The notes beneath the pieces were generated by a model that was not told where the DNA came from, ran no database searches, and saw only the letters and a program-made list of their open reading frames with translations. From NCBI GenBank assembly GCA_963828125.1, contig CAWHDP010000002.1, forward strand, positions 96,001-160,000: a stretch of 64,000 nucleotides of DNA, read 5' to 3'. Origin of the DNA: an uncultured Chlamydiae bacterium. Its GTDB lineage: Bacteria; Chlamydiota; Chlamydiia; Chlamydiales; SM23-39. A program made the translations under genes and the position numbers. This document shows positions 1 through 64,000 of this stretch, one piece after another. Each line of letters starts with the position of its first letter. Positions within the stretch are counted from its first letter, which is position 1.

Positions 1-1039
1 CCGAGCCTCCCAGCGATAAGAGATTTCGTGGATTTTTCGTAAACAAACGCCCAGATCGATTAATTCTGGCCGCTTGAGCGGCGTTTTATGCAGATCGATG
101 AGCGTGCCGCGGTAGTTCACCCCCTCAGAATCCCCCACCGAACGGACGCGGCTCCAGAGCGCATCGTAGGACTTAAATCCTTTTTCCGATAAAAGCACAT
201 CGGGAATGAGAGAAAAGAACAGTTGCAAATATTCAGAATGCTCGGCGTTATCCATCAGCAACCGAATGTTTTCATAAGCCGCGCTGCGAACAGAACTCCC
301 TTGCGCCAACACAGTCTCTAGCTCGTCCAAAAGGACAATCAATCCCTTATGGCCCGTGAGCTTCAAAAAGGAGATCAGCGACTGCAAAAACATCTTACTA
401 TTCGACTTATTCAAAACTTCAAAAATATGGAATTTCGCCAGATTCTTCTTAGGGATCTTTTTCCCCTCTAACCACTGATACAACATCTCCTGCATCGCCG
501 CTGTCTCTTCTGGCGGCTCATTGTCAGCAGCTTCCCGCAAAAGCCCCATTAGGGCATTGGCAAAGTTGACATCCAACCTGGGAACCCTGCGCAAAGACTG
601 AAGAAGCGTCTCCCGGTCAACATCCACTTTTTTTTGTTTTTCGACCCACTGCTGCACCAACGCCCGGACGCCCACCCCCTCAAATCGCCCCCGCAGCATG
701 CTGAACGATCTCTTGGTAGACGAGCTCGAACTTGTGGATAGGAATATCGCGCGTTAACACAACAAAAGAGGCGGCAAACTGCTTTTGCAGCGCCAGCTGA
801 CAGATCACCGACATAAAATGGGTCTTTCCATCCCCATAATCGCCATTGATGAACCGCACCTTGCCGCCTCCCTCCCCGATGAAGCCATCTAAATCTTCCT
901 CGACAAACTTAAGCCAATTTTGGCGCCCCACAGTGAAAAACGGCACATACTCCGTCGGAGTAAGCCCCTTCCTAAGACTCTCTATGATCGCTCTGGCTTG
1001 GAACGGTTTCAGCTGCTCAATATCTTCTTTTGTAATCAT
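1..1039 (-). pseudogene. BREX BrxD/DUF2791-like P-loop ATPase, one-base frameshift near 697-700, runs off the window edge
   Basis: ORF from ATG 1039 has Walker A GDYGDGKTH and stops at 680. The frame starting at 699 (ATG CTG CGG GGG CGA...) stays open to position 1 and holds Walker B LIVLLDELE plus GFKSYDALWSR, typical of DUF2791 ATPases. May be a sequencing indel. Confidence 0.8.
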
Positions 1040-1040
1040 A

Positions 1041-1883
1041 TTAAGCCTTCGCAAAAGAGGCGTGGGAAATCTGCCGTTTTTCCCCCTGTTGATCGATAAG
1101 CCAAAGCGTCCTCATTCTGCCAGAAGCTAACCGAATGCAGTACCCGCCACTCGTAGCAGAAACATTCGAAGTAAAAAAGCGCCAGAGATCGACCGCAAAT
1201 TGCTCAACGCTATAGCCTTTAAACTTCGCCTTGTCCATATTTTGCAAAAACGCTTTACTCTGCAACGACCAAACATAGTCGGTGTACAACTGGAGAATAG
1301 GAACTACATCCCCCATCCCTTGCTTCTCTTTTTTCAGGATCTCCTGATAGCACGCAAATAAAGAATCAATGAATAGCTCCGGTTGAAAAACAGAGTCATA
1401 CAGCTTCCTCTTGAGGTTTAGAGCAGCCGATACAATCCTTTTTGGATCGAACGATTTGATCGTGAGCTCTCCCAACACCGTCCGTCTCGTAGCAAAGTTT
1501 ACCTCACCATCGATCCCTCGCAGCACAAAAAATTTGGGGAACTCGATCCGCATAGGGAGCCCCGCCCTCTCTGCGGCCTCCATCAAACCGTTGTTAAATT
1601 CCAACTTATACCGCTCAATTTGTTCGTCTGCATACCCTTGCAACTGAGAGAAAATCGGCTCGCAGCCCCCAAGACTTGCGTCCTCTAAGACCTCTCCAAC
1701 CTGCTTGGCTTTGAGCAGCTCATCCAATTGGAAAAAGTCATTCTTTTCCATGCACTGGATGCATTTTTTGATGAAATCGGACTTTTTCTGCTGCCGATTT
1801 AGCTCTTGCTGAAATGGCTTTACAATCTCTCCGAGACGATGCTTGGCCTCTTCCACATTTGTTAACGGCTCTAACAAGGTCAT
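1041..1883 (-). CDS. Hypothetical protein (280 aa), coupled partner of the DUF2791 ATPase
   Basis: Long ORF. Its stop lies 1 nt before the ATPase ATG. Helical N-terminus, no motif recognised. Confidence 0.8.
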   Translation of the reverse strand: MTLLEPLTNVEEAKHRLGEIVKPFQQELNRQQKKSDFIKKCIQCMEKNDFFQLDELLKAKQVGEVLEDASLGGCEPIFSQLQGYADEQIERYKLEFNNGLMEAAERAGLPMRIEFPKFFVLRGIDGEVNFATRRTVLGELTIKSFDPKRIVSAALNLKRKLYDSVFQPELFIDSLFACYQEILKKEKQGMGDVVPILQLYTDYVWSLQSKAFLQNMDKAKFKGYSVEQFAVDLWRFFTSNVSATSGGYCIRLASGRMRTLWLIDQQGEKRQISHASFAKA

Positions 1884-1961
1884 AAGCGCGCACCCTTTTG
1901 TTAAGCGAGGAAGTGTAGCAAATCACAAAAATTGCCTTCAAGAGAAATATTTGGAGAGCCA

Positions 1962-2861
1962 TTACTGCTGTAGCGGGAATGGGAAACTTTGCGTCTCATC
2001 GTCCAATATATAGCCGGGGAGGGCGAAGGCTGCCCTATGAACGGCTGGCGTGTAATAGCGCATGGTTCCTTGGATCTTGGCAAGGCGTTGGCGAAGGGTC
2101 TTTTCCGAGGGTCTGTATTTCTTGTCGTTGGCCCAGCCGAAGGCCATGAGGCCGCCCGCATAGCTCGGAACTGGCGCAACGAAAAATGTGGTATGTCGGA
2201 AATGGGGTTTTCTGTTTTCGACTGTCAACTTCAGCTCGCTTTTTTGCATGAAGGGAACCCCATTTTGATTGACGAAAATCCCGCCTGGCTTCAGGATTTT
2301 TTTGCAATCGCCGTAAAATTCAGAGGTGAATAGTCCTTTGGCAGGCCCCTCTGGATCATTGGAATCGCAGAGGATCACGTCAAATTTTTGATCGGTTCCC
2401 TTCACATATTTTGCAGCGTCTTGGATGACAATCGTGGCTTTTGGATGTTCAAAGGCCCCCTTGGAGATACTGGGAAGGTATTTCTTGGAGAGCTCGATCA
2501 TCGACCGGTCGATCTCTACGAGAATCACCTTGTCCAGCGCCTCATGCCGGAGTACCTCTCTCAAGAGCCCTCCATCACCGCCGCCGATGATCAGAACGGA
2601 TTTCGGATCGGGGTGCGTGAGAAGAGGGACGTGAGCCATCATCTCGTGGTAAATCCATTCGTCTTTTTCAGTGAGCTGGATGACTCCGTCAAGGGCAAGC
2701 ACGCGGCCAAACCGGCTGTTTTCAAAAATCGTTAGATCCCAAAATTCAGTTTTTTCCTCGTAGATCATCTCATCGATGGAAAAAGTCTGCTTCCATTCCG
2801 GATAGAGCCGCTCTTGATAACTCGAAATCAGTGCCGCAGCGAAAAGTAGGGTGGCGAGCAT
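1962..2861 (-). CDS. speE: Spermidine synthase (polyamine aminopropyltransferase)
   Basis: FGRVLALDG, IYHEMMAHVP, VLIIGGGDGG, VEID and DSNDP motifs. GGAGGT SD upstream of ATG 2861. Confidence 0.95.
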   Translation of the reverse strand: MLATLLFAAALISSYQERLYPEWKQTFSIDEMIYEEKTEFWDLTIFENSRFGRVLALDGVIQLTEKDEWIYHEMMAHVPLLTHPDPKSVLIIGGGDGGLLREVLRHEALDKVILVEIDRSMIELSKKYLPSISKGAFEHPKATIVIQDAAKYVKGTDQKFDVILCDSNDPEGPAKGLFTSEFYGDCKKILKPGGIFVNQNGVPFMQKSELKLTVENRKPHFRHTTFFVAPVPSYAGGLMAFGWANDKKYRPSEKTLRQRLAKIQGTMRYYTPAVHRAAFALPGYILDDETQSFPFPLQQ

Positions 2862-2903
2862 GAAAACCTCCAAAAAAGAAGAGAGTATAGATAAATAAAA
2901 TTT

Positions 2904-3824
2904 TTATAGCCAGCGGTTTTTGCGGAAAAGGGCGACAGCCACGATGGATGCGGCGAGGGTGATCGCCATGAGGAGGATGAATGCGTAAGGTTTCCCCTGG
3001 AAGGGGAGGCTCACGTTCATCCCGTAGACCGATGCGATCACTGTCGGAATGGTGAAAATAATGGTCACGGCGGTCAAAAGCTTAATGGTTCGGTTGACGT
3101 CGTTGGTAAAAATAATATGGTAGGAATCGCGGAGCGACCGGATGCTTTTGATGTTGACGCTGCAAACATCTTCTGATTGGCGCATTGCGATCATCAAGTC
3201 CTCGAGAAGATCGAGGTCGGCCTCATAGAAGTTCATGTATCTGCCAGAGGCCATGCTCTCGAGGAGATTGCGCATTGGGACGATTGAGGTGAGGTATTGG
3301 TTGAGGATCTCTTCATTTTTGGTTAGGACGATGATCGAGTTGCTATCGACGATTTTTGGCGGCTCCTCGGCTCCCAATATGCTCGCCCGAACCCGTTTGA
3401 TGCTATTCGTATAATCTTGAGTGATTTTCAAAAGGATGTGGAGGATGAGTTTTGGCCTCTGGTTTGTCCCGAGCGCTGTGTGGCTCGCGATGAGATTTTC
3501 AATGATCTCGCAGCGGTGAGGGGAGATGGCGATCACATACTGATTCGTCAAGATCATTGTCAAGGTCTCGGTATAAAGGCCGATTTCATGATTGCCGGGA
3601 TGGCGGACGAAAAATAGGATATTGTCGTCGATGTGCTCGATCCGGGGCAACTCGAATTTGTCCAAACTATCCCGGATATCGGTGATATCGATCGCAGCCG
3701 CCTCGGCAATTTTGCTCAAATCTTCGAGATTGGCCTCTTTGGCGTAAATCCAGCTCCCTGAGCGAAAATCGGGGACGAGCTTGAACTCGCTCTCCCCCTC
3801 GGTTTTGTTGTAGGTCTCAATCAT
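2904..3824 (-). CDS. corA: CorA family Mg2+/Co2+ transporter
   Basis: YGMN signature between two C-terminal TM helices (PTVIASVYGMNV). Confidence 0.9.
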   Translation of the reverse strand: MIETYNKTEGESEFKLVPDFRSGSWIYAKEANLEDLSKIAEAAAIDITDIRDSLDKFELPRIEHIDDNILFFVRHPGNHEIGLYTETLTMILTNQYVIAISPHRCEIIENLIASHTALGTNQRPKLILHILLKITQDYTNSIKRVRASILGAEEPPKIVDSNSIIVLTKNEEILNQYLTSIVPMRNLLESMASGRYMNFYEADLDLLEDLMIAMRQSEDVCSVNIKSIRSLRDSYHIIFTNDVNRTIKLLTAVTIIFTIPTVIASVYGMNVSLPFQGKPYAFILLMAITLAASIVAVALFRKNRWL

Positions 3825-3870
3825 GAGCCTATCCTTTTATTAGCGCGGATCGGGATCTAATGCAACCTTA

Positions 3871-3946
3871 TACTGCGGCCACCCCAAAAGTGTAATTTGG
3901 GCAGATTTGACGCTGCCCAAATTACACTTTTGGGGTGGCCGCAGTA
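3871..3946. mobile_element. Palindromic MITE family A, long copy (34-bp perfect arms, 8-nt loop), TA on both sides
   Basis: TACTGCGGCCACCCCAAAAGTGTAATTTGGGCAG-ATTTGACG-reverse complement. TA at 3869-3870 and 3947-3948. Confidence 0.85.
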
Positions 3947-4004
3947 TATATTCGTTTTATAGGAAGGAGGATTTTTTTTGCAATTTGTCTACTATTTCAG
4001 TTAC

Positions 4005-4030
4005 ACTGGACATTGGCCATTTACAATGTC
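4005..4030. repeat. Palindromic family B remnant overlapping the probable DMT start codon
   Basis: CTGGACATTGGCCATTTA matches the arm at 11792. Confidence 0.6.
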
Positions 4031-4898
4031 GGATATGGATACAACCCATCGCAGTCATAAAGTCGGCATTGTTTATATTCTTATCGCATGGCTTTTATTT
4101 ACTTTTATGACTATCATTGCCCGTTTTACAAGTAAAACGATACCGCTTGCTTCCATCCTCTTTATACAGAATCTGATTGGCCTCATCACTTTGATTCCTT
4201 GGATTCAGAAACATGGATGGGGGTTAATGCGCACCCGTCGATTTGGACTCCTCCTCTTTCGATCCATGGCCAGCATCAGTGCGATTGCGCTCAGTTTTTT
4301 AGCTGTGCAACGGACGTCGCTGGTCGATACGATGCTTTTAAATAATTCATCGCCTCTTTGGATCCCATTTGTCGTTCTGATCTGGCTTAAAAAACCGATC
4401 AACCACTTCTTATGGCCCGGTTTGATCGCCGGTTTTATCGGTATTGTGCTGATCCTCAATCCGGGGAAAGAGTTTTTTCAAGCGGGGGCTTTCCTTGCGC
4501 TTGCCGCAGGGATCTTGCAAAGCGTCAATATGGTCTCCATCAGGGTTCTCTCCTATACAGAGCGCAATCACACTGTGATATTCTATTATTTCTTGACCGG
4601 CACAATGATTTGTCTCCCTTTTTCGATCTATGAATGGGTGCAGCCTGGATTTGTTGAATGGGGTGGACTCATCACGATCGGTCTTTGCCTTGCATTGGGG
4701 CAGTGGACATTTGTTCGCGCTTTCCATCACGCAAAGGCCTCCGAGTTAGGACCCTTTTGTTATGCGGCAGTTGTCTACGCAGTCCTCATTGATTGGGCGC
4801 TTTATAAACAAATGCCGGCCCTATTGGTTTGGATCGGCGTCGCTCTTGTTTGCGCAGGGGGGATTTGGGCGATCCGATTCAGCAGCCCTTCTAAATAA
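4026..4898 (+). CDS. DMT/EamA family transporter
   Basis: About 10 TM helices in two EamA-like halves (LLNNSSPLWIP; RAFHHAKASELGPFCY). Start taken at ATG 4026; the ORF extends to 3978. Confidence 0.85.
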   Translation: MSDMDTTHRSHKVGIVYILIAWLLFTFMTIIARFTSKTIPLASILFIQNLIGLITLIPWIQKHGWGLMRTRRFGLLLFRSMASISAIALSFLAVQRTSLVDTMLLNNSSPLWIPFVVLIWLKKPINHFLWPGLIAGFIGIVLILNPGKEFFQAGAFLALAAGILQSVNMVSIRVLSYTERNHTVIFYYFLTGTMICLPFSIYEWVQPGFVEWGGLITIGLCLALGQWTFVRAFHHAKASELGPFCYAAVVYAVLIDWALYKQMPALLVWIGVALVCAGGIWAIRFSSPSK

Positions 4899-4906
4899 AT
4901 GTTTTG

Positions 4907-4923
4907 ACTGGACATTGTTCAGT
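4907..4923. repeat. Collapsed family B remnant
   Basis: ACTGGACATTGTTCAGT mini-hairpin sharing CTGGACATTG with family B. Confidence 0.4.
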
Positions 4924-5004
4924 GTATTGCACGGGAAGCAGTGTAACAAAGATCTCAGGCGGGAGGTACTGAAAAAAGTTCTAGAGGAGATTTCTTCACA
5001 GCAA

Positions 5005-5028
5005 TGTGAATTTGGGGTGGCCGCAGTA
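5005..5028. repeat. Family A half copy (single arm) followed by TA
   Basis: TGTGAATTTGGGGTGGCCGCAGTA-TA. Confidence 0.8.
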
Positions 5029-5099
5029 TAGATAAATTTTTTTCTTTCAATAAATAATGCATGGGTGTAGAATCCTCACCAGATTTTAGAGGGGTCTAT

Positions 5100-5456
5100 A
5101 TGTCATTTGCAATACGCATCAAAGAAAACAATGAACCAGACACCCCGTGGCGATTTTTTCGGGAATTTAACAAGAGGAAAGAATACGAAGAGAGTCTAGA
5201 GCTCTGTGTAAATCGGAAACGTTGGGGTCAGACTTATGCTAATAAAACGGATCCCTACAAGTTCCAGCATCACTGGCTGCACAGATATTTGGTTGAGCAG
5301 CAGGCTGGCCCTTGCATCCTACAAGGCGCTCACGTCGTTTTGCGGGCAGAGACATCCACGATGTGTCAGCAAGAGACATTTGAGTTCGTAACGCTCCCAT
5401 TCGGTGAAAGCCGTCACTGCAATGATGTACAAGGTATAACCCAATCGGCTGTATGA
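5100..5456 (+). CDS. Hypothetical protein
   Basis: ORF with a GAGGGG SD-like sequence before ATG 5100. Its stop overlaps the next start (ATGA). Confidence 0.55.
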   Translation: MSFAIRIKENNEPDTPWRFFREFNKRKEYEESLELCVNRKRWGQTYANKTDPYKFQHHWLHRYLVEQQAGPCILQGAHVVLRAETSTMCQQETFEFVTLPFGESRHCNDVQGITQSAV

Positions 5457-6598
5457 TCTGCATTGGTAAAAAAATTCTATTATTCCTGTTTTTCAGCGCC
5501 ATGCTCTGGGCCGAAAAACCGACTCCGACTCTCAAAGAGCTTCCCACCCCTTTTTGCTTTTTCGAAGATCTCTACTATGTCCCGAAGACGTCGACGTTCG
5601 TCGTGCTAAACAACCCTGATCTGACTAAAAGGGCGATCGATATGCGAGAAACGAGGGGCTATGCGTTCAAAAATACCCACAGGCCTCTCAAACATGCGCA
5701 AAAAGTGGCTGGGACGACCCTTTTCCTTTTTGAGGGGCTCGGATCGACTTGCTGCACCTACCATTTTTTTCACATTCTGGAACACATTGTGGGAGATTGG
5801 GCCTATTATGGCGATCGATATTCCGAAGATGTGAAGCTCATCGTCATCGCGTCGGCCGGAGAAACAGCGCGGATGGCTTGGGAGGGGCCGAACCGGATCA
5901 ATAAACACGTACTGAGAGCCCTATTCCCCAATGCAGAAGTGCAGACCTGGGTGGAGTTTCGAGAGACCTTTCAAAAAGTCCCCTACTGTTTCGAACGGGT
6001 TCTCACCTCCGATCGGAGGATTTCGTATCGGGATCCTGAGTGCCAAAGACTCAACCGGATGCTAGGTTTTGCCCGCCACTCCCTGCCACAAGAGGCTCTC
6101 CAAAAGCTTGCCGATCGGGTCAATGCCTATGCAGGAACCAAAATCAACGATGAGGAAAGGCTACGGGTCACCTTTTTAAAGCGTTCCCCTCCCCGCACTC
6201 TCGATCCGACCCTCGAGGAGAAGCTCCTCTCCTCTATCCGGATGATGGGCAACGCCTCTTTACGAGTGGAGGACTTTGCGACGCTCCCTTTCAAAAAGCA
6301 GGTGAACATCATTGGAAATACCGATGTGTTGATCAGCGTCCACGGCAACGGGCTGAGCCACTCGCTCTTTTTGCCGCCGGGGGCCAAAGTCATAGAGATT
6401 TTTCCGCCGGACACCCATACGGTCGACTACCGGATCTTCGCCGAGGCGAGAGGCCTCGACTACACCTGCATCATGTCCAATCGAGGAATCATCTCTCAAG
6501 AGGAGTCTTATCAGACGGGCGCTTACGGAAATTTCTCCCAAACAATCTATGATCTAGATATTCCTCTTGTTTTAAGGGAAATCGGAGGGAATCGCTGA
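5453..6598 (+). CDS. Glycosyltransferase family 61 (DUF563) protein with signal peptide
   Basis: YHFFH and DVLISVHGNGLSHSLFLPPGAKVIEIFP (GT61 HGAGL-type motif). Hydrophobic N-terminus. Confidence 0.8.
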   Translation: MICIGKKILLFLFFSAMLWAEKPTPTLKELPTPFCFFEDLYYVPKTSTFVVLNNPDLTKRAIDMRETRGYAFKNTHRPLKHAQKVAGTTLFLFEGLGSTCCTYHFFHILEHIVGDWAYYGDRYSEDVKLIVIASAGETARMAWEGPNRINKHVLRALFPNAEVQTWVEFRETFQKVPYCFERVLTSDRRISYRDPECQRLNRMLGFARHSLPQEALQKLADRVNAYAGTKINDEERLRVTFLKRSPPRTLDPTLEEKLLSSIRMMGNASLRVEDFATLPFKKQVNIIGNTDVLISVHGNGLSHSLFLPPGAKVIEIFPPDTHTVDYRIFAEARGLDYTCIMSNRGIISQEESYQTGAYGNFSQTIYDLDIPLVLREIGGNR

Positions 6599-6740
6599 AA
6601 GAAGAATTTCGGAAACGATCGTTTGAGCCTCTTTGAGAATCTGGTTTAAATGCTCTTTTCCGAGAAAGCTTTCTCCGTCATGGCTCCAATACGCTTTCCC
6701 TTCTTCCAAACTGCCAACCATTTGTGATATCCTCCCCTTT

Positions 6741-7439
6741 ATGAAACCGAAAGTGACTTTTGCGACCTCGTGCTGGGAGCGGGATTGGCGGCGCCTTCTC
6801 CTCGATCGCGATTATTTGGCTCTCCTCCAGATCGGCAACCACTGTTTCCCTTTCGCCGAGCGGCTTCTCATCCTCAATAATGTAAACGATCTCGATCTGC
6901 TCAAAAGAAAAGCTCAGGAGAAGGTCGATTCAAGGGTTTTAAGCCGCTATGTGGTTGCGACAGATACTTTGTCCGATTTTGGACTGCAGCGGAGCGATTT
7001 CAATGACTGGCAATATTACAATATGCTCGGACCCTTGGCGGCGATCCGCGAGGCGAAAGGGGACTATCTTCTTTATATGACAGGCGACGTCTATTTGAAG
7101 CGCCCTGTCAACTGGATCGGCAAGGCGATCCGCTGCATGGAGAAAAACCCCCGATTTAAAGTGGCTAATCTCACATGGAATGACAATTACCGCGAAGCTC
7201 AGGAAGAGTCTTACCGACGTACATGGAATTTTTTCGTGGCAGATAAAGGCTTTTCCGATCAGATGTTTTTAGTCCGGACGGCCGATTTCCGGGGGCCTAT
7301 TTATGACGAGATCCGCGCTGATGGCGCCCACTATCCTCGCGGAGATGTTTGGGAAAAGCGGGTCTTTAGCTATATGAAAAATCACGGGTGGGAAAGAATC
7401 ATATATAAACGCGGATCTTACACGCACGAACATATCTGA
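6741..7439 (+). CDS. Hypothetical protein, possible GT-A-like glycosyltransferase
   Basis: YLLYMTGDVY resembles a GT-A DxD region. Adjacent to the GT61 gene. Start taken at ATG 6741. Confidence 0.55.
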   Translation: MKPKVTFATSCWERDWRRLLLDRDYLALLQIGNHCFPFAERLLILNNVNDLDLLKRKAQEKVDSRVLSRYVVATDTLSDFGLQRSDFNDWQYYNMLGPLAAIREAKGDYLLYMTGDVYLKRPVNWIGKAIRCMEKNPRFKVANLTWNDNYREAQEESYRRTWNFFVADKGFSDQMFLVRTADFRGPIYDEIRADGAHYPRGDVWEKRVFSYMKNHGWERIIYKRGSYTHEHI

Positions 7440-7533
7440 GAGCCTATCCGCAACCGAAGACCGATGTGAGAGCGAGAAGACTGTATAGAGTTCTGTTTTT
7501 CATTCCGGCGATTAAAGGCGCGCAGAGCTGATA

Positions 7534-7565
7534 TACTGCGGCCACCCCAAATTCATGCCGCAGTA
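7534..7565. mobile_element. Internally deleted family A copy nested in a family B arm, with TA duplication
   Basis: ctga-TA-[TACTGCGG...CCGCAGTA]-TA-aatggccaatgtcca. Removing the element and one TA restores a family B right arm. Confidence 0.85.
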
Positions 7566-7606
7566 TAAATGGCCAATGTCCAATTTAAAAAAGAAAAAAA
7601 ATTTTA

Positions 7607-7635
7607 TTTACAAACTTTGGTTTTTATTTTAGGAT
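7607..7635 (+). promoter_or_regulatory. Putative sigma66/70 promoter of glgP-pgm
   Basis: TTTACA-17 nt-TAGGAT with an upstream A-tract. Confidence 0.4.
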
Positions 7636-7645
7636 TCGGAGCTAT

Positions 7646-10144
7646 ATGGAACCATTCGATATCCTCGAAAGAGCCAAAATCAAGGGGTACGATCTTTTAG
7701 AGTATCTCGCCTTCAACCTCCGTTCTTGTTGGACGCACAGCACAGATGAGATCTGGCGCAAACTGGACGGAGAGTTATGGGAGTTGACGAGCAATCCTTG
7801 GGCCGTTTTGCAGGCAGTCTCGATCGATACGCTCAAACAGTATTTGGCTGATCCGGAATTTAGCAGCCGGGTCGAGTTTCTATATAAAAAAAGGAAAGCG
7901 GTTCTCAATATTCCGAGCTGGTTTGAGCAAAATCATGCGGGGGGGCCGCTGAAATGCGCCGCCTACTTCAGCATGGAATTCATGGTGAGCGAGGCGGTTC
8001 CGATCTATTCTGGCGGGCTCGGCAATGTAGCGGGCGATCAATTGAAGGCGGCGAGCGATTTGGCTGTCCCTGTCGTCGGAGTGGGGCTCCTCTATTCGCA
8101 AGGGTATTTTCGTCAATTCATCGATAAAGACGGCAATCAACAGGAGCTTTTTCCCTACAATGATCCAGACCAATTGCCTATCAAGCCGCTCCGTTTGCCG
8201 AACGGGGAGTGGCTCCGGCTAAAAATTGAGTTGCCTGGTTGGCCCCTTCGGATTAGGACGTGGGAGGCGAAAGTGGGGCGGAGAACCCTTTATTTATTGG
8301 ACAGCAACGATATCGCTAATTTCCCTGCCCACAGAGCGATCACGAGCGAGCTTTATGGGGGCGATCGGGAACTGCGTCTCAAACAAGAGCTCATCCTCGG
8401 CGTCGGCGGATGGCGCCTCCTTGAGGCCCTTGGATTGGAGCCCGAAGTGTGTCACATGAATGAGGGTCATGCCGCTTTTGTCGTTTTAGAGCGGGCTCGC
8501 AGCTTGATGAAAAAGGAGAACCTCTCCTTTGAAGAGGCTTTGGTTGTGACTCGGGCGGGCAATCTCTTCACGACCCATACAGCGGTCTCTGCGGGGTTCG
8601 ATGTTTTTCCCCCCGGACTCATTGAGAAATATTTGCGTCCATATACAGAGAAGGAATTAAAAATCTCGTTCGAGCGGCTCCTTTCTCTCGGCCAATTGGA
8701 ACCCTACGGCGATTTTAATATGGCCTATCTAGCGATTCGGGGGAGCGGCTTTGTGAACGGGGTGAGCCGATTGCACGGCGTGGTCAGCAGGCGCCTATTT
8801 AGAGGGCTATTTCCCCGCTTTCCCGAAGAAGAGGTGCCTGTCGGATTTATCACGAACGGAGTCCACGTGCCAACTTGGGCCTCCTTCAGCGCCGAGGCTC
8901 TTTGGACGGAGGCCTGCGGCAACGAGCCGTGGTTTGGGAAAACCGAGGAAATGCATACCAAAATACGTTCTCTTCCCGATCGCCAAATTTGGGAGATGCG
9001 AAACCGGTCGAGAGCGGGTCTGATCGAGTATGCCCGCTCCAGGCTTGTGAGATATTTTGCAGCGAGAGGGGTCGATCCGAATTGGGTCGAAATAGTCAAA
9101 TCCATTTTAAATCCGAATGTCCTTACGCTCGGGTTTGCCCGAAGATTTGCGACCTATAAAAGACCCGATCTGCTTTTGGCAGACGAAGAGCGGCTCTTGA
9201 GGATCTTGAACCATAAGGAGCGGCCTGTACAGCTGATTATCGCCGGCAAAGCCCATCCAGCCGATTCCGGAGGGCACGCCCTGATCCACAAATGGATGCA
9301 GTTTATTTCAAGACCAGAGGCTCGCTCTTCGGTCGTTTTCCTCAGCGATTATGATATGATTTTAACGGCGCATATGGTGCGCGGAGTCGATTTGTGGATC
9401 AATACCCCTCGGCGGCCCTGGGAGGCGAGCGGAACGAGCGGAATGAAAGTGTTGGTCAACGGAGGGCTGAATCTCTCGGAGCTCGACGGCTGGTGGGCTG
9501 AGGCTTATACTCCTGAGGTGGGCTGGGCGATTGGAGATAGGGAGGAGCATGGCGAAGATCCGGGTTGGGATTGGGCTGAGGCAAATGCTTTATATGAGCT
9601 TTTGGAAAAAGAGATCATCCCCGAATTTTATACGAGAGATGAGAGGGGGATCCCCGTAAACTGGACGGTTAAAATCCGCGAGAGCATGGCCCGGCTCACG
9701 CCTTATTTTTCTTCGAACCGCGCTGTGCGCGAATATACAGAAAAATTCTATCTGCCTGCTGCGGAAAATTATGTAAAGCGGGCCAAAAATAACGGGCACA
9801 TGGGTAAAGAGATCCTCAAGTGGCGCCAGAATATCGAAAAGAATTGGGGGCGGCTCCGCTTCGGCTCGGTGAAGGTGGAGGAAAAAAACGGTCAGCGCCA
9901 ATTTGAAGTGGAGGTATATCTTGCCGATCTCGATCCAAAAGCGCTCAAAGTGGATCTCTATTCGGCAGCCTTGACCCAAGAGATGCAATACGAGGGGCGG
10001 ATTTCCGGGAGCCAGGATGGGCACTGGTATCGAGTAGAGGTCCCGCTTGCGGCGCCCCCTTCGGATTTTACGGCCAGGATCGTCCCTCATTTTCCTGGAG
10101 TGGCCGTTCCTCTCGAATCGACTTATATTTTGTGGCAGCGATGA
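7646..10144 (+). CDS. glgP: Alpha-glucan (glycogen) phosphorylase
   Basis: AYFSMEF, YSGGLG, HMNEGH, ARRFATYKR and the PLP-lysine motif EASGTSGMK. Confidence 0.95.
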   Translation: MEPFDILERAKIKGYDLLEYLAFNLRSCWTHSTDEIWRKLDGELWELTSNPWAVLQAVSIDTLKQYLADPEFSSRVEFLYKKRKAVLNIPSWFEQNHAGGPLKCAAYFSMEFMVSEAVPIYSGGLGNVAGDQLKAASDLAVPVVGVGLLYSQGYFRQFIDKDGNQQELFPYNDPDQLPIKPLRLPNGEWLRLKIELPGWPLRIRTWEAKVGRRTLYLLDSNDIANFPAHRAITSELYGGDRELRLKQELILGVGGWRLLEALGLEPEVCHMNEGHAAFVVLERARSLMKKENLSFEEALVVTRAGNLFTTHTAVSAGFDVFPPGLIEKYLRPYTEKELKISFERLLSLGQLEPYGDFNMAYLAIRGSGFVNGVSRLHGVVSRRLFRGLFPRFPEEEVPVGFITNGVHVPTWASFSAEALWTEACGNEPWFGKTEEMHTKIRSLPDRQIWEMRNRSRAGLIEYARSRLVRYFAARGVDPNWVEIVKSILNPNVLTLGFARRFATYKRPDLLLADEERLLRILNHKERPVQLIIAGKAHPADSGGHALIHKWMQFISRPEARSSVVFLSDYDMILTAHMVRGVDLWINTPRRPWEASGTSGMKVLVNGGLNLSELDGWWAEAYTPEVGWAIGDREEHGEDPGWDWAEANALYELLEKEIIPEFYTRDERGIPVNWTVKIRESMARLTPYFSSNRAVREYTEKFYLPAAENYVKRAKNNGHMGKEILKWRQNIEKNWGRLRFGSVKVEEKNGQRQFEVEVYLADLDPKALKVDLYSAALTQEMQYEGRISGSQDGHWYRVEVPLAAPPSDFTARIVPHFPGVAVPLESTYILWQR

Positions 10145-11790
10145 ACATAAGCCCCCTTGCAGGCAAATTGCCGCCTCCCGAGTTGCTGATTGATGCTTCC
10201 AAACTCATTCAAGCTTATTACAAAGGCGTGCCCGATCCTTCTGTCCCTGCGCAGCGGGTCGAATTCGGCACCTCCGGCCACCGCGGCTCTTCTTTGAGCG
10301 CGAGCTTCAACGAGCATCATATTCTCGCAATCACTCAGGCGATCTGTCTGTATCGGAACCAATACCACATCGACGGACCCCTCTTCTTAGGGATGGACAC
10401 CCATGCCCTCTCTATGCCAGCCTTTAAGACGGCTCTTGAAGTGCTTGCCGCGAACGGAGTCGCCGTGATGGTCTCTGAGGGAGACGAATATACGCCGACT
10501 CCCGTTATTTCGCATGCGATCCTCGTCTATAACCGAGGTCGAAAGACCGGGTGTGCCGACGGCATTGTGGTCACCCCTTCTCACAATCCTCCAGATCAGG
10601 GGGGCTTTAAGTACAATTCTTCAAATGGAGGCCCCGCGGATCCATCGGCCACCGATTGGATTCAGGAGAGAGCCAATGAATTATTGGAAAGGGGACTCTC
10701 TGGCGTCAAGAGGATTGGGTCGGCAGGAACGGTCCGGAAGTATGATTACCGCAAAGCCTATATCAGAGATCTTGGCTCTGTCATCGATATGGAGACGATC
10801 CGGAAATCGGGGATTCGCATTGGAGTCGATCCGCTCGGCGGCGCTGGTCTCCATTATTGGGAGCCAATTGCCGATCTCTACGGGATCGATCTGACTGTCG
10901 TCAATCAAACCATCGACCCCACTTTTCGCTTTATGAGCGTCGATTGGGATGGGAAGATCCGGATGGATCCCTCTTCTTCCTATGCGATGGCTGGACTCAT
11001 CGGTTTGAAGGATCGCTTCGATATTGCCTTTGCCTGCGACACAGATCACGATAGGCACGGGATCGTCGCTAAGAGCTGCGGACTCATGCCGGCGAATCAT
11101 TACCTCTCGGCTGCCATTCTCTATCTGTTTCAAAATCGCCCCCACTGGTCGAAACGGGCCGCTGTGGGGAAAACTCTCGTCAGTAGCGGAATGATCGATC
11201 GAGTGGCAGATAAACTAGGCCGCAAGCTCTATGAGGTTCCTGTCGGCTTCAAGTGGTTTGTCCAGGGGCTCTTGGACGGCTCTCTCAGCTTTGCAGGGGA
11301 GGAGAGCGCAGGGGGCTCGTTTTCCCGCATGGACGGAACCGTCTGGACGACAGACAAAGATGGGATCATTCTCGCCCTCCTCTCGGCCGAGATGAGAGCA
11401 GCGCTCGGAAGAGATCCCGGAGAGCTCTATCAAGATTTAACGGCTGAATTTGGAACTTCAGCCTATGCCCTCATTGAGGCCCCTGCGACCGCGGCTCAGA
11501 AGAAAATTTTGAAAAACTTGAGTCCAGACAAAATCCGATCCAAAAAACTCGGAGGAGAGGAGATCCTATCTATCCTGACCCAAGCGCCAGGCAACAACGC
11601 TCCCATCGGCGGACTCAAAGTGATCACTGCCAATGGGTGGTTTGCCGCCCGCCCCTCAGGGACGGAGAGCCTCTACAAAATATACGGGGAAAGCTTTCTC
11701 GGAAAAGAGCATTTGAACCAGATTCTCAAAGAGGCTCAAACGATCGTTTCCGAAACTCTTCTTTCAGCGGTCCCCTCCGATTTCCCTTAA
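10141..11790 (+). CDS. pgm: Phosphoglucomutase (E. coli Pgm type)
   Basis: FGTSGHRG, TPSHNP (phosphoserine), DTDHDRH, GEESAG and ARPSGTE. ATGA overlap with glgP. Confidence 0.95.
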   Translation: MNISPLAGKLPPPELLIDASKLIQAYYKGVPDPSVPAQRVEFGTSGHRGSSLSASFNEHHILAITQAICLYRNQYHIDGPLFLGMDTHALSMPAFKTALEVLAANGVAVMVSEGDEYTPTPVISHAILVYNRGRKTGCADGIVVTPSHNPPDQGGFKYNSSNGGPADPSATDWIQERANELLERGLSGVKRIGSAGTVRKYDYRKAYIRDLGSVIDMETIRKSGIRIGVDPLGGAGLHYWEPIADLYGIDLTVVNQTIDPTFRFMSVDWDGKIRMDPSSSYAMAGLIGLKDRFDIAFACDTDHDRHGIVAKSCGLMPANHYLSAAILYLFQNRPHWSKRAAVGKTLVSSGMIDRVADKLGRKLYEVPVGFKWFVQGLLDGSLSFAGEESAGGSFSRMDGTVWTTDKDGIILALLSAEMRAALGRDPGELYQDLTAEFGTSAYALIEAPATAAQKKILKNLSPDKIRSKKLGGEEILSILTQAPGNNAPIGGLKVITANGWFAARPSGTESLYKIYGESFLGKEHLNQILKEAQTIVSETLLSAVPSDFP

Positions 11791-11872
11791 GCTGGACATT
11801 GGCCATTTATCGGCGCTGCGCGCCCTGGATCTTTGCCCCGCAGCGCCGATAAATGGCCAATTTCCAGCTTAA
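11787..11872. repeat. Palindromic family B, full copy (34-bp arms, 1 mismatch, 18-nt loop, TTAA ends)
   Basis: TTAAGCTGGACATTGGCCATTTATCGGCGCTGCG...CGCAGCGCCGATAAATGGCCAATTTCCAGCTTAA. Includes the pgm stop codon. Confidence 0.85.
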
Positions 11873-11934
11873 TGGGTTGTTAAATAATAAATTCTTTAAA
11901 ATTCAATGTAAGTGATTTTTTTGTAAATTTATGT

Positions 11935-11962
11935 TTGATTTTATTATAGTTTTTGTTAAAAT
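11935..11962 (+). promoter_or_regulatory. Putative sigma66/70 promoter of the orphan gene
   Basis: TTGATT-16 nt-TAAAAT with a TGn extended -10, in an AT-rich spacer. Confidence 0.4.
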
Positions 11963-11994
11963 ATAGTGATAAGGAATAAAATTAACGGTATGCC

Positions 11995-12756
11995 ATGAAT
12001 TCAATAAAATATATGGGCGCTGCAGGCGCAACGGCTTTAGTGTCTGCTGGAGCCTATTTTGGGTATCAAGCTACGCAATCATATAGCGCATTGCTGGACA
12101 CCTCGCTCAAATGTTCGGATATGATGGGCGAATATCTAGGGATTTTTATAGGTCTGTGGAAGGAAGCCAATAGTTTTTCATTTGACAAAATCACACAATT
12201 GCCTCAACATGCCGCATCACAACTTAGGATAGGAAAACTGGTAACCGAGATGGGAATAGAGTATGGGGGCGAGCGGGCTGTGCGTGTCGCGGTGGAGGCG
12301 TTTCAAGCGGGTACAACTCTCCAGACAAATGAATTAAATGAATTGCCTTTTGTATTTTGTGACAATGGAGGGGGTTGGCAACCTATTCTGCGTGCGGCTT
12401 GCTCCGCTGCTATTTGTTTTAGTCTTGCTGCATACGTATGTTACAAGTTAACGAGCCGTAAACAAAACCCGCTCAAACAAAAGATTGAACAAGATAAAAA
12501 AGAGGCAGCAAAAGCGACGAGTGCGAAGGAGCAGATGACTACGAAATCTCCGACGCCAAAAGCCGTGGTTGTTCAGCCTGTGCGATCAACTACAGAAGAG
12601 GGTCCAAAAGAGGATGCGCTGCGGGTGACAAATGAGCCTGCTTCTACGAATATAGAAAATTCAGATGCAGAGAGAGTGCGCCGCGAACAAGAACAACGGG
12701 CAAGCTGGGTTGCCAACAAAAGCCAGAGATACCGGTCTAAACTCACAAATAAGTAG
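11995..12756 (+). CDS. Hypothetical membrane protein, effector-like orphan
   Basis: AT-richer ORF with two hydrophobic segments and a charged low-complexity C-terminus. Confidence 0.7.
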   Translation: MNSIKYMGAAGATALVSAGAYFGYQATQSYSALLDTSLKCSDMMGEYLGIFIGLWKEANSFSFDKITQLPQHAASQLRIGKLVTEMGIEYGGERAVRVAVEAFQAGTTLQTNELNELPFVFCDNGGGWQPILRAACSAAICFSLAAYVCYKLTSRKQNPLKQKIEQDKKEAAKATSAKEQMTTKSPTPKAVVVQPVRSTTEEGPKEDALRVTNEPASTNIENSDAERVRREQEQRASWVANKSQRYRSKLTNK

Positions 12757-14938
12757 AAATCGGATCCACATCCACCTTAGCGCCGGGGAGATCGTTCAGA
12801 TGCTCCCCCATTTGACTCATCTTAAAGACTTTGATCAGGAATTGAAAGCGGTATAGATCCTTCACTTTCGCATGCCCGGATGGCATGACGGGGAGGATTT
12901 CGACGGGAGGCGGCAGGAGCTTTTTTAGTTTTTTGCGGGCCTCTTCGGCCAGGCCTCTGGCGATTTCTGGATCTTTGTCGGAGAAGAGGAGTTTCACTAG
13001 GTGGCAAAACGGAGGGTAGGAGAAGCTTTGCCTCTCGGCGATCTCTGTGGCGTAGAACGAGGGGTAGTCTTGGGCGGCGGCGAGGCGTAGCGTTGGATGG
13101 TCGGGCAAAAAGGTCTGGATGATCACCTCGCCAGCCAGTTCGGCTCTCCCTGCCCTCCCTGCGACTTGGGTCAGGAGCTGAAAGACCTGTTCAGAGGAGC
13201 GGAAATCGGGAATGCCCAGGCTTGCGTCGGCATTGAGCACGCCGACGAGCGTTACTGAGGGGAAGTGGAACCCTTTGGCGATCATCTGCGTGCCGATGAG
13301 GACGTCGGCTTTGTGGGCGCGGAACTGCTTAAACATCTCTTCGTGGCTGTTTTTTTTGCCGGTGGTGTCCCGATCCATCCGGAGGGTTCGGACTTCGGGC
13401 AAAATCGCGTGGAGGGTCCGTTCGACGTGTTCAGTTCCAAAGCCGCGAAACTGGAGCGATTCGGGGTGTTCGCATTGAGGACATCTGCGCGGGGCTTGCT
13501 GTTTGTAATCGCAGAGATGGCATTGCAGGTAGTTCGCTTCTTTGTGGAAGGTGAGCGAGAGATCGCAGTGGGGACATTTAATGACGTGCCGACAGCTGCT
13601 GCACACTTGCATCCGGTGGTAGCCCCGCCGGTTGAGGAGGAGAAGGGATTGCTCGCCGTTTTGGAGCCGCTTTTTTAAGGCGTCGAGCAGTTCATCGCAA
13701 AAATGGGTAAAGCCGCCGGAGAGCTCAAAGGCCCGTTTCATGTCGATGATCTTGACAGAGGGAAGGGGGGCTGAGGTGGCCCTCGTCTTAAGGGCGTGGA
13801 ATTGGTATTTGCCGATCTCGGCGTTGTAGCGCGATTCAATGGAGGGGGTGGCGCTCCCGAGGATGACGACGCAGTTTTCAAAGTAGCCCCGCATCACTGC
13901 AGTGTCCCTCCCATGATAGCAGGGGATCTCATCGCCTTGCTTATAGGAGCTATCGTGCTCTTCGTCGACGATGATGAGGCCGAGGTTCTGGGCAGGACAG
14001 AAGAGGGCCGATCTAGCGCCAATGACGAGTTTGGCTTCCCCTCTCCGAAGCTCTTCCCAGGCGGTGGTCCGCTCGCCAAGGCTCCGCCGATGGTGTAGAA
14101 TGGCGATTTTCTCCGAAAAACGGGCTTTAAATCGTTCAATGGTCTGCGAGGTGAGGGAGATCTCGGGAACAAGCATGATCGCTGTTTTATTTCGCTCTAA
14201 GGCGGCCTGAATCGCTTGCATATACACTTCGGTCTTGCCGCTGCCGGTGACTCCATGCACCAAATGGGTGGCAAAACGGCCTTGGCTCTCTGAGGCCAAT
14301 ATCGCCTCCAGACACGCTTGCTGCTCTCCATTCAAGACTTTGGCAAATGTCGGAAAAAATTCCTCTTCGAGCCATAAATCTGCATTGACCCTCATGGCCC
14401 GCGCTTCGATCCACTTCTTTTTGACTAAGCTTTTGACGGCGCTCTCTGATACGTCCAGGTCGGCTAAATAGGCTCCCTTGGGCACATGAAGGAGTTTTTC
14501 CAGCGCCTCTGCTTGCGCCGGATGCTTCGATCTGAGCTGTCCGATCGCCTCGATGCAGGCGTTGTGGCTTTGGGCCAAACTCAAAAAAATCTGCGTCTTT
14601 TCTTTCACCTCTTTCCGAACATTGACCGGAATGAAGCACTTCAGAACTCTCTGCAGCGGCGCAGCATAATACTTCGCCATCCAATGGGCAAGCTTCCATT
14701 GGGCCTCCGACAATTCTCCCCCTTCGGAAAGGAGCCTGGCTATGGGTTTGACGTTGGGCCATTTACTGCTATCTTTGATTTTTGTGATCGTCCCTTTTTT
14801 CAGCGCCGATTTCAGCGGCACTTCAACTCGCATCCCCACCTCAACCCGAAAGGGGGCGGGCGCTATGTAATCGAGCGGCCTCGCTAAATTTTGATCGAGG
14901 AGAACCTCTACGAAAATTTCTGACACAAAGCCCTCCAC
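12743..14938 (-). CDS. priA: Primosomal protein N' (replication restart helicase)
   Basis: GVTGSGKTEVY, DEEH, Cys-rich zinc region and GTQMIAKG. Confidence 0.97.
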   Translation of the reverse strand: MEGFVSEIFVEVLLDQNLARPLDYIAPAPFRVEVGMRVEVPLKSALKKGTITKIKDSSKWPNVKPIARLLSEGGELSEAQWKLAHWMAKYYAAPLQRVLKCFIPVNVRKEVKEKTQIFLSLAQSHNACIEAIGQLRSKHPAQAEALEKLLHVPKGAYLADLDVSESAVKSLVKKKWIEARAMRVNADLWLEEEFFPTFAKVLNGEQQACLEAILASESQGRFATHLVHGVTGSGKTEVYMQAIQAALERNKTAIMLVPEISLTSQTIERFKARFSEKIAILHHRRSLGERTTAWEELRRGEAKLVIGARSALFCPAQNLGLIIVDEEHDSSYKQGDEIPCYHGRDTAVMRGYFENCVVILGSATPSIESRYNAEIGKYQFHALKTRATSAPLPSVKIIDMKRAFELSGGFTHFCDELLDALKKRLQNGEQSLLLLNRRGYHRMQVCSSCRHVIKCPHCDLSLTFHKEANYLQCHLCDYKQQAPRRCPQCEHPESLQFRGFGTEHVERTLHAILPEVRTLRMDRDTTGKKNSHEEMFKQFRAHKADVLIGTQMIAKGFHFPSVTLVGVLNADASLGIPDFRSSEQVFQLLTQVAGRAGRAELAGEVIIQTFLPDHPTLRLAAAQDYPSFYATEIAERQSFSYPPFCHLVKLLFSDKDPEIARGLAEEARKKLKKLLPPPVEILPVMPSGHAKVKDLYRFQFLIKVFKMSQMGEHLNDLPGAKVDVDPISTYL

Positions 14939-15636
14939 AAAGAGCGCTTGAGCGAGGGATCTTTCAAATAGAGCGATAGGTCGGGGAGCAAAAAGATTGG
15001 AACATTCCCCAGTACACGGATCCCTTGAGCGGGGGTCTCTTTATAAAATTGCATGAGAGCGCCCAATTGCCAAAGTGTATAGTCGCAAACCACAACCGCC
15101 TTCAAGCCGGCGACCGACAAAAAGGCGCCCCACTGCTTCTCTTTTTCGATCCCTTCGGCTTGGACGATTTTGGCGGGGCCGAAATAGACGTCCAAAGCCG
15201 TGGCGATCTCCTCTAAAAAAGCCCTTTGTTCCGGTTGTTCTTGGTAGACGAGAATGGAAATCGGCGCGCTCTGATTTTTGGTTTTCCATCGCTCCGCGAT
15301 TTTCCGAGCTGTTTCGTCGCTCGGCGTCTCGTTCAAAATCATCAGTTCCGGAGCCACTACAGAAAGAATATTTTTCACCGACAATAAATCAAACGACGGT
15401 CTCGGCTCCTTCACGGCCTCTTTCGCCGCTACAATTTCTTTAAGGGGCGGCGGCTCTGCCACTTTCGGCGGAACTGGGATTTCGATCTTCGTCTCTACCT
15501 TGAGCTTCTGTGGTTTATATTTGGCTTTTCTAAAGAATTCCGCATCTTCGGAACTGGCCATGACAGGGCCGTACTCTCTTAGAAGCTCAACGATTAAGTC
15601 TACTGTCTCATCTCGGGGCGGCATGGCGTTTCCCAT
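14908..15636 (-). CDS. Conserved chlamydial hypothetical protein (CT779-like position)
   Basis: Overlaps the priA start. C-terminal LPDLSLYLKDPSLKRSLW. Confidence 0.7.
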   Translation of the reverse strand: MGNAMPPRDETVDLIVELLREYGPVMASSEDAEFFRKAKYKPQKLKVETKIEIPVPPKVAEPPPLKEIVAAKEAVKEPRPSFDLLSVKNILSVVAPELMILNETPSDETARKIAERWKTKNQSAPISILVYQEQPEQRAFLEEIATALDVYFGPAKIVQAEGIEKEKQWGAFLSVAGLKAVVVCDYTLWQLGALMQFYKETPAQGIRVLGNVPIFLLPDLSLYLKDPSLKRSLWRALCQKFS

Positions 15637-16349
15637 TGGATGGCGTCGACGAGCGGCTCCACAGAGGTGAGGAATGTGGTGAAGCCTCTTCGCGTATACC
15701 CCTCGTGAATGGCGGCGCGGAGCTGATCGTGGCCGGCGGGGAAAAAACTCTGCAAAAGCTCCTCGATCTTCCTTTCTCCGAGGTGCCTGTTGAAATGGTC
15801 TTTATTCTCAATGAGATAAATAAGGAAATTTTCATCTGAGCGGGCCTCCTTGAGGAAGGGGGAGAGGGCTGTGAAAAAACGGCAGAGTTTATCAAAAAGA
15901 TCAGAATAGAGCCCCATCAGTTGTTCGAGCATTTCTTCAAGAGGGTACCGATTCGGCACTTTTTTCCACACCATGATTTTTGATTTCATGACAAGAATCG
16001 ATTTTCTCATCTCCTCCATCACTACGGTCACTTCGGGATCGGTGACATGAGACGCTTGTAGCAAGATTTCTGAATAAAAGCACAGTTTATCGAGGACGCT
16101 CCCTCTTTGGGCGAAGGGGTTTTCTAAAGAAAAAAGGTAGATTTTTTCCAATTCCTTGGAAATGGAGGCGATCTCCTTTTTTAGATGCATCCCTATTAAT
16201 TGGAACGGAGTAGATCCCTTCAGCTCTTGCACAAGATCGAACGCATCGATGAGAGCCTGCAAAATAAATTGGATGCTCAGAGATCTCGCTACAGGCGCCT
16301 CCAAGTTCGGGGGAAAGACAGACCATGGGTTGAGACTGCGCATAAACAC
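15600..16349 (-). CDS. Hypothetical protein
   Basis: 249-aa helical ORF, co-oriented with and overlapping the downstream gene. Confidence 0.7.
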   Translation of the reverse strand: MFMRSLNPWSVFPPNLEAPVARSLSIQFILQALIDAFDLVQELKGSTPFQLIGMHLKKEIASISKELEKIYLFSLENPFAQRGSVLDKLCFYSEILLQASHVTDPEVTVVMEEMRKSILVMKSKIMVWKKVPNRYPLEEMLEQLMGLYSDLFDKLCRFFTALSPFLKEARSDENFLIYLIENKDHFNRHLGERKIEELLQSFFPAGHDQLRAAIHEGYTRRGFTTFLTSVEPLVDAIQWETPCRPEMRQ

Positions 16350-16461
16350 CGGAGTGACAAGACCAGACAGACTAGCACATCTTGGTTATTGAGAAAAGAA
16401 AATTGAATCTTTCCTTCTCCCCGTGCTATAACAGGGTTGAAAGCATGGAAGAATGGGGCTT

Positions 16462-17630
16462 ATGAACCTCCACGAGTATCAAGCGAAAAAAATTTTAAAA
16501 AAATATGGGATCGCGATTCCAGAATTCGGTGTCGCGGCCACTGTTGAAGAGGCGCGGCGCGTAGCCGATGAACACCATTGGAACGAGGCGGTGCTGAAAA
16601 TCCAGGTTCATGCCGGAGGCAGGGGAAAGGCGGGCGGAGTGAAATTCGCGAAGTCCAAAGAGGAGATTGTCCGGTGCGCTCAAGAGCTCATTGGGATGAA
16701 AATGGTCAACGGGCAGACTGGCCCGGAGGGGGTTGTTGCTGAACGGGTGCTCCTCTCCAACCGATCGAGATCGAGAAGGAGTTTTATATCGGCGCCTTGA
16801 TTGATCGGGATCGGGCAGTTCCCCTTCTCATCGCCTCGCCCGAAGGGGGGATGGAGATTGAGGAGATCGCCCAGAAGTCGCCCGAAAAGATTTTAAAGAT
16901 GCCGTTTGCCTTCAATGGCCATTTGCGCCCCTACCAGATTCTCCGCTTGGCGAAATTCATGGGCTGGAGCGGGGATTTGGCCCGCAAGGGGGCCGTACTT
17001 GCGCAGGGGATCGCCAAGTGTTTCATCGACTCCGATGCATCGCTTTTGGAGATCAACCCCCTCGTCCTTGCGAAAGGGGGCGATCTGTTAGCTCTCGATG
17101 CAAAGCTTAGCGTCGACGACAACGCTCTCTTTCGCCAATCGGAGATCTTCTCTTTTTATGATCCGACTCAAGCATCGCCGCAAGAGGCTGCGGCTAAAGA
17201 GTTTGAGCTTGCTTATATCGCGATGCACGGGAATATTGGCTGTATGGTCAACGGAGCCGGGCTTGCCATGGCGACGATGGATATCATTCGCCTTCACGGC
17301 GGCGCACCTGCCAATTTTCTTGACGTCGGAGGCGGCGCCTCGAAAGAAAAAGTGGCCGAGGGGTTTCGGATTATCCTCGGCGATCCGAATGTGAGGGCCG
17401 TTTTAGTCAATATTTTTGGAGGCATCATGAATTGCGCAACGCTCGCGGAGGGGGTCATTCACGCTTGTCAAGAGCAGCGGATTAAAATTCCGATTGTGAT
17501 CCGGATGGAAGGGACGAATGTTGAGGAGGGGAAGCGGCTGTTTAAAGAGAGTCGTCTGAAAATCATGATAGCGACAAATTTATTGCAGGCGGCGGAACTC
17601 ACAGTCCGAGCTGCGAAGGGGTCAGTATGA
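16462..17630 (+). CDS. sucC: Succinyl-CoA synthetase beta subunit, split by one missing base near 16759-16760
   Basis: [25 protein letters not shown], then in the second frame [16 protein letters not shown] and NFLDVGGGA. The frames join as TCC AA(n) CCG ATC GAG. Confidence 0.93.
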
Positions 17631-18496
17631 TTTTAGTGAATAAAAAAACCAGGGTGATCGTCCAGGGGATCACCGGCCAGTCGGGGAAATTTCACGCTGA
17701 GCAGTGCAAAGAGTATGGGACTCAGATTGTCGGCGGCGTAACGCCGGGCAAAGGGGGAATCGAGGTGTTGGGCGTCCCTGTTTTTGACACTGTTTGGGAG
17801 GCGAAAACAGCCGTTCATCCCGACGCGACGCTTATTTTTGTCCCCGCCCCTTTTGCAGCTGATGCGATCCTTGAAGCCGAAGATGCGGGGATCCCTCTCA
17901 TCGTCTGCATCACAGAGGGGATTCCTGTGCGCGATATGCTTGAGGTGAAGCGGGTCATGAACAGTTCTCAGTCAAAGCTCATCGGCCCCAACTGTCCGGG
18001 GATCATCACTCCTGGCGAATGCAAAATCGGGATTATGCCCGGATATATTCATAAACGGGGGAACGTCGGAATCGTATCTCGTTCAGGTACGCTTACCTAC
18101 GAAGCTGTTTGGCAAACTACTCAGCTAGGCATGGGTCAATCGAGCTGTGTCGGGATCGGCGGCGATCCGCTGAACGGGACGAATTTCATTGATATCCTGA
18201 AACTTTTTCAAGCCGATCCAGAGACTCAGGCGGTACTTTTGATCGGCGAAATTGGCGGAGACGCCGAAGAGCAAGCAGCCGAATGGGTGAAAGCCCACTT
18301 CACAAAGCCGCTCGCCGTTTTCATCGCCGGCGCCACCGCCCCGCCCGGCAAACGGATGGGCCATGCAGGCGCTATTATTTCGGGGGGCAAGGGGACAGCC
18401 GCCGATAAATTTGCCGCTTTTGAAAAAGTGGGAGCCACCATTACAAAAAGTCCCGCTGAAATGGGACATGCCGTCCAAAGGGCGATGAAGAGATGA
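17627..18496 (+). CDS. sucD: Succinyl-CoA synthetase alpha subunit
   Basis: [20 protein letters not shown] and RMGHAGA phospho-His motif. Confidence 0.97.
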
Positions 18497-19629
18497 TCGA
18501 ATTTCCCGGATCCATTCCTGTCTCTATCCACCCTTTTTTCTGGCTTTTTGCCGGCTTGATCGGCTGGATCAACAGCGGAACAGTGATAGGCGCTTTCATT
18601 TGGCTCGGCATTATTTTTTTTTCCGTCCTGATCCACGAGTTTGGACACGCCCTCACCGCAGTCTTTTTTAAACAAAAAGCTCGCATTCAGCTCGTCGCCT
18701 TCGGCGGCCTCACTCAATTTGACGGACCCAAACTCAAATTTTGGCAGCAGTTTGTCATCACCTTCAACGGGCCGCTCTTCGGCTTTTTTCTCTTTCTTTT
18801 TGCAACGGCGCTCCTTCAAATCTCCTTCCCTCCCCCCATTCTGAAAATCCTGAGAGCGACCCAAATTGCCAACCTGTTTTGGACTGTCGTGAACCTTCTC
18901 CCTGTTCTCCCTCTCGACGGAGGGCAACTCCTCCGGATCGTCCTTGAGGCAGCCTTTGGCGTCCGGGGCTTTAAAGCCTCCCTCCTCATCGGGTCTCTCA
19001 TCGCAGTTCTTTTTGCTTTGTATTTTTTTATGCTGCAGCAGTTTCTCATCGGCGCCTTTTTTTTCCTCTTTGCCTTTCAGAGTTTTGACTCTTGGCGGAA
19101 AAGCAAACGGGCCACTAGCGACGACAGGGAAGAGGGGAATAAACAACTCATGATGCAAGCGGAAGAGGCCCTCCAAGCGGGCCAGACAGCCGAAGCGAAG
19201 CGGCTCTTGGAAGAGGTACGGCAAAAAGCCTCTGGCGGCACCCTCGCCGTGGCCGCGCAGCAGTATCTTGCTTTTTTCGACTACAAAGAGGGGAGAAAAA
19301 AAGATTGCTACGATTTGCTCTTGCCGATTAAAGACCAGTTGGCCGATGATTCTCTTTGCCTGTTGCACGAGCTGGCTGCAGAAGAGAAGAATTATCCGCT
19401 TGTAGCGGAGCTTTCAGCTAAATGCTACCAGATCGATCCGAGCCAGAAAATGGCCCTTAATAACGCCCGCGCTTTTGCCTGTCAGCGCCAGGCCAAGCCA
19501 GCGGGGGGGTGGCTCCAGACTGCTTGGCAATTTGGGAATTTAAACCTCGGAGAGATTTTGAATGAAGAGGCATTTACCGTGTTTAAAAACGACCCTGAAT
19601 TTAGGGAATTTGTAGAGGGCTTAAAATGA
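18493..19629 (+). CDS. Site-2 protease (M50) family zinc metalloprotease with TPR-like C-terminus
   Basis: HEFGH and [11 protein letters not shown] motifs in TM segments. Confidence 0.9.
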
Positions 19630-20039
19630 GACAATCGACCGCTCTCCTCTGGCTCCCCCTTCTTTTAGCCTCCTGTTTTGGTGGGAACGAGTCTCTCCTT
19701 GTCCAACAATCGCTTAGCCCGAAAAAGCAACGGCAAAAGATCGCTGTTTTGCAAAAAAAGTTGGAGAGCGCTGAGAAAGAGCAGAAGAAGATTGAGACTG
19801 ACGTCGAGAAGATCGCCCGTGAAATCGATGAAGCTCAAATCGCCCTCATTCGGCGGCAGCTCGATGAGTACGAGAATCGGGCACACAACAAGGCATCTCT
19901 TTTTGTTGAAGAGAGGGAAGCCCTTTATCGGATGATCCAATCGGGCCCCTCTCCATCGGCCTTTGAAGCGCAAGTCGAACTCGACCGTATTCTCCGCCTG
20001 ATCACAGAGTTTAGCGATGGGGAAAAAACCATTTTCTAG
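19626..20039 (+). CDS. Putative coiled-coil lipoprotein
   Basis: Lipobox LLASC followed by a heptad-rich region. Confidence 0.7.
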   Translation: MRQSTALLWLPLLLASCFGGNESLLVQQSLSPKKQRQKIAVLQKKLESAEKEQKKIETDVEKIAREIDEAQIALIRRQLDEYENRAHNKASLFVEEREALYRMIQSGPSPSAFEAQVELDRILRLITEFSDGEKTIF

Positions 20040-21153
20040 CGGCCGCTGAGGTTTTGTTGAGAGCGCAGGCTCGCGTAATTTGATTCACGTTTGGCGTGTT
20101 GACGCCTGAATTGAGTATATTGAATGTCTTGATTTTTTTGATTTTAATGAATTGAATGACCGGCTCAACACAGGTATCCCTGAAGCGGCAGCCTGATAGA
20201 TCGAGATGTTCGATCTTTGAGTGTGGGTTTTGTTGAATGGCCGAGATGAGTTCCATAAGATGCTCGTTATTGATGTCAGCCCTAGGGAGATTTAATGTTT
20301 CAATGCTGGTATTGAACCGGAGTGCATTTATTATATATGGAATAGTCGTTTTATTTATAAGTGTTCCTTGCTGTTGGTTGTGTACAGACAGGGTCACTGT
20401 TTTAATTGATTGTGTGTTTTGTAATAGCAAACTAATGTTGCCGACAGCAAATTGAGAGTAATTATGAGATGATGATAAATCTAATGTTTCCAGTAAAGAA
20501 GATAGAGCGAACGCGTTTGTTATTTCACCCTCTTCATCTTTATTAAACATAGTCATAGATTCGATGATGTGATATTTTTTTGTAATTTCATTTAAATTAA
20601 TGTGTGTTCTTAGTTTAGTAGGGTCTGCATATCTTTTGGCTTCACAGACCCAAAAAAGGGCTGTAGATAGATACCCATAAGAGAGATAACGCTCTGCAAA
20701 AGCTATCGCCCCCCTCATATCTTTGGTGTTTTGTATGAGTTTTCCTTGATCACTGAGGGTTAAGGCTGTTCGCATTTGTGGCACGGGTTGATCCATATAT
20801 CTATTTTTTTGGAGCGCTAATAGAGTTTTTGCAAAATCTGTGCTGTTTGGCCATATTTTGCATCCCTTTTCCTGCAGCTGTTTGATCGCACCAAAAAAGA
20901 GGGGGGCTCGTTCTGCTCTGATTTCATATTGCCGACTCTCTCGATCTAATGGGAGGGATTCCCCTTGAATTGTCATGATTTTGGCAATCTCCTCGCATTG
21001 ACTAAATCTAATAACGCATTCCTGGTTCTTTTTTTTGACAAATGCTATTGATAACAATCTTTCTGTAGATCGTGGGGTTTTGGCGGTAAGGTTTAAATGG
21101 ACGATCGTATTTTTATGATAACTCTGATGATAGCCCTCAAATTGGATCGACAT
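20011..21153 (-). CDS. Orphan protein with C-terminal RI-like leucine-rich repeats, putative effector
   Basis: LETLDLS, IKTVTLS, NTSIETLNL and IEHLDLSGC repeats. AT-rich. Start taken at ATG 21153; the longer ORF start comes from the upstream repeat. Confidence 0.7.
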   Translation of the reverse strand: MSIQFEGYHQSYHKNTIVHLNLTAKTPRSTERLLSIAFVKKKNQECVIRFSQCEEIAKIMTIQGESLPLDRESRQYEIRAERAPLFFGAIKQLQEKGCKIWPNSTDFAKTLLALQKNRYMDQPVPQMRTALTLSDQGKLIQNTKDMRGAIAFAERYLSYGYLSTALFWVCEAKRYADPTKLRTHINLNEITKKYHIIESMTMFNKDEEGEITNAFALSSLLETLDLSSSHNYSQFAVGNISLLLQNTQSIKTVTLSVHNQQQGTLINKTTIPYIINALRFNTSIETLNLPRADINNEHLMELISAIQQNPHSKIEHLDLSGCRFRDTCVEPVIQFIKIKKIKTFNILNSGVNTPNVNQITRACALNKTSAAARKWFFPHR

Positions 21154-21193
21154 ATTTTTCCTCTTAAAATTATTTTTGATGACAAAGATGATA

Positions 21194-21237
21194 GACTGCG
21201 GCCACCCCAAATTCACACTTTTGGGGTGGCCGCAGTA
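21194..21237. mobile_element. Family A MITE, 44-bp copy, TA-flanked
   Basis: TA-GACTGCGGCCACCCCAAATTCACACTTTTGGGGTGGCCGCAGTA-TA. Confidence 0.85.
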
Positions 21238-21280
21238 TAAAATACATAGACTTAAGAAAGCGAACTAAAAAATTTACTTC

Positions 21281-21955
21281 TCATCCAAGCAGAACGGCGG
21301 CAACGATGGGGGCGGTCTCCGCGCGGAGGATATTGCGGTGCAACCGCACCCCCTGCGCCCTCTCTTTTAAAATCGTGAGTTCTTTCTCCGAAAATCCCTT
21401 TTCGGGACCGGAAATAAAAATAGATTCTTCCTCAGAGTATGCGGCGTTGCACTCCGATTGCGGGTGGCCGAATCGATAAAGCTCCGACCCTTGAAAAAGA
21501 TCGTCAAGAGAACCGACGAGCTTTATTGCGGGGAGATCGAGCCTGCCGCACTGTTTCATGGCGGAGATAGCGATGAATTTCAGCCTTTCTTGCTGATGCG
21601 GGGAGAGGTCGTCCTTTTCTGAATGCTGCGCGGGGTAGAGCCAAAAGGCGCTCGCGCCGAGCTCCGTGCATTTTTCTATGACGAGTTCGAGTTTAGCGAG
21701 GCGCATGAGGGGGACGGCGAGGGTGAGAAGCGGTGAGGGGATCCGATCTTGCGTCACAGAGAGGATATCGAGCCTTGCGCTATGTTTACCGATCTCTGCC
21801 ACTCTAGCGGACGCAATGGCGCCCCGTCCGTTGACGATTTCGACCTCATCGGACACCCTCATCCGCATCACATGAGCCAAGTGATGGTGTTCGGCCCCCT
21901 CCACTTCGATAGTTCCATGGAGATCGCCGTCAAAAAAGAAACGTTCAGCGGGCAT
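21281..21955 (-). CDS. rsmE: 16S rRNA (uracil1498-N3)-methyltransferase
   Basis: HHLAHVMR, EKCTELG, GPEKGFS and ILRAETAP SPOUT motifs. Confidence 0.93.
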   Translation of the reverse strand: MPAERFFFDGDLHGTIEVEGAEHHHLAHVMRMRVSDEVEIVNGRGAIASARVAEIGKHSARLDILSVTQDRIPSPLLTLAVPLMRLAKLELVIEKCTELGASAFWLYPAQHSEKDDLSPHQQERLKFIAISAMKQCGRLDLPAIKLVGSLDDLFQGSELYRFGHPQSECNAAYSEEESIFISGPEKGFSEKELTILKERAQGVRLHRNILRAETAPIVAAVLLG

Positions 21956-23240
21956 GTTCTTCCTCCTTATGCCAAATAGAGCCAGGCCGGCAGAGAGCCC
22001 GCTTGAAGACGTCAGATAAATTGTGGTGGGGCGGCAAATGTTCAGCTGCGAGCTTTTTGAGACTCTCCAAGTCTACCACATCAAACGCGCTCAGCCGTTC
22101 GTAGTGTTTATGAATCTGTCGATATCCGGTGAAATTGAACACGAGCTTAAAGCGGAAATCGTTTAACAGGGTCTCTTCTAAAGTCTTATAGTAATATATT
22201 TCGTCGGCGTGAATCAGAGGAATGTGTCGGTTCTTCTCAGGGACGATTAAAAATAAAAAGGCGAGGGGATAGATCTCTTTGAGGGTCGGCAGATGGGGCA
22301 ACAGTTGATCGAGCCCCTCGCTTGGGAGGATGATGCAGATGCAGTCTTGCCGAAATCTTTTGTAGAGGTTGTGGGTGGTCTGTTGCTTCCATCGGTTATG
22401 TTGCCACAGCCATTCTCCTGGAGCCTGTTGGATGCTCTCTTGGAGGAGGGTCAAGGTCTGATCCATCATCCGGACGATCTCCAGCTCGACAGGCCTCGAT
22501 AGATCGGGCCAGATAGGCTCGTGATAGCGGATCCGGTAGCCGCCCCGGATCCTCCGCGTAGAGGCAAAGATGATCGGGGAATGGGTCTTATAGGCAAGGA
22601 GCGCAGGGGCAGTCGAAGTCCAAGCCCGTCTGCCCAAAAACGGGAATGAGTAGCCGCTGTCGGGCATTCCCTGATCGCCGACGATCCCTATAAAGGCCCC
22701 CTTTTTTAATGCGCGGAACCCTTCCCGGACGGCGTTTCTGGGAGCGATGATCTTGCCGCCGTTTTTTTCGCGGATCGATAAAATCCAGTTATAGAGCCTC
22801 TTATTCTTAATTGTTTTGCCAATGGCAACCCCTTTCATTCGGCTCGTGCCGTCGAGAAATAGCACCTCCCAATTCGATTGGTGGCCGCAAAAAAAAATGA
22901 TCCCCTGGCCCGTTTTGTAGATCCGGTCTGCGATCTCTGGATTTTCGCAGTGGATGACCCCCGCAAAATCAGATTCTCTCCCCAATTTTGGGTATTCGAG
23001 ACAGTTGATGGCGAGATTTTGAAACGATTGTTTCGCGGTCCAGACCAACTCTTTGGGGCTCAGCGCCAAATCGGTGGCCAAAGCGAGATTGCTCAACGCC
23101 CTTTTCCGGTATTCGCGCATGAAATAAAAGGCGATCTTGCCAAACAGCCTGCCAAGGCGATGGAGCCAGGAATAGGGCATGAGGCTGCACGGATAGGTCG
23201 CTATCCGGATGGCATAATAGAGCCACTTCTCTTTATCCAC
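21945..23240 (-). CDS. htrB: Lipid A late acyltransferase (LpxL/HtrB family) with C-terminal extension
   Basis: GHQSNWE (HX4D/E), VGDQ and PGEWLWQHNRWK. Confidence 0.88.
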   Translation of the reverse strand: MDKEKWLYYAIRIATYPCSLMPYSWLHRLGRLFGKIAFYFMREYRKRALSNLALATDLALSPKELVWTAKQSFQNLAINCLEYPKLGRESDFAGVIHCENPEIADRIYKTGQGIIFFCGHQSNWEVLFLDGTSRMKGVAIGKTIKNKRLYNWILSIREKNGGKIIAPRNAVREGFRALKKGAFIGIVGDQGMPDSGYSFPFLGRRAWTSTAPALLAYKTHSPIIFASTRRIRGGYRIRYHEPIWPDLSRPVELEIVRMMDQTLTLLQESIQQAPGEWLWQHNRWKQQTTHNLYKRFRQDCICIILPSEGLDQLLPHLPTLKEIYPLAFLFLIVPEKNRHIPLIHADEIYYYKTLEETLLNDFRFKLVFNFTGYRQIHKHYERLSAFDVVDLESLKKLAAEHLPPHHNLSDVFKRALCRPGSIWHKEEEHAR

Positions 23241-24357
23241 AGTTCCTCATCAAAATCTTCATTTGATTTGAAAAATCGAGGTGTTTCACACTTTCCCGGA
23301 TCGCCTCAGCGCTTTTTTCTGTTTTTCGACGCCGCAGGGCGATCCGGAGCGCATCGACCATGGCGTCCACACTGAGAAGATCTTCAATCACGGCGCCATT
23401 TTGCGGCTGCAAGATCTCATGTCCTCCGTTGTGTTTTGACGAGAGGACGAAAAGGCCCATGGCGAGCGCTTCGACAGTGACGTTTGCAAAGGGGTCGTAA
23501 AACGAGGGGATGACGAGGCAATCGGCGAGCTGATAAAAGAGGCGGATATCGAGACTTGGGCCGAAAAAATGGATCCGGTCTTTCAGGCCGAGCTGCACCG
23601 CTTTGGCCCGGTAGAGATCGATCTGGTTGTCTTTGCCGATGACAGAGAGGTGGAACGGTTCGTTTCGAAGCTCAGACAAGGCGAGAAGAAGTTGATCGAG
23701 TCCTTTGCGCAAATAGCCGTTCCCTATGAAGAGAAAATGGAAAACGTTTGGATCGAGGTAAAATTTTTTGAACCCCTCTTTTCTTTGTTCTTTCCAAACT
23801 GTGAAATCGCCCTCCATTTCCTGCCACTCGACGCCATTATGGATCACCTGGATCTTGGCTGGGTCGACCGCATAATGGGATAGCACCTGGCTCCGGACCA
23901 TATGGGAATTAGTAAACAGTTTTTCTAGAGACGGATTTTCAAAGGCGCTCCTTTCCAGTTCGAGGATTTTGCGGTGGAGGGGATTCCAATGGAAAAAAAG
24001 GGCCTTGAGACGCCCTTCGGTAAAAAGTCTACTTTTCAGATAGGCAGCATGGACTCCATTGCCCGCCCGGATGTGAGTTTGATACCGGTTTCTATCCATT
24101 CCAAAGACGAGATCGGCCCTATTTTTCTTGAGCCACTTCTGGACGAAAGCGTCGAATTGCTCCATCCGGAGGAAAGCAGGCCAGGGGAGGGTTTTTGTCG
24201 TAAAGACAGGGATCTCCGGATGTCGAAGGGCGTCTCCCGTGGTCAAGATCGAAATGCGGGCCCCCTGATCGAGAAAGGCTTGCGCGATGCGGGAGGCATA
24301 TTTTTCGAGGCCGCCGTGGTTGTTGGAGCGGGATTTGAGGAGAACAACGTGTTTCAT
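23233..24357 (-). CDS. GT4 glycosyltransferase, WaaG/RfaG-like
   Basis: GGLEKY, RKGLD and PSFYDPFANVTVEALAMG. Confidence 0.88.
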   Translation of the reverse strand: MKHVVLLKSRSNNHGGLEKYASRIAQAFLDQGARISILTTGDALRHPEIPVFTTKTLPWPAFLRMEQFDAFVQKWLKKNRADLVFGMDRNRYQTHIRAGNGVHAAYLKSRLFTEGRLKALFFHWNPLHRKILELERSAFENPSLEKLFTNSHMVRSQVLSHYAVDPAKIQVIHNGVEWQEMEGDFTVWKEQRKEGFKKFYLDPNVFHFLFIGNGYLRKGLDQLLLALSELRNEPFHLSVIGKDNQIDLYRAKAVQLGLKDRIHFFGPSLDIRLFYQLADCLVIPSFYDPFANVTVEALAMGLFVLSSKHNGGHEILQPQNGAVIEDLLSVDAMVDALRIALRRRKTEKSAEAIRESVKHLDFSNQMKILMRNCG

Positions 24358-25613
24358 GGATAGTTTTGCGCTGTTACTGAAATCGCGTTGGCTTGGAGTT
24401 CGATTTTGAGGGAGAGTTTCCGGTTGTTCGGAGTGTAGAGGCGAAACCGGTTCATATAGCTCCGGAAGCGATTGCGGAGGGACTCCTCGATGAGATGGGG
24501 CTGCGCATCAGAAACGATGTCATTCGATTCGGCCATCACTTTGGCTACATACCGATCCTCGAGTTCATGGGGAGAGAGGAACTGGGCGTTCCAGAGAAGG
24601 GTCTCCCGTTCCGATTTAGGTGAGGCGATGATGACCATTTCGATCCGATCTTTCACCGTCTCTAAAAAAAGGCGACTCACCCCTTGTGCATAGAGAGGCG
24701 CATTGAATACCTTGATCCCATTTTTCTTGGCGATGAAGTCGTTTGGAGCGAGCGGGTAGGTCTCTGGATTGAGAGTATTGCTGTATTTGGGGGGGAAAAA
24801 GACGGTGACCGGGATCGAAAACCCGATCGGCAGCAGGTCTTGGCGCGAAAAATCGATCCGCAAGGTTTTGGCGAGGGGGTCATCGATCTCAATCGGCGTT
24901 TCAGAGAGGAGAGGCAGGGAGATTTTTTTCCATGAATCGGGGACGAAAAAGCTGATCTCATCCGATTTGTCGGCTAAGACAGCGCTTTGAAGAGCGTCGA
25001 GATCTTCCTGCCGGAGATCGTTCAAATTAAAGGTGAGTTTGAGGCCCCGGGTTTTGAGCCTTTTGACCGCCTCTTCGGGGCCGTTTACTGAGACGGATAG
25101 CTGAGAGGGGTAAATATCGAGGAATTGGTACCCTTTTGGAACCTCTCCGATTGGCTGCGTCACTGTGATCGGGATCCGGTCGCTGATCAGCTTGCTTTGA
25201 CGGATAATGAGTTCAGTAGGCAAAATGCGGGAGATCTGTTTGTCGATATCGAGATCGGCGTTGAGGCTCACTAAATGTTTCTTTTCGATCGAGGCGATCC
25301 ACTCGTGCGATTTGTCCTTCGCATCGATCAAGATCTCGAAATCTTTTGCCGAGATCTCCTCGAGAGCCGATTTGTGGCCGATCAGAGTGAGAGAGACCCT
25401 TTTGCTTAAATAGCCGTTGAGCTGCATCCCCTCGATCGTTTTATCGAGCGGCAAATTGACGACCCTCACCGGAATATTCTGGACGACTTTACTCACGGTC
25501 ATCGAGTGGCTCACCATCATCCAGACGATCACCGCTAAGATGAGCGAGACCAACTTGCGGGGCCAATTTTCGATAAATAGGCGGAATAACAGGCTTTTCA
25601 CGTCTTCAACCAC
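24354..25613 (-). CDS. ybbR: YbbR/CdaR-like regulator of diadenylate cyclase
   Basis: N-terminal NWPRKLVSLILAVIVW TM anchor. Directly downstream of dacA. Confidence 0.82.
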   Translation of the reverse strand: MVEDVKSLLFRLFIENWPRKLVSLILAVIVWMMVSHSMTVSKVVQNIPVRVVNLPLDKTIEGMQLNGYLSKRVSLTLIGHKSALEEISAKDFEILIDAKDKSHEWIASIEKKHLVSLNADLDIDKQISRILPTELIIRQSKLISDRIPITVTQPIGEVPKGYQFLDIYPSQLSVSVNGPEEAVKRLKTRGLKLTFNLNDLRQEDLDALQSAVLADKSDEISFFVPDSWKKISLPLLSETPIEIDDPLAKTLRIDFSRQDLLPIGFSIPVTVFFPPKYSNTLNPETYPLAPNDFIAKKNGIKVFNAPLYAQGVSRLFLETVKDRIEMVIIASPKSERETLLWNAQFLSPHELEDRYVAKVMAESNDIVSDAQPHLIEESLRNRFRSYMNRFRLYTPNNRKLSLKIELQANAISVTAQNYP

Positions 25614-26392
25614 TCCATCAAACTGAATTTTGTTTTCATGCTATGGGCCGGAGGATTGAAGATACTGCGGACGATCCCTTTAAAGCGATCGATTTTTACG
25701 CCGCGGGTCATAATCCCCTCTCTTGCGATAGAGACCTTGCCCGTCTCCTCTGAGACGACGATCACAAGGGCGTCGGTCATATGGCTTAAGCCGAGCCCCG
25801 CTCTGTGGCGCGTCCCCATCGATTTAGCGAGTTGAGAAGAATCCTCGATCAAAGGGAGAATGACAGCGGCAGCCAGGATCGTTTTATCCCTTAAAATCAC
25901 GGCGCCGTCGTGAAGGGGGGTGTTCGTAGAGAAAATCGTTTCGAGCAGCTCCGGCGAAAACTCGCCGTTCAGCATCACCGCTTTTTGGGCATATTCTTGG
26001 AGGGAATCTTCGTTTTCCATAGCGATGAGGGCGCCGATCCGCTTTTCCGACATTTTGTAGACGGAGTTTGCCAGCTGGTCAAGGAAGCGGTCGAATTCGG
26101 TGATCTCTCTCGATCTGCGGCTTTTCAGACTCAGCTTGGAGAGGGCCACCCTCAGTTCAGGCTGGAAAATGATGATCACTGCAATCGCGGCGACATTGCC
26201 GACCAGGATCATGATTTTATGGAGGACCGGGAGATTGAGCCAGCTCGAAACGCCCAAAATGAGAAAAAAGGCGAGGAAGCCGAGGACGAGATCCATCGAT
26301 TTCGTATTCCAGAGGAAAGACAAGATGTAGTTCAGCATGACCGCGATGATCATGACTTCGATAAAAGGGGTGATCGAATGAAAAAAACTCAT
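25598..26392 (-). CDS. dacA: Diadenylate cyclase
   Basis: Three N-terminal TMs, FQPELR, TPLHDGA, GTRHRAG and VSEETG. Confidence 0.95.
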   Translation of the reverse strand: MSFFHSITPFIEVMIIAVMLNYILSFLWNTKSMDLVLGFLAFFLILGVSSWLNLPVLHKIMILVGNVAAIAVIIIFQPELRVALSKLSLKSRRSREITEFDRFLDQLANSVYKMSEKRIGALIAMENEDSLQEYAQKAVMLNGEFSPELLETIFSTNTPLHDGAVILRDKTILAAAVILPLIEDSSQLAKSMGTRHRAGLGLSHMTDALVIVVSEETGKVSIAREGIMTRGVKIDRFKGIVRSIFNPPAHSMKTKFSLMEWLKT

Positions 26393-26588
26393 AAGATTGT
26401 CCTTTTACAAAAAATCGATAAATCTTTGCAAGATATTCATGACTAGCCCCAGGACGATTGTAGTGTTTTTGGGAGTTGAAGACAAGTGGTAGAAAAAAAT
26501 TCTCAGTCGTTTTCAAAAAAACAAAATATCTTCTTGCAACGCCTCTTGAATTTCTATAAACTCCTCGTCCTTTCTCAAGGGGGTGACG

Positions 26589-27434
26589 ATGCGTGCGCTT
26601 TTTATTGCTGTTTTGTTGGCGTTCTCTCTCTCGGCAGATGAAGAAATTGGACTCATCGGATCGAGTCCCGATCAGATCGCCTCTTTGATGAGCGACGGCT
26701 CGTTTTTGATCGGAGGCTGCGTCCACCCATTGTCTGGGCAGCTCTCTTTAAGTTCCGTGGATTTGGTAGCCAAGGGAACCCAACCTTTAAGCCTTTTCCG
26801 CGTCTTTGTTCCCGGTTCGATCGCTCCCCCTCCGCCGCTCCGCCATTCGGAAATGCAAGAGTATTCCAATGAAAGAGCTTTTTTACAGTCTATCCAGAAG
26901 AGTCATAGAGGCTGGGTCTTTCTCCCCCATGCAAGGCTGGAGTGGAAGGGAGCGGAGTTGTTAGCTCCCGAGCGATGGAAGGTTCCCGATACAAATGGCG
27001 CCATCTATTCCTTCGCCTCCGGGAGTGGGAAATGGCTCGATCTCTCAGGCGTAAGCAACGCCTCGGGGGATACCCCCTCAGGCCGTTTTGATCCGAGGAA
27101 TATTCAAGTTATCCCTCAACCTGAGGGTGTTGAGGTTTCGTTTCCCGATGGGACGAAGAGAATCTACCATGGAGGGAATCAGGTATTTAATCTCTCCAAG
27201 GAGATTCTTCCCAACGGGAAAGTCGTTAAGTACTCCTATTCGGAAAACAAGATCCTGATCGAAAGTTTCGATCCTTCAGAAAAACACCTCTACGCCTCTT
27301 TGATCCTCGATACCGCGACCTTCCCCAATCAACTCTTGATCCATGATTGGTTCCGCAAAGGCACTTGCGGCGAGTACAAAAATAGCAAAGGAGAGTACAG
27401 GGGGGAACGAGAGGCGTCCCCTATATGGCGGTAA
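26589..27434 (+). CDS. N-terminal part of the RHS protein, with Sec signal peptide
   Basis: MRALFIAVLLAFSLSA-DEE and GCVHPLSGQL...DLVAKGTQPLSLFR (RHS N-terminal type). Joins the next ORF if one G is added at 27400-27405. Confidence 0.75.
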   Translation: MRALFIAVLLAFSLSADEEIGLIGSSPDQIASLMSDGSFLIGGCVHPLSGQLSLSSVDLVAKGTQPLSLFRVFVPGSIAPPPPLRHSEMQEYSNERAFLQSIQKSHRGWVFLPHARLEWKGAELLAPERWKVPDTNGAIYSFASGSGKWLDLSGVSNASGDTPSGRFDPRNIQVIPQPEGVEVSFPDGTKRIYHGGNQVFNLSKEILPNGKVVKYSYSENKILIESFDPSEKHLYASLILDTATFPNQLLIHDWFRKGTCGEYKNSKGEYRGEREASPIWR

Positions 27435-30400
27435 CTGGAGCGCGAACCAACACTGGGCAAACCGCCGCCTACGGATATGAGTCCACCAACAGATCTAAAA
27501 AACTCGACAAGAAGTGCGGGCTATTCACGGATGAATTTTCTTTCATCCCAAATTTAAAAACTGCCTCCACTCCTGAATATCGGGGAGAGAGTTTTGAGTA
27601 TGACCATTATTTGCCGATGATCCATTTCGGGAAATCTCAATTTGTGAAAGTGACTTATCAAGGCTCCCCCCTTCGCGTCAAAACGCTCCACTTTCCAAAC
27701 GGAAACCAAGACGCCTTTATCCCTCTCTACACGATCGATATCGATCCACCGATATCCAATCAAAAATCAGGAACGACTACCGTGACTCGTAAAGACGGTT
27801 GTCAAACAATCTACACTTTTTCTCATCAGATGCTCCCCCAATCGATCCGATGGCTCGCCCCCGATGGCAAAACGGTTAAACTCAAGGTTTATGGCTGGGA
27901 CGCCGATCATCGCTTGACCTTTATCGAGTGGAGAGATGGGGACAATCGCCTTTTTTATCGAAAATCTTTCGAAGAGTATGACAGCTTCAACAATCCGCAA
28001 AAAGAGAGGATGACGGGCGATCTCACTGGATCGGGATCCATTGAAACGTATACGATCTCGCGTGTTTTCTCCAAAGATCGGATGAACCTCATTCTTCAGG
28101 AAGAGACCGAAGACGGCCTGACGACCACCTTTCGCTATGTGGATAAAACCAATCTGTTGAAAAGTAAGTACACGAGAGGCGAAGGGGTTCATGTTAGAGA
28201 ATTCTTTGAATACGACGCCTCCAATAACCTCATTCGAACCATCCTCGATGACGGCAGCCATGACGATCCGGACGACATGAGGGATATCACTGAACAGCGC
28301 ATCGTCAACTATACTCTCCGGCAGAGCGCCCCCTTTTTACACATGCCGGAACAGATTGAAGAGAGATCGATGGATGGCTCGCTCATCAAGAAGACGAAGC
28401 TAACCTATGACAAATGGGGGAACGTTGCAGAAGAGGAGGTGTTTGGTTCCGATGATCAGCTCGCCTATTCTGTTAAGAAAGAGTTTGACGAGCAAGGCAA
28501 TATCGTTTCAGAGACCAATCCCCTTCAATGTACGGCTGTTTCGAGCTATGATCCGAGGGGCTTTCTCCTCACATCGGCGACCTTCTCAAACCGGCTGAAA
28601 ACTGAAAGGGCATACAATGCAGCAGGCCGGCTCAAAGAAAAGGTTGAAACAGGAGGAGAAATCGTCCACACCACGCGCTACGATTACGACATCTATAGCC
28701 GGCTGATCAAAGAAACGGATCCTTTTGGCAACGATACCGAATATAAAGAATACGATTCCGTAGCAGCTCAGCCCAAACGGATAGACGAGCCCCTCGGCAT
28801 AGTCAATAAAAATCTCTATGACGGCTTAGGCCGCTTCATTGAGAAAATCGATCCAAACAACCACGCAACCCACTATAGATATAACGCTTATGGTTCTCCC
28901 GTAGAGATCATCTATCCAGATGGGACGTCTGAAAAATACGTCTACTATAAAAATGGGAAAATGAGATCCTACACGGATCAGAGAGGAGTGACGGCCGAAT
29001 ATTTTTACGATGTGTTGGAGAGACCCACTAAAAAAAAATTTTCCTTTCAGAAAGAACAGATCGCCCAAGAGATTTTTACTTATAGTTCATTCCATCTCGA
29101 AACCCACACGGATAAAGAAAAGCGGATCACGACCTACAAATACGACGGCGCCGGAAGAAAAAGGGAAGAAACCTTTTGCGGTAGAACCAAAGTCTTTGAA
29201 TACAATCCGATTGGACAGCTCGCAGCCGTCACAGAGGGCGGCACTCTTAAAACGGAGTATGACCGCGATCCGTTAGATCAGATCCTCGAGATTCGGAAAA
29301 CCGATCTGAAAGGGGAGCTGCAATACCGGATCGGATATGGATGGGATCCGGACGGCAATCAAATTTCTACCACTCGCTATCCGCATAATCAAGCGGCTGT
29401 GGAGACCTCCATATTCGATCCATTTGGACGGATCACCGAATGGAAAGATCCGATTGGCTTTAGCACTACTACAAAATATCTGGAAAGTTCCCATCTGCAA
29501 ACGATTTCAACAGACCCGAATGGGATAGAGACGACTCAAATCTTTGATGCCTGTGGGAGACTCACTTCGACGCAGATCGGCGCATTGTATAAAGAAATCC
29601 AAAAATACGATTTTGCGGGCAATCTCATCGAAAAAGAAGAGGCGTCGCTTAAAACACGCTATGAATACGACAGTCTAAATCGGATAAAAACTTTGACCCG
29701 AGCGTACGGCTCTCCTGACGCTAGAACCACTACCTATACTTATAAACCAGGGGGCCTGCTTGGCACGAAAACATTCCCCAATAAAACGAGCTTAACCTAT
29801 GAGTATACTCCCCTTGGCCACCTCCATTTTGTCGATTCTTCGGACGACTCTATTCACCAAATATTCGAACATGATTTAAACGGACAGCTCCTTTCTGCCA
29901 TTGACGACCACCACGTCTTTACCCGTATCCTCGATGATTTCGGCAATATTTTAACCGAAACGATCAATGGGATCTCTGTTCAAAGAACCTACGACCCCCT
30001 CAATCGCCTCGCATCGATCACATTTCCCGATCAAAGTTCTGCCCATTATATCTATGAGGCCCTCTATTTAAAAACTGTTCAACGTTTCTCTGCCTCTCAT
30101 CAGCCGCTCTATATCCACACCTACTCATCCTATGATTTATCCGGAAATCTCATTACCGAAGAATTCATCCACAATCTCGGCTCCCAATCCCATACCTGGA
30201 ATACCAATCGAGCCAAAACCTCGATCACTAGCCCCTATTTCACACAAACCCTTGAGTTTGATCCTGGTTCTCGGATCAGATCGATCTCCTCCGATGGGAC
30301 TTATGAGTACAACGATCAATCCGAGTTGACCCTCGAGCATCTTCCCGACCGCCAATGTATCTACGCCTACGATCTGCACCACAACCGTTCTGAAAAAAAC

Positions 30401-31573
30401 GGTCATACGACTGTATACAATCTCCTCGATGAGCCTATCACCCTCGATCATGACCTCAATGGCAATCTCCAACAAAATAGCCAATTTCAATATCGCTATG
30501 ACAGCCTGAACAGACTGACTGAAGCGGAAAATAGCGAGACACAGATTGTTTTTTCTTACGACGCGCTGGATCGATGCATTGCAAAAACCGTCAATGGCCT
30601 CCGTGAAATTTATCTCTATCATGGGATCGAAGAGCTGGGCGCCTTCCATCCGGACGGCCAAACAAAGGAACTAAAAATCCCAGGATTGCCCCTCCGACCC
30701 GTCGCGATCGAACTGGTAGATGAGGTTTTTGCTCCCATTTGCGATTACCGAGGCAATATCCGACGGCTAATCGATGCAACAGGCCAAATCGCCGGATCTT
30801 ACGACTATACCGCTTTCGGAGAGGATCTCGTTCCTATCATCTCTTTGAACCCGTGGCGATATTGCGCAAAGCGATTCGACAGTCGATTGGGACTCTACGC
30901 CTTTGAAAAGCGGTTCTACGATCCTTCCTCCGCTCGATGGAGTACTACCGATCCCGCAGGATTCATGGATGGGACCAATTTATATACCTATCTCCACAAC
31001 GATCCTCTCCGGAACATTGATCCAAGTGGAACCTTTGCTTTCCCCCTCATTGGTCTATCGTGGGGGGCCTCGAGTTGGGTGGCAACCGCCCTCTGTTCGC
31101 ATCCGGTGGGCTGGGCTATCGGGGGAACCCTCATGGCGGCGGTCGCTATCGGTTGGGCCACCCAGCAGCTGATAGACACACGCCACATTTCGACGAGTAC
31201 AAAAGGGATAGCTGAGACGATTGCCAAAGGATTGATCTCATCGCTGGGATCTTCTGCTGGAACAAAGGTCTGCTCTACAGGATATGGTGGGTATGTCTAT
31301 CTAGATAAAAATCACAGTCTATCGAAAAATGAAGTAAGGGTAGATCCTAAAAATCTAAGCGAACAGCTAACCCTTGAAGAGGCTAAAGCAAAACCACAAA
31401 ATTCTAAAGAAGAAATAATGCAAGGCAAAATCAAAGATTCCAGATATCCTGAAAAGGAATGGAAAAAAGTTGAGCACACCCACGAAAAGCCGGATGGAAC
31501 CAAGATTGATATTCATTACTGGGAAAATAGGATAACGGGAGCAAGGCATGGTTTTAAATTCAAAAATAAATGA
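27425..31573 (+). CDS. RHS/YD-repeat polymorphic toxin core with C-terminal toxin domain
   Basis: Many YD repeats. Core signature YDYTAFGE...PWRYCAKRFD...RFYDP...WSTTDPAG...NLYTYLHNDPLRNIDPSG. Confidence 0.93.
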   Translation: MAVTGARTNTGQTAAYGYESTNRSKKLDKKCGLFTDEFSFIPNLKTASTPEYRGESFEYDHYLPMIHFGKSQFVKVTYQGSPLRVKTLHFPNGNQDAFIPLYTIDIDPPISNQKSGTTTVTRKDGCQTIYTFSHQMLPQSIRWLAPDGKTVKLKVYGWDADHRLTFIEWRDGDNRLFYRKSFEEYDSFNNPQKERMTGDLTGSGSIETYTISRVFSKDRMNLILQEETEDGLTTTFRYVDKTNLLKSKYTRGEGVHVREFFEYDASNNLIRTILDDGSHDDPDDMRDITEQRIVNYTLRQSAPFLHMPEQIEERSMDGSLIKKTKLTYDKWGNVAEEEVFGSDDQLAYSVKKEFDEQGNIVSETNPLQCTAVSSYDPRGFLLTSATFSNRLKTERAYNAAGRLKEKVETGGEIVHTTRYDYDIYSRLIKETDPFGNDTEYKEYDSVAAQPKRIDEPLGIVNKNLYDGLGRFIEKIDPNNHATHYRYNAYGSPVEIIYPDGTSEKYVYYKNGKMRSYTDQRGVTAEYFYDVLERPTKKKFSFQKEQIAQEIFTYSSFHLETHTDKEKRITTYKYDGAGRKREETFCGRTKVFEYNPIGQLAAVTEGGTLKTEYDRDPLDQILEIRKTDLKGELQYRIGYGWDPDGNQISTTRYPHNQAAVETSIFDPFGRITEWKDPIGFSTTTKYLESSHLQTISTDPNGIETTQIFDACGRLTSTQIGALYKEIQKYDFAGNLIEKEEASLKTRYEYDSLNRIKTLTRAYGSPDARTTTYTYKPGGLLGTKTFPNKTSLTYEYTPLGHLHFVDSSDDSIHQIFEHDLNGQLLSAIDDHHVFTRILDDFGNILTETINGISVQRTYDPLNRLASITFPDQSSAHYIYEALYLKTVQRFSASHQPLYIHTYSSYDLSGNLITEEFIHNLGSQSHTWNTNRAKTSITSPYFTQTLEFDPGSRIRSISSDGTYEYNDQSELTLEHLPDRQCIYAYDLHHNRSEKNGHTTVYNLLDEPITLDHDLNGNLQQNSQFQYRYDSLNRLTEAENSETQIVFSYDALDRCIAKTVNGLREIYLYHGIEELGAFHPDGQTKELKIPGLPLRPVAIELVDEVFAPICDYRGNIRRLIDATGQIAGSYDYTAFGEDLVPIISLNPWRYCAKRFDSRLGLYAFEKRFYDPSSARWSTTDPAGFMDGTNLYTYLHNDPLRNIDPSGTFAFPLIGLSWGASSWVATALCSHPVGWAIGGTLMAAVAIGWATQQLIDTRHISTSTKGIAETIAKGLISSLGSSAGTKVCSTGYGGYVYLDKNHSLSKNEVRVDPKNLSEQLTLEEAKAKPQNSKEEIMQGKIKDSRYPEKEWKKVEHTHEKPDGTKIDIHYWENRITGARHGFKFKNK

Positions 31574-32112
31574 TTTTTATGAAAGTGAAATGCATTTCTG
31601 GTGAAAATTCTTTTTTAAATGAAAAACGAGAATCGACTTATGAATTTTTGGAAATAGGAGCCATATATACCGTGTATGGAATGATTATAAATCACGGGGT
31701 TCTTTGTTATTATATATGCGATCGAGCGCGAGATTTATTTCCTATCGCAAGACCTATGCATTTTTTTGAAATTATAGATAATCGCCTTTCTCGTTTTTGG
31801 GTTTTTGGAATTATTGAAGCTTTTGAAAATTATCCAGTTTGGATGTTTTCTGAATGGATAAATGAACCATATTTTCAAGATAATATAACAGATTATGAAG
31901 AACGGGAGGTTGCCATTTTTAAATCTTACAAAGAATCAATGGATTTAGAATTTTCTGACCCCTCCATTCAGGAGACAGCTCAAATTGGTGACGACAAATG
32001 GCTAATATGCCCTATGTGCCTAGATACCTGGCAATCTGTGAATTACGATGGTGCTTTAGTGCGATGTTCGAATTGTCAGGCAATATTGAATAATCCTCGT
32101 CACCTGAAATAG
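31570..32112 (+). CDS. Putative immunity protein with C-terminal zinc ribbon
   Basis: ATGA overlap with the RHS stop. AT-rich and acidic. CPMC...CSNC. Confidence 0.75.
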   Translation: MIFMKVKCISGENSFLNEKRESTYEFLEIGAIYTVYGMIINHGVLCYYICDRARDLFPIARPMHFFEIIDNRLSRFWVFGIIEAFENYPVWMFSEWINEPYFQDNITDYEEREVAIFKSYKESMDLEFSDPSIQETAQIGDDKWLICPMCLDTWQSVNYDGALVRCSNCQAILNNPRHLK

Positions 32113-32414
32113 TAAGGGGTTGTCCAACAATAACTTTGAGAGCTGTATACTCTCTCAAATAACACATTGTAACGTGTTGGCACTCTGCGTGTTGGAAGAC
32201 GCTGTAGAATCGGTCTTGATCTCATAGAGCAGATCCATTGTACGCGAGAATTTTGTTTTTTTCAACAGAGTGAAAAATGAAAAAAACGAACCTATTGTTC
32301 CGATCATGGGATTTTTGGCCGTTTTTTTGTGTTAGCAACAAAAAATTCCAACCCATGATCGTTTTTTTAACAAGAGATTCTTTTAAATTCTGTTGAAAAT
32401 TTAGACAACTGTTA
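32113..32414. repeat. Non-coding element with imperfect terminal inverted repeats and internal hairpins (MITE-like)
   Basis: TAAGGGGTTGTCCAA...TTAGACAACTGTTA ends. Internal pairs TTTGAGAG/CTCTCAAA, TTTTCAACAGA/TCTGTTGAAAA and CGATCATGGG/CCCATGATCG. Confidence 0.45.
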
Positions 32415-32429
32415 AGCTGCGAGATTCAA

Positions 32430-32473
32430 ATTTGAACTGATTTTGCGCCGCTTCGGCGCGAAATGAGTCCAAA
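32430..32473. repeat. Long imperfect hairpin
   Basis: TTTGAACTGATTTTGCGCCG-CTT-CGGCGCGAAATGAGTCCAAA. Confidence 0.55.
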
Positions 32474-32522
32474 CTCCAGGTCTCTATGCGCCGATCAATG
32501 GCAAGGGCCCAAGTAAAACAAC

Positions 32523-32557
32523 GAACCGCGCACATCTTTTCACGCGGTTCATTTTTT
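32523..32557. terminator. Putative intrinsic terminator between convergent units
   Basis: GAACCGCG/CGCGGTTC stem followed by a T-run, next to the lipoprotein stop. Confidence 0.5.
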
Positions 32558-32561
32558 GTCT

Positions 32562-32690
32562 TTACTTAGGTTGTTCGTCGCAGCAGCTTTTTCCGCCTGG
32601 ATAGGGGGTAAATTCCTCATCTTCCTTGCTGCACGAGCAGCCGGCGAGAAATAGTGTCAGGGCCAAGGTCAAAATCAATTTCATCTTCAT
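32562..32690 (-). CDS. Small Cys-rich lipoprotein (42 aa)
   Basis: MKMKLILTLALTLFLAG-CSCSKEDEEFTPYPGGKSCCDEQPK with LAGC lipobox. Lies 16 nt after the TolC-family stop. Confidence 0.7.
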   Translation of the reverse strand: MKMKLILTLALTLFLAGCSCSKEDEEFTPYPGGKSCCDEQPK

Positions 32691-32706
32691 ATAGAGAGCT
32701 CCATAG

Positions 32707-34137
32707 TTAGTTTGCATCCACTCCCGTTGAATAACGGATTTGGTAATATGCTGCAAGGAGATCGAAGCTTGCCTGATTTTGTTGGTTGCGGGCTTGGGCG
32801 AGCTGATTGACTGAATCGCGGTATTCTAGGGGGGCTATTCTTCCAAACTCGAGTTTTTCTTGCGCCTGTAGACGGGCCTGTTCAGCGACATAAACCGCTT
32901 GAGTGGCAGAGGAATAGGTGAGCATCGCCTCTTCGAGCTGATAGAGTCCGTTCCGGATCTCCACCTCGATCTGCTGCCACTCCTGATCGTAGCTGATTTT
33001 CGAAGAAGATTTCACCGACCGGGCCTCTCGCACCTCATGCTCTCTCAGCAGGCTGTCAAAGAGATTCCAACTCAAAACGACCCCTGCCGACCAGTCGTAG
33101 GCCTCTCTGAAGAAGGGACGGGTCCCCAGGTCGACGTCGTTATAGGAATAACGGACATAGCCCGAAATTTTGGGGAGATAGGTTCCCAATTTCGTATTGA
33201 CGTTTTGGGTTGCGACGTCTACTTCGAGTTTGCGGGCGAGGAGATCGGGCCTGAGCGAGAGGGCCAAATCGAGGTAATTTTGCACCTCTTCAGGGGAAAA
33301 CAGGGTGAGCTTCCGTGCATTTTCCAGCCGGTCGATGTGGAGCAAATAGTCATTGGTGCTCGGAAACGTATCCATCCGGTAGTTGAATTTTTGTTCGAGT
33401 TCTTTCAATTTTAGAGCGAGCTCAGGAATCGCCTCGATGGGCTGTTTAGCCTCGCGGAGCCCCATTTCTGGTTCGAGCAGCGGATCGATTCCGAGCGTTA
33501 AAATCAGCGCATTTCTCGCATTTTTCAGATCTTTGAGCGTAGAGTAATATAGCGAGATCGCATTAGCTACAGAGACTTTGCTTTGATTGACCTCGAAAGG
33601 AGTGGAACTTCCCGCCTCCAATTTCCCCTGCTCTTGCTGCAGTGCATAAGCGAGATAATCGATGTTCTCCCGTTCGATGAGGAGCGCCTTTTCGAAGAGG
33701 AGGACGGCGTAGTATCGATCGCGGACGGCAAGGAGGAGTTCGTTTTTTGTATTGGCTTGAGTATAACTATAAACCTCTGCCTCCAGCTCCTTCGATTTGA
33801 GCCCGAAAATCAGATCGGTCGAAAAAATCGGCTGGCTGAGCTGCAAAATGCTGCTATAGCCCTGATGGCTGAAGGCGAATTTCGAACTAAATACGTTGAA
33901 AAAAAGCTCTTTTTTGTCGATTTCCCGAAATTCTGCCCGATAGCCGATCGCGGGGAGCCAGCGGGAGACAGCCTGTTTTTTTCTCTCCTTGGCTTGAATA
34001 GTGCTCTCTTGGGCGATCAGATAATTTTTGTTCAGCTCGAGCGCGATCTCTTCAGCCCCTTGCAAGGAGAGATCCTTCAGCAGAAGGTCGGAAAATAGGG
34101 GAGCGGACAAGAGGAGAAAAAAAAATGTTTTACTCAT
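32707..34137 (-). CDS. TolC family outer membrane efflux protein
   Basis: Signal peptide, duplicated OEP halves, ALSLRPDL and WNLFD. Confidence 0.88.
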   Translation of the reverse strand: MSKTFFFLLLSAPLFSDLLLKDLSLQGAEEIALELNKNYLIAQESTIQAKERKKQAVSRWLPAIGYRAEFREIDKKELFFNVFSSKFAFSHQGYSSILQLSQPIFSTDLIFGLKSKELEAEVYSYTQANTKNELLLAVRDRYYAVLLFEKALLIERENIDYLAYALQQEQGKLEAGSSTPFEVNQSKVSVANAISLYYSTLKDLKNARNALILTLGIDPLLEPEMGLREAKQPIEAIPELALKLKELEQKFNYRMDTFPSTNDYLLHIDRLENARKLTLFSPEEVQNYLDLALSLRPDLLARKLEVDVATQNVNTKLGTYLPKISGYVRYSYNDVDLGTRPFFREAYDWSAGVVLSWNLFDSLLREHEVREARSVKSSSKISYDQEWQQIEVEIRNGLYQLEEAMLTYSSATQAVYVAEQARLQAQEKLEFGRIAPLEYRDSVNQLAQARNQQNQASFDLLAAYYQIRYSTGVDAN

Positions 34138-34188
34138 TACCCCTCCATATACTAAGATTGAATATTTTAGAACATGGGCATTTTCTCT

Positions 34189-35544
34189 ATGGACGTATTA
34201 TTTCTCTCTCGCATCCAGTTTGCTCTGAACACCTGTTTTCACTATCTCTATCCTCCCATCAGCATCGGCCTCGGCTTGATGCTGGTCATTATGGAGGGGA
34301 TGTATTTGAAAACAAAGGAGGTCAAGTACAAAAAAATGACCGATTTTTGGATCAAGATTTTTTCTTTGACCTTTGCTCTCGGAGTGGCAACGGGGCTTGT
34401 GCAGACATTTGCCTTTGGAACGAATTGGGCCCGCTATTCTCGGTTTGTCGGCGACGTCTTTGGGAGCGCGCTTGCAGCTGAGGGGGTCTTTGCCTTTTTC
34501 TTAGAAGCTGGGTTTCTCGGCATCCTCCTCTTCGGTTGGGATCGGGTCGGCCCTAAACTCCACTATTTTGCCAATATCTGCGTCTGTCTCGGCGCCCACT
34601 TTAGCGCTGTTTGGATCGTCGTCGCAAACTCGTGGATGCAGACCCCTGCCGGTTTTCACATTGTCGACACCCCCCTCGGCCCCCGCGCTGAAATCACCGC
34701 TTTTTGGGAGATGGTCTTTAACCCTTCCACTCTCGACCGTCTCTGCCATGTACTGCTCGGCTGCTGGCTTACAGGGGCCTTTTTTGTGATCAGCGTCGCC
34801 GCCTACTACCTCCTTAAACGAAAACACCAAGAGATCGCCCACTCAATGATGTACATTGGCCTGAGCTTTGCCAGCGTGTCGCTCATCCTCCAACTCTTTT
34901 CGGGCGACTCGAGCGCACGGCTCATCGCCCAGTATCAGCCCGCCAAACTCGCCGCTTTCGAAGGGCTCTATAAAACGGTCCCCTCGACCCCCATTTCGGT
35001 CGTCGGATGGGTCGATGGGAAGAGCGAGACCGTCCATTCGATCAAAATCCCTGCCGCCCTTAGTTTGATGACCTACCGGAATTTCAAGACGCCCGTCGCC
35101 GGCCTCGACCAGATCCCCCGCGATGAGTGGCCCAACGTGCCCCTCACTTTCCAGACCTACCACATCATGGTCGCCGTGTGGGGACTCCTCTTCCTCATCG
35201 CGGCGCTCGGTATTTACTATGGGCGGAAAAAAACGCTCGACCGAAAACGGTGGCTCCTTTGGGCCATGGTGGGCTCCGTCATCCTTCCCCACATCGCCCA
35301 GCAATGTGGATGGATCTCCGCCGAAGTGGGGAGACAGCCGTGGATCGTCTGGAAAGCGCTCAGGACAAGCGAAGGCGTTTCCACCGCGATCACCGCCTCT
35401 CAAGTCTTTGGCTCGATCACCATGTTCCTTTTTATCTACATCCTCCTCTTTGCCCTTTTTCTTTTCCTCCTCGACCGGAAAATCAAGCACGGCCCTGAGG
35501 AGATCTCTCCCGACGACATGGTTTACCGCGAAGCGAGGTTCTGA
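34189..35544 (+). CDS. cydA: Cytochrome bd ubiquinol oxidase subunit I
   Basis: LSRIQFA..FHYLY, FGTNW, ANSWMQTP, QPAKLAAFEG and EVGRQPW. Confidence 0.97.
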   Translation: MDVLFLSRIQFALNTCFHYLYPPISIGLGLMLVIMEGMYLKTKEVKYKKMTDFWIKIFSLTFALGVATGLVQTFAFGTNWARYSRFVGDVFGSALAAEGVFAFFLEAGFLGILLFGWDRVGPKLHYFANICVCLGAHFSAVWIVVANSWMQTPAGFHIVDTPLGPRAEITAFWEMVFNPSTLDRLCHVLLGCWLTGAFFVISVAAYYLLKRKHQEIAHSMMYIGLSFASVSLILQLFSGDSSARLIAQYQPAKLAAFEGLYKTVPSTPISVVGWVDGKSETVHSIKIPAALSLMTYRNFKTPVAGLDQIPRDEWPNVPLTFQTYHIMVAVWGLLFLIAALGIYYGRKKTLDRKRWLLWAMVGSVILPHIAQQCGWISAEVGRQPWIVWKALRTSEGVSTAITASQVFGSITMFLFIYILLFALFLFLLDRKIKHGPEEISPDDMVYREARF

Positions 35545-36557
35545 TGGCGTTTTTGTGGTATATTGTTTTAGGCGTCGCATCGATGGCCTACTGTATTTTA
35601 GACGGCTTTGATCTCGGCGTCGGGGCGCTCCACCTCTTTGCAAAAAACGACAACCAGAGACGGATCTTTCTGAACGCCATCGGCCCCGTTTGGGATGGGA
35701 ATGAAGTATGGATTGTGATTATGATGGGAGGGCTCTTTGCCGGCTTCCCGAACGCCTATGCGACGATTTTTTCCGGCTTTTACACTCTTTTTATGTTTTT
35801 GATTGCCGGCCTGATGTTCCGCGCTGCCGCCATTGAATTCCGGAGCAAAAGGGAGTCGCCGCTCTGGCGCTCGTTCTGGGATGTGATGTTTTCCCTTTCG
35901 AGCATCCTTGTCGGCCTGGTGATTGGCCTGCTCCTCGGCAATATGATCGAAGGGATTCCCCTCAATGCGCAACAAGACTATGTCGGCGCCTTCGCCGATT
36001 TTTTCCGCCCTTATTCAATCATTGTAAGCATTACGGCGATGTCCCTTTTTGCCATGCATGGGACCATTTATCTCACGATGAAAACAGAAGGAGAGGCGCA
36101 CGAAGTGGTTCGGAAATGGATCAACAAGGCGATTGCCGTTTTCATCTTTTTCTATCTGCTCACCACCGTTGCAACGGTGATTTATATGCCCCACATGATT
36201 CAACATATTCTCGACCACCCCTATGCGATGATCTTTCCGCTGATTGCCCTTCTCGCCATCCTCAATATTCCGCGGCTCGTCAGCCAAGGGAAAGACGGGT
36301 GGGCCTTCATCTTCTCTTCGATGAGCATTGCCCTGCTGCTGATTTTGTTCAGCCTCGGCACCTATCCGACGATTGTCCGCTCGACGATGGATCCAGAGAC
36401 GAATAGCCTGACTATTTTCAATTCTGCATCGAGTGAAAAAACCCTCTCGCTGCTTCTGATTGTGGTCGTGATCGGCGTTCCCCTCGTCCTCGCCTATGGC
36501 GCATGGATCTACCGTATTTTCCGCGGCAAGGTGCGGCTCGAAAAATCGAGTTATTAA
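35544..36557 (+). CDS. cydB: Cytochrome bd ubiquinol oxidase subunit II
   Basis: LDGFDLGVG, IGPVWDGNEVW and IEFRSK. Confidence 0.97.
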   Translation: MAFLWYIVLGVASMAYCILDGFDLGVGALHLFAKNDNQRRIFLNAIGPVWDGNEVWIVIMMGGLFAGFPNAYATIFSGFYTLFMFLIAGLMFRAAAIEFRSKRESPLWRSFWDVMFSLSSILVGLVIGLLLGNMIEGIPLNAQQDYVGAFADFFRPYSIIVSITAMSLFAMHGTIYLTMKTEGEAHEVVRKWINKAIAVFIFFYLLTTVATVIYMPHMIQHILDHPYAMIFPLIALLAILNIPRLVSQGKDGWAFIFSSMSIALLLILFSLGTYPTIVRSTMDPETNSLTIFNSASSEKTLSLLLIVVVIGVPLVLAYGAWIYRIFRGKVRLEKSSY

Positions 36558-37144
36558 ATGTTTCCCGGGAAGCCGACTACCGCCTCGTAGCATTGGAGCA
36601 GATGGCGCGCCCCGTTCATAGCTCGATGGGGTTTCGCTTCGCCTGGCAGCTTATATTGCGCGGCGATGAGATCTTTAGAAATCCCCGTTTCCCAGGGAAA
36701 CGGTCCCATGTTCTCTTTGGCTTTGCGGATTGAGAGGGCCCAATACATGGAGGCTAGGTCGAGCCAATGGTACGGCCAGCTGAGCAGCTCTTGGGTATCG
36801 GGGTCGATGAGCTGAGAAAAAAAGATCCTGTCGAAGGAAGGATTCTGGCAGATAAATACGGCTTTTTTTCTCCGAACGCCGCAACGGGTGAATACGTCGA
36901 TGATTGTCTGTGAAGCGTGGCGAGCCGTTTTTCCCTTCGAAACCTCATTCCAAGTGAATCCATTGATCCGCAAACTCTCCTGATCGCTCTTTTCCCACGC
37001 TTCAATGGAGGGGGCGATGAGTGTTTGATACTCTTCCTTCAATGCGCCGCTCGTCAGATCGACGATCTGAAAAGCGAGCTCAACGATTCTATGAATCTGC
37101 GAGTTAAGTCCATTTGTTTCTGTATCGAGAAATACACCTATCAC
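36554..37144 (-). CDS. DEDDh 3'-5' exonuclease
   Basis: FLDTETNG, QNPSFD and HRAMNG. Confidence 0.85.
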   Translation of the reverse strand: MIGVFLDTETNGLNSQIHRIVELAFQIVDLTSGALKEEYQTLIAPSIEAWEKSDQESLRINGFTWNEVSKGKTARHASQTIIDVFTRCGVRRKKAVFICQNPSFDRIFFSQLIDPDTQELLSWPYHWLDLASMYWALSIRKAKENMGPFPWETGISKDLIAAQYKLPGEAKPHRAMNGARHLLQCYEAVVGFPGNI

Positions 37145-37296
37145 GGCCCAGTCCCCAAGAGGGTAAGAGGGCCATTGTAGTATTTTCAGTAAAAATAAGC
37201 AAGATCAGAGTGGCGAGAGCAGCAGCTCCCGCTGGAAGTGGGAACTCGCGAACTTCTTCCGCTCTGTGAGAAATAGCGGCTATGTCAAGAGATTTA

Positions 37297-37340
37297 TACT
37301 GCGGCCACCCCAAATTCATATTTTTGAGGTGGCCGCAGTA
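37297..37340. mobile_element. Family A MITE, 44-bp copy, TA-flanked
   Basis: TA-TACTGCGGCCACCCCAAATTCATATTTTTGAGGTGGCCGCAGTA-TA. Confidence 0.85.
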
Positions 37341-37474
37341 TATCATGCAATTTCCCTGACACTTGAAAATAAAAATTTTTAATTAAATTGTTATTTTTCT
37401 ATTTACTGTATCTATATTCTGGTTTTTTTGTATAATCCTTGCAACATCATGCGTCTCGCATAATATGGAACAAA

Positions 37475-39025
37475 ATGAAAATAGTGTCAGGATTCATGGA
37501 ATCACACGTTCTGCAAGTGCAAAATGAACGATTTCAAAAATTAGTATCTGGTTACAATATCAGTAAACAGGTCTGGAATCAAGGTGGTGTCAAAAAAATT
37601 GTTGCATGTGTGGTGGCTTTTTTTGAATTATTAAGAAATTTAGTTGTTTTGATTCCTAATGCAGTCATTACGTTAGCGAACCGTTTCCATCCCATTGTTT
37701 TTCCCGCTCAAAAAGAATTGACCAACCCAAATCCGAGTCATCCAGAGAATAACAAAAATGCCATAGAATTAAAACAACCGGATCCAGTCAAAATAGAAAC
37801 TCCCAGTTTGTTTCGTAGAACGGTAAATAAAATATATGGTTTTTTAAAAAATCATCCTGTTGCATGCGGATTGGGATTAGCCGCAGGACTAGGCATTGGA
37901 GGGGCCGTATACATGGGAGCTTTTTCTTCAGCAGCAGGAGGCGGATTAGCTGTTACGGGGCCTTGTATGGGGTCTGGAGCTTTCATGCAAGCGGTAGCTG
38001 AATTAACGGCTACTTGTGAGGCGTCTACAGCGGCAGGTACTACAGCGGCAGGAGTAGCTTCGACGGTTACGGGGTCAGGAGTCGCATTGGGTGGATTAAA
38101 TGCTGGAGGAACTTGTGCGGCGCCTGGAGCTTTCATGGAAGCGGTAGCTGGATTAACGGCTACTTGTGAGGCGTCTACAGCGACAGGTACTACAGCAGCA
38201 GGAGTAGCTTCGACGGTCACGGGGTCAGGAGTCGCATTGGGTGGATTAGATGCTGGAGGAACTTGTGCGGCGCCTGGAGCTTTCATGAAGTCAGTGGCTG
38301 AATTAGCTGCTCGAGGAACTTGTGCGGCGCCTGGAGCTTTCATGAAGTCAGTGGCTGAATTAGCTGCTCGAGGAACTTGTGCGGCGCCTGGAGCTTTCAT
38401 GAAGTCAGTGGATGGATTAGCTGCTCGAGGAACTTGTCCGGCGCCTGGAGCTTTCATGAAGTCAGTGGATGGATTAGCTGCTCGAGGAACTTTTGCGGCG
38501 CCTGGTAGAGTTTCTGAGTTTATTACGGGTTTTTTCAGTTTAAAGACATTGGTTATGGCAATTAGCGCATTCGTAGCTGGATTTTTCACTATACGGGCCG
38601 CGCGCGACTTCTGCGAAATGTTGCCGCCGGAGCCAAAAAAAAATAAATCGCATATAATAGCGGCAATGCGAGAGAGGGATCAAAAGAACGAAAACATCAG
38701 AGAACAGAAGAGACAAAAAGAAGAACAGCTAGCGGCACAACGACAACGACACATGGAGGAACAACAACGACAAATGGAGGCATACCAACAACGAACAATA
38801 GAGGCAGAACGATTAACGCAGAGCGCCAAAAGGTTCCCTTTGAAACGGAATGAAAAATACGGCCCATTTGAGCATCTACCTCCTTTTACTAACCAGGGAG
38901 GTGGATATATACATAGTTTGTCATCGTCTCAAGCAGTTGGGCAAGCCGCATCTGATCTGGCAAAGCAAACTCGAGGACGACGGGGTCGACGACGGGGTCA
39001 GGGTCAGCCCACCAAGAAACAATGA
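37475..39025 (+). CDS. Orphan membrane protein with tandem repeats and coiled coil, putative effector
   Basis: Open frame 37439-39025; start uncertain (ATG 37475 or 37496). Hydrophobic segments flank Cys-containing repeats. Q/E/R coiled coil and basic tail. Confidence 0.78.
   Translation: MKIVSGFMESHVLQVQNERFQKLVSGYNISKQVWNQGGVKKIVACVVAFFELLRNLVVLIPNAVITLANRFHPIVFPAQKELTNPNPSHPENNKNAIELKQPDPVKIETPSLFRRTVNKIYGFLKNHPVACGLGLAAGLGIGGAVYMGAFSSAAGGGLAVTGPCMGSGAFMQAVAELTATCEASTAAGTTAAGVASTVTGSGVALGGLNAGGTCAAPGAFMEAVAGLTATCEASTATGTTAAGVASTVTGSGVALGGLDAGGTCAAPGAFMKSVAELAARGTCAAPGAFMKSVAELAARGTCAAPGAFMKSVDGLAARGTCPAPGAFMKSVDGLAARGTFAAPGRVSEFITGFFSLKTLVMAISAFVAGFFTIRAARDFCEMLPPEPKKNKSHIIAAMRERDQKNENIREQKRQKEEQLAAQRQRHMEEQQRQMEAYQQRTIEAERLTQSAKRFPLKRNEKYGPFEHLPPFTNQGGGYIHSLSSSQAVGQAASDLAKQTRGRRGRRRGQGQPTKKQ
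37976..38503 (+). repeat. Intragenic tandem repeats: 2 x 150 bp followed by 4 x 57 bp
   Basis: GGAGCTTTCATG recurs at 37976, 38126, 38276, 38333, 38390 and 38447. Confidence 0.95.
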
Positions 39026-39101
39026 TTAGATCTTCTGTTTACAAAGAGTATGCATAAACTAGGAAATCTGGTAGACTGCCCGAAAACCTACCCCGGACGC
39101 C

Positions 39102-39536
39102 ATGCCCCTACCTCCGCAAAAATTTAGAGAAGCCGTTTTTCAGATCTTGTATAGCGCCGATTTCGGCTCTGAGTCGGACGCGATGGTTCCGTTTATGATG
39201 CAGGAGCTGCAGACGACCCGGAGGGCAATGCTTGAGGCGAAGAGCCGGGTGGGCGAGATTCTAGCGAGGCAAACCGAGATCGATGAAATCATCACTGCTG
39301 CCTCTACTGAGTATACGTTTGAGCGGATTTCGCGTGTTGAGAAGACTCTCCTCCGCCTCGGGTGTTTTGAGCTTTTATTCGACCCCTCTCTTCCAGCCCA
39401 GATTGTGATTGCCGAGTCGGTTCGTCTTTGCCGCAAGTTTGGGACTCCCGAAAGCGCTCAGTTTGTGAATGCGATTTTAGATGGAGTTTATAAAAAACAT
39501 GGCGCTCCAGCTCCAAACGTGCCGCAGCCTGTCTGA
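39102..39536 (+). CDS. nusB: Transcription antitermination factor NusB
   Basis: REAVFQILY, EKTLLRLG and FVNAILD. Confidence 0.93.
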   Translation: MPLPPQKFREAVFQILYSADFGSESDAMVPFMMQELQTTRRAMLEAKSRVGEILARQTEIDEIITAASTEYTFERISRVEKTLLRLGCFELLFDPSLPAQIVIAESVRLCRKFGTPESAQFVNAILDGVYKKHGAPAPNVPQPV

Positions 39537-40341
39537 ATTTTCTACATTTGGAATCGGCGGGCCCATCCGTTATTTCGTCGAAGTGGCCACCATCGAAGAG
39601 ATGGACGAGGTCTTTCGGCTCGATTTCCCTAAGCTGATTATTGGCAAAGGCTCTAACTGTTTATTTAGCGATCAAGGATTTAGCGGCCTTGTGATTCTCA
39701 ACAAAATCGATTTTTGCAATTGGAATGGCGGAGAGGTGACTGCCGGTTCTGGGTATTCTTTTTCTCTACTCGGCGTCCAAACGGCCCGCAAAGGGTTGTC
39801 AGGGCTCGAATTCGCATCGGGGATTCCTGCGACTGTCGGCGGCGCCGTCTTTATGAATGCTGGCGCAAACGGATCAGAGACTTCTAAGAGCGTGAAATCG
39901 GTCCTTTTTTTTGACGGATGCCGCCATAGGGAATATCTCCGCTCAGAGATTGCATTCGGCTATAGGAGTTCCCCTTTTCAGAAAATGGGTGGGGTGATCC
40001 TCTCTGCCACTTTTTCTTTAACGCCATCGGAAGAGGCGCGGAAATCGCAATTAGAGATCATCGATTACCGAATAAAAACCCAGCCGCTAAAAGAAAAAAG
40101 CATCGGCTGTATTTTCCGCAATCCGCAAGGCGTCTCTGCGGGGGCCCTCATCGACCGATGCGGCCTTAAGGGGGCTTCGGTCGGCTCTGCGAAAGTCTCA
40201 GAAATACACGCTAACTTCATTGTGAATCGAGGGAACGCCTCTGCCGAAGAGGTTAAACAGCTCATTCGACTTGTGCAGGAAAAGGTTTTAGAGCAAACTG
40301 GAGTTTGTCTCGAACCTGAAATCCGAATGATCGATGCCTAA
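39499..40341 (+). CDS. murB: UDP-N-acetylenolpyruvoylglucosamine reductase
   Basis: TFGIGG, GKGSN, GIPATVGGAVFMNAGA, GCIFRNP and HANF. Confidence 0.95.
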   Translation: MALQLQTCRSLSEFSTFGIGGPIRYFVEVATIEEMDEVFRLDFPKLIIGKGSNCLFSDQGFSGLVILNKIDFCNWNGGEVTAGSGYSFSLLGVQTARKGLSGLEFASGIPATVGGAVFMNAGANGSETSKSVKSVLFFDGCRHREYLRSEIAFGYRSSPFQKMGGVILSATFSLTPSEEARKSQLEIIDYRIKTQPLKEKSIGCIFRNPQGVSAGALIDRCGLKGASVGSAKVSEIHANFIVNRGNASAEEVKQLIRLVQEKVLEQTGVCLEPEIRMIDA

Positions 40342-41161
40342 AGAATTTCGCGCTGATATCCACTGCCACACAAACTGTTCCGATGGATCAGACGCTCCTC
40401 TCGCCCTTCTTCGCCTAGCTAGGGAGGCTGATTTGCAAGGGCTCTCGATCACTGACCACGATACGATAGACGCTTATACCCCTGAACTCTTTGTGGAAGC
40501 GAAGAGTCTTGACGTCCTCCTCTTGCCAGGGATCGAAATCTCCTCTGAATTGGACGACGTGTCGGTCCACATCCTCGGCTATGGCTTTGATCTTAACGAC
40601 GCGGGATTAAAGGAATTTCTCATCCTGATGCAAGAGAGGAGAGGAGAGCGGAATCGGGCGATTCTGAAGAAGCTAGCAGAGCGAAAGATGCCGATTTCTG
40701 AGGAGGAGTTGAATGCCTTTGCAACGGAGCGGACCGTCGGTAGGCCTCACATTGCCCAAATGATGGTGAGGAAAAGGTATGTGGCCACCATACAGGAGGC
40801 TTTTGAAATCTATCTGAAAGAAGGGGGGCTTTGCTACGCCTCTGGCATTAAATATTCGCCCCGCGAAGTGATCGATCAGATCCATAAAGCGAGGGGACAG
40901 GCGGTCCTCGCCCACCCCCACTTCATTAAAAAAGGGGCTTTTTTAAGAAAACTGCTCGACCTCCCGTTCGACGGGCTCGAATGCTATTACTCAAGGCTCG
41001 CTAAAGCGCTCGAGCTCCCCTGGCTAAAAATTGCCAAAGAGCGAGGACTCATCGCTACCGGCGGCTCCGATTACCACGGCGCTCTCAAGCCCCACATCCC
41101 GCTCGGATGCTCATGGGTCGGCGAACAGACCTTCACTCGACTTCTTCACAATCCAAAATAG
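40334..41161 (+). CDS. PHP domain metal-dependent phosphoesterase (TrpH/YciV-like)
   Basis: DIHCHT..SDG, ITDHD, GRPHIA, LAHP and GGSDYHG. Confidence 0.92.
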   Translation: MPKEFRADIHCHTNCSDGSDAPLALLRLAREADLQGLSITDHDTIDAYTPELFVEAKSLDVLLLPGIEISSELDDVSVHILGYGFDLNDAGLKEFLILMQERRGERNRAILKKLAERKMPISEEELNAFATERTVGRPHIAQMMVRKRYVATIQEAFEIYLKEGGLCYASGIKYSPREVIDQIHKARGQAVLAHPHFIKKGAFLRKLLDLPFDGLECYYSRLAKALELPWLKIAKERGLIATGGSDYHGALKPHIPLGCSWVGEQTFTRLLHNPK

Positions 41162-41677
41162 CGAAGGGGCTCTTGTCCGGTTTACCCACCGATGATGGCA
41201 CGCCGACCCCACGGCATACGGCAAACGGGCAGCCCACTCTCCAATTGCCTGCTCCTCGCGGAGCCCCTCCTCATGGCCCGGATAGCACACCACTGAAAGA
41301 GCGCCTCCGGGCGCCAGCAAACGGAGGCTTTTATCTAGACTCGATAAGGTCGATTCCGTTTGGGTCGTGATCGACTTCTCTCCTCCCGGCAAGTAACCCA
41401 GGTTGTAGACGATCAGCTTGGGAGGCGAGGGGAGGGGGATCTGGTCGATCGCCTCGTGCGACAAACAATAAATCAATGCCTGCCGCCCCTCTTTTTCCAA
41501 AAGAGCCTTTGTGTTTTGTACAGCCACCCTTTGAATATCGATCCCAATCACAGAACAAATTCCCGCTAAAAACAATGTGTCGTATCCATTGCCGCACGTA
41601 GAGTCGATCGCCCAATCAGAGCTTTTTAAAAGCCCCTTCCAATAATTTTTTGCCAATAAAAGATGAGGTGCGCGCAT
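41111..41677 (-). CDS. SAM-dependent methyltransferase, YtqB/MnmM-like
   Basis: DSTCGNGYDT, NLGYLPGG and YPGHEEG. Confidence 0.85.
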   Translation of the reverse strand: MRAPHLLLAKNYWKGLLKSSDWAIDSTCGNGYDTLFLAGICSVIGIDIQRVAVQNTKALLEKEGRQALIYCLSHEAIDQIPLPSPPKLIVYNLGYLPGGEKSITTQTESTLSSLDKSLRLLAPGGALSVVCYPGHEEGLREEQAIGEWAARLPYAVGSACHHRWVNRTRAPSLFWIVKKSSEGLFADP

Positions 41678-41752
41678 GCCGATATTATACCCGCGCAACC
41701 CATTTTTCTTCCCATTTATTCCCCATTTGGCTATGATGCTTAAAGTTTGAAA

Positions 41753-41826
41753 GGGGTGTTAGCTCAGTTGGTTAGAGCGCTACGTTGACATCGTAGAGGT
41801 CAGCTGTTCGAGTCAGCTACATCCCA
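41753..41826 (+). tRNA. tRNA-Val(GAC), CCA not encoded
   Basis: Acceptor GGGGTGT/ACATCCC, anticodon arm CTACG-TTGACAT-CGTAG, T loop GTTCGAG. Confidence 0.95.
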
Positions 41827-41839
41827 ACCTTGATGGTTC

Positions 41840-42841
41840 ATGTTGGATATCTCGACTTTGCGCCGCACAGCGGCAGAAATAGCCGCTTTGGCCCTCTCAG
41901 AACTCTACCCCGGCGTTCACCTGTTGGGCGGCGGCGAGACCCCCCTCGGCTTTTATTACGACTTCTCTATCCCCTACCCCGTTCACATTCACCTCGTTGA
42001 AGAAAAAATGAGGCAGATCATCCGCGAAAAACGGGAGATCCGCACCCTCGAAATGGTCCCTTTCAGCGCCGCCGAACTGCTCAAAAGTGAGGGGCTTTTG
42101 TCCCGTTTGGGGGAACTCTCGGGAGAAGAGGGGCTCGTCGAATTGATCCAAATCGGAAAATTTTATGACCTCAGCCCAGGCCCCCATCTCAAAAATACAG
42201 CAGGTCTTGCCGCTTTCAAAATTTCCATGGAACCACTCCCTGAGAATAGCATCAGAATTCTCGGCTGGTGCGAACAGTCGAAAGACGCCCTCAAACAATT
42301 TTTGAAAAAATTGGATCAATATACGGAACCAGCTGTATTAGGGGAGCGGATGAAACTCTGGAAAGGGGATGTTTGGCTCCCAGCCGGGCTGAAAATGAGA
42401 CAGGAACTCACTCAATTTTTAAAAAAAAAATGGTTTGTCAACGCCCTCGAAATCGGAGGGCCTTATGGAGCCGATCGGCTTGAACTCCACCGCTCGATGG
42501 GGGTGGCGAAGGTGGCCGAAATCTGGATGCCGACATCCGGCGAGACCTGCATTCAAGTCAGTTTTTTTGGAAAACCCGAGGGGGAAATGATTTCCCTCTT
42601 GCAATCGATTGGAAAAACCCTTACTATCTTAGGCTTTGATCATTCTACTGTCCCTGTGGGGCGGGAGGTTGATTATTTAGTAGAGGACGGGTTGGGTAGA
42701 GTCCACCCTCTGGTCCATGTGAAGAAGGCGTCGAGGAAAGGGTTCTTGGCGGACGGTTTTTATATGACAGCCGTGGTGGAGAGAATTTTGTTTCAAATGC
42801 TGGAGAAAAACCTTATGATGGTAGAGCTTGAGAATCAATAG
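41840..42841 (+). CDS. Degenerate threonyl-tRNA synthetase-like protein lacking catalytic residues
   Basis: GFYYDF, DLSPGPHL, DGLGR and VERIL remnants. Sits at the thrS position before infC. Only 333 aa. Confidence 0.75.
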   Translation: MLDISTLRRTAAEIAALALSELYPGVHLLGGGETPLGFYYDFSIPYPVHIHLVEEKMRQIIREKREIRTLEMVPFSAAELLKSEGLLSRLGELSGEEGLVELIQIGKFYDLSPGPHLKNTAGLAAFKISMEPLPENSIRILGWCEQSKDALKQFLKKLDQYTEPAVLGERMKLWKGDVWLPAGLKMRQELTQFLKKKWFVNALEIGGPYGADRLELHRSMGVAKVAEIWMPTSGETCIQVSFFGKPEGEMISLLQSIGKTLTILGFDHSTVPVGREVDYLVEDGLGRVHPLVHVKKASRKGFLADGFYMTAVVERILFQMLEKNLMMVELENQ

Positions 42842-43373
42842 AGAAATTCGTGCAGATCGGCTGAGAGTCATCACAGAGGATGGCGAGCAGCTGGGGATAT
42901 TGACCTTCCGGGAAGCGTTAGCTAAGGCGGAAGAGATGGGGCTCGATTTAGTGGAGATTGCCCCGACGGCGAAGCCTCCTGTTGCGAAGATTATCGATTA
43001 TGGAAAACTCCGCTACTATCAAGCAAAGAAAGAGAAAGAGGGTAAAAAAGCGCAAGTCGTGATTAAGGTGAAGGAGATCAAACTCAAGCCGAACATCGAT
43101 ACTCACGATTTCCAGACGAAAGTGAAGCACGCCCGGGACTTTGTCCTCAAGGGGTGCAAGGTGCGCATCAGCATTGTGTTTCGAGGTCGAGAGATGTTGC
43201 ATATCGATCTTGGACAGAAAGTGGTCAAGCAATTTTGCGAGGAGCTTTCTGATATAGCGCTTGTTGAAACGCCCCCGAAATTATTGGGCCGTACGATGAC
43301 GACTATTTTATCGCCGACAGGGAAGCGGCCTAAAACAAACGAAAAGAAAATTGGAGAATCAACCAGTGCCTAA
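42828..43373 (+). CDS. infC: Translation initiation factor IF-3
   Basis: RINREIR, LDLVEIAP..KPPVAKIIDYGK and FRGRE. Start is TTG. Confidence 0.96.
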   Translation: MRINREIRADRLRVITEDGEQLGILTFREALAKAEEMGLDLVEIAPTAKPPVAKIIDYGKLRYYQAKKEKEGKKAQVVIKVKEIKLKPNIDTHDFQTKVKHARDFVLKGCKVRISIVFRGREMLHIDLGQKVVKQFCEELSDIALVETPPKLLGRTMTTILSPTGKRPKTNEKKIGESTSA

Positions 43374-43560
43374 AATGAAGACACGGAAGGCGATGAAGGC
43401 CCGTTTTAAAGTGACTGGACGAGGAAAATTAAAGAGGACCCGTCCTGGACGCCGCCATATATTGACGAAGAAGAGTTCGAAGCGCAAGCGAAGCCTTGCC
43501 AAATCGAGGCTTGTCGATGCAGGACAAGTGAAGATGTATAAAATAATGATAGGAGCTTAA
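43366..43560 (+). CDS. rpmI: 50S ribosomal protein L35
   Basis: GTG start; PKMKTRK..KARFKVTG and RHILTKKS. Confidence 0.95.
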   Translation: MPKMKTRKAMKARFKVTGRGKLKRTRPGRRHILTKKSSKRKRSLAKSRLVDAGQVKMYKIMIGA

Positions 43561-43562
43561 CC

Positions 43563-43922
43563 ATGGTTAGAGTCACTAATTCGGTCGCGGCCCGCAAAAG
43601 AACCAAGAGGCTCCTCAAGCGCTGTAAAGGTTTTTACGGAGATCGGAAAAATCACTTGAAGCTCAGTAAAGACGCATTGATGTCTGCGCTGGCGTTCAAT
43701 TATAAGCATAGGAAGCTGCGGAAGCGCGATTTCCGGAGTCTTTGGATTACCCGAATCGGGGTAGCCGCCAAACTCAACGGACTTTCATATAGCCGCTTCA
43801 TCAATGGATTGAAAAAAGTAGGCTGTGAGATGAATCGGAAAATTTTGGCTGAAATTGCGATTCGCGATCCTGGTGCGTTTACGGCGATTGCAGGGACGGC
43901 TAAGCAAGGTCTTGTAGCTTAA
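43563..43922 (+). CDS. rplT: 50S ribosomal protein L20
   Basis: MVRV, KRDFRSLWITRI and NRKILAEIA. Confidence 0.97.
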   Translation: MVRVTNSVAARKRTKRLLKRCKGFYGDRKNHLKLSKDALMSALAFNYKHRKLRKRDFRSLWITRIGVAAKLNGLSYSRFINGLKKVGCEMNRKILAEIAIRDPGAFTAIAGTAKQGLVA

Positions 43923-43934
43923 GGGGTCTTTTTT

Positions 43935-44966
43935 ATGGCCTCCCTTCACGAGCAGATTGGCGAACTTCGCTCCAAGTTCATGAGTGAGCTGAGGGAGGCC
44001 GTCCATTCGAAGGATCTTGAGAACATCAAATCCAAATATCTGGGCAAGAAGGGGCCCGTTCAGGCGCTGATGCTCTCTTTGAAGAGTTGCAGCCCCGAAG
44101 AGCGGCCTCACTTCGGCAAGCTCGTTAATGACTTGAAGGAGGAGTTGATCGCCCATTGCGACCATAGCCTCGCCCGCGTGAAGCAAGCCGAACTCAACGA
44201 ACGGCTGAAAAGGGAGTGGCTCGATGCGACCCTGCCAGGCAGGCGCACCCGTCAAGGGCGGCTTCACCCGGTCACCCAGGCGATGAATCGGATCATCGAT
44301 ATACTGGTCGGCATGGGATTTTCCGTTCAGCTCGGTCCAGACGTCGATACCGATTATTACAATTTCGAAGGGTTGAATTTTGCCGAGGGCCACCCGGCTC
44401 GCGATATGCAGGACACCTTTTATCTCTCTCCTGATCTCCTCCTCCGGACCCACACGAGCAACGTCCAGGTACACGCCATGGAGAAATACCTCCCTCCGAT
44501 CCGGATCATTGCACCCGGCCGTTGTTTCCGCAATGAGGACATATCGGCCAGATCCCACGTTTTTTTTCATCAGATTGAAGGATTTTACATCGATCGAAAC
44601 GTCACGTTTGCCGATCTATTTTCGACGATGGATGACTTTCTCGGTAAGCTCCTTGGCGAAAAGGTGGAGACCCGCTATCGCCCCTCCTATTTTCCTTTCG
44701 TGGAGCCCGGCCTTGAAGTCGACGTCCGGTGCATTTCGTGCAAAGGGGCTGGCTGCCGGATCTGCAAGCAGACAGGGTGGCTGGAGATTCTCGGCGCAGG
44801 GATGATTCATCCCAACGTTCTGAAGAGAGGCAATATCGATCCAGAGAGCTATTCGGGTTATGCTTGGGGGATGGGGATCGAACGGCTGACGATGCTTTTG
44901 GGCGACATCCGAGACATCCGACTCTTTACGGAGAACGATCTCCGGTTCTTGGAGCAATTTCCTTGA
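43935..44966 (+). CDS. pheS: Phenylalanyl-tRNA synthetase alpha subunit
   Basis: HPARDMQDTF, LLRTHTS, YFPFVEP and GMGIER. Confidence 0.97.
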   Translation: MASLHEQIGELRSKFMSELREAVHSKDLENIKSKYLGKKGPVQALMLSLKSCSPEERPHFGKLVNDLKEELIAHCDHSLARVKQAELNERLKREWLDATLPGRRTRQGRLHPVTQAMNRIIDILVGMGFSVQLGPDVDTDYYNFEGLNFAEGHPARDMQDTFYLSPDLLLRTHTSNVQVHAMEKYLPPIRIIAPGRCFRNEDISARSHVFFHQIEGFYIDRNVTFADLFSTMDDFLGKLLGEKVETRYRPSYFPFVEPGLEVDVRCISCKGAGCRICKQTGWLEILGAGMIHPNVLKRGNIDPESYSGYAWGMGIERLTMLLGDIRDIRLFTENDLRFLEQFP

Positions 44967-45005
44967 TTAAAAAGACTTAAAAGGCGTAAGATCAGTCCTT
45001 CTTTT

Positions 45006-45094
45006 GGAAGAGTGGCAGAGTGGCCGATTGCACCTGTCTTGAAAACAGGAGGCCCTTCCGGGGTCCGTGGGTTCGAATCCTACCTCTTCCGCCA
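45006..45094 (+). tRNA. tRNA-Ser(TGA), CCA encoded
   Basis: GGAAGAG/CTCTTCC acceptor, CCTGT-CTTGAAA-ACAGG anticodon arm, long variable arm, GCCA end. Confidence 0.95.
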
Positions 45095-45099
45095 TTATG

Positions 45100-45160
45100 T
45101 ACCACCATCGGCCAATGACTTGGCTTGGGTTCAAATCCAAGTTGTTGGCCGGTGGTGGTA
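45100..45160. repeat. 61-bp hairpin between tRNA-Ser and the convergent symporter
   Basis: TACCACCATCGGCCAATGACTTGG...CCAAGTTGTTGGCCGGTGGTGGTA. Confidence 0.7.
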
Positions 45161-45182
45161 TAATCCCTTCGAGTCCTGAATC

Positions 45183-46526
45183 TCATTCAGCAAGGCCAGG
45201 ATTTCGATTTTTTACCTTGTCTCTTTGCGTGAACGCTATCCACTCGCCGATGCTATAGCCGGCGAGCGAGAGGAGAATGCTGCCGATTTCCGATGGGGTG
45301 GGCGGGGAGACGAATTTGAAAAGACAAAATCCGGCGATCCCAAAAACCATCGAGAGAATGCCCGAGATAAAATGCCCCTGCTTTTTGAAGAGAGCGGTGA
45401 GGATGGGGATGAGAAGGCAGCTCAGAGAAAGCTCATAACTCTGTATGAGCATCTCTACGACGTTATTGAAAAAGAAGGCGCAAATAATGGCTGCTGCTGA
45501 GAGAGCTGCTGTGAGGATTTGCATCGAGCGGAGGCTTTTTTGTTTGGAGAAAAAATCGCTCGAGAGATTCGAGCTGATGGCGCTGATGAGCGAGGTGGCG
45601 GTTGAGATAACGGCGGCGAGGACAGCGCAGCCGACGATGGCGGTGATCCAGGGATTGGTGAGGGTGGAGACGGCGACCATGAGGACGCTCGCTCCGGGGG
45701 GGATGATGAGGCCAAGGCTCTTGGCGAGGACGCCAAAATAGACCGGAATAATGCAGATCAGCATGGCGAGTATGCCGGCCCAGAAGCTGGCCTTGGAGAC
45801 GGTGCGAGGCGATTCTCCGGCAAAACACCTTTGTCCCATGTCTTGCTCAATGATCATGAAGAGAAGGGGCATGAGGAGCCATCCGGTGTATTTCGATGTG
45901 GCGACGGCATATGATTCGATGGATGCGGGAAATGGGCCGTCGTAGGCGACCCAGCTGAAAGCAAAGAGGAACACGAGGGTAAAGAGGGTGGCTTGGGCCA
46001 TGTCGGTGGCGATGACGGCTTTAAGGCCGCCTCGTACGGTGTAGAGAATGATGCTGGCCCAGACGGCGACAAAGATGGCGTTGCTAGGGACGCCCATGGC
46101 GACTAAGAATTTTTTGGAGGCGATGATTTGGCCGGCTAGAATCATAAACAGGGAGATCACAGAGAGCATGGAGGCGATTTTGCGCAAGAGAGGGGAGCGG
46201 TAGATCACTTCGAGAATCTGGGCGACGGTCGATACTTGAAATTGGGCGAGTTTTCGGCCGAGGCCGAGGCCGAGAAAGATCAGGCCGAGGGCGTTGCCAA
46301 GGGGGTAAAAGAGGATGGCCCAGCCATATTTGTAAGCCTCATCTGCTGCGCCGAGGACGAGTCCTCCTCCTACTTGGGTGGCGAGGAAGGTCATCATGAG
46401 GGGAAAGAAGGTGACGGTTTTGCCGGCTAGGTAGTAATCGTCTTGGGTTTTGATGTTCTTAGAAGAACGTTTACCAATATACCAATAGATCGTTTGAAGA
46501 ATGAGCACTAAAAATATAAATTTCAT
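45183..46526 (-). CDS. Sodium:solute symporter (SSS) family protein
   Basis: DDYYLAGK, LATQVGGG, YTVRGGLKAVIATD, QDMGQR and AAVISTA. Confidence 0.9.
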   Translation of the reverse strand: MKFIFLVLILQTIYWYIGKRSSKNIKTQDDYYLAGKTVTFFPLMMTFLATQVGGGLVLGAADEAYKYGWAILFYPLGNALGLIFLGLGLGRKLAQFQVSTVAQILEVIYRSPLLRKIASMLSVISLFMILAGQIIASKKFLVAMGVPSNAIFVAVWASIILYTVRGGLKAVIATDMAQATLFTLVFLFAFSWVAYDGPFPASIESYAVATSKYTGWLLMPLLFMIIEQDMGQRCFAGESPRTVSKASFWAGILAMLICIIPVYFGVLAKSLGLIIPPGASVLMVAVSTLTNPWITAIVGCAVLAAVISTATSLISAISSNLSSDFFSKQKSLRSMQILTAALSAAAIICAFFFNNVVEMLIQSYELSLSCLLIPILTALFKKQGHFISGILSMVFGIAGFCLFKFVSPPTPSEIGSILLSLAGYSIGEWIAFTQRDKVKNRNPGLAE

Positions 46527-46593
46527 AAAATTCCAAAAATAAAAATTAAAAAAACGCTAACGCGCGAAAAAAATCAGTAAAATGGGGAGAAGA

Positions 46594-46665
46594 TTAATGG
46601 GAATGATGATGGCGGGAACGGGAAAGGGAGCGGGTGGCTGGCGCGTTCAATATTTTCTTAAACAT
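46594..46665 (-). CDS. Putative His-rich leader peptide MFKKILNAPATRSLSRSRHHHSH (23 aa)
   Basis: Hand-translated. SD-like AAGGTAGGT just upstream of ATG 46665. Ends CAT CAT CAT TCC CAT TAA, 67 nt before the symporter start. Confidence 0.6.
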   Translation of the reverse strand: MFKKILNAPATRSLSRSRHHHSH

Positions 46666-46714
46666 AGATACCTACCTTTGTGGCTGATGGGAGCGTACAT
46701 TTATTGAGGATTTA

Positions 46715-46742
46715 AAGATACTGAAAACAAAACCTTTGCCAA
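46715..46742 (-). promoter_or_regulatory. Putative promoter for the leader plus symporter
   Basis: TTGGCA-16 nt-TATCTT on the minus strand. Confidence 0.3.
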
Positions 46743-46781
46743 GATCACGATTGACGATCTCTTGGGTTGATTCTCGTTCGT

Positions 46782-46958
46782 TCAACGTCTTTTGAAGAAC
46801 TGAATTTCCCGCTCGTGCTGAACGGCTGCCGCGCGGGTGGTGAAAGTCCCCAAATTCCTTCTCCGGCCCGTCTTGGGGTTTTTCTTGCGCGAATAGAGGC
46901 GATATCCCCCTGAAGGGAGTTTTCTGATCATGATCATCGCATAACAAAGAGACGTTGA
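46782..46958. repeat. 177-bp MITE-like element with imperfect terminal inverted repeats
   Basis: TCAACGTCTTTTG...CAAAGAGACGTTGA ends with an internal CCCCAA/TTGGGG hairpin. Confidence 0.4.
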
Positions 46959-46962
46959 TTTG

Positions 46963-47631
46963 TCAACCGATCATCTTCCCGTCTTCGAGCCGGACGATCC
47001 GGTCGGCGAAGTGGGCGATGCGAGGATCGTGGGAGACAATGATGAGGGTTTTCTTCCGATCGGTGACGATTTTGCGGAGGAGTTCCATGATTTTAGCGCC
47101 TGTTTCGTGGTCTAAAAAACTGGTCGGCTCATCGCAGACGATGAGGTCGGGGTCGTGGATGAGGGCGCGGGCGATCGCGACCCGTTGCTGCTGGCCGCCC
47201 GAGAGGAGATCGGGGGTGGCGCCGGCTTTTTCTCCGATTCCTAAATCTCGAAGCAGCGCAGCTGCTTTTAGCTCGGCGCTCTTTCGATCCACGCGATTCA
47301 AGAGAAGGGGGATGGCGATGTTTTCAGCGCAGGTGAGCATGGGGACGAGATTGAAGGCTTGGAAGACGAAGCCGATGTGTTGGCTCCGATACCGGGTTTT
47401 TTCGAGATCGGGGAGGCGATTCAAATCTTTTTCTCCGACGAGACATTCTCCGCTTGTTTGCGTTAACATGCCGGCGATGACGGAAATCAGGGTCGTTTTG
47501 CCCGATCCGGAGGGACCCATGATCATCAAAAGTTCGCCGTCTTTAACTTCGAGATCGATGCCGCGGAGGGCGTCCACCCTCGTCGTCCCTTCGCCGAATA
47601 CTTTTGTGACATTCTTGCAGACGACTTTCAT
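46963..47631 (-). CDS. ABC exporter ATP-binding protein (LolD/DevA/MacB-like)
   Basis: GPSGSGKT, LSGGQQQRVAIARA, CDEPT and VSHD. Confidence 0.93.
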   Translation of the reverse strand: MKVVCKNVTKVFGEGTTRVDALRGIDLEVKDGELLMIMGPSGSGKTTLISVIAGMLTQTSGECLVGEKDLNRLPDLEKTRYRSQHIGFVFQAFNLVPMLTCAENIAIPLLLNRVDRKSAELKAAALLRDLGIGEKAGATPDLLSGGQQQRVAIARALIHDPDLIVCDEPTSFLDHETGAKIMELLRKIVTDRKKTLIIVSHDPRIAHFADRIVRLEDGKMIG

Positions 47632-47634
47632 CTG

Positions 47635-48774
47635 TTAACTCTTGAATACAATGGCCGGATCGATCCGGATTACTTTAATGATGCTGAAGAGGGCGGCGAT
47701 GAGGCAAATGCAGAAGAGGCAAACGCCGCTGAGGAGGTAGAGCCACCAGGGGAGCGAGAAGGAGAGTTCGGTATGGCGGAGGAGCCAGCCGAATAGGGCG
47801 GCGGCGCCTATGCCGATGCCCCAGCCGATGGCGGCCACCATGGCGGCTTGGAGAAAGACCATCTTGATGAGGAGCGCATTGGTGGCCCCCATGGCTTTAT
47901 AGATGCCGAAATAGCGGATATTTTCGAGGATGAAATTAAAAAAGGTTTGCCCTGCGATCGCGACGCCAATAATAAAGCCGAGGAGGATAGCCACTCCGAA
48001 ATTGACGACAATCCCTGTGTATTTCGCATAGTAGAACATCGTGAGCTTTTGAAAATCCCAGCTGGTGTAGGCGGCGTATCCGGTGATGGCGCGGATCTGA
48101 CGGCAGAGCGTCTCTGGAGCTACCCCTTTTTTCGCTTTGACGAGGACGAAGGTGAGGACGTCGCGGACGAGGGGGGCGATGGTAGTGGCGTTATTGTAGG
48201 TCGTATAGATGACGGGTTGGGATTGGAACGTCCTTGCGGTGGAACAGATCCCGGCGACGTAGGCCCTCCTATCGTTGAGTTCCATCACGTCGCCTACCCT
48301 CAACGGGACGCCGTGCGAGGCGAGTTTGTCGGCAGCGCCGATCTGATTGACGAAGACGGCGTCGGGAAAGCGGAGATCGTGAAGGGTCCCTTCGACCATG
48401 GCAGGGGGGCCGCCGATGAGAGTCGCATCATCGATGCCAATGAAGACGCAGGTCTGGAAGGCGCCGCTCAAAAGTCTTGCCTGAATCGTCCCCTTATAAA
48501 GGGGAACTGCCCAATCGATCCCTTCAAGGCTTCTGATCCGATACAAAACAGTCTCTTTCATCCCTTTTAAATCGTCAATGTACTGTACGGTCGGATCCAT
48601 CACCCAAATATCGGGTTGCGAGGTGTCGGTGATATAGCTAAAGGTCCTTTTCATGATCCCGACGAAAATGGCCCCTTGCTGACTGATGATGAAGGAGGCA
48701 AACCCGAGGGCGACCACGAGACCGAGATATTTCATCCGATCGCCGATCAACATTTTTAGGGCGTAGAGGAGCAT
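47635..48774 (-). CDS. ABC exporter permease (FtsX/MacB/DevC-like)
   Basis: Start at ATG 48774 (MLLYALKMLIGD). TM, periplasmic domain, then three TMs. FGIYKAMGA and IDPAIVFK. Confidence 0.88.
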   Translation of the reverse strand: MLLYALKMLIGDRMKYLGLVVALGFASFIISQQGAIFVGIMKRTFSYITDTSQPDIWVMDPTVQYIDDLKGMKETVLYRIRSLEGIDWAVPLYKGTIQARLLSGAFQTCVFIGIDDATLIGGPPAMVEGTLHDLRFPDAVFVNQIGAADKLASHGVPLRVGDVMELNDRRAYVAGICSTARTFQSQPVIYTTYNNATTIAPLVRDVLTFVLVKAKKGVAPETLCRQIRAITGYAAYTSWDFQKLTMFYYAKYTGIVVNFGVAILLGFIIGVAIAGQTFFNFILENIRYFGIYKAMGATNALLIKMVFLQAAMVAAIGWGIGIGAAALFGWLLRHTELSFSLPWWLYLLSGVCLFCICLIAALFSIIKVIRIDPAIVFKS

Positions 48775-50207
48775 TGCCAGTTCCCTCCCAGAGCTTTGTA
48801 AAGAGAGATGAGATCGGCGGCGAGCGCCTGTTCGCTTTGAATCAACGTACTTTCTGCATCGAGGAGCGTCTTGAGCGCTCCGAGCGACTCTAACTCGCTC
48901 GCAAGCCCGGCTTGCCATAGGTCATTTGTCAATGCAAGGGATCTCGCATCTGCAGCTAGCTGCGCCGTGATATCGCCATTGCGCCGCTCTTCGTCGAAAT
49001 AGGCGACGAGAGCCCCCTCCACGTCTTGCAAGGCGGAGATCACCGTTTGCTCATAGGATAAAAGCGCTTGCCGTTGGACCGAGTTTGCGGCGTCGATCTG
49101 ACCTCTCGTTTTTCCAAAATCGATCAAATCCCAGTTGATGCTAGGGCCAATGCCCCAGAGGCTGCTCCCGTGCTTAAAGAGCTTCGAAAACGTATTCGCC
49201 TCGTAGCCGTATCCGTTGCCAGTGAGGGCGATGCTTGGGAAAAGGGCAGAAATCGCAATCCCGATCTGTTCGGTCGCAGCCGCTAGCTGCCGTTCAGAAG
49301 CTCTGATGTCGGGTCTTCGGCGGAGAAGATCGGAGGGGAGCCCTGCAGGCACTTTGCCGCAAAAAAGGGGCATCCGGCCTGTCTCATTAAAGCGGTGGGA
49401 GAGCTCCTCAGGCGGCTTGCCCATGAGGACGGCGAGAGCATAGACCGTCTCTTTCAACGATGTTTCTAAAACGGGGAGAGCTGCCTGGTCGCTCTGTAGC
49501 GTCGCGATCTGGTTTTGGATCTGAATTTCATTATCGATTCCTGCATCGAAAAGGACTTGCAATAACTGCAGTTCGCGTGCGTCGGCGGCGATCTTTTTTC
49601 TCAATACTTCGATCTGTCTCTGAAGAGAGCGGATCGCGATATAATCGCGCGCCCCCTCTCCGATTGCAGTGATCAAGATGTTGTCTGCCAAAAATTGGCT
49701 CGCTTCCCATTGATCGAGCGCCGCCTGCTTGCCCCGCCTGAATTTGCCCCAAAAATCGAGCTCCCAAACGGCGTCGAATCCAAATTGGAAAAAATTTTGC
49801 ACGGGAGGGCCTGTGATTGCGCCGATGCCCGACGTGGTGGTTCCGCTTGCGAAGGCCACTGCATTGGCAGCGGTCGTAAATAAATTCTGGCTAAAGCGCT
49901 GCCGAACCGCTACCGCATTTAAATCAATCGTCGGCCAAAGGGTCGAATTTTGGATTTGAAACTGGGCCCGCGCTTCGATGATTTGCTCTACGGCGATTCG
50001 GAAATCGTAATTTCCCTGGATCACTTCATCGATGACCTCATCGAGTATCGGGTCGCCAAATTGCTTCCACCACTGGCATAAATCTTCATCGGAAATCGGC
50101 GCTTGCCCCTCGGAAAATTGCTCGGGCATGGCCACTTCGGGCGTTTGATATCTCGGACCTACCATGCATCCACCGAAAAAAATAAGGAGCACGCCCCAGA
50201 TCCTCAT
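48756..50207 (-). CDS. NodT/OprM family outer membrane efflux lipoprotein
   Basis: GGCMVGPRY lipobox, WWKQFGDP, WELDFWG and PSDLLRRRPDIR. Confidence 0.92.
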   Translation of the reverse strand: MRIWGVLLIFFGGCMVGPRYQTPEVAMPEQFSEGQAPISDEDLCQWWKQFGDPILDEVIDEVIQGNYDFRIAVEQIIEARAQFQIQNSTLWPTIDLNAVAVRQRFSQNLFTTAANAVAFASGTTTSGIGAITGPPVQNFFQFGFDAVWELDFWGKFRRGKQAALDQWEASQFLADNILITAIGEGARDYIAIRSLQRQIEVLRKKIAADARELQLLQVLFDAGIDNEIQIQNQIATLQSDQAALPVLETSLKETVYALAVLMGKPPEELSHRFNETGRMPLFCGKVPAGLPSDLLRRRPDIRASERQLAAATEQIGIAISALFPSIALTGNGYGYEANTFSKLFKHGSSLWGIGPSINWDLIDFGKTRGQIDAANSVQRQALLSYEQTVISALQDVEGALVAYFDEERRNGDITAQLAADARSLALTNDLWQAGLASELESLGALKTLLDAESTLIQSEQALAADLISLYKALGGNWQCSSTP

Positions 50208-51142
50208 CTTTCACCTTGGAATAGCGTTGCTGCTTCAATATAGACGTCTAAAAGCTGGCCTGCATAGACTGGAAGATCCATCCGGTCAAACTGGTAGAGA
50301 ACCTGAAGAACCCTTGTATCGAGCCTTTCAATCGTCTCGCCAGTAAAAGAGGTTTTCGGAATGACGTAGGGCTCTATTCTCAAAAATTTCATCGGGAAGG
50401 AAATATTCGCATTGCCTCGCACGAAAGCGGTGGCCCGCGCTCCCTTTTGAAAGCGCCAGCAATCCTCCTCGTCGATATCGATCCGCATTTGTAAAGGAGA
50501 GACGGTTCCCATCAAAATCTGCGCCGTCTGCAAATTAGAGTAAGATTGTGTGACGCCGTAAGAGTTCGGAGCGTAGATTTCGCCGATATGGGCATTGATT
50601 TGCAAAATCTCTCCGTCAACGGGCGCGCAAATCGTCGAACGGACGATGTCGGTCTCCACCTGTTGCAGCTGATTTTGCGCGACATAAACCTGTTCTTCCG
50701 CCTCGAGCATGGCGTAGTAGGCGGAGGCATATGCCTGCTCGCTCACGGCCCTCCGATCGGTCAGCCTTTGATAAAAAGAAAATTGGGTCTTCTGGTTTTT
50801 ATAGGCAATCTGGGCTGCAGACAGTTGGCTTTCGGCTGTCTTCTTTGACGCCTCGAGGCTCCGGGTATCTTGTTTCAAAAGGGGATCTCCCGCTTTCACT
50901 AGATCCCCCTCGACTACATAGATAGCGACGACCGGTTCCACAAACGGAGTCCCAATGGCGATGTTTTCGGTCGAGGCTTCGATGATCCCTGCTCCATAGA
51001 TGGCCGCTCTGTAAGGCGATGTCGGCGCCGGAAATTCAATCGGAGGGACAGGGAGTTTTCTTTGACTCCAAAACACGACCCAGAGGGCGACGATCGCCCC
51101 GATCGCCGCCAAAATAGGAAGGATCCATTTCTTATAGCCCAT
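50204..51142 (-). CDS. Periplasmic adaptor (HlyD/MFP family)
   Basis: N-terminal TM, VVEGDLVKAGDPL and APVDGEIL lipoyl-like motifs flanking a coiled coil. Confidence 0.88.
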   Translation of the reverse strand: MGYKKWILPILAAIGAIVALWVVFWSQRKLPVPPIEFPAPTSPYRAAIYGAGIIEASTENIAIGTPFVEPVVAIYVVEGDLVKAGDPLLKQDTRSLEASKKTAESQLSAAQIAYKNQKTQFSFYQRLTDRRAVSEQAYASAYYAMLEAEEQVYVAQNQLQQVETDIVRSTICAPVDGEILQINAHIGEIYAPNSYGVTQSYSNLQTAQILMGTVSPLQMRIDIDEEDCWRFQKGARATAFVRGNANISFPMKFLRIEPYVIPKTSFTGETIERLDTRVLQVLYQFDRMDLPVYAGQLLDVYIEAATLFQGER

Positions 51143-51245
51143 TCAAGCCGGACAATAGAAATTTTCCAATACTTGTGCAACCAGTTTGTAAAGAATGTAG
51201 GTTTTCAATATATTTTTAGATCGTAAAATTTTTTAAAGGAGGGTC

Positions 51246-51941
51246 ATGGCATCCACCCCCACTACGCCGAATTCGTTACGAGTCCAGATGGGAGATTACC
51301 CAGAGCCTCCTCAAAATGTTGAGGCGCCAAGTCCGCTTATGGAAGAAATGCAACAAATCACGGATCTGTTAGAGAAAGGGCATGCAGCTAAAACGCTATT
51401 TTGTTGCGGCGAAAAGATAAAAAAACACATTCAAGCCTTGGACATTCGGAAAATTAATGAATTTATGGACAAATATGACAATCTACAACATGTGCAGGCC
51501 ATGCCTGTGTCGCTGAGGCGTTGGCAGCAATTATTGATCCAACATTATGTGACAAGACGCCCAGTTGGCCAAGAGATTCCAGCGAAGGTACTCCCGAAAA
51601 AAGTGTGCCAATGTTTAGACCGGATCACTCTTGCTTACATGACCCTGTCTGCGCGACGGGAAGGGATTGCTGAGGGGGATCTCCGAGGGTATTATCAACG
51701 GATGTTGCGAGCTGAAGAATTTGGCCGAATGAAAACAATCAACGATCACTTTCATCCCCGAAAGCCAGCGCCTCAAATCATCTTACAAGAGGGCTCCGAT
51801 GAGGAAAAACAGGAGCCTTCCCTGCTGAAACAGGATCGGATAAAAATCGCAGCAGCCGATGAAAATAAAGCCGAGGAGGAGCGATGCGAAAGTGATCGTT
51901 TCGACGGTGAGCGGCTGTTTGAAAAACAAGAGGATCCGTGA
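51246..51941 (+). CDS. Hypothetical protein (orphan, S/T/P-rich N-terminus)
   Basis: Strong AAGGAGG SD. The 3' end overlaps the convergent gene. Confidence 0.7.
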   Translation: MASTPTTPNSLRVQMGDYPEPPQNVEAPSPLMEEMQQITDLLEKGHAAKTLFCCGEKIKKHIQALDIRKINEFMDKYDNLQHVQAMPVSLRRWQQLLIQHYVTRRPVGQEIPAKVLPKKVCQCLDRITLAYMTLSARREGIAEGDLRGYYQRMLRAEEFGRMKTINDHFHPRKPAPQIILQEGSDEEKQEPSLLKQDRIKIAAADENKAEEERCESDRFDGERLFEKQEDP

Positions 51942-53087
51942 GGCGAGGCAAAATAGGAGGGCGGCGACTGAGAGGAGTCCTGTCTCGCAGGCGAGAAAGA
52001 GGAACATGTTATGAGGCCCGGTCGAGCGAATATGGCCGGGGGCGTCAGGGGGGAAATAGGGATCCGAGCGCTCGGAGAATTGGGTAAAGCCCAGGCCGAA
52101 AAAGGGGTGGTCTTTGATGATTTTGAGGGCTGTTTTTTGGTGGAATTTCCGAATATCGTCGGAGCTTTTCGCTAGAGCGTTGTAATTGATCACGCCGCCG
52201 CGGTGGACATACTGTTTATAAAGGAGCGCGGCGCTGAAGCTAAAGGAGATCAAGACGAGGAGGGCGATTCGCGGCAATTGTCTGTTTCGATAGGCCATGA
52301 GGCCAAACCAGAGGAGTGTGGAGAGGGCCCAGGCGAAAAGGGCCGATCTGGAAAAGGAGAGGCTCATGGCGAAAAATTGGATGGGAAGAGCGAGGATCAG
52401 GAGCCAGCGGATTTTTTTGGCCTGCATCCAGAGGGCGTAGGTGGCAAGGAGGGAGAAGAAGAGGAAGCCGCCAAGGATGTTGGGGTGGGAAAATGTCCCT
52501 TGCGCGCGGAGGACGATGGGTGTGTGGGCGGGGCGATTCGATAGGGCGTCGAGGAGCCAGCGGCTCCCATTTTCGATATAAAATACAGATTTGAGGGGGC
52601 TCTCGCCAAGGAGGCGGAGGCCGATGGGCGATTGGTTCAGGTATTGGGCGATGGCGACAAAGGATTGAAACAGGGCGCCTGCTACAACTGCAATGAGGAT
52701 GTAGCGGGTGATTTTAGAGCGCTCGTTGGGAGAAAAGGCGGTGGAGACGATCGAAAAAAGGGCAATGGGAGTGAAGAGCTGCAAAAGGCGGATATAGGGG
52801 AGAGGGTAGGCGTAAAAAGGGGAGGCGATAATCGAGGCGAGGGCAAAGAGGGGGAGGAGCCATAGGACGCTCCGTTTGATCGGGACAATGCACAGGAGGG
52901 CCAGAACAATGAGATCGGAGATATAAAAATAGATTTTTTTGTCGTAATTTGCTGAAACCTTGAGCCCTTCAGGAATGAGGGTGAGCGAGTAATACCGGAA
53001 GAGCTTGTCGTACTTGTGCTCAACCGGTATTAAAATCGCTAAAAGAACCAGAAGAAAACTGGCTAAAATAAACCGTTTATTAGACAT
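51783..53087 (-). CDS. O-antigen ligase (WaaL/Wzy_C) family membrane protein
   Basis: RAQGTFSHPNILG, SFSRSA, HPFFGLG and PHNMFL..ETG. Confidence 0.85.
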   Translation of the reverse strand: MSNKRFILASFLLVLLAILIPVEHKYDKLFRYYSLTLIPEGLKVSANYDKKIYFYISDLIVLALLCIVPIKRSVLWLLPLFALASIIASPFYAYPLPYIRLLQLFTPIALFSIVSTAFSPNERSKITRYILIAVVAGALFQSFVAIAQYLNQSPIGLRLLGESPLKSVFYIENGSRWLLDALSNRPAHTPIVLRAQGTFSHPNILGGFLFFSLLATYALWMQAKKIRWLLILALPIQFFAMSLSFSRSALFAWALSTLLWFGLMAYRNRQLPRIALLVLISFSFSAALLYKQYVHRGGVINYNALAKSSDDIRKFHQKTALKIIKDHPFFGLGFTQFSERSDPYFPPDAPGHIRSTGPHNMFLFLACETGLLSVAALLFCLASRILLFFKQPLTVETITFASLLLGFIFIGCCDFYPILFQQGRLLFFLIGALL

Positions 53088-53088
53088 C

Positions 53089-54903
53089 TCATCGAGAGTG
53101 CCGCTTCCGGTCGATTTCAGTCAAATAGACTTTTCTCAGCCGGATGAAATTGGGCGTCACCTCTACCAGCTCGTCATCGGCGATGTAATCGATCGCCTGC
53201 TCGAGAGTGAATTTCCGCGGCGGCGTGAGGATGATGTTCTCATCGCTCCCCGCGGCGCGGACGTTGGTGAGCTGTTTGGCTTTGGTCGCATTCACAACGA
53301 GATCGTTGTCTCGGGAGTGTTCGCCGACGACCATCCCTTCGTAGACTTCATCGCCCGGTTTAACGAAGAGCGAACCCCTCTCTTGTAAATTGAAGAGAGC
53401 ATAACCGTTCGATTTGCCGCTGCTATTGGAGATGAGTACGCCGCGGGCTCTCCCTGCCATGTCCCCCTTCCAAGGGGCGAATGTCTCGAAAATCGAGGTG
53501 AGGATCCCGAGTCCCGAGGTGCGGGTTAAAAAGTCGTTTCGATAGCCCATCAAGCCCCTCGTCGGGACAAGGAACTGCATCGTGGTGAGCCCATGCTCGG
53601 AGGTCTCCAGCGAGCGCATTTCCCCTTTTCTGCGGGAAAGATCCTCAATCACCGTGCCGGAGAAATTTTCGGGAACCTCTATATGAACCCGTTCCATCGG
53701 CTCCATGAGGACTCCGTCGATCTCTTTCGTGATCACTTTCGGTTTGGAGATCGCAAGCTCATACCCTTCCCGCCGCATCGCCTCAATCAAAACGGCCAAG
53801 TGGAGCTCCCCTCTGCCGCAGACCTGAATAGCGTCGTCTCTGCCTGGGATCTCCTCGATTTTGAGGGAAATATTGGCCCGCTTCTCCTTCATGAGCCGTT
53901 CGCGGAGTTTATTCATCGTCACATGCTTGCCGTCTTTCCCTACGAAAGGGCTGGCATTGATGAGGAACTCGACCGATACGGTCGGCTCCGCGAGAGTAAT
54001 CGGCGGCAATTGCCGCACGGAACCCGGATCGCAAATTGTATCGCCAATCTCGATTTCTGGGATGCCCGAGAGGACGACGATATCGCCTGCCCCTGCGTCT
54101 AGAAGATCGACCTCTTTGAGCCCCATGTGCCCTTCGATCCGGACAATTTTGTGGTTTGTGTGATTCCCATTCCGGTCGACTCGGGTAACCATGTCGTTTT
54201 TCCGGATCGTCCCTTCCAGAATCCGGCCGCAAGCTTGCCTCCCCACATAGTCGTCATAAGAGAGGGTCGCCGCTTGCATTAAGAAGGGGAGATCGAGGCT
54301 GCCTGAGGGGGCGGGAGCTTTTTGCAGAATCATCTCAAACAGCGGCGTCAAATCCTTTGGCGCGTCTCCGATCTTGTCGATCGCATAGCCGTTGAACCCG
54401 GAAGCGTAGATATAGGGGAAATCGAGCTGCTCGTCATTTGCGCCCAGTTCAAGGAATAAATCGAAGGTGAGGTTGAGAGCCCTGTCTGGATTGGCGTGGG
54501 GGCGGTCGATCTTATTTAAGACAACGATCGGCCGGAGGCCCATTTTGAGCGCTTGGGAGAGGACGAACCGGGTCTGGGGCATTGGCCCCTCTTGGGCGTC
54601 GACTAGAAGAAGGACGCAGTTGACCATCCCCAGCACCCGCTCCACTTCGCCCGAAAAATCGGCGTGGCCAGGAGTGTCGATAATATTTATTTTATAATCT
54701 TTGTAAGTGACGCAGGTGTGCTTGGCAAAAATGGTAATGCCCCGCTCCTTTTCCTGGTCGTAGCTGTCCATGGCCCGTTCGGCCACTTTTTCGTGTTCAA
54801 GAAATACGTGGCCCTGTTTGAGGAGGCTATCGAGAAGAGTGGTCTTCCCGTGGTCGATGTGTGCAATGATCGCTATATTGCGAATTTTTTCTGGGTCGTG
54901 CAT
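53089..54903 (-). CDS. typA: Translational GTPase TypA/BipA
   Basis: [33 protein letters not shown] and LVEVTP..IRLRK. Confidence 0.97.
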
Positions 54904-54995
54904 ATGGGAGCCGATATTAAAGAAAATAGGATTTAATTTCTAGAGATAAATAATGGAATCGTCTAGAATCTCGGCGACGAATGGGGGATTACAGG

Positions 54996-56420
54996 ATGGA
55001 AGAGCAAGAAGGGGAATCCCAGACCAGCCGCATTGATGATTTGCTCAAGGAGAAATTAGAAAAAACGTTTCATAAGCAGACTTCGAAAGTCCGCTTGCAC
55101 GATATTGCTAAAATCGCCTGTGAACACTCTCCGATCGACCTCGCCTACGCGGCCAGCCACCTTCCCCCGAATGTCCGGCCTGTCCTTTACGAAAATCTCC
55201 CAAGCCGGGATGACAAAATCAAATTTATCATCAATACGGATAGCGATACTCGGCTGACCCTATTCCGGCAGCTCGACGATATTGAGCTCAAGAAAATTTT
55301 CGATCGGATGCCCACCGACGAGGCGGTCTGGGTCGTCGATGACATGCCGGAGCGGAGATTTCGGCGGCTGATGGATCTGATCGACTCGAAAAAAGCGATG
55401 CGGATCCGCGAACTCAAAAAGCATAGCCGAAAAAGCGCTGGGAGACTCATGACCTCCGAGTTCTTCGCCTTTACGATGGAGCTGACTATTGGCGAGGCGG
55501 CAGCCTACATCAGGGATAATCCCCGGATCGATTTTACGAAGGGGATTTTCGTTCTCAATCACACCGGGGAGCTCCAAGGCTACGTCCCGGCGCGGAATAT
55601 GATGATCAACCCCGCCCAGACCCCCCTGAGGCAGGTCATGCGCCCTGTCCTCCATAAAGTGACAGTGGATGCGACCCGCGAAGAGGTGATCGACATTGTA
55701 GAAAGGTATAAAATTTCTTCGCTGCCGGTCGTTGATATCGATAATGAACTCATCGGCGTCATTTCTCATGACGATATTGTCGAGGCGATGGAGGATTTGG
55801 CTGACGAGACGATGGCGAGGATGGCAGGGACCAATGAAAAATTTACCTCGCACGATCCGATTTTGCGCCGTTTCCTTTCAAGGGCCCCTTGGCTTTTCGT
55901 CACCCTTACGGCGGGGCTTTTGAATGTGGGGGTCATGTCGTCCTTCCAAAGACACGAAGGGGGCGTTTTGACCTTCGCCCTCTGTTTCGTTCCGCTCATC
56001 ACGGGGATGTCTGGCAATATCGGGCTCCAGTGCAGCACTGTCCTTGTCCGGATCATGGCCGTCGGAGGCCTTTCGGCAGGGAGCCGGAGAGAGACGATTG
56101 TCAAAGAACTTCTCAGCGGCCTTTTTACCGGCGCTGTTTTTGGCGTCGGTTGCGGCGTCCTTGTCTATTTGCTCGATTTTTTAAGCGGCGGAGCCCTCGG
56201 GTCAACGACGCCCGGCGCCGTTGCCTCGATCGTGAGCATCGGTCTCGTCGGCGGCTGTTTTGCAGGGACGTTTCTCGGCGTTTTTTCTCCCCTTTTTTTC
56301 TCGCGGATCGGCGTCGATCCGGCGATATCGGCAGGTCCGATTATCACGGCGTTTAACGATTTTCTTTCGATGACGATCTACTTTATGATCGCTTGGGGCG
56401 TCAGCAACTTTTTCTTTTGA
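54996..56420 (+). CDS. mgtE: Magnesium transporter MgtE
   Basis: CBS pair, RAPWL, GNIGLQ and DPAISAGPIITAFND. Confidence 0.93.
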   Translation: MEEQEGESQTSRIDDLLKEKLEKTFHKQTSKVRLHDIAKIACEHSPIDLAYAASHLPPNVRPVLYENLPSRDDKIKFIINTDSDTRLTLFRQLDDIELKKIFDRMPTDEAVWVVDDMPERRFRRLMDLIDSKKAMRIRELKKHSRKSAGRLMTSEFFAFTMELTIGEAAAYIRDNPRIDFTKGIFVLNHTGELQGYVPARNMMINPAQTPLRQVMRPVLHKVTVDATREEVIDIVERYKISSLPVVDIDNELIGVISHDDIVEAMEDLADETMARMAGTNEKFTSHDPILRRFLSRAPWLFVTLTAGLLNVGVMSSFQRHEGGVLTFALCFVPLITGMSGNIGLQCSTVLVRIMAVGGLSAGSRRETIVKELLSGLFTGAVFGVGCGVLVYLLDFLSGGALGSTTPGAVASIVSIGLVGGCFAGTFLGVFSPLFFSRIGVDPAISAGPIITAFNDFLSMTIYFMIAWGVSNFFF

Positions 56421-56469
56421 GCTGGACATTGGCCGTTTATCAGCGCTGATCAATAGCCAGTGTCCAGTT
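56421..56469. repeat. Degenerate family B palindrome directly after the mgtE stop
   Basis: GCTGGACATTGGCCGTTTATCAGCGCTGATCAATAGCCAGTGTCCAGTT. Confidence 0.75.
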
Positions 56470-56515
56470 GAGAGGGTCTTGTATTTTACATTGTTTTTTG
56501 ATAGAGTGACTGGTT

Positions 56516-59325
<2,810 letters not shown>

Positions 59326-59333
59326 GGGATTGC

Positions 59334-61790
59334 ATGTCGTATACACAAGATGAGACGATCGTAGCGCGCAACGTTGAAGAGGAGATGAAGGAGAGTTATC
59401 TTCGCTATTCGATGTCGGTCATTATTTCCCGCGCCCTTCCCGATGTGAGAGATGGGCTTAAACCGTCGCAGCGGAGAATTTTGTATGCCATGCGACAGCT
59501 GAACCTAACCCCCGGCGCCAAGCACCGTAAATGCGCCAAGATCTCGGGCGACACCTCCGGCGATTACCACCCGCACGGTGAAACAGTGATCTATCCGACT
59601 TTAGTCCGCCTCGCGCAAGATTGGGTCATGCGCTATACGCTCATCAACGGCCAAGGAAACTTTGGCTCGATCGACGGAGATCCGCCCGCCGCGATGCGTT
59701 ACACTGAAGCGCGCCTCACCGCCGCCTCGATGGCCCTCATGGAAGATCTCGATAAAGAGACCGTCGAAATGGTTCCGAACTACGACGAAACCAAGAACGA
59801 GCCGACCGTCTTTCCGGCGAAATTTCCCAACCTTCTTTGTAACGGCTCTTCTGGGATTGCAGTCGGGATGGCGACGAATATTCCGCCTCACAATCTCCTC
59901 GAACTCATCGGAGCGACTCTCCTTGTCCTCGACAACCGCAATGTAACGATCGACGAGATTATGAAAGTGATGCCCGGCCCCGATTTTCCCACAGGCGGCG
60001 TCATCTGCGGCTATCGAGGCGTCAAAGAGGCCTATCACTCCGGCAGAGGCAAACTGATCCTTCGCGCCCAAATGCGAGTGGAAGATATTGCGAACAATAA
60101 CCGGCAACAGATTGTCGTCGATGAAATCCCCTACAACGTCAATAAATCGAGACTCATCGAACGGATTGCCGAATTGATCAATGAAAAGACGATCACCGGC
60201 CTCTCTGATATTCGCGACGAATCGGATAAAGACGGCCTCCGGATCGTCCTCGAACTCAAACGGGGCGAGATTCCCGATGTTGTGATCAATCAGCTCTATA
60301 AAAATACCGATCTGCAAGTCACCTTTGGCTGCAACATGCTCGCCCTCGATCATGGTTTGCCTCGGACGATGAATATCAAGCACTTCATCTCTGCCTGGAT
60401 CGATCACCGGATCGACGTCATCCGCCGCAGAACCCGCTATGAATTGGCCAAAGCCGAGGCCCGCGCCCACATTTTAGAAGGGTACTTAAAGGCGCTCGAT
60501 CACCTCGACGAAGTGGTGAGAGTGATTAGAGCCTCCTCGAATCGGGACGCCGCCCGCACCGAGTTGATGATGCGCTTCGGCCTCTCCGAGAAGCAATCCA
60601 ACGCCGTCCTCGACCTCCGCCTCTACCAGCTCACGGGATTGGAGGCCGAGAAGATCGACGCCGAGTACAAAGATTTGCTTCTGAAGATTGCCCACTATCA
60701 GGCCGTCCTCGCCTCTGAATCGCTCGTCCGAGATATTATCCGTGAAGAGCTCGAAGATCTGAAAAAAGGACACAAAGCGGAGAGGAAAACCAAAATCATC
60801 GCCGCCGAAGGGGAATTTGCGATGGAAGATCTCATCGCCGACGAGCAGGTCGTCATTGCGATTTCGAGCGACGACTATATTAAGCGGATGCCCATCGACA
60901 CCTTCCGCGAACAGCGGCGAGGCGGCGCTGGCGTGAGCGGCATGGAGATGAAGAAAGAGACCGATAACTTAAAGAACATCTACGTCGCCTCTACCCACGA
61001 TTATTTGCTCATTTTTACCACCCTTGGGCGATGCTATTGGACCAAAGTCTGGCAAATTCCCGAAGGGGCCCGCCGAACCAAGGGACGCCCTATCATTAAC
61101 CTGTTAGAGGATTTAAGCGAAAATGAGAAGGTAGCGGCCATTCTCAGAGTAAAGAGCTTTGATGAAGAGGGGGCCTCAATCCTCCTCGCCACGATGAAAG
61201 GGGTCGTGAAAAAAACGGAACTCTCTGAATTCAGCAACCCCCGCCGCAAAGGGGTCTACGCCCTGAATATTGATGAAGGAGATCAGCTCATCGCCGCCCG
61301 TATGACCCATCCAGCCCAGCAGGTCATGCTCTTCACCAAGAACGGCATGGCCGTCCGCTTCGACGAATCGCTCGTCCGCTCCGTCGGCAGAGTCGCAAGG
61401 GGCGTTCGCGGAGTGACCCTGAAAAACGAGAATGACAAAGTAGTCAGCTGCGAAGTGGTTACCCCCGAAGAGAATATCCTTGTCGTCTGTGAAAATGGGT
61501 TTGGCAAGAGATCGAAAGTCGATGATTTTAGACAGACCAACCGAGGCGGCGTCGGAGTCCGCTCGATCATTGTCTCCGAACGGAATGGGCTTGTTGTCGG
61601 CGCGCTGAGCGTCGTCGATTCCGATAGCGTTTTGCTGATGTCCTCTGCAGGACAAGCTGTAAGGATTCCGATGAGCGACGTCCGCGTCATGGGCAGATCG
61701 ACCCAAGGAGTGCGCCTCGTCAATTTGAAAGAAGAGAACGACCTTGTCGTCGGCGCCCAGAAAATCGAAGCGGTTGCCGAAGAGCCTTAA
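59334..61790 (+). CDS. gyrA: DNA gyrase subunit A
   Basis: DGLKP, YHPHG, AAMRYTE and GyrA-box QRRGGAG. Confidence 0.98.
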
Positions 61791-61863
61791 TGGAGTTGGT
61801 AGAGTGGGCTGAAGCTATCCTCAGACAAGTTCTGCAGGCAGCCTAATATTGGACGACGAACTA

Positions 61864-61907
61864 TACTGCGGCCACCCCAAATTCACACTTTTGGGGTGGC
61901 CGCAGTA
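61864..61907. mobile_element. Family A MITE, perfect 44-bp copy, TA-flanked
   Basis: TA-TACTGCGGCCACCCCAAA-TTCACACT-TTTGGGGTGGCCGCAGTA-TA. Confidence 0.88.
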
Positions 61908-62018
61908 TATAAGAAATGGCTCTGGGTACGCACGATTTTTTGCCAGTCGAGCTCAAAAAGTTGGGACAAAAAATCGGCTCTCTGATAGCATCGTGGACAT
62001 TTCGTTTTCCGGAATGCT

Positions 62019-62996
62019 ATGCAACACATTGTCTATACTAGAGATCTTCGAAAAAGCTTTGCCGCCAAAAAGGGTCCCTATGAGGCGGTTCGAGGGGTGG
62101 ATTTGGCGGTAGCGCCTGGGGAAATCTTCGGGTTTCTAGGTCCAAACGGCGCAGGGAAGACCACGACCCTGAAAATGCTCACCACTCTCATGCAGCCCGA
62201 TAGCGGCGATGCGCAGGTCAGCGGTTTTGATGTGAGGAAGGATCCTCAAGAAGTTCGAAAACGGATCGGCTACGTGAGCCAGGCGGGCGGCACCGATCGG
62301 GACGCGAAGGGGATTGAAAACCTCCTTTTGCAGGGCCAGCTCTACGGGATGACGCTGGAGTGCGCCAAAAAACGGGCGGCTGAAGTGATCGAGATCCTCA
62401 ATCTGACCGACTGCGCTGACCGTTTTGTGAATACTTATTCCGGAGGTCAGCGAAGAAGACTCGATATTGGCTTAGGCGTCATGCACCGCCCCGATGTACT
62501 GTTCCTAGACGAGCCAACCACCGGTTTGGATCCGCAAAATCGGGCCAACCTTTGGGATCAAATCCGCTCTCTCCGCGAGCAGGGGACAACCGTATTTCTC
62601 ACCTCCCACTATCTCGACGAAATCGATCTCCTCTCCGATCGGCTGGCTATTATGGATCATGGAATGATTGTCGCTGAGGGAACTCCTCGAGATTTGAAGA
62701 AGGAGATCGCAGGGGACGTTGTGACAATCGGCCTTAAAAAAGGGCAAAAAATCGATCTCCGCTCGATGGAACTTTTCATGAGACGGCCGTTTGTTCGCGA
62801 AGTGACGCAGGCGGAGCAAAGTATGCGCCTTTATGTGGAAGACGGCGAAACGGCCCTCCCTCAAATTCTCCGCCTTCTCGATGAGGAAAAAATCCACCTG
62901 CAAACAATTGCCCTCTCAATGCCAACCCTCGACGACGTGTTCCTCAAAAAAACAGGAAGATCTCTCCGCGAGAGCGATACGCAAGGAAAATCATGA
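62019..62996 (+). CDS. DrrA-like ABC transporter ATP-binding protein
   Basis: GPNGAGKTT, YSGGQRRRLD, LDEPTTGLDP and PTLDDVFL. Confidence 0.92.
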   Translation: MQHIVYTRDLRKSFAAKKGPYEAVRGVDLAVAPGEIFGFLGPNGAGKTTTLKMLTTLMQPDSGDAQVSGFDVRKDPQEVRKRIGYVSQAGGTDRDAKGIENLLLQGQLYGMTLECAKKRAAEVIEILNLTDCADRFVNTYSGGQRRRLDIGLGVMHRPDVLFLDEPTTGLDPQNRANLWDQIRSLREQGTTVFLTSHYLDEIDLLSDRLAIMDHGMIVAEGTPRDLKKEIAGDVVTIGLKKGQKIDLRSMELFMRRPFVREVTQAEQSMRLYVEDGETALPQILRLLDEEKIHLQTIALSMPTLDDVFLKKTGRSLRESDTQGKS

Positions 62997-63754
62997 AAAT
63001 ACTCACTGATATCCGTCTCTTCTACAAGAGAAAACTCCTCGAGCTCCTCCGGAATCCCCCCTTCATCTTCATGGGCATTTCGACGCCGATCCTCTACCTT
63101 GCCCTCTTCTCCCCTTTGCTCAAAAATTTTGCTGGCGCCCCTGGATTTCCCGAGGGTAACATCCTCAATACCTTCGTTCCGGGGATGCTGATTCTGACCG
63201 CCTTCTATAACGGCCTTTTTGCCGGATGGGGCGTCATTGACGAACTTCGAAATGGGGTGATCGACCGCTTTCGGGTCAGCCCGTGCAGCCGTTTCTCTAT
63301 TTTGGCTGGCCCTGTCCTGCGCGATCTCGTAGCGGTTCTCTTTCAGAATCTCTTCTTCGTCCTCATCGCGCTTCCCTTCGGCTTCCGGTTCGATCCGCTA
63401 GGGATGCTCATCCTCTTCTCCCTTTTTTCCCTCCTCCTCGCCTGCTCCTCGACCCTCGCAAACGCCCTAGGCCTGATCACAAAAAGCGAAGACAAGCTAG
63501 CCCCCATCATCCAAGGGATCACACTCCCCATCACACTCCTTTCAGGGATGCTCTTGCCAATGGAGCTCGCTCCCACTTGGCTCCGTGCCGTTGCCCACTT
63601 CAACCCCCTCTTTTATGTCGTGCAGGCAGCGCGCGAACTCACAGCCGGCCATATCGGCGCTCCTGTTGTGATCCAGGCTTTTATCATCATGAGTTTGCTG
63701 ACTGTAGTCACTCTTCGATGGGGGACGAATCTCTTCCGCAAGGCGGTTGCTTGA
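62993..63754 (+). CDS. DrrB-like ABC-2 permease
   Basis: Six TMs, FVPG and NPLFYVV. ATGA overlap with the ATPase. Confidence 0.9.
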   Translation: MKILTDIRLFYKRKLLELLRNPPFIFMGISTPILYLALFSPLLKNFAGAPGFPEGNILNTFVPGMLILTAFYNGLFAGWGVIDELRNGVIDRFRVSPCSRFSILAGPVLRDLVAVLFQNLFFVLIALPFGFRFDPLGMLILFSLFSLLLACSSTLANALGLITKSEDKLAPIIQGITLPITLLSGMLLPMELAPTWLRAVAHFNPLFYVVQAARELTAGHIGAPVVIQAFIIMSLLTVVTLRWGTNLFRKAVA

Positions 63755-63799
63755 AAACTCAAGCGACCAAAAAAGCCGAAAAGTGGTATGAGCTGAGGT

Positions 63800-64000
63800 A
63801 TGGCAAAAAAATATGATGAAAGCACCGTCCAGTCGCTAGACGCCCTCGCCCATATAAGGCTCCGCTCAGGGATGTATATCGGCCGTCTCGGAGATGGCTC
63901 CCACCCCGATGACGGAATCTATGTGATGCTCAAAGAATCGATTGACAATTCAATCGATGAGTTCATCATGGGATACGGGAAGAAAATTGATATTCAACTC
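63800..64000 (+). CDS. parE: DNA topoisomerase IV subunit B (chlamydial type), 5' fragment
   Basis: Hand-translated [55 protein letters not shown]. Runs off the window. Confidence 0.9.

Follow-up and report, generated by a model that had tools for sequence, protein, structure and literature searches.

A histidine-codon leader peptide before SSS transporter genes of Chlamydiota, a candidate attenuator of histidine supply

Described leader peptides and the chlamydial element

Attenuators of the hisL kind consist of a short upstream open reading frame (uORF) with a Shine-Dalgarno sequence (SD) and a run of codons for the cognate amino acid, located 5' of the controlled gene. We found these parts upstream of an SSS-family transporter gene in the window, that is, in the whole 64,000-nt stretch of DNA from an uncultured Chlamydiae bacterium that was analysed. 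As in hisL of E. coli and Salmonella, the uORF is short, carries tandem His codons and precedes genes of His supply, which include the his operons of five chlamydial genomes. The chlamydial leaders differ from hisL in having no Rfam match (the His_leader family has the accession RF00514) and no conserved terminator or antiterminator; they are also longer, end in the His run, show a pyrimidine bias at synonymous sites and stand mostly before importers. The device is of a known kind, that of hisL, and the chlamydial leader is a variant on it. Judged by its sequence, the element resembles hisL in its presumed action but lies outside that RNA family, and its anatomy resembles that of Rho attenuators.

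Predicted His leaders of Firmicutes were described in the B. cereus group, Peptostreptococcaceae and Erysipelotrichales (PMC9413887) and for the hisS/hisZ paralogues of bacilli (PMC2965389). Comparative genomics likewise served to recognize these leaders, which precede his genes and the genes of the HisXYZ ABC transporter. They differ from the chlamydial ones in possessing terminator and antiterminator hairpins, and it is HisXYZ and YuiF that these papers name as His transporters. The terms 'symporter', 'SSS' and 'chlamyd' had no matches in PMC9413887.

The uORF-dependent Rho attenuators cruR-bfrG, tnaC, speFL, mgtL and corL, as presented in PMC12360218, share the logic that we infer for the chlamydial leader, with a stalled ribosome over the rut site. 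In cruR-bfrG of Bordetella the rut site that the stalled ribosome covers is located within the uORF, and a putative importer is encoded downstream (PMC12360218). The chlamydial signal would differ from the cruR kind in being charged tRNA-His, read through a codon run and not through a ligand-dependent arrest peptide, and the role of Rho is here a predicted one.

Sensing of an amino acid through ribosome stalling on a codon run is known from a chlamydial genome, namely in YtgCR of C. trachomatis, whose WWW motif attenuates trpBA. It differs from the present case, since the codons lie inside a long ORF and the effect is exerted in trans via the repressor; the attenuation is Rho-independent, and no validated cis leader peptide is reported for C. 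trachomatis, according to PMC7755916. The initial annotation had referred to Rho-linked attenuation at Trp codons in Chlamydia. This is right for Trp-codon polarity generally, in which Rho takes part, but not for the attenuation by ytgCR.

Histidine transport by a protein of the same family was reported for CbrA of Pseudomonas, whose SLC5 domain transports L-histidine (PMC7918813 and PMC13022988). In CbrA, as described there, the transporter is fused to a kinase, the pocket is hydrophobic and the Na2 site contains a lysine, whereas the chlamydial SSS protein is stand-alone and keeps polar residues. Our literature search, which extended to few subscription journals and to the text of papers but not to genome-wide supplementary lists, gave no description of His leaders or importers of histidine from Chlamydiota; such lists, with Chlamydiae among the genomes, accompany PMC4833913 and PMC2965389.

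Chlamydiae obtain most amino acids from the host, and their one worked-out case of amino-acid sensing, that of tryptophan, acts in trans. Some Chlamydia species reportedly require a histidine supplement in culture, and others grow without it. Comparative surveys of attenuators have come from the groups of Gelfand and Lyubetsky.

The leader at the window locus and its conservation

The leader uORF (Table 1) is absent from the annotation. Its ATG lies 5 nt 3' of the SD, its last His codon is followed directly by TAA, and a gap of 67 nt separates it from the symporter ATG. The uORF, the SD, the His-rich end and the gap had all been read in this way in the initial annotation. The position of a sigma70-like promoter candidate is compatible with a transcription start approximately 40 nt 5' of the leader ATG. 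When the 330 nt upstream were shuffled with their dinucleotides preserved, a comparable His uORF arose in 3 of 2000 replicates. Of the 1915 genes called in the genome, 4 had a uORF with at least four His in eight codons, and the window uORF was the sole intergenic one of these with a strong SD.

Table 1. Positions of the features of the leader and transporter locus in the window.
Feature	Position	Strand	Remarks
Weak candidate sigma70-like promoter, TTGGCA-16-TATCTT	46715..46742	-	consensus match only; 1 found vs 1.6 chance-expected
SD of the leader, AAGGTAGGT	46670..46678	-	anti-SD duplex -8.4 kcal/mol; orthologue leaders median -6.3 vs -0.2 for control ATGs
His leader peptide uORF, 23 codons, MFKKILNAPATRSLSRSRHHHSH	46594..46665	-	same-type uORF at 71/154 orthologues
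Candidate Rho loading (rut) site, C-rich, G-poor, weakly structured, overlapping the distal leader	46579..46650	-	32 C, 7 G, 25 YC dimers
Putative regulatory His codons, CAT CAT CAT TCC CAT	46597..46611	-	His run at most 4 codons from the stop in 57/71 leaders
4-bp hairpin GCGC-GTTA-GCGT + U7, possible pause/release site, weaker than a classical terminator would need to be	46548..46565	-	
SSS/SLC5-family transporter, 447 aa, one His, probable histidine importer	45183..46526	-	PF00474 E 3.5e-22

The surroundings of the locus contain several further elements. A basic 51-aa ORF (46937-46782, minus strand) with no Pfam or NCBIfam match lies just 5' of the leader promoter region. Further upstream, a block of four genes on the minus strand (51142-46963) encodes an ABC exporter, comprising a membrane fusion protein, an outer membrane factor, an FtsX/MacB-like permease and an ATPase; we found no link between this block and the leader. 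On the other side, a tRNA with anticodon TGA (45006-45091, plus strand) converges on the SSS gene, and a long hairpin between the two (45100-45160) is probably a terminator.

Of 400 genomes of the phylum, 155 contained SSS relatives; the named records indicate Chlamydiota. From 178 loci we set aside 24 (11 duplicates, 8 rows at the level of paralogues and 5 loci with little upstream sequence), which left 154. A leader was defined as a uORF with at least four His in eight codons within 330 nt upstream. We observed such a uORF at 71 of the 154 loci, which agrees with the expectation, stated beforehand with the initial annotation, that His-rich uORFs would precede orthologues of the symporter. 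There were none in the controls (antisense 0/154, further upstream 0/44, downstream 0/42) and 0-1 per round in 20 rounds of shuffles. In the same test, runs of N, D, C, Q, E or Y, which like His have two codons each, gave 0-2; other residue runs in the 154 regions numbered 10 for K, 21 for F, 32 for I and 41 for S. The leaders are about 18-44 codons long, with the His run at the extreme end, and are spread over 18 of 26 family labels. In a FastTree tree, which is rough and has no support values, leader-bearing rows appeared in most clades. The His-rich 23-codon uORF is real, and it is part of a phylum-wide element.

Could the tract be something other than a histidine gauge? It might have arisen by chance or from a (CAT)n repeat that acts as RNA, and His-rich peptides can sense metal. 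The codon choice in distal leaders (332 CAT, 51 CAC) and the Ile and Ser runs as which the tract also reads would fit a repeat. On the other hand, the stop follows the His run within four codons in 57 of 71 leaders when the His frame is read, compared with 7 and 5 for the two alternative frames, a difference set in part by the ORF definition. An SD of -4.5 kcal/mol or better precedes 58 of 71 leaders against 14% of 577 control ATGs, with the best start picked per leader. The five his biosynthesis operons behind such leaders and the low His content of the controlled proteins, both described below, also speak for a frame that is read as histidine. We consider an explanation by repeats or metal sensing highly improbable.

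At 7 of the remaining 83 loci a leader was located further up, and in 4 of these 7 it precedes an intervening co-oriented gene or operon. The other 76 of the 154 loci had no leader at threshold in the examined DNA; at least 1400 nt of upstream DNA was available for only 18 of the 83 loci lacking a proximal leader. One family (f19, L115-L148) has a leader at only 2 of its 19 orthologues. The nearest relative with a leader (L002) has 70% protein identity. The metagenome scan returned no relative above 61% identity. Profile HMMs of the leader DNA and peptide were dropped, because the left-out window leader was missed by both (E 16 and rank 8 for DNA; outside the top 15 matches for the peptide).

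In genus g58 (L158-L178) a uORF is kept at 18 of 18 loci, approximately 80-200 nt 5' of the SSS gene, with only 1-4 His and the motif S-L-S-F-(R/H)-(Y/H)-S-G-(R/H/C)-Y-L-H. Its pN was 0.077 and its pS 0.516 (12 codons, 17 loci), values that are motif-anchored and partly circular. The R and Y codons of the motif are one step from CAT. Five of the 24 scored genomes of this genus gave no SSS match.

Chlamydia pneumoniae has an orthologue that is annotated as 'proline permease' (AAD18626, AAP98435); it has 37% identity to the window protein, and the L158 protein is identical to it. It is designated CPn0486 (PMC5723314). Its transcription start was mapped at 567946, 210 nt 5' of the ATG of the 444-aa form (supplement table of PMC3333780). 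The leader ATG of L158 lies 183 nt 5' of the transporter ATG; consequently the leader would be located inside the measured 5' UTR, approximately 27 nt past the start, provided that there is no indel. The C. pneumoniae leader is eroded and has three His codons.

Genes behind the leader and the probable substrate

We found hisD in 6 of the 400 genomes, and 5 of these have a full operon with the order purH-hisG-hisD-hisC-hisB-hisH-hisF-hisA (L187-L191). A leader of the same design precedes all five complete chlamydial his operons. It is through these operons that the leader, like hisL, is tied to the supply of its cognate amino acid; the substrate of the transporters we infer. None of the five genomes is among the SSS orthologue matches.

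The leader was also present at 24 of the best 30 loci of HisJ/ArtJ-like ABC binding proteins (family 3, LAO/HisJ/ArtJ group) and before three TyrP-like permeases (L189, L299 and L300). Both kinds of target were reached with the pattern Y6(CAY)4, which is unspecific (205 matches in 401 genomes). Among 90 matches examined, 6 were leader-like with a gene behind them, in each case for an amino-acid transporter, 2 were leader-like with no gene in the DNA examined, and the rest were non-leaders. At the DNA level, the leader of one his operon shares 69-86% identity with those of five ABC loci. A leader lineage beginning with MKQ... is common to his operons and ABC binding-protein genes (L188:12420-12570, L187, L191, L328, L333, L335); in six related leaders of this lineage a 13-bp hairpin begins 5 nt past the stop.

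SSS and ABC proteins occurred together in 10 of 400 genomes, while 27 were expected (Fisher p = 1.7e-6, an overstated value, as kin are not independent). The sets comprised 151 SSS genomes, four paralogue-level rows having been dropped, and 72 genomes with the ABC subfamily at E < ~1e-65. Such rarity in the same genome is as expected if the two are alternative importers.

The His content of the transporters was low. It amounted to 0.19% in 68 leader-bearing SSS orthologues, 35 of which have no His at all, and to 0.38% in 79 orthologues with no leader. The median for membrane proteins was 1.7% (47 hydrophobic proteins of the genome), and the window SSS protein was the lowest of the 47. The depletion is sixfold (ratio 0.17), while the ratios of all other residues were 0.64-1.46. 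The ABC binding proteins had 0.12% His, in a set with four mis-called starts. A protein that is nearly His-free can be made during His starvation. hisS and rho are present in the window genome (95% complete), and we did not find hisD or hisG in it.

Since the leader is common to his genes and two other transporter types, it most likely induces His supply under shortage and marks the SSS protein as a His importer. The link to histidine that the initial annotation had drawn thus gains from the his operons, the ABC binding-protein loci and the His depletion. On this basis we are highly confident that the leader senses His, and with good confidence we regard the SSS gene as encoding a probable histidine importer.

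The family assignment of the window transporter is clear (PF00474, 79.3 bits with a cut-off of 22.8), and no NCBIfam model scored above its curated cut-off. We rejected the equivalogs PutP for proline (TIGR02121, 37.4 with a cut-off of 515.5) and PanF for pantothenate (TIGR02119, 50.9 with a cut-off of 328). The predicted structure (pLDDT 95) has the SSS fold, with a TM-score of approximately 0.8 to CHT1 and SGLT2. The nearest solved structures, with only 16-20% identity, belong to transporters of choline and of sugars, so the fold is uninformative on His. Choline was rejected too: the tryptophan cage for choline of CHT1/SLC5A7 is absent (ATWV reads ATQV and IPWQ reads IEQD in the profile alignment). 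The conserved Q51 and E227-Q228-D229 replace the choline-type tryptophans, and the polar residues kept in the chlamydial protein are Q51, E63, E227, Q228, D229, Q232 and E365. The ESM Atlas and a representative search returned generic SSS names only.

The leader could sense His and the transporter still carry a His-related compound (D-His, a His dipeptide or histidinol) or basic amino acids broadly. This would suit several genomes with the order leader, Asp/Glu-racemase-family gene, gene for a TyrRS/CDPS-like protein, SSS gene and, in some, M15 dipeptidase gene, and in such operons the SSS protein could have another substrate. The alternative ABC protein is moreover closest to the chlamydial ArtJ, an Arg binder, and the orthologues are currently annotated as proline or pantothenate permeases. 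However, most leader-bearing SSS genes, including that of the window, directly follow the leader (71/154), and the PutP and PanF scores given above do not agree with those annotations. Histidinol would be of no use to a His auxotroph lacking hisD, which is so rare in the phylum. We find a His-related or broader substrate unlikely, and a histidine importer is our preferred reading. Also for CPn0486 the evidence from sequence points to histidine and not to proline as the substrate.

The racemase operon is recurrent and contains, beside the SSS gene, an Asp/Glu-racemase-family gene and a gene for a protein of approximately 300 aa that belongs to no Pfam family; some copies also have an M15 dipeptidase gene (L058:2355-5344, L057:819-3858, L041:162-3477, L065:488-3786, L028:505-2841, L055:3346-5684). 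A His leader stands ahead of it in L058, L028 and L055. The approximately 300-aa protein (122 homologues) has a fold like that of class Ic synthetases or cyclodipeptide synthases (best Z 8.1, rmsd 4.4, 184 aligned), and TyrRS ties. At L192:5049-11646, genes for a TyrP-like permease, a HisS-like, a degenerate HisD-like and a HisS/HisZ-like protein lie beside a racemase-family gene.

Transporters of three unrelated subfamilies are at present annotated as carriers of proline, arginine or tyrosine; the leader suggests a likely substrate for them.

RNA of the distal leader and the proposed mechanism

The mRNA around the His run is C-rich and G-poor, as the initial annotation had it. The C-G excess of the 72-nt stretch (Table 1) was equalled by 52 of 65,734 windows of the genome (top 0.08%), and its predicted fold reaches only -3.8 kcal/mol. 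In the 71 orthologue leaders the last 45 nt had 30-37% C and 6-7% G; the values were 32% and 7% in ABC leaders and 35% and 4% in his-operon leaders. At fourfold third positions, pyrimidines made up 85% in the distal leader; the proximal leader had 59% and the SSS genes had 57%. Of 181 serine codons, 147 were TCY, and distal-leader purines were below the codon-usage expectation in 66 of 71 leaders. A C-rich, G-poor, unstructured stretch within reach of a stalled ribosome, together with rho in the genome, is the anatomy of a Rho attenuator.

We did not observe any conserved intrinsic terminator. A hairpin followed by U residues at -10 kcal/mol was found in 3 of 71 spacers and in 4 of 142 shuffles, and many of the 71 spacers had no such element at all. 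At -7 kcal/mol there was a mild excess (16/71 spacers, 11/142 shuffles), so weak elements are possible. In the window, the sole hairpin 5' of a U-run has 4 bp (-4.6 to -5.1 kcal/mol) and the terminator scan called none in the leader, in accordance with the earlier statement that a strong classical terminator is lacking. Rfam gave no relevant match in 44900-47200 of the window down to E 10 and none at gathering score in the five his-operon loci. The pairing of AACGCG with CGCGTT, noted at the outset, was found in the minimum-energy fold (AACGCGC at 46647-46641 with GCGCGTT); it was not seen in L002 (by eye), and the fold was no better than shuffles (z 0.67).

These data bear on classical attenuation of the hisL type, in which weak, lineage-specific intrinsic terminators and antiterminators, here AACGCGC:GCGCGTT and the 4-bp hairpin with U7, would decide the outcome. 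The mild excess at -7 kcal/mol, the long-range pairing in the window and the 13-bp hairpin after the stop in six related leaders would favour it, and the excess and the conserved clade hairpin imply that structure may matter. The scarcity of elements at -10 kcal/mol, the z value, the negative terminator scan and the lack of Rfam matches argue against it, and the clade hairpin has one-sided changes only, with no two-sided compensatory change. Moreover, the RNA freed just 3' of a His-stalled ribosome consists of U and C only and cannot pair with the hairpin. We judge hisL-type attenuation to be quite unlikely. The weak hairpins before U-runs (that of the window and the 13-bp hairpin of the clade) may instead serve as pause or release sites.

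The C-rich stretch fits equally well an anti-SD that would pair with the ribosome binding site (RBS) of the transporter unless covered by a stalled ribosome; control would then be translational, and Rho would act secondarily, on untranslated mRNA. Cognate leader:RBS duplexes had a mean of -8.26 kcal/mol compared with -7.40 for non-cognate ones (1 of 10,000 permutations). The signal was carried by a subset: 16-18 of 71 leaders were in the best tenth and only 37-39 beat the median, and perfect matches of 7-8 bp were present in L050, L006, L075, L097 and L150. A block at the stall footprint lowered the cost of RBS opening by at least 2 kcal/mol in 24 of 71 leaders, while a control block placed in the spacer did so in 5 of 67; this control is lenient, because a purine-rich RBS will pair with any block rich in pyrimidines. 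However, permutation within families was not significant (1972/10,000, n = 50), and the 24 ABC leaders had no cognate RBS pairing signal (-6.03 and -5.98; 4309/10,000). At the window locus the pair was weak (-4.8) and RBS opening cost 1.8 kcal/mol either way. We consider translational control as the main output unlikely. Termination by Rho and pairing with the RBS are not mutually exclusive, and the latter may operate in some lineages.

We lean, on the whole, towards reading the leader as a ribosome-based gauge of charged tRNA-His with a Rho-type output, and the SSS protein as the His importer of a His-auxotrophic bacterium. We are only slightly inclined to see Rho termination, blocked by the stalled ribosome, as the main output. 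The leader would be translated, as its SD strength and conservation suggest. When His is plentiful, the ribosome would pass the His codons and be released, by the established logic of leader peptides, and the C-rich, G-poor RNA of the distal leader would be exposed. Rho would then load on this RNA and transcription would end in the U-rich spacer, which is the least certain step. When His is scarce, the ribosome would stall on the His run and cover the Rho site, and polymerase would read into the transporter gene, whose almost His-free product, a property of its sequence, could be made under His starvation. In some lineages, pairing of the pyrimidine-rich stretch with the transporter RBS may add translational control. 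In this case the same nucleotides would serve both as sensing codons and as the presumed site of Rho loading. The leader is a short, portable sequence and is testable in E. coli.

Tentatively, and as the less secure extension of this reading, we propose a phylum-wide His regulon of Chlamydiota on one portable, largely structure-free attenuator, in which terminal His codons with Ser, Phe, Leu and Pro codons would be both tRNA-His sensor and Rho loading site. The attenuator would have moved between SSS, HisJ/ArtJ-like ABC and TyrP-like permease genes and the his operon, and it would mark a stand-alone SSS subfamily, including the C. pneumoniae 'proline permease', as His importers. It would have become, in the genus that comprises the chlamydiae of humans and animals, a conserved peptide (RYSGRYLH, one to four His) that may act as an arrest sequence.

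A contig of higher depth from an RNA run (X7, L103) ends inside the leader; it was not taken as evidence, because contig depth cannot rank parts of a gene. We also observed, on contig C2 of the same genome as the window, a Leu-rich uORF with an SD, MPLDRGNLLDLNSLLQNRTSS, 5' of 667826 (plus strand). It is a candidate Leu leader located 110 nt before a gene whose start, compared by eye, we take to resemble that of leuC.
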